NCBI GenBank assembly: GCA_965224815.1
Contig: CBDDAF010000002.1
Coordinates: forward strand, 93,751-117,750
Length of the DNA stretch: 24,000 nucleotides
Source of the DNA: Gammaproteobacteria bacterium
GTDB lineage: Bacteria > Pseudomonadota > Gammaproteobacteria > DSM-19610
Direction of reading: 5' to 3'
Shown: in pieces, positions 1 to 24,000 of the stretch
Layout: each line of letters opens with the position of its first letter
Numbering within the stretch: position 1 is the stretch's first letter
Program-made: the position numbers and the translations under genes
Notes under the pieces: model-generated
Databases searched by the model: none
Told to the model about the DNA's origin: nothing
The model's input: only the letters and a program-made list of their open reading frames with translations

Positions 1-59
1 CAGCTTTGAAGGATTGATTGCTGACCTGCAGAATATAAATTTGTAACTTTAGGGCCAGG

Positions 60-857
60 TTAATCGTCATTGCGACCGTAAAATATTTCATTCATTTCAC
101 GCTCAACGCGCTGGCTGATTTTTACAATATCGGCAGTCGCCAGATCTTCCAGTTTTATCCCAAAAAGATAATCATCCAGTACAAATTCATTCAGCCGCAT
201 TTTGGTGTGAAAGATTTTTTCCTGATAAACATTCACATCGAGCATCTGGTAACGCTCACGGGTATCCTGCGAGAGAAAGTTCTGAATCGAATTGATCTTA
301 TGGTCGATAAAATGCTTTTTACCCTGCTCATCGCGGGTAAATCCACGCACCCGATAATCCATGATGACAATATCGGATTCAAAGCTGTGGATCAGATAAT
401 TCAGTGCTTTCAATGGCGAAATAACACCACAGGTCGATACATCAATATCAACACGAAAAGTACTGATACCACCATCCGGGTGAATTTCGGGATAGGTATG
501 CACCGTGACATGGCTTTTATCGAGATGCCCAACCACAGCATCGGGTAATGGACCAGGCCTGGCGCTGTTACCCGATGCGTTGGGTAGAATCGAATCTTCA
601 GCGATCAGCATGGTGACACTCGCACCTTGCGGCTCATAATCCTGGCGGGCAATGTTAAGAATGTTCGCACCAATAATCTCGCAAACATCTTTCAATATGT
701 GTGTCAGACGTTCCGCATTGTATTCTTCGTCAATATATTCAATATACTTCTGTTCGTGCTCAACTTCGGCATAACAAATATCATAAATATTGAAACTCAG
801 AGTTTTGGTCAGATTATTAAAACCCTGTAGCTTGATATTTTGCGGTATTACAGTCAT
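60..857 (-). CDS. speD: S-adenosylmethionine decarboxylase proenzyme (pyruvoyl-dependent, enterobacterial SpeD type)
   Basis: 265-aa ORF. It is colinear with E. coli SpeD as I recall it, through [36 protein letters not shown] (self-processing Ser), [28 protein letters not shown] and [13 protein letters not shown]. The ATG at 855-857 lies 6 nt after the upstream gene stop, which suggests translational coupling. Confidence 0.95.
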
Positions 858-863
858 GTCAGT

Positions 864-1256
864 TCAGGCAATCGGTGGATGATAAATCATTTGCACAATA
901 ACGCCCTCGGGATCACTGCAGTAAAAACTGCGCGCGCCATCACGATGCGATCTCGCTGTACTTTTCATTTCGACATCGTTCGCCAACAAGTATTCATACC
1001 ATTCATCCACCAGCTCCGGTGTGCTGAGAATAAAGCCGATATGGTCAAGACGTTGCGGTGTGCCCACACAATCTTCCTGCTCTGTTTTGTGTAACGCCAG
1101 ATTATCATTGCCTGAGGTCAGGTAGACATTCTCTGCATCCGGCCGCCATTCAACCTGCATTCCCAGTAAGTCAACATAAAAGGCTTCTGCACGTTTAAGA
1201 TCGCGGACATTCAGCGCCACGTGGCGCATTCCCGCTGTCGCTGCCGGTTTTTTCAC
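864..1256 (-). CDS. VOC (glyoxalase / bleomycin-resistance / dioxygenase) family protein
   Basis: 130-aa ORF with a VOC-like N-terminal beta-alpha-beta-beta-beta signature (MRHVALNVRDLKRAEAFYVDLLGM ... LDHIGF). The GTG start at 1254-1256 is preceded by GAGGAA inside the end of the upstream gene. An alternative ATG lies at 1227-1229. It is packed tightly between yhfA-like and speD, consistent with one operon. Confidence 0.75.
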   Translation of the reverse strand: MKKPAATAGMRHVALNVRDLKRAEAFYVDLLGMQVEWRPDAENVYLTSGNDNLALHKTEQEDCVGTPQRLDHIGFILSTPELVDEWYEYLLANDVEMKSTARSHRDGARSFYCSDPEGVIVQMIYHPPIA

Positions 1257-1259
1257 AGT

Positions 1260-1676
1260 TTATTCCTCGATAATTTCATAATCGTGTGTCACATCGGCTA
1301 CCTTGCCGAGCATGATAGACGCTGAACAATATTTTTCAGCCGATAATTGAACAGCCCGTGCGACGTGCTTTTCGGCAATTCCATTACCCTTAACCACAAA
1401 ATGCACGTGTATTTTAGTGAAAATTTTCGGGTCTGTCTCGGCCCTTTCGGCTTCTATTTCAACATAACAATCCGTTACCGACTGGCGCGATTTCTCCAAA
1501 ATCATCATGACATCAAACGCCGTACAGCCACCCAGCCCCAACAGCAGCATTTCCATTGGCCGTACGCCGAGATTACGACCACCGTGCTCTGGTGGTCCAT
1601 CCATTACCACGGCATGACCACTGCCTGTTTCTCCAAGAAATGTCTTGTCCTGCACCCATTTAACCCGTGCTTTCAT
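1260..1676 (-). CDS. yhfA: OsmC/Ohr-superfamily protein, YhfA-like
   Basis: From the internal Met the protein reads MKARVKWVQDKTFLGETGSGH...PMEMLLLGLGGCTAFDV...LSAEKYCSASIMLGK. This parallels E. coli YhfA (MQARVKWVEGLTFLGES...SAEKYCSV). The start is moved from the track value 1715 to the ATG at 1674-1676 because a GGAGG lies 7 nt upstream. It is divergent from and adjacent to crp, as in E. coli. Confidence 0.85.
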   Translation of the reverse strand: MKARVKWVQDKTFLGETGSGHAVVMDGPPEHGGRNLGVRPMEMLLLGLGGCTAFDVMMILEKSRQSVTDCYVEIEAERAETDPKIFTKIHVHFVVKGNGIAEKHVARAVQLSAEKYCSASIMLGKVADVTHDYEIIEE

Positions 1677-1817
1677 AAAATAGCCTCCAGAATATTGCTT
1701 CAAAGATGTCCGCACACAGTGGAATGACTCTCTGCTGATTTTAGATTCAGCCAGATTGTCCGTTATTACAACCTATAAAGCGTCATCACATTTGGCCAGC
1801 GAAGGTACTTCTAAATT
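1677..1817. promoter_or_regulatory. Divergent intergenic control region between yhfA-like operon and crp
   Basis: 141-nt non-coding gap between divergent genes. For crp there is a candidate sigma70 pair TTAGAT (1741-1746) and TATTAC (1764-1769) with 17-nt spacing. A GAAGG Shine-Dalgarno lies at 1801-1805, 12 nt before the ATG. A TCACATTT CRP half-site lies at 1786-1793. These are motif matches by eye only. Confidence 0.35.
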
Positions 1818-2465
1818 ATGTTAAACACAATAGCCAGACCCGGCACCGAACAGAAAAAATCCTCCATCGACAGATTTCTGGAGCATTGCCATCGACGCCG
1901 TTATCCGTCAAAAAGTGTGATTATTTATGAAGGTGACCAGCCGGATGTGCTGTATTATATTGTCAGTGGCTCAGTTTCGGTACTCATGGAAGATAATGAG
2001 GGTAAGGAAATTGTCCTTGCCTACCTCAATAAAGGTGACTTTTTTGGCGAGCTGGGCCTGTTTGACGAAGAAATCAATCGCAGCGCCTGGGTACGCACAC
2101 GTACCGAATGTGAGCTGGCAGAAATCAGTTACAACCGCTACCGGCAGATCGCTGAGAAAAACCCAGATATCCTGTTTGCACTGGCTTCACAAATGGCCGG
2201 TCGCCTGCGTAACACAAGCCGCAAAGTGGGTAACCTGGCTTTTCTGGATGTCACTGGTCGCATCGCTGCCACCTTGCTGGATCTGTGTAAGCAACCGGAT
2301 GCCATGACCCATCCTGACGGCATGCAAATCAGGGTAACTCGTCAGGAACTCGGCCGGATAGTCGGTTGCTCTCGGGAAATGGCTGGGCGCGTACTGAAGT
2401 CGCTGGTTGAACAGGGACTGCTTACGGCTAAAGGGAAAACCATAGTGGTGTTTGGGACGCGTTAA
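1818..2465 (+). CDS. crp: cAMP receptor protein, Crp/Vfr global transcription regulator
   Basis: 215-aa ORF that is very close to E. coli Crp over its whole length. Shared stretches include [33 protein letters not shown] (cAMP pocket), [49 protein letters not shown] (HTH) and [10 protein letters not shown]. Confidence 0.96.
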
Positions 2466-2490
2466 TCCCGGTAACCCAGAATTAATTCTA

Positions 2491-2530
2491 GGTGCAGATG
2501 CAAGTTCAGAATTATCCTGCATGCTCCACC
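2491..2530. terminator. Candidate bidirectional hairpin terminator between convergent crp and trpC
   Basis: An imperfect inverted repeat GGTGCAGATGCA ... TGCATGCTCCACC (about 11 pairs with one bulge) sits in the 64-nt gap between the two stop codons. There is no clear U-tract. Confidence 0.3.
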
Positions 2531-3324
2531 TACGAAAATAATTCATTTAACTTTTCGCCTGGCTCATCGGCACGCATAAATGCTTCTCCTACCAGGAAAG
2601 TATGTATTCCATTAGTACGCATTTTGTCCACATCTTCCCTGCTGTGAATACCACTCTCGGTTACCAGTAATCGATCAGCAGGGAAATCCTTTTTAAGCGT
2701 TAGCGTAGTATCCAGTGAGGTTTCAAAGGTTCGTAGGTTGCGATTATTGACGCCGATTAAACGTGCTGGTAATGCCAGCGCACGTGCCATTTCTTCGGTA
2801 TCATGCACTTCAACAAGGGCATCCATACCCAGCTCATGGGTAATCCCTAACAGCTCCTGCAATTGTTGATCTGTCAACGCTGCAACAATCAACAAAATAC
2901 AATCAGCGTTTAATGATCTGGCTTCATAAATCTGCCAGGGATCGATGGTAAAATCCTTTCTCAATACTGGTAGAGAAACCGCCGAGCGCGCCTGTTGCAG
3001 ATAGGCATCACTACCCTGAAAGAAATCTATATCGGTCAACACAGATAGACAGGTAGCACCACCACGTTGATAACTTGCTGCAATCACCGCCGGTTCAAAG
3101 TCTTCACGAATCACACCTTTGCTCGGTGATGCCTTCTTAATTTCAGCAATAACCGCCGCCTGATTTGTGGCGACCTGTTGTTGCAGAGCATAGATAAAAC
3201 CTCTCGTCTTATCAGCATTACCCGCTTGTTGCCGGATAGCCTGCAAGTTCACACGCGCACGCCGTTCAGCAACTTCTTCCTGCTTGCGCGTCAGGATTTT
3301 CTTTAAAATATCGGAATTCGTCAT
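2530..3324 (-). CDS. trpC: Indole-3-glycerol-phosphate synthase (monofunctional)
   Basis: 264-aa ORF with IGPS hallmarks: [52 protein letters not shown] and FLVGEA. Confidence 0.93.
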
Positions 3325-3396
3325 AATTTTATATTGAACAGTCTGTTAGTAATTTTTTTGGGCAAGGTAGCGGATCCACATAATATGAGCAGCAGT

Positions 3397-3430
3397 GTAG
3401 GTTGGGCTTCGTACCTCAGCCACAACCTAC
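3397..3430. repeat. REP-like intergenic palindrome between trpD and trpC
   Basis: GTAGGTTGGGC-ttcgtacctca-GCCaCAACCTAC forms an 11-bp stem with one bulge in the 134-nt trpD-trpC spacer. It resembles the GTAGGTTGGG...CCCAACCTAC type of extragenic palindromes seen in several gammaproteobacteria (from memory). Confidence 0.45.
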
Positions 3431-3458
3431 CCAAGAGCTTTTTACTGGATCATCTCTG

Positions 3459-3743
3459 TCATGTGTTCCGGGGAAAAACAATGAGTTGCTGGAACACCGC
3501 TTTTGCCTGACCATCTGCGATCACTTCGGCTGCTCTGGTAATACCGGCTTCCAGTGTTTCTGTCAGGCCCGCAACATAAATCGCTGCACCAGCATTCAGC
3601 ACCACGATATCCAGTGCCGAGCCGGATTCGTTATTGAGAACAGCATTAATCATAGCCAGGCTTTGCTGCGCATTTTCAACAGATAGCCCGGATAGTCGGG
3701 TGCGCTGCAGACCAAACTGTTCTGGGGTTATACTGTAGACAGG
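3459..3743 (-). pseudogene. trpD: 3-prime fragment of anthranilate phosphoribosyltransferase gene (last ~95 codons only)
   Basis: The minus-strand frame reads ...PVYSITPEQFGLQRTRLSGLSVENAQQSLAMINAVLNNESGSALDIVVLNAGAAIYVAGLTETLEAGITRAAEVIADGQA..., a typical TrpD C-terminus. The frame is open upstream of the track Met. It hits an in-frame TAA at 3753-3755, and homology is lost beyond about 3,741. The N-terminal ~250 codons are absent. Confidence 0.85.
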
Positions 3744-3755
3744 GAAATGATTTTA
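3741..3755. other. Breakpoint between bacterial and eukaryote-like sequence
   Basis: The last interpretable TrpD codons (VYSIT) are at 3726-3740. Downstream the coding frame dies, and composition and feature content change to AT-rich repeats and retroelements. Confidence 0.8.
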
Positions 3756-3956
3756 TTATTACTATAATTAATGGAAATTAGTTTTAGCAATAAACGTCTA
3801 TTCATAATTGCCTCCCATCCCGCCTCGTTCATGCATGTGCCACGCGATTATCCCCAGACGGTCAAGGTCGCTGCCGAGTCTCGGAAAAATGTAGAAAAAA
3901 CAAGGATGCGAGCACGCAACCAAATTTAGGCATATGACTACGTTTTTAAGACGCGG

Positions 3957-4497
3957 TAGTCGGGTTGCCAGCCAATGCAAAACATAGACGAACCTGGAAA
4001 TCGGGTACATACGAAATGTTTTGAGCGTTTCTGGTACGTTGAAGTATGCTGATTCAGGAACTGCATGATGCCACTCTGGAAACATTGAGCACTTTTTTTT
4101 AGAACCATTTAAAAATCACCCCTGTCAGCCAAAACATTATTGCACTGTTTACGCGTATTGCGCGGTGTCGCTACTAGTTATCGCATTCAAACAGAACGCC
4201 CGCGCCTGCGAGCATTTGCTATTTCTGTAAAACCATGCACATTATTTCATTTCTTTGTTATACACAAATAATATATAATACGAACACTTACTTGTGAATA
4301 TATATAATGTTCGTATTCCCATAATTACAGTTATTATAACAGATTTTCGGTGTGTGCGTAAATCACATGCCGTCACGCTGTCTATGTATTGCTATCATTT
4401 TGTATCGATAGGAGCATCAGGGAAAACATGTTTAATAATAGGTAATAATTTAAATATCAAATAATCGTGATAAGATTTCAGCAGGTTAGGTAGCAAA
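3957..4497 (+). repeat. Long inverted repeat, left arm
   Basis: The reverse complement of 6523-7051 aligns by eye nearly base for base. One example is aacctggaaatcgggtacatacgaaatgttttgagcgtttctggtac against rc of 6940-7027. Others are the cgcattcaaacagaacgcccgcg and ataatacgaacac blocks. Mismatches and small indels are scattered. Weaker similarity may continue outward to about 3,830. Confidence 0.85.
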
Positions 4498-5729
4498 ACA
4501 ACTTCTATCGTGCACCAGCGTTCTCTCAGCTATGCTTAATCGCGTAAATGTAGAGCTACACTGTACACAAGTCAGCAAGACAGAGTCAAAGTGTATATTT
4601 CCAAACTGTCGACAAAACAAATGTCTTAGTATCGCAGGTACCCTGAGTACTGTACAACAACGATTATAGCTGCCAGTAAATTGCATGGAGGTAACATTCC
4701 CATAGCCTTGGACAATGAGCTGCTCTTCTTCTCCATCGAGTCCTCGATAGTTACTATTAGATAGATTCCTCCCAGTGTTTGGCACAGTTGAAACCGGTAA
4801 GGTTTGGCATAGCCAGGTCTGTCCATGTGCAATTGGGGGCATCACCACATGTCATAACATGACACATGTAGAGTGCCTACACTGTACACAAGTGCTTAAA
4901 CATTCAAACTGGACCATGTTATAGGAACTAATGTGGCGACCCGTAAACACATCAGCAGAGCAATAATCAGGCATGGTTGCAATGCAGTCTGCCAGCAGTT
5001 CCCACAAAATCGTCCATTCACAAGTGATCACAATAAAGACATTGAATGAAGATACACAAATACGGAGGGTCTGCGTTTATGACATGGATAGGGGTCTCAA
5101 CCTTACGGCAGACTACTTTTAATTTCTCAGAAGGAATGTGACTCCCCCGATTGGCCCTGCCTCGATACACTTCTGTTATTCAAGCTGACGCCACTTCCTC
5201 CAGATCTATTCGACTGTTACGGGTGCCTGAGGAAAATACATAGGCACCACTACCACATAAACCGGGCAACTGGAACGAGAAGAACAGGGAACCTGTCGTC
5301 GTCATCGTCCATGGAAGCGAGAAGCAATAGGACTTCCGACAGATTCGGCATAACTTCATAAGGACAATGAAGAACCGCACGTGTAGGAATATTCGATGGA
5401 TATGACGAATGATCTATCAAAACGAGCCAGGAGAGGAGCAGCAGCGATGTGTCACACGATCAAGCTGACTATTGAAACGAATCTGCCTACATGGATACAA
5501 TCATGAAATTACCTACAACAAATAGAACCTGATCAACATTGTCATCAGCAAAGAAAATGACTCACGTATATATATACAATGCAAATGCAGTGGGGAGGAA
5601 ACAGTGTTGGGCCTACATGTAAACATGGTTGCCACATCAACGGCTTGATCAAATCTTCCATCGACCAAGACGATGAACACATCAATGTTGTAGCCGATGA
5701 CACGGGTATATTCGCGTTGTGATACAGTC

Positions 5730-6400
5730 GGCTGTTCGGCAAATGGAAAACATCTGTGTCAACAATGATCACATGGTGAGTCATTCCCTCCCTGACACTC
5801 CATTCTCTTTTATATCACCACTCGCTCTATCCAACCATCCTATCTTAGGCCTTCCTCTCTTCCGTACATTTCCATCGTCATTCTACCTATGCAGTGCTCT
5901 TCTCTTCTCACCATATGCCCGTACCAGTTCCGCATCCTATATTGGATTTCCATTGCGATTTCTCCCACTTTCGGTTCTTCGATCCAGTATCTTTCATTCG
6001 TTATCCTGTCGACCTTTGTAACTTCCCATATCCATCATAGCAATTTCTTTTATTGTGCCTTCTGCAATGTCCCTGCTCCGATCTTACCACTGTCATGTAC
6101 AGCTTCCTCTAGGGTCTATACGTTCATTTTCTGTCACTCAACACTACACAGATTCTCTTCCAGTTCTTCTAACCGTTCTGCACGCTGAGGGGGACTTCTG
6201 TATCCAGTTCTCCATCTTCCTCTAACGTCGGTCCCAGATGCTTATTTGAATGCGTTCACTCTCTCTACTGTCTCTTCCTGTAAATGGATACGCCCAAGGA
6301 AAATCTACCTGCCTCCAACCGATCTCGCAACATACCAGTACTTGCGTCCTATGGAAGCCTTTGGCAACATTGAGCCTCCAACAATCACGGTGTAAGATTT
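5730..6400 (-). mobile_element. Decayed RTE-like non-LTR retrotransposon relic (RT C-terminal part)
   Basis: Minus-strand conceptual translation is broken by stops and frameshifts. It reads ETVERVNAFK / LGPTLEEDGELDTEV / RVQNG.KNWKRIS.VL.DRKMNV / TKVDRITNER / KVGEIA / NWYGHMVRREEH / GRPKIGWLDRASGDIKENGVSG. This follows the conserved tail of RTE-clade reverse transcriptases as I recall them. Confidence 0.65.
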
Positions 6401-6522
6401 ATGAGAACTAGAGAAAACCGTCGCATGTGTGTGCAATTATGCCATGCACGGAAGGCACGTTCAAGGCACGCAAGTTCCCATCAGGCTGTTGGCATTGCAT
6501 GTACGGCTATACAAATTACTCT

Positions 6523-7051
6523 ATTGCTACACAACCTGCTGATTATAACGATTATTTGATATCTAAATTGTGTGTTTAGTATTTTAAAAAAAATTCCCTG
6601 ATGCTCCTATCGTTATAAAATTATAGAAATACATACACAGCGTGACGGCATGTGATTTACGCACACACCAAAAATCTGTTATAATAACTGTAATTATGGG
6701 AATACGAACATTATATGCTTTTCACAAGTAAGTGTTCGTATTATATAATATTTGTGTATAACAAAGAAATGCAATAATGTGCATAGATTTACAGAAATAG
6801 CAAATGCTCGCAGACGCGGGCGTTCTGTTTGAATGCGATAATTAGTAGCGTAGCCGCGCAATACGCGTAAACAATGCAATAATGTTTTGGCTGACAGGGG
6901 TGATTTTAAAATGGTTCTAAAAAAAATTGCTCAATGTTTCCCGAGTGGCATCATGCAGTTCCTGAATCAGCATACTTCAAAGTACCAGAAACGCTCAAAA
7001 CATTTCGTATGTACTCGACTTCCAGGTATGCCCCCTGTGCCACCCGACTAC
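6523..7051 (-). repeat. Long inverted repeat, right arm
   Basis: This is the mirror copy of 3957-4497 (see left arm). The two arms are separated by about 2.0 kb that contains the RTE relic. Confidence 0.85.
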
Positions 7052-7762
7052 GGTGCGAGCCGCGCGCTAGTCTGGGTGCTGTGCATGTGGAACAAGCAAA
7101 CAACTAGGCCCCTACTTTTAAGTTAGTATGGCGTTCTGCAAAGTTAAACAAATTCAGAAAATCCAAGATAACTATGGAAGTGGGGACATGCCGAAGTGGG
7201 TGGGTGGGTCCAGATCTCATTCGGAATTTTTGTGTGGAAAATCGACCCAAAATAAAGTTTTTCGTCTATAGTATAGGGCCTACATTTCGTGACATGCCCA
7301 GGGTGCGTATTTTTTGTACGTAGGCCTATGTTGTTAGACAGTCATTGCGATATGAGTGTTCCGTCCATGTCAGAAAGTGATAGGTTTCCAAAGAAATTGG
7401 ATAGAAGGGTGCGCGGGTGGGGAGATCTCTATCCAGGTTTTTCTTTCTTTCTAACTTTGCAAAGCGCTACGCCCAGGCACTTGCATATAGCTATCGCGCC
7501 ATATTAAATTGTGTCTAGATATTCGAGCTTAGTTACCAAAGAGTAGCAAAAGTACTCAGGAATTATCGGCCAAAACGGCAACCTGAGTAACGATATGTTG
7601 CTATAGCGATCCATCGTCACAATGAGTGGCGCGGTAATAGGCTCCTACGAACAAATTCGCTAGAAGGCCCTCGGATATTGCTCCCATGGAGCGTTTGATG
7701 TCCAATTACGAAAAATACTGAAAAAACATCGATAATTGCCACACCCGTAATTTCAAATCTAA

Positions 7763-7789
7763 ATAGGCCCTATAATATAGGGCCTATTA
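7763..7789. repeat. 27-bp perfect palindrome
   Basis: AATAGGCCCTATA-A-TATAGGGCCTATT has 13-bp arms around a single central base. Confidence 0.9.
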
Positions 7790-8164
7790 TATAGGGGAGA
7801 CCGGGGCCAGTCCGCCTACGGGGCACGTCCGCCACTTGGCTTTTACTTCGTTACAATTCTTGTTTTGGTAATTCCGGAAATATGACACTGTTGCACATTC
7901 ATCAATGCACTTCTCACGGAAATATGAGGCTCACAAGTCAAAAATAGAAACATTGTGGGACGAAAACGTATTTTTGGAGTTAAAAGTAAAAACAATTTTT
8001 TTTTAATTATTTCAAATTCATAAACTTTTCATTGTAATTTGTCAAACTTTCATAGTGCCAAAATATAGAGTACATATTGTAGTTTCCGCCTGTCTCTTGC
8101 GTCTAATTCTATTTGATGACCTGAATTTATATTTAAACCTCAAACATCACTACCCATCTTGGGG

Positions 8165-8204
8165 CACGTCAGTAGTATATAGTTGTCTATATACTACTCA
8201 CGTC
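8165..8204. repeat. 28-bp perfect hairpin flanked by 6-bp direct repeats
   Basis: The sequence is CACGTC-AGTAGTATATAG-ttgt-CTATATACTACT-CACGTC. Removing the hairpin plus one CACGTC restores GGGGCACGTCCGCC, which occurs intact at 7820-7833. Confidence 0.8.
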
Positions 8205-8261
8205 CGCCTACCTTCCTCGGGGCTCATCCGCCCGTAGACCTCACCACAGTTAATGCTGCAT

Positions 8262-9180
8262 AATGATAATAATAATGACATTATATTCTATAATACGGTG
8301 TTGCATGTGCGTGAGGGCGCGTGTGTGCGCGCGCTTACGGGTGCGCGTGCGTGTGTGCGTGCATGTGTGCGTGCGTGCGCGTATATATGCATGTATTATT
8401 TTTATATTATATTATTATATATGCGGGCGCAGTTTGTGCGTACGTGTGTGCGTACGTGTATGTATGGTCTACCTATACGTACATGCGAACGTATACATGC
8501 ATACGTGTGCGTGGGCGCATGTGCGTACGCGACTGCACGCGTGCAAGGGTGCGCATGTGTGCGTATGTGTGTGCGTAATCGTCTGCAGGTGTTTGCGCGT
8601 GTGGGCGCGTGCGAATGGGCGCTTGCGGGTGCGGGCACATTCGTGCGCGCGTGAGGCTGCGCAGTGTCTATGCATGCATGTGCGTGTGGGCAAGCATGCG
8701 TGTACACGCTGGCGTACATGCAGGTGTGCGTCCGTGTGTGTATATATGCATGTACAGTGTATAGTATCATTATATTATATTATTATTATATATGCGGGCT
8801 CAGTGTATCCGTACGTTTGTGGGTACGTGTGTGCGGACGTATATGTACGTACGTGCATGCGAGCGTATATGCGTACGTGTCTGCGGGCACATGAGTGTAT
8901 GCGTGCGCGTACGTGAGTGTGCGTGTGTGAGGGTGCGCATGTGTGTATTCGTGGTGAGGGTATGGACGTGTGTGCGCGTGGCGTGCGCTTGCGGGTGCAT
9001 GCACGTGCGTGCGCGTGTGAGGTTGCACATATGTATGCATGTGTCGTGCGCGTGTGGGTGCGCATGCGGGTGCGCTGGCGGGCTCGCGTACATGCGGATG
9101 TACGTGCGTGCGTGCGCGTATATGATTACTATATTATATTATTATATATGCGGGTGCAGTGTGTGCGTACCGTGTGTCAC
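8262..9180 (+). repeat. GT/GC-rich low-complexity satellite with ~360-bp higher-order period
   Basis: Long GTGCGTGC/GTGTGCGT-type tracts are punctuated by an AT-rich spacer ending in TATATATGCGGG(C/T)(G/T)CAGTGT. The spacers lie at about 8393-8440, 8761-8810 and 9121-9165, giving spacings of ~372 and ~356 bp. A partial unit lies at 8262-8392. There is strong strand asymmetry, with G+T on plus. Confidence 0.85.
8341..8396. other. 56-bp perfectly alternating purine-pyrimidine tract (Z-DNA-prone)
   Basis: gtgcgcgtgcgtgtgtgcgtgcatgtgtgcgtgcgtgcgcgtatatatgcatgtat alternates R-Y at every position, checked base by base. Confidence 0.9.
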
Positions 9181-10171
9181 CAGTTGCATTGTTTTAATAC
9201 GATTTTCACGGCGTGGGAGCAGCTACTGTCGATTGTAGAGATGGGCTACGTTGACGTCATATCCATGGAAATATTGCGAACATGTGGCGTAAATGCTTGG
9301 ATGTCTCTGGAAGGTAGTAACATATGAAGTCGATTGGCTTACCGGTATTCAGATATCGCTTGATAGTACGATTTAAAAAATTCTACTATGCGTGTATATG
9401 CCGAACGAGGATGTACATAATGATGATGGATTTATTGAGAATCATTATCTGTGTATAATTACGTCCCTTTCAATAATTGATGATATATGCGACACTATAA
9501 CTATCATATCAATGACGAAAGCCGTCTTTGGTAACCGACTTCAATTGTTCTGCAAGGAAAGTAATAGGAGTATCATTATCTAAAGTGAGAGATTTCTGCC
9601 GTGTGATTCATTTACGTAGTGAGTGAATACTTGAGCACACCATCGTGGTTAAACCATTGTTTATCCATAGACTCATATATTATAGAGGATGGACATAGTA
9701 TAATTCGTAATGTTTATATATGGCATTTTGGGTGTTCTTCGCATCACTTTCCCATATCTATTGACGTTGATATAGCATGTATGCCTGAGGTTGAGAACGT
9801 AAGAGGCAACGGGTCTAATAATTAGTCGTGGGTTGCCTCTCAGCTATCGTTCACGTCTTAGCACAGGTCTCTTTTGGATCGGTATTGAGTGGTATTGTTT
9901 AATTGCATACCATAACTAGTTGGAATTAATAAATTGTTCTACATGTCTGGTTGTCTGTCTATACATTAATGTTGATAATCACTCAATAGTGGGACATAGG
10001 CCTACACTGACAGCATGACAAACTATTATAGCAATACCATTTTAGAACAATTGAGGTCAATATTCTAATTATATTTAAAGAACCTTTGATTTGTAATCAC
10101 AAACTAAGTTCTAAGAAGCTTAGGCCTAGAGTGTCCACAAAAAACTAAGAATTTTGAGACCTCACCGTGTG

Positions 10172-10205
10172 GATTTGTTGATTTGATTTGATTTGATTTA
10201 ATTTG
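10172..10205 (+). repeat. (GATTT)n microsatellite, about 6 imperfect units
   Basis: gatttgttgatttgatttgatttgatttaatttgg. Confidence 0.9.
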
Positions 10206-10532
10206 GAACACATCATGTTCACAGGATAACACACGAAAGACTTATTTCCAGTGTGGTCAATGATGACATGTGGTCTCTAAGAGTGGGTGGTGGAGTCCAC
10301 GACAAGTTACAAATGTCCAGTGCAGACTGGTGGGATATTTTACTTCCCCTGGCATATAGACACCATATAGAAGGGACCGACGGCTTTTAGTGTCTCCTCC
10401 GAAAGACCCTGGCAAAGCGGGGTAAACGGAATTGTCATAAGTTCCGAAACGAATAAGTTGCCGCAGCGGGATTTGAACAATGGACCACCCGGTCGCCAGT
10501 CCAACCTACTCGTCCACCGCCCCCCCCCCCCC
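10172..10532 (-). mobile_element. tRNA-related SINE-like element (tentative)
   Basis: On the minus strand a G-run is followed by GGCGGTGGACGAGTAGGTTGG...TTGTTCAAATCCCGC. This gives A-box-like and B-box-like (GGTTCAAATCC-type) motifs about 30 nt apart. A ~250-nt body follows, and the unit ends in an (AAATC)n tail (= 10172-10205). It is too short and too unpaired to be a real tRNA. Confidence 0.4.
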
Positions 10533-10613
10533 TGTTACATTCATTCACTAATGTCTTATTTGCCTCTCTTCAATTTCGAACCCCCCTACCAAAAATCCTG
10601 CGTACATGCCTGG

Positions 10614-11208
10614 GTAGGCCTAAGCCTAGTAGGCGGGCTGCATTGCAGGCGGGCTGGAGTGATCAACGGAACGAAGCGGAATCTGCGGAACAGACCGCCC
10701 GAATCTCAACTTTACCTGGTCACTGGTGTAACAAACCGCGTAATATTGGCTATGTGTTTCGCAACATAATGATACATGGCAAATAGTCCACTGAATATAC
10801 AATGAAACCTGTCCTACAATATTAATTCCTAAAAGTGAGATTAAGGTGCCCCCCCCCCCAGTAATCTTAATATCCCACGGAACGCCCAAAAATCAACAGG
10901 TTTCAGCAGCCAGTTAGTGCCAGCAGGCGAGCAACCATTCATTAGATGGAAATCTGTGGATTTTGCTAGTTCCACGGTGTTATGTGGCATATTAATATAC
11001 TCCGGTACCTTAATCTCATTTTTATTAATTAATATAATACGACAGGTTTCATTAGATGATCAGTGAACTAATTGCCGAGTATCAGTTTGGTTAAAAATCA
11101 CAGTGAGTATTGCACCATAATAGGTGAAGTTGTGATTCGGACAATCTGTTCTGCAGATTCTGCTTTGTTCCGTGGAATAGGCCCTACTCCAGCCCAGCCT
11201 AGGTCTAC
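10614..11208. mobile_element. Foldback / MITE-like inverted-repeat element, copy 1
   Basis: Arms at 10614-10850 and 11004-11208 are reverse complements with indels. One example is gggctggagt...ggaacgaagcggaatctgcggaacagaccgcccgaatctcaactttacct against rc ...ggaacaaagcagaatctgcagaacagattgtccgaatcacaacttcacct. Another is gagattaaggtgcc against ggtaccttaatctc. The loop is ~150 bp and starts with a C10 run. Confidence 0.65.
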
Positions 11209-11534
11209 GTCTCAATATAAAAAGACCGAGGCTATTCGACCGGGTATTTAACGTTGAACGATAGGGACCCTAACTGACACGCACCGTGACACAAAACCAG
11301 GCTGTTAGGCAGGATTTTGAAAGTGGGTGTGCAAAATTTTAAACAGGGTGTGCAGGGGTCAAATGTCCATGTCCTATTTAACCCCGCGAGTCCCCGCCGC
11401 AGTCCATTTTTATCCCGCGAGACTCCACGCCGCAGTCCAATTTCACGCAGTCGATGTTGACGATACATTTAAATGTATCTCTAAGTATTGAATGAAAACG
11501 AACAACGGTGGAGATTTAAAATAGTATTTAATAA

Positions 11535-11625
<91 letters not shown>

Positions 11626-11780
11626 AAATAGTGAGTAAACATAATGTAAAAAAACATTGTATGATTAATTATATCATACAGTAGTTCATAAAACATAGAA
11701 CGTTTCATATATAACTGCATTAATAACATGAACGAATAAGCAAATGTCAAGCAGCTTTTACATATAAATGCATTCATTAT

Positions 11781-12230
11781 CATACCATGACATGATTGTG
11801 ACATAAACTTTCACATGTAAATTCATCAATCATATTTATCTTTATCATAATTCATTCAACATCATAGCATCACATGATATAAACTTTCTCATGTAAATGC
11901 AATAAATCACATGATTAAATATCACAATTAATTCATCATCATAGCATCACATGATTGTAACACAAAAAAAGTTCAGTTGTAAATTCAGTATGATTAAATA
12001 TCACAATTAATTAATCTTCATAGCATCACATGATTGTAACACAAAAAAACGTTCAGTTGTAAATGCATTAATCACATGATTAAATATCACAATTAATTCA
12101 TCATCATGTAGCATCACATGATTGTGACACAAAAACGTTCAGTTGTAAATGCAGTATGATTAAATATCACAATTAATTAATCTTCATAGCATCACATGAT
12201 TGTAACACAAAAAACGTTCACTTGTAAAAG
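11781..12230 (+). repeat. AT-rich tandem repeat, 77-88-bp unit, about 5.5 copies
   Basis: The anchor ATAGCATCACATGAT(T/A) recurs at 11864, 11941, 12020, ~12108 and 12186, with a diverged first unit at ~11781. The unit body is ...tgtaacacaaaaaaacgttcagttgtaaatgca(g/t)ta(..)tgattaaatatcacaattaatt.... Confidence 0.85.
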
Positions 12231-12397
12231 TGTGTGACCAGAATAAAGAACTGATAGTTAAATGATCCTATTGTGCATAATAATGCAGCAGCCTCAATAC
12301 AAAATCTATGACAAGCAACCTCAGTTTACCTGATTATAAAAATGCAGACAGACGTTGGCTATTGTTAATAATTAACAAGCTAATAATTAATTACTGT

Positions 12398-12780
12398 AAT
12401 TAGGATCAAATATTCATAGTTCATACATGTATGCACAAAGATACATATGCCTCAACCAATATCAGTGCTATAATAACAAGATCTACACAAAGCCATCTTA
12501 TCATCTAACTAAAAAGTAAACTAATTATCAACTAAATAAAGTACAGATAATAATTAGTGAGTGTAATTAGCATCGAATAATCATGTCTTGTACAAACAAA
12601 AATGTGTATAAATCAATTAATATTAGTGCTTGCAACGAGTTTTACAGAAAGCCAGCTTATCATCTAACTAAATAAATAAACAAATCATCAACTATATAAC
12701 GAACAGAAAATAATTAATTAGTGTAATTAGTATCGAATAATCATATCTTGTACGCACAAAACGCGTATAAATCAACCATG
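12398..12780 (+). repeat. AT-rich tandem repeat, ~162-bp unit, about 2.3 copies
   Basis: gtaattag(g/c/t)atc(a/g)aata(a)tcat..., ...cagaaagccagcttatcatctaactaaataaataaac... and ...ataattaattag recur at ~12398, ~12560 and ~12722. Confidence 0.75.
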
Positions 12781-13490
12781 AGCAATGATCAAATAAAACA
12801 ATATATATTTGTAATTAAAATAATTCACTAGTATAATATTAGCATTATTCCCAGATAAGTTAGCCTACCTGATTGATATTTATTATTTATGCTGCTCAAA
12901 TATTGTACTGGGTTAATATGATTTCCTTAATAATTTACTTGGCTTTGATGATTGGGAGATGATAAGATGATATTATGAACAACCATAACTATTATGTCAT
13001 TATTAGCTAAATATTAGCTATCAAACTGTCGTTCGTCTATCGATAGGCTGACATTAGCCGGTGCCCACGTGTGTTTGTTGACGGAAGTGAGAGCATGAGC
13101 CAATCAGCGTTGGCTAATGTGAAACGTCACCGGAACGAAAGCATCGAACAAGTTTCGCAATCCATGATCATCCTTTATTAAAACTGACCATCCGTGGCCA
13201 ATAAGGCATCTATGTTACAATTAAGATAACTATGCAATAATTGAGGACATATCACGCGCACATAACGATGTTTGAACGTCTGTAAGATAGGTCGAAAACA
13301 TGCCGCCATTTTGATGCATTCGCTGGAATTACGCATTGGTGGACCGATTTCTGCAATCAAATCACCTTTTGCTCACGGATGTTTACGACTCGACGTTTAT
13401 AAATAAATCAATATAAATAGGCCCGATATAAATATCAGAATCATTCATATTATTATTATTATTATTGTTCTGGACACGCAAGTAGTTTGT

Positions 13491-15603
13491 TAATATAATA
13501 ATAATAATAAAAGTTTTATTGCAGACGCAGTACATGGTCCATATTAAAAAACAAGATTAAAAGTTATACAATTGAATCAACCAGCGTCTCCGAAGTGTAG
13601 ACAATAAATACACGTCACCATTCGCAACGTTACAAATAATATCATTGGACGACCGATTAATTCTGGTCATCAGACTGTAAATACATTTTCTAAACACTGC
13701 ACTGCCTGAGTTAACATTAGCTGCAGCGAACATACCGCTGGCACTGCAGCGCATTGGCAATCTATGCAGTATACGATAGCAGTTGTTATAAGATACTATA
13801 AACATATGGAAAGTAGACTTAGTACACTTCACCCATAGAGCACACATGTATATATTATTAAAAAATGTAGAGAACAATTTGTTTTTAACATCAGCAGAAC
13901 AAAAGTGAAAGCGCTGTCTAAGCATATTACTTCTCGCATACATTTGCCTCGCTTTAGCTTTCATATCAGATTCATCAGACAGATCATCACAGATGATATG
14001 ACCAAGGTAGGTATAATACGAAACAAAGTTTAGCTGATCGCTACCAATCACCATGGGCCTAGCAGCTCCAAGTTTACGAGAGTCAATATACATAACCACC
14101 GATTTCAACGGGTTGAATTGGATGTCATGACTACATCCGTAAGTAAAACACATATCCAGCAACTTTTGCAGGCCCTTCGCAGAAGGTGAAAATAGTGCAA
14201 TGTCATCAGCATATAACATATGGTTTACAACAACGTCACCAGTGCTACAGCCGATATGTTGTGAATTGAGTTGTGCGCTAAGATTGTCCATGTAGACATT
14301 AAAAAAGAGCGGAGAGAGAATACCACCCTGTTTCACTCCATTCGTAGATGTAAAAAAATCCGAGTAGGAATTCCCCCACCGTATACATATATGTTGTGAA
14401 ATAAAATCGTAGCTAATCAGACGCAATATATATTTCGCCACTCCTCGATTTTCTAGCTTAGTTAAAAGCTTGCACCTATTGACGCGATCAAAGGCTTTAG
14501 AAGCATCTAAAAAAGCAACATGCATCGCTGAACCGTGTTCAACATAAAAACGCAGCAGTTCTTTGAAAGTAAATACACATAGCTCAGTTCCATGATCTAA
14601 TTTGAAGCCGAACTGATTGTGACTGCTATGCAGATAATCACTCAGACGACGAGCTAAAGCCATTTCAACGATCTTCGAACATACATTGGACAGACATATA
14701 GGTCGATAATTGCCTTTGTCATTTATGCGCTTGTTTTTGTTCTTAATTACCGGAACAATAACCGATTCCATCATAGACCTGGGGATAAAACCGTGAGTAA
14801 AGATAGACGATATCACCATAGACATAAGTACACATAGTTTAGGACCAGCAACCTGCATGTGTTCGGCAGATACACCATCCAGACCAGGAGATTTATTACA
14901 GGCAAGGCCATTAACTATAGTTTTCATTTCTTCAACATTGACATTAATTTCTTTGTCAAATACAATGTTAGTATTATTGAATATATCATCATGAGCTTTA
15001 GCGCAACAACTGTTCGGAACACTGTTGAATATAGTACTGTAATGGTGCTTCCACATAGCAGCGATATTACAGTCTCCATGGACGCCATCGATGCATGTGG
15101 GCAGTTTAACGTTACTGTTCATAGTACACCGAATTTCTTTCCAGAAATTGCGCTGATCAGTTTGGCACATTTTTTCGGCAATCCTATCAGATACAATAGT
15201 TTCTTTGTCCCTCTTACATTTTCGGAGAGCGTATTTAAAGCGACTTCTACACAATTTCATCAGGGTAAAGGCATCCCCATTCCTCGGCTTACCCAACTCA
15301 CGCCAAAGCCAATAAGCATCCATAGCAGCATCATGATGCTCTTTGACATACTCATTCCAGCCGGGAACACTGGCTTGTTTAATGTCACGATTATTAGGCG
15401 CAGTAAGTGGTTGGCTACATGCAGTTAGAGAACCCATAATAGAGTCATGGAATTCAGAAATTTCAGCCTGATGAATGCGACTTTTACAATTCGGATCTCG
15501 GCATCTGACTCCATCCGGAACTATTAACTGACTAAGTTCTATGTTAGTACATTTAGTATATTCATCCTCTTCAGGCTTGATGTTAAAGGAAGGAAATATA
15601 GGA
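13491..15603 (-). mobile_element. 5-prime-truncated non-LTR retrotransposon (LINE family A), RT-containing
   Basis: The RT ORF has no endonuclease domain. The reading frame stays open upstream of the first Met to ~15603, where the other LINE begins. The 3-prime UTR carries AATAAA followed by a (TTA)n run (plus 13494-13511). Confidence 0.8.
13557..15437 (-). CDS. Reverse transcriptase (non-LTR retrotransposon ORF2 fragment)
   Basis: 626 aa with NKSPGLDGV, NYRPICLSNVCSKI, FLDASKAFDRV, GVKQGGILSPLFFNVYMD, an intact MLYADDIALF catalytic box and NPLKS. The track Met is probably not a true start, since the frame is open another ~55 codons upstream. Confidence 0.85.
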   Translation of the reverse strand: MGSLTACSQPLTAPNNRDIKQASVPGWNEYVKEHHDAAMDAYWLWRELGKPRNGDAFTLMKLCRSRFKYALRKCKRDKETIVSDRIAEKMCQTDQRNFWKEIRCTMNSNVKLPTCIDGVHGDCNIAAMWKHHYSTIFNSVPNSCCAKAHDDIFNNTNIVFDKEINVNVEEMKTIVNGLACNKSPGLDGVSAEHMQVAGPKLCVLMSMVISSIFTHGFIPRSMMESVIVPVIKNKNKRINDKGNYRPICLSNVCSKIVEMALARRLSDYLHSSHNQFGFKLDHGTELCVFTFKELLRFYVEHGSAMHVAFLDASKAFDRVNRCKLLTKLENRGVAKYILRLISYDFISQHICIRWGNSYSDFFTSTNGVKQGGILSPLFFNVYMDNLSAQLNSQHIGCSTGDVVVNHMLYADDIALFSPSAKGLQKLLDMCFTYGCSHDIQFNPLKSVVMYIDSRKLGAARPMVIGSDQLNFVSYYTYLGHIICDDLSDESDMKAKARQMYARSNMLRQRFHFCSADVKNKLFSTFFNNIYMCALWVKCTKSTFHMFIVSYNNCYRILHRLPMRCSASGMFAAANVNSGSAVFRKCIYSLMTRINRSSNDIICNVANGDVYLLSTLRRRWLIQLYNF

Positions 15604-15708
15604 TTTTAAAAAGGAAACCTTAGGACATTTCCCCGGGGGAAATACCAGGTGAAAAAAAACAGTCTTTTTTAAGACTACCGACGAACGACTAGATTGATCG
15701 ACACGATC

Positions 15709-16929
15709 ATGGCACCAAGCAGGCATCTGGTCTGCGGAAACTGTAGCAGCTGGATACAGTTTGACAGCTCGGGGTGCACCATCTCCTGGGCCGAGATGAG
15801 GAAGAGCACTAGTGTGTTCACGTGCAAGGGGTGTACAGAGGTGGCGATGTTGGTGGGAGAAGTGGAAGATCTTAGGAAGATGATGGAAAGCCTGAAGAGG
15901 ATGGTCACGGGACAGGGACTGGAAGAAAAAAGAGGAGAAACAGGGGATCAAGAGGCATCACTGGAAGAAGCGGAGGAGAAGGAAAAGGAGAAGAGCGTAG
16001 GAGAGAAGACACGAGAAAACAGTTCCACAGATAACAAGGATGGGAAGAGAATACGTCCAGGAGCTCAGATGATAGCGACACACGACTACAAGAAGAACCC
16101 GGAGAGTCCAGTTGGAAATGAGCTGGATGTGAATGAAGGGGACACGCTAGTATACTTGATGACGAACGAGAACAACGAGCACTGGTGGCTCGCAGAGGAT
16201 GGTAAGGGACAGGTGGGCTATGTGCCAGCGACCTATCTGAAGATCATCAAAGATGTGACCCGCCAGGAAGAGGAAAGCGACACAGCCGGGAAAGAAGGGT
16301 ATGGAAAGAAGACAGATGGATCCAAGATTGGAGGGGATATGGGACAGGATGGAGAAAGAAGAAAGGCGTATTCAGCGGCAGTGATAGAGGGATTCAAGAG
16401 GAACTCGGCGATTTATGTGGGAGACTCCATAGTTAGGAAGACCGACTCACGATTGAACAAGGGAGAGGACGTAGTAGTGTGTTTACCGGGAGCAAGGATA
16501 GAGCATGTGACAGCGAGAGTAGAGAGGATCATGGGAAGAGGAAAGGGAGGGACCATACTGGTACACATCGGGACGAATAACGCGGATAAGGAAGGGACGA
16601 CAGCTATAGTGGATAAGTACAGCAAGCTACTCAAGAAGACGAAGGAAGCAAGGGTTGGACAAATCATCCTGTCAGGAATCCTACCAGTGTTTGGTAACAG
16701 GATAGATGGATACAGAAACTCGAAGCGGATGGCGATAAACGGGACGGTGAAGCGACTTTGTAAGGAGGAAGATGTGGGATACGTGGATCTGTGGGATAGC
16801 TTTGTGGGGAAAGAGGAGATGTACTTGAGGGACGGTCTGCACCTTAGTGGGAAGGTGGCTGCCGTTTTTGCCGAGGGACTCTCAGGGGCGGTTGCCAGTG
16901 GCTTGGGTAAAGTACGATATTTAAACTAG
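15709..16929 (+). CDS. LINE ORF1 protein: Cys-rich N-terminus + acidic/coiled region + SH3-like domain + SGNH/GDSL esterase domain
   Basis: The first ATG is at 15709; the track start at 15694 is TTG. CGNC...C...CKGC spans nt ~15733-15834. An SH3-like segment ATHDY...GDTLVYL...HWWLAEDGKGQVGYVPATYLKI spans nt ~16063-16248. Esterase blocks YVGDSIV, HIGTNNA and DGLHLS span nt ~16405-16893. Confidence 0.85.
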   Translation: MAPSRHLVCGNCSSWIQFDSSGCTISWAEMRKSTSVFTCKGCTEVAMLVGEVEDLRKMMESLKRMVTGQGLEEKRGETGDQEASLEEAEEKEKEKSVGEKTRENSSTDNKDGKRIRPGAQMIATHDYKKNPESPVGNELDVNEGDTLVYLMTNENNEHWWLAEDGKGQVGYVPATYLKIIKDVTRQEEESDTAGKEGYGKKTDGSKIGGDMGQDGERRKAYSAAVIEGFKRNSAIYVGDSIVRKTDSRLNKGEDVVVCLPGARIEHVTARVERIMGRGKGGTILVHIGTNNADKEGTTAIVDKYSKLLKKTKEARVGQIILSGILPVFGNRIDGYRNSKRMAINGTVKRLCKEEDVGYVDLWDSFVGKEEMYLRDGLHLSGKVAAVFAEGLSGAVASGLGKVRYLN

Positions 16930-16942
16930 TTGGGCAGGGGGG

Positions 16943-19738
16943 TTGTCAAAGAAGGCTCTAAACGTACAAGACGTTAGCAGATGCAAGGGAATACAGGGAA
17001 ACACATCCAAATCAGAAATTAAATGCGTGTGCTTAAACGCTAGGAGCATAATAAATAAGAAAACCGAACTAAACATTATGGTAGATGATATAAAACCTCA
17101 TATTATAGGTATAACTGAATCATGGGCAAACAATGACATAACAAATGCTGAATTGGGACTGGAAGGTTATGTAATGTTTAGGAAAGACAGAATAGGAAGA
17201 AGGGGAGGAGGAGTATTACTATACATCAAGGACACTATACCAGCATATGAAGTACAGTTACAAGAGGAAGCAGATTGTAATGAGGCCATATGGTGCAACT
17301 TAGTTACAGGACATACAGCAGTTATCATTGGAGTAGTATGTCGTTGTCCCAACATAACCAAACAGAACAACAACAAAATTCACAATGCTATAAATGAAGT
17401 GAGTAAAGGCGACTGTATTATAATGGGGGATTTTAACCATGGGAATATTAAATGGGATACATTACAGAGCACAGGGGTAGAAGACAGCACGTTTCTGTGC
17501 CTGGTACAGGACAATTTCCTAACTCAACATGTATTCGAACCAACCAGAGCAGCGAGAGTATTAGATATAGTGCTGTCCTCACAGAAAGAATTTGTCGACA
17601 ACGTTGAAATACAAGAACCATTGGGTAGCAGCGATCATAACCAACTGCATTTTAACATCAACATAAAATCAGACAAAACAAAAGTTAAACAATGTAGGAG
17701 GGATTTTAGGAAAGGTAACTATAGGGAAATTAGGAAAAATTTAGCACATATCGACTGGGGTGAGAAAATGAAAAACAAGACGGCAACAGAATGTTGGGAC
17801 ATTTTAAGAGGGGAGCTAGATACAGCTATTGATAGTTATGTTCCCATGAAAAAGCAAGGGAAACGCTCTAAGAAGAAACATCTGTCAAAAGAGGCTTTCA
17901 GAAAGATGCGATATAAACAAAATATGTGGCGGGTTTATAAACATACGGGAAAGGATAAAGATTATGAAGTTTACAAAGAAGCACTAAACGGTGCTACAAA
18001 CGAAGTTAGAAAGGCTAAGCGAAATTTTGAGCACAAATTAGCACAAAATATAAAATCAGACAGTAAGAGTTTCTACGCGTATGTAAGAAGTAAACAGAAT
18101 GTTCGAGATAAGGTTGGACCGCTGGAGGACAATGCTGGAAATATAATAACAGAGGGATGTTTAATGGCCGAGGAATTAAATGTGCACTTCAGTTCAGTGT
18201 TCACGAGGGAAGATACTAGTTCGTTACCTGTACCAGAAACAAATGTCAATGGATCAGAGGAGGAAAAGTTGGGGCAGTTAGTTGTAACCCCAGAAGTAGT
18301 AGCTAGCAAAATGAACAATATGAAAGAGAACAAGTCACCAGGAGTAGATGGTTTATCACCTAAAATACTGAAGGAAACTGTAGAACAAATTAGTAAGCCA
18401 CTTGCGCACGTGTTTAACATGTCACTGCAGGAGGGAATTGTACCCGTAGAATGGAAAGAAGCAAACATTATTCCTTTATTCAAAAAAGGTTCAAGAAACA
18501 AGTATGTAAACTATAGGCCAGTGAGTTTAACATCTGTAATTTGTAAATTACTAGAAACAATTATTAGGGATCATATGATGGACTTCCTCGTTAAACATAA
18601 ATTAATAAACACTTCTCAGCATGGGTTCCTAAAAGCAAGATCATGCCTAACAAATTTGTTATGTTTTTTGGAAGAAATAACTAAATGGGTGGATGATGGG
18701 TCACCGGTAGATGTTATCTATTTGGATTTCCAGAAAGCATTTGATAAAGTTCCACATCAAAGACTAATACTCAAGCTAAAATCACATGGTATGGGAAACA
18801 GTATAATCAATTGGATAGAGCAATGGCTAACTGACAGGAGACAAAGGGTAGTTGTTGACGGAGAGGTTTCTAGTTGGAAATCAGTCTTGAGTGGGGTGCC
18901 ACAAGGATCAGTACTAGGGCCTATTTTATTTCTGGTTTACATCAACGATTTAGAGGAAGGGGTAACAGGCAACATATTGAAATTTGCAGGTGACACTAAA
19001 TTATTTACAAAAACCAAGGAAATTGGAGACAAACAAAATTTACAAGATGACATTGATAAATTAGTCAAGTGGTCTGAAAAATGGCAGATGTTATTCAATT
19101 TTGGGAAATGCAAATGTCTACACATAGGACCGGGAAATACAAGCATGAACTATGAAATGGGAGGGACTATTTTAAGTACAACCGTGAAAAAAAAAGACTT
19201 AGGAGTAACAATGAATGCGAACATGAAAGTCTCAGAACAATGCAGAATTGCAGCGTCTAAGGCTAACCAGGTTCTTGGAATGATTCGCAGAAATATAACA
19301 TATAAAGACAAAAGTTTGATTGTACCTCTGTATAAAGCAATAGTTAGACCTCACTTAGAATATTGTATACAGGCATGGAGTCCATATCTAAGGAAAGACA
19401 TAGATATGCTTGAAAAAATACAGAGGAGAACAACTAAACTCATTCCAGGACTGAGAGATCTTAGATATGAAGAACGATTAAAGGAATGTGGACTGACAAC
19501 ACTAGAAACGCGAAGATTAGGGGGTGACCAAATCGAAGTGTTTAAAATATTGAATGGTTATGAAAATATTGATTCTAATATTTTTTTTGAAATTAAGGAA
19601 AGTAAAATAACTAGAGGACATAACTACACGCTGGTGAAGAAACAAAGTAGATTGGATGTTAGAAAATACTCATTTTCCCAGCGGACCATCAATGTATGGA
19701 ATAAATTATCAACTGATTGTGTAGACTCTACATGCTAG
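16943..19738 (+). CDS. LINE ORF2 protein: apurinic/apyrimidinic-type endonuclease + reverse transcriptase
   Basis: 931 aa. EN motifs are CLNARSI, GITESW, GDFNH and SDHNQL. RT motifs are NKSPGVDG, NYRPVSLTS, YLDFQKAFDKVPH, GVPQGSVLGPILFLVYIND and KFAGDTKLF (variant of FADD). The frame is open from 16925. The track start is TTG, and the first ATG in frame is at 17078, already inside the EN domain. Confidence 0.9.
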   Translation: MSKKALNVQDVSRCKGIQGNTSKSEIKCVCLNARSIINKKTELNIMVDDIKPHIIGITESWANNDITNAELGLEGYVMFRKDRIGRRGGGVLLYIKDTIPAYEVQLQEEADCNEAIWCNLVTGHTAVIIGVVCRCPNITKQNNNKIHNAINEVSKGDCIIMGDFNHGNIKWDTLQSTGVEDSTFLCLVQDNFLTQHVFEPTRAARVLDIVLSSQKEFVDNVEIQEPLGSSDHNQLHFNINIKSDKTKVKQCRRDFRKGNYREIRKNLAHIDWGEKMKNKTATECWDILRGELDTAIDSYVPMKKQGKRSKKKHLSKEAFRKMRYKQNMWRVYKHTGKDKDYEVYKEALNGATNEVRKAKRNFEHKLAQNIKSDSKSFYAYVRSKQNVRDKVGPLEDNAGNIITEGCLMAEELNVHFSSVFTREDTSSLPVPETNVNGSEEEKLGQLVVTPEVVASKMNNMKENKSPGVDGLSPKILKETVEQISKPLAHVFNMSLQEGIVPVEWKEANIIPLFKKGSRNKYVNYRPVSLTSVICKLLETIIRDHMMDFLVKHKLINTSQHGFLKARSCLTNLLCFLEEITKWVDDGSPVDVIYLDFQKAFDKVPHQRLILKLKSHGMGNSIINWIEQWLTDRRQRVVVDGEVSSWKSVLSGVPQGSVLGPILFLVYINDLEEGVTGNILKFAGDTKLFTKTKEIGDKQNLQDDIDKLVKWSEKWQMLFNFGKCKCLHIGPGNTSMNYEMGGTILSTTVKKKDLGVTMNANMKVSEQCRIAASKANQVLGMIRRNITYKDKSLIVPLYKAIVRPHLEYCIQAWSPYLRKDIDMLEKIQRRTTKLIPGLRDLRYEERLKECGLTTLETRRLGGDQIEVFKILNGYENIDSNIFFEIKESKITRGHNYTLVKKQSRLDVRKYSFSQRTINVWNKLSTDCVDSTC

Positions 19739-19929
19739 TAGTGTTAATATGTTCAAGAACAAAATTGATAAGTATCTAGCTAAGGCGGGCTATACATAGA
19801 ATAAGCGCAGGTTAAACTTAGAATAGTAAGAGTGGACTCTCGATAAGCTGTTAGCTTCCTTGTCTACTGCTATCTGAGGTGCTCCTTGGGTGGCAATCTT
19901 GTTAAATCTTGTTAAAAGAAACATCGCGC

Positions 19930-20420
19930 ACACGATAGTTTTGAGCTTCACACGAAATCCGCCAGGTCGTAACGATCGTTTTCTGTTGTGCATTTCGCAC
20001 CAAATTAATACCAAACTGATACTTGATACAATAGCTACCTATTCATCTAGTCATACAACATCAGTTCATAAAAGTTAAAGTATATTAAATACGACAATAT
20101 CCCACGGAACGCCGTGGAATAAGGGGAAATCCATGTTTCCATCAAATAAACGGTAGCGTCACCTAACGGCAATAACTGCGATTTTTTGCGTTTGTTCCGC
20201 GGTGTTCCGTGCCATCCGTGGTATAATTATCTAATTTTTAAGAATTAATATTTAATTTGTAGTGCAGGTTAAATTAGATAATCAATGAACTATTTGCTAA
20301 GTATCATACGTATCAGTTTGGCGGGTGCAAAACACACAGCGAGCGAATGTTCCGTCAACTCAATTTCAAACCTTCATCTCCTAAACAACTTACGAATCGA
20401 ACAAATTATTTCGATTGCGA
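19930..20420. mobile_element. Foldback / MITE-like element, copy 2 (diverged)
   Basis: 20096-20321 aligns with 10869-11090 of copy 1, through aatatcccacggaacgcc, gttccgcggtgtt and ...aatgaactatttgctaagtatca..tatcagtttgg. The flanks tgtgcatttcgcacc (19,9xx) and gaatcgaacaa (20,39x) resemble the arm sequences. Boundaries are approximate. Confidence 0.5.
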
Positions 20421-20640
20421 CAGCCTGAAGAAAAAAAATTCGTATAATTTAATGCTCTTCGAATATTTAAACAAGGCGTTTGGTAACATGTCAGAAACGT
20501 ATGCCTACCTTTCTGAAGAAGTCGGCGATCGAGACGTCACTACAGCTTGCTTTGCGTTTCGGCATCGTATACGTAACTCTGTTATGGCTTTCGAAAAACT
20601 GCATGGAATGAATGCTCTCTGATAGGAATCAAGATGTTAT

Positions 20641-21120
20641 ATGAATGAATAATGTTTATTTCAGACACCTAAAATAGGTACAATCCACCTATATCGGTCC
20701 ATATCTAAACTAAAGATGTACCGCTCATTTCATGATCGAAAGTTTGGCATTATAGTTACACCAGGTCATGGTGTACATACAAAGTCTTTACCCAATAATG
20801 CCTTATACGGGAAGTCCATCTGATATCAGATGACAGTATTGCTAATATCACATCATTAGTAGACTCATTTAATCGAGTAATGAATTTGTAAATCAAATTT
20901 CGTATAACGGCTTTACCGTTAGGTATAGGGCCTACCACACTCAGCAAACAATCCAGAAGCACTACAATAGCGTGGTCGTCTGAGCAGTCGTCGTAGAATA
21001 TTATTATAACAAACATTTAGTCGTTGAAAGCTGTATGCAGTGTGGTTCCACCAAAGTTGCGCAGTGTACATAGGTGAACAATACGTATTAAACAATTTCA
21101 CTTTCACATCCATCTAACTC
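20641..21120 (-). pseudogene. 3-prime fragment of a family-A LINE with a frameshift
   Basis: Two overlapping minus-strand ORFs read DVKVKLFNTYCSPMYTAQLWW...YNNILRRLLRRPRYCSASGLFAE and ...IRNLIYKFITRLNESTNDVI. These parallel ADVKNKLFSTFF...YNNCYRILHRLPMRCSASGMFAA...CIYSLMTRINRSSNDII of the 13.5-15.4 kb copy. The 3-prime UTR shares ATATGGACC ... AATAAA with that copy. Confidence 0.75.
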
Positions 21121-21817
21121 TGTGTTTGTTTATTAAAGGGGCGTTAAACCCTTAATATAGCGATTTACTACTGCTTTCTATCACTATAAGGCTTCATTTG
21201 ACACGGCGAGTGATTAAATTAGGGCAGCGGTTTGCCAGAAAACGATTTTTGATGATTACAATTTACCATATCGATGTAAGCAGACATCTCCGTCCATGTG
21301 TCGCGTAAATTTGACGTCATGAAGTCAAGACGAAGTTTTGCGTTCCCAGACGCTACAAATGGTTACTATTTCGAATGCGTTGTTTACGACGACAAATCGA
21401 AGTTTATGTTTTTTTATTTGATTTACTTCACAGTACGATGCACATACACAATGATTGATTCAGAAATAAAATAAATTGTACGGAAAACACAGACCGAGAA
21501 TAGTTCCCGACGAGATTACACTTCACGCATGCGTGGAATGCAGATGCCGTAGTGTGCGCACGCGCAAAACGTAGTCAACAATGGCGTCTGATGCAGAAGC
21601 CATCGTTCTCTTCAGAATCGATGCGCAGCGACCGATAAAGTCGGAAATACAAAGTGTGTTGTGTTGTGGTGGAGGCGCAACGAACGAAGCTGAATACTTT
21701 ATTATATATAGCAAAACACATCATAGTATGAGACGGCGTGGTGGTACCACAGCCGGGCTATTCTAACTGCGAGTGTAAAATAGTAATCGGGCCCGAGGCA
21801 AACGGAAACACATAACA
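21121..21817 (-). repeat. Candidate 3-prime LTR of the Ty3/Gypsy element (tentative)
   Basis: On the minus strand a purine tract GAAAGGGAAGGA (plus 21818-21829) is immediately followed by TGTTATGTG. The block ends ...AACAAACACA at 21121 (TG...CA termini), exactly where the LINE-A fragment starts. It contains TATATATAATAAAG internally. There is no second LTR in the window to compare with. Confidence 0.3.
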
Positions 21818-21982
21818 TCCTTCCCTTTCAATGAGTTACTGTTAATTACCGATCACTTCAATTATCTGAACAAAAAAATGGACTGCCGGCAATAAGTCAT
21901 TCGACTGAAAGTAAATAGTAGCATCCTCAATATGCATGAACTAACATTTAACTATTATGGCTCAAATTAAAAAGTCAGGCCA

Positions 21983-22198
21983 CACAACTGGATAGTCGGG
22001 GATTATTATGCCCTCTCGACTAATCGCGATATCTGGTAGGCATTTCGAATGCCGCACAACTGGATAGTCAGGGATTATTATGCCCTCTCGACTAATCGCG
22101 ATATCTGGTAGGCAGTTCGAATGCCGCACAACTGGATAGTCAGGGATTATTATGCCCTCTCGACTAATCGCGATATCTAGTAGGCAGCTTGATTGCTC
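21983..22198. repeat. 72-bp tandem repeat, 3 copies
   Basis: cacaactggatagtc(g/a)gggattattatgccctctcgactaatcgcgatatct(g/a)gtaggca(t/g)ttcgaatgccg starts at 21983, 22055 and 22127. The copies are near-identical. The third copy contains the integrase stop codon. Confidence 0.92.
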
Positions 22199-23717
22199 GA
22201 CCTGATCTGGTAACAACATCTCTCTGTTCAGATGAGTGCGCCCTTTCGAGTGGTTGCGCTGCGGTGCTCACTGGAATGTCAGTGTCAGGTGTTTCTCGCT
22301 CGGGAGGTAGGTCAATCTCCGGAATGGATCGCATTGGTGTCATGCTGTCGGTTCTCCGAAAGTCGACAGCGCCGTCTGTTGGTTGATGTACGTAATTCTC
22401 AGTCGTCTTTTTCAGGTGCTGCCGGTTACGTCTCACGACACCTTTGGGCGTGTCTATGACATACGAGCGTTCGTCGAGTCGTTTGATGACGGTACCTTTC
22501 GACCAGTCCTTGCGGCCCAATTTGAATGGCTGTAGTCGGACCGTATCACCTTCTTCCAGGGCCTGTTTGTCGGATGCGCCTCGGTTGTAGTACACAGCCT
22601 GTCTGTTTTGTCCACGTTTGATGTCACGGCTCGTGTGTTGCGCATCGACAACCTGTGGTCGGAGTAGAGCTGTCACGGTCGGTAGCAATGTCTTGGTCCT
22701 CCGGCTCATCAGGCGCTGTGCCGGGCTGGACAGGAGTCCTAGTGACGGAGTGTTACGGTGATCGAGGATGGCTAGGAATGGATCACTGCCAGAGTCAATA
22801 CACTTTCTCATGATTTGTTTGCAGGTCTTCACTGCGGACTCCGCTTTCCCGTTGGCTTTGCTGTTGTACGGGCTGCTTGTCACGTGTGTGATGTCCCATG
22901 ATTCACAGAATCTGGCGAAAGCATGGCAAGAGTACTGCGGGCCATTATCAGAAACGATGGTATCCGGGATACCATGTCGTGCACAGTGGGCTTTAAGTTT
23001 GCCGATGATCGTTTGGGCTCCCGTGTCTGCAAGGTAATCGACTTCCCAAAAGTTACTGTAGTAGTCGACAGTCACGAGATAGTCCTTGCCGTTGTTGGAG
23101 AATAGATCTGTGCCAATCTTTGCCCAGGGGCGATCGGGAATGTCGTGGCTCATCATAGTTTCCTGTTGGTTCGCTGTCTCGTACGTTCGGCATACATCGC
23201 AGGCTGATATGTAGTCTCTGATGTCTCCGGTCATGTTCGGCCAGAATAGGCATTCTTTTGCTCTGCGTAGGCATCCATCGATTCCGAGGTGTGACGAATG
23301 GATTCGCTCTTTTAGGATGCTCCTCTGGCTGGCTGGTACTACAACGCGTTCGCCCCGGAAAACGATTCCATCGTATACTGCGAGTTCGTCTCTCATTGCG
23401 AAGTAGGGATGCACTAGTGGGGGTAGGTGGGACCTCTCTTCTGGCCAGCCCTGTAGGATAGTCTGTTTCAGAGCTGTCATGACCTGATCTGCTTCAGTCG
23501 CGGTGCGTATCGCCTCAAGTCGGGACTCAGATATGGGGACGTGTCCTACGACATGCACATGTTCGAAGTCCTTGTGCAGCCCTTCAGTGGTCGGCCGATA
23601 TGCTCGCGAAAGTGTGTCTGCCAGGTGGAGATTCTTTCCTGGCACGTACATCAAGTCGACATCGTATTTCTGTAGTCGCATCATCATGCCTTGCAGACGC
23701 TTTGGTGCATTGGCCAA
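22164..23717 (-). CDS. Pol C-terminal region: integrase (HHCC zinc finger, DDE core, GPY/F-type C-terminal module)
   Basis: HSSHLG...CDVC is the HHCC finger. WAKIGTDLF...DYLVTVDYYSNFWEV and VSDNGPQY...SSPYNSKANGKAESAVKT give the D,D,E core. The upstream LQKYDVDLMYVPGKNLHLADTLSRA linker is typical of Gypsy pol. The track start is TTG; in reality this is a continuation of pol. Confidence 0.9.
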   Translation of the reverse strand: MANAPKRLQGMMMRLQKYDVDLMYVPGKNLHLADTLSRAYRPTTEGLHKDFEHVHVVGHVPISESRLEAIRTATEADQVMTALKQTILQGWPEERSHLPPLVHPYFAMRDELAVYDGIVFRGERVVVPASQRSILKERIHSSHLGIDGCLRRAKECLFWPNMTGDIRDYISACDVCRTYETANQQETMMSHDIPDRPWAKIGTDLFSNNGKDYLVTVDYYSNFWEVDYLADTGAQTIIGKLKAHCARHGIPDTIVSDNGPQYSCHAFARFCESWDITHVTSSPYNSKANGKAESAVKTCKQIMRKCIDSGSDPFLAILDHRNTPSLGLLSSPAQRLMSRRTKTLLPTVTALLRPQVVDAQHTSRDIKRGQNRQAVYYNRGASDKQALEEGDTVRLQPFKLGRKDWSKGTVIKRLDERSYVIDTPKGVVRRNRQHLKKTTENYVHQPTDGAVDFRRTDSMTPMRSIPEIDLPPERETPDTDIPVSTAAQPLERAHSSEQRDVVTRSGRAIKLPTRYRD

Positions 23718-24000
23718 GGCTTTCTTGAGGAGGTTTATGGTCGGAAACGACGTTCACCTTCCGGCCGTAGGTATATTGGTTGAATTTCTCTAAACTCCAC
23801 ACGACCGCCAGCATCTATTTTTCAATCTGGGCGTATCGTGTTTCAGTGTCCGTTAGTGCTCTACTGGCAAATGCTAGTGGCTGGCCCTCTTGTAGTAGGG
23901 CTGCGCCTAGGCCTGTCTGGCTGGCGTCGCATTGAACTGTAATCTCCTTTGCGTGGTCGTAGAAGCACAGGACAGGAGCTTCACTCACCAGGATCTTCAT
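23584..24000 (-). pseudogene. Pol RNase H domain, interrupted by an in-frame TAG and a frameshift
   Basis: VQCDASQTGLGAALLQEGQPLAFASRALTDTETRYAQIEK-TAG-MLAVVWSLEKFNQYTYGRKVNVVSDHKP has the stop at 23815-23817, where Gypsy RNase H normally has Glu (IEKE). The frame then has to shift near 23,725-23,735 to reach LLKKALANAPKRLQ. Confidence 0.8.

Follow-up and report, generated by a model that had tools for sequence, protein, structure and literature searches.

An abrupt switch from gammaproteobacterial to repeat-rich eukaryotic DNA inside a trpD fragment, almost certainly an artefactual join

Insertions of Wolbachia DNA into the genomes of insects and nematodes were reportedly described by Dunning Hotopp and colleagues in 2007. 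Endosymbiont insertions that have been validated have spanning reads, PCR or FISH and inheritance to support them, come from a germline-resident donor, and usually show some divergence or decay. The DNA analysed here (the window, meaning the whole stretch of 24,000 nucleotides) resembles the Wolbachia insertions in that operon-scale bacterial DNA adjoins repeats of the host and the gene at the border is truncated. It differs from them in its zero divergence, where validated cases usually show divergence or decay.

Two further kinds of case are close to this locus. In the tardigrade Hypsibius dujardini, horizontal transfer was falsely called from a contaminated assembly (Koutsovoulos et al., bioRxiv 10.1101/033464; Delmont and Eren, PMC4824900). 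That case is like ours in having intact, undecayed bacterial genes in an animal assembly, from co-sequenced organisms; however, its bacterial scaffolds were mostly wholly bacterial, whereas here both genomes lie on one contig, so that a physical or graph join is needed as well. The second case concerns ligation-based long-read libraries, in which up to 3.17% of reads were chimeric in one benchmark (Tvedte et al. 2021, PMC8495745), whose authors caution that reads of this kind may be mistaken for lateral gene transfer (LGT) from bacteria to eukaryotes. Like the joint in the window, those reads are abrupt joins of unrelated, co-prepared genomes that carry no homology, adapter or integration signature, but here we have an assembled product and one intact parent only.

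The features of the window are collected in Table 1.

Table 1. Features of the window, by position, with the basis of each assignment.
Feature	Positions	Strand	Basis or remark
speD-like S-adenosylmethionine decarboxylase gene, 265 aa, complete	60-857	-	Pfam PF02675 (AdoMet_dc), E 6.7e-14
Glyoxalase/VOC-family gene, 130 aa, complete	864-1256	-	Pfam PF00903, E 3.8e-18
OsmC-family gene, bacterial	1260-1715	-	Pfam PF02566
crp/vfr-type cAMP receptor regulator gene, 215 aa, complete	1818-2465	+	PF00027 (cNMP_binding), PF13545 (HTH_Crp) and PF00325
trpC, indole-3-glycerol-phosphate synthase, 264 aa, complete	2530-3324	-	Pfam PF00218 (IGPS), E 9.7e-97
trpD 3' fragment: residues 247-339 of 339, one extra base and stop	3459-3741	-	Pfam PF00591
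Non-repetitive host DNA, 216 bases, left target-site flank of TIR transposon	3742-3957		Ends in duplicated CGG
Transposon with terminal inverted repeats (TIRs), ~3.1 kb	3958-7049		Self-BLAST
(AT)42 run	11540-11623		Tandem Repeats Finder
79/166-bp satellite array	11843-12228		Tandem Repeats Finder
160-bp repeat	12484-12775		Tandem Repeats Finder
5'-truncated LINE reverse-transcriptase (RT) ORF, 626 aa	13557-15437	-	Pfam PF00078
LINE, two ORFs	15694-19916	+	Pfam domains
LINE ORF1, SH3 and GDSL esterase	15694-16929	+	Pfam
LINE ORF2, endonuclease (EEP) and RT	16943-19738	+	Pfam
72-bp tandem repeat, 2.9 copies, 97% identical	21979-22187		Tandem Repeats Finder
Gypsy/LTR-type integrase ORF, 517 aa	22164-23717	-	Pfam PF17921 and PF00665

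Contigs of the bacterium were located by an exact-product look-up with TrpC and by a scan of GTDB species representatives. In BLAST, window positions 1-3741 matched NCBI contig JAZHCG010891037.1 (49,441 bp, assembly GCA_044240345.1) and contig JAZGGH010000079.1 (43,481 bp, MAG SCS4bin.9, GCA_036480335.1) with 0 mismatches and 0 gaps in each case. Single mismatches (3740/3741) were found against ENA ERZ25083849 NODE_471 (47,540 bp, coverage 14.9) and against Logan SRR17063066_162991. All four contigs run past the break in the window for another 1.6-9.6 kb, and all four hold a complete 339-residue TrpD within trpE-trpG-trpD-trpC, surrounded only by bacterial genes. The bacterial part of the window is thus identical to an uninterrupted parent that continues beyond the break. 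Window position 1 itself falls mid-gene, in the HAD hydrolase of reference contig L001, and no second border between bacterial and host DNA is visible in the window.

All five complete bacterial ORFs are intact, as the preliminary description had stated, and all five are identical to those of the parent. The same 265-aa speD-like gene was called on four bacterial contigs, the 130-aa glyoxalase gene also occurs in reference contigs L001, L002 and L077, and the exact crp/vfr-type product is present on five bacterial contigs. The OsmC-family gene (138 aa by the gene call on the reference contigs) contains the sole strain SNP, at position 1632 (T in the window and the NCBI records, G in ENA and Logan). 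The window therefore carries one of two extant bacterial alleles.

The window TrpC is the exact product recorded as NCBI MEE9493397.1 ('MAG: TrpC [Gammaproteobacteria bacterium]'), and the next most similar TrpC among 185,579 GTDB species representatives was only 65% identical. Judged by sequence, the bacterium is an uncultured gammaproteobacterial lineage that is known only from the MAG 'Gammaproteobacteria bacterium SCS4bin.9'. The trpG-trpD-trpC / crp(vfr) gene neighbourhood is one that we take to be Pseudomonas-type; the reference contigs share it in having trpE-trpG-trpD-trpC and then a divergent crp-family gene, but the organism here belongs to an uncultured lineage with a TrpC at most 65% identical to that of other representatives. 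Public records of the bacterium number at least five, two of them from NCBI, one from ENA and two from Logan runs; its contigs differ by 0-1 SNP over 6-14 kb. This near-clonality across NCBI, ENA and Logan data suggests a lineage that is specific and associated with a host. A 122,930-bp contig with an identical TrpC is also listed in the protein index; it may be a longer contig of the bacterium or the very contig from which the window comes. As a separate matter, an enteric contaminant was ruled out as the identity of the bacterium, because megablast of positions 1-4200 against E. coli genomes gave no match.

The bacterial identity stops within trpD. The last base in common with the reference bacterial contigs in BLAST is 3741 and the first unrelated base is 3742. 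At the junction the window reads ...GTAGACA|GGGAAATGATT, and the bacterium reads ...GTAGACA|CTTACCTCGCC. Beyond 3741 the window continues as GGGAAATGATTTT..., and all four bacterial contigs continue as CTTACCTCGCCATC.... The bacterial sequence running up to 3741 ends ...CTGTAGACA, and the bases abutting 3741 are ...CTGTTCTGGGGTTATACTGTAGACA. With 3741 of 3741 bases identical and then zero similarity, the switch at 3741|3742 is far beyond chance.

The junction is blunt. It contains no Ns, no adapter remnants of the PacBio, ONT, Illumina or Nextera type, and no repeat; the absence of an IS element or integrase at the joint had already been noted from the letters, and neither was present. Comparison of the bacterial continuation past the break with the host side gave zero similarity. 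The first three non-bacterial bases, GGG (3742-3744), are either host sequence or non-templated filler.

The trpD remnant was examined at the protein level. Its ORF (3459-3743, minus strand) spans profile positions 174-252 of 253 of PF00591 (Glycos_transf_3), which is the C-terminal third, and it matches the full TrpD of reference contig L001 from residue 247 on. The Glycos_trans_3N domain (PF02885) is missing from it; the full-length gene in the reference contig carries both domains. The window thus holds a remnant of trpD and not a working gene. The preliminary description had placed a switch from bacterial to repeat DNA inside trpD, and both the Pfam assignments of the ORFs and the end of BLAST identity at 3741 agree with this. 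Its approximate figures needed adjustment: the joint does lie inside trpD, but exactly at 3741|3742 rather than at about 3,740, and the truncation is real but leaves 93 codons rather than about 95. Minus-strand translation across the joint reads ...NHFP|VYSITPEQFG..., and it reproduced the reported VYSIT at 3726-3740 and the in-frame TAA at 3753-3755.

On the other side of the joint, the 216 bases from 3742 to 3957 matched neither bacterial loci nor other host loci. They lead directly into a transposon whose TIRs of ~500 bp (3992-4496 and 6524-7027) are 91% identical to each other in self-BLAST. The transposon termini read TAGTCGGG..., and a 3-bp target-site duplication, CGG, is found on both sides. 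This duplication identifies 3742-3957 as genuine host target DNA; in being 3 bp long it resembles that of PIF/Harbinger-type elements. Pfam recognised no transposase ORF in the transposon, and the element is for this reason probably non-autonomous. A copy 90-95% identical lies on ENA ERZ25073254 ctg86856_44x_l (L075, 1749-5129) with the target-site duplication TAA, and a partial copy lies on an 817-bp NCBI contig, JAZHCG012937426.1 (L074, 40-419), of assembly GCA_044240345.1.

The rest of the window is rich in repeats, LINEs among them. The LINE at 15694-19916 is 98.1% identical in nucleotides to ENA ERZ25073254 ctg84186_38x_l over 3909 bases, and its cluster has 3135 members. Copies of the RT ORF at 13557-15437 in ENA assemblies are 98-99% identical (a cluster of 251 members), and this ORF belongs to a young, high-copy family. 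For the two LINEs, just one named relative came up, a fish RT with 39% identity. Ten further host-side ORFs gave no match in Pfam and no host gene was seen among them. We interpret the DNA from 3742 onward as eukaryotic, and an animal source as plausible. The earlier list of LINE, SINE, Gypsy and satellite sequences stands for LINE, Gypsy and satellite; the SINE is unsupported, and an Rfam scan of the window matched no RNA family. CpG depletion was tried as a discriminator between host and bacterium and did not discriminate, with an observed/expected ratio of ~1 on both sides of the junction.

Host repeat families of the window are present in both ENA ERZ25073254 and NCBI GCA_044240345.1. The NCBI assembly holds the intact 49-kb bacterial contig as well as the host TIR transposon copy, so at least one preparation, the one behind GCA_044240345.1, yielded sequence of host and bacterium alike. 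The bacterium is thus an associate of the host, be it a symbiont, a gut or surface resident, or a tissue contaminant.

From these comparisons we conclude, with a probability of about 0.9, that the two parts of the window were joined artefactually, most probably through a chimeric long read or a misassembly. A 3.7-kb piece of a living, host-associated gammaproteobacterium would have been joined to genuine repeat-rich DNA of a eukaryote, probably an animal. In the mechanism that we propose, library preparation would have ligated the ends of two unrelated fragments, and the assembler would have taken the resulting chimeric long read into a host contig. The break in trpD would in that case be the mere end point of the bacterial fragment, and no biological event need have taken place at the site. 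An artefactual join is favoured over LGT because identical, free-standing bacterial contigs carry a complete trpD. The preliminary description had likewise ranked a chimera above recent LGT, had proposed a search of bacterial genomes for a full-length trpD, and had named, as evidence against LGT, a bacterial contig from the same sample that carries the identical sequence and an uncut trpD. A search of public collections gave that result in substance, as four independent records carry positions 1-3741 together with an intact trpD.

The age of the join bears on the same question. For positions 1-3741 the 95% upper bound on divergence from the living bacterium is ~0.08% (3/3741), against a difference of 1.9% between the neighbouring host LINE and its sister copy. 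Since the window carries an extant allele and the bacterial contigs differ among themselves by 0-1 SNP, the join postdates the present strain diversity of the bacterium.

A genuine and recent lateral transfer would be expected to look different in several respects. In that account, a fragment of the associate's genome was inserted into the host germline by non-homologous end joining (NHEJ), and the window shows the right-hand border. NHEJ yields blunt junctions that lack homology, and the blunt junction seen here fits such an origin. The sequence is also continuous, with neither Ns nor adapters, the host flank at 3742-3957 is real according to the target-site duplication of the transposon, and there was opportunity, as the bacterium is repeatedly found with host-derived data. 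Against this, zero substitutions in 3741 bases separate the window from the living bacterium, whose current allele it carries, and the bacterial part shows neither decay, host-specific changes nor a host transposon. The lack of a visible second border may also speak against insertion. The prior is low too, as contamination or chimeras turned out to explain most such claims (e.g. the tardigrade, bioRxiv 10.1101/033464). We therefore consider an insertion into the germline very improbable. It is just as hard to credit that a marine or otherwise host-associated gammaproteobacterium donated at least 3.7 kb, from speD to trpD, and was caught before any substitution had arisen.

Searches for the joint in other data point the same way. 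The preliminary description had suggested that the same joint might be sought in independent material. It was looked for and not recovered in a partial survey of JGI metagenomes, IMG/VR and retrievable contigs: a 34-mer across the junction was absent from JGI metagenomes and from IMG/VR, which counts against LGT, as does the finding that every retrievable contig reaching this point of trpD continues as bacterium. A 37-mer from the host flank was absent from JGI metagenomes. Exact-product look-ups returned no record of the truncated 64-aa TrpD, of the 95-aa ORF across the host flank, or of either version of the RT ORF (626 and 537 aa). An uninterrupted host allele was sought by homology, with the RT ORF, the ORF nearest the junction and ORF2 of the LINE as queries; these searches retrieved paralogous copies of the repeats and nothing else, with identities of no more than 99.2%.

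A somatic or extrachromosomal joint would likewise predict a bacterial part that matches the living bacterium perfectly. Here bacterial DNA would have been ligated in some host cells, such as phagocytes or bacteriocytes, and would not be inherited through the germline. Integration of bacterial DNA in somatic cells has been claimed in human samples (PMC3688693). Molecules of this kind would, however, be a tiny fraction of the total and unlikely to be assembled, and from sequence they look the same as a chimera made in vitro; we regard this origin as exceedingly improbable.

Returning to the artefactual join, the type of assembly helps to separate a chimeric read from a misjoin in the assembly graph, the second possibility after a chimeric read. 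In the window, ~20 kb of young, high-copy repeats are assembled unbroken, whereas host contigs in the short-read-like NCBI assembly GCA_044240345.1 are 0.4-0.9 kb long, which suggests that the contig comes from a long-read assembly. A long-read assembly and a join with no shared sequence would together point to a chimeric read. It counts against this that modern long-read assemblers usually discard singleton chimeric reads.

In a graph misjoin, no chimeric molecule would have existed, and a short k-mer shared by chance between trpD and a host locus would have connected the two genomes. Bacterial and host DNA do occur in the same data set, and by simple arithmetic a Gb-scale and an Mb-scale genome would be expected to share chance k-mers at small k (e.g. 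21). On the other hand, no sequence at the break is common to the bacterial continuation and the host side, and the host part, long and rich in repeats, suggests a long-read assembly, in which such short overlaps would probably not be used. A graph misjoin is thus possible but doubtful.

With either route the joint is, on the sequence comparisons above, almost certainly artefactual and not of biological origin. We recommend marking the contig as chimeric, splitting it at 3741|3742 and assigning its bacterial part to an SCS4bin.9-type gammaproteobacterium; no claim of gene transfer should rest on it. Were the joint real, it would offer a rare snapshot of bacterial DNA from a non-Wolbachia donor entering an animal genome before decay. 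A bacterium that is near-clonal across at least five public data sets and that travels with the DNA of this host is a lead for research on symbiosis, not on LGT.

Several smaller features were seen on the host side. Positions 8250-9330 form a GT/GC-rich block of low complexity, with imperfect 12-, 24- and 27-bp repeats, a GC skew that reaches +0.34 and, on each strand, numerous spurious ORFs that overlap. At 10663-11176, ~510 bp align to their own reverse complement with 66% identity, which we read as a degenerate palindrome or foldback.

Within the LINE at 15694-19916, ORF2 starts with TTG (16943-16945); the corresponding codon is ATG in P0001, the family representative, which is 96% identical. 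ORF2 is also 18 residues short at its end. Despite its 98% identity to other copies, this one is probably dead. The SH3 and GDSL parts of ORF1 were called as two genes in the sister copy L072, indicating a frameshift in that copy. Directly downstream of the Gypsy-type integrase ORF lies the 72-bp tandem repeat (21979-22187), which may be part of the 3' region or LTR of the Gypsy element.
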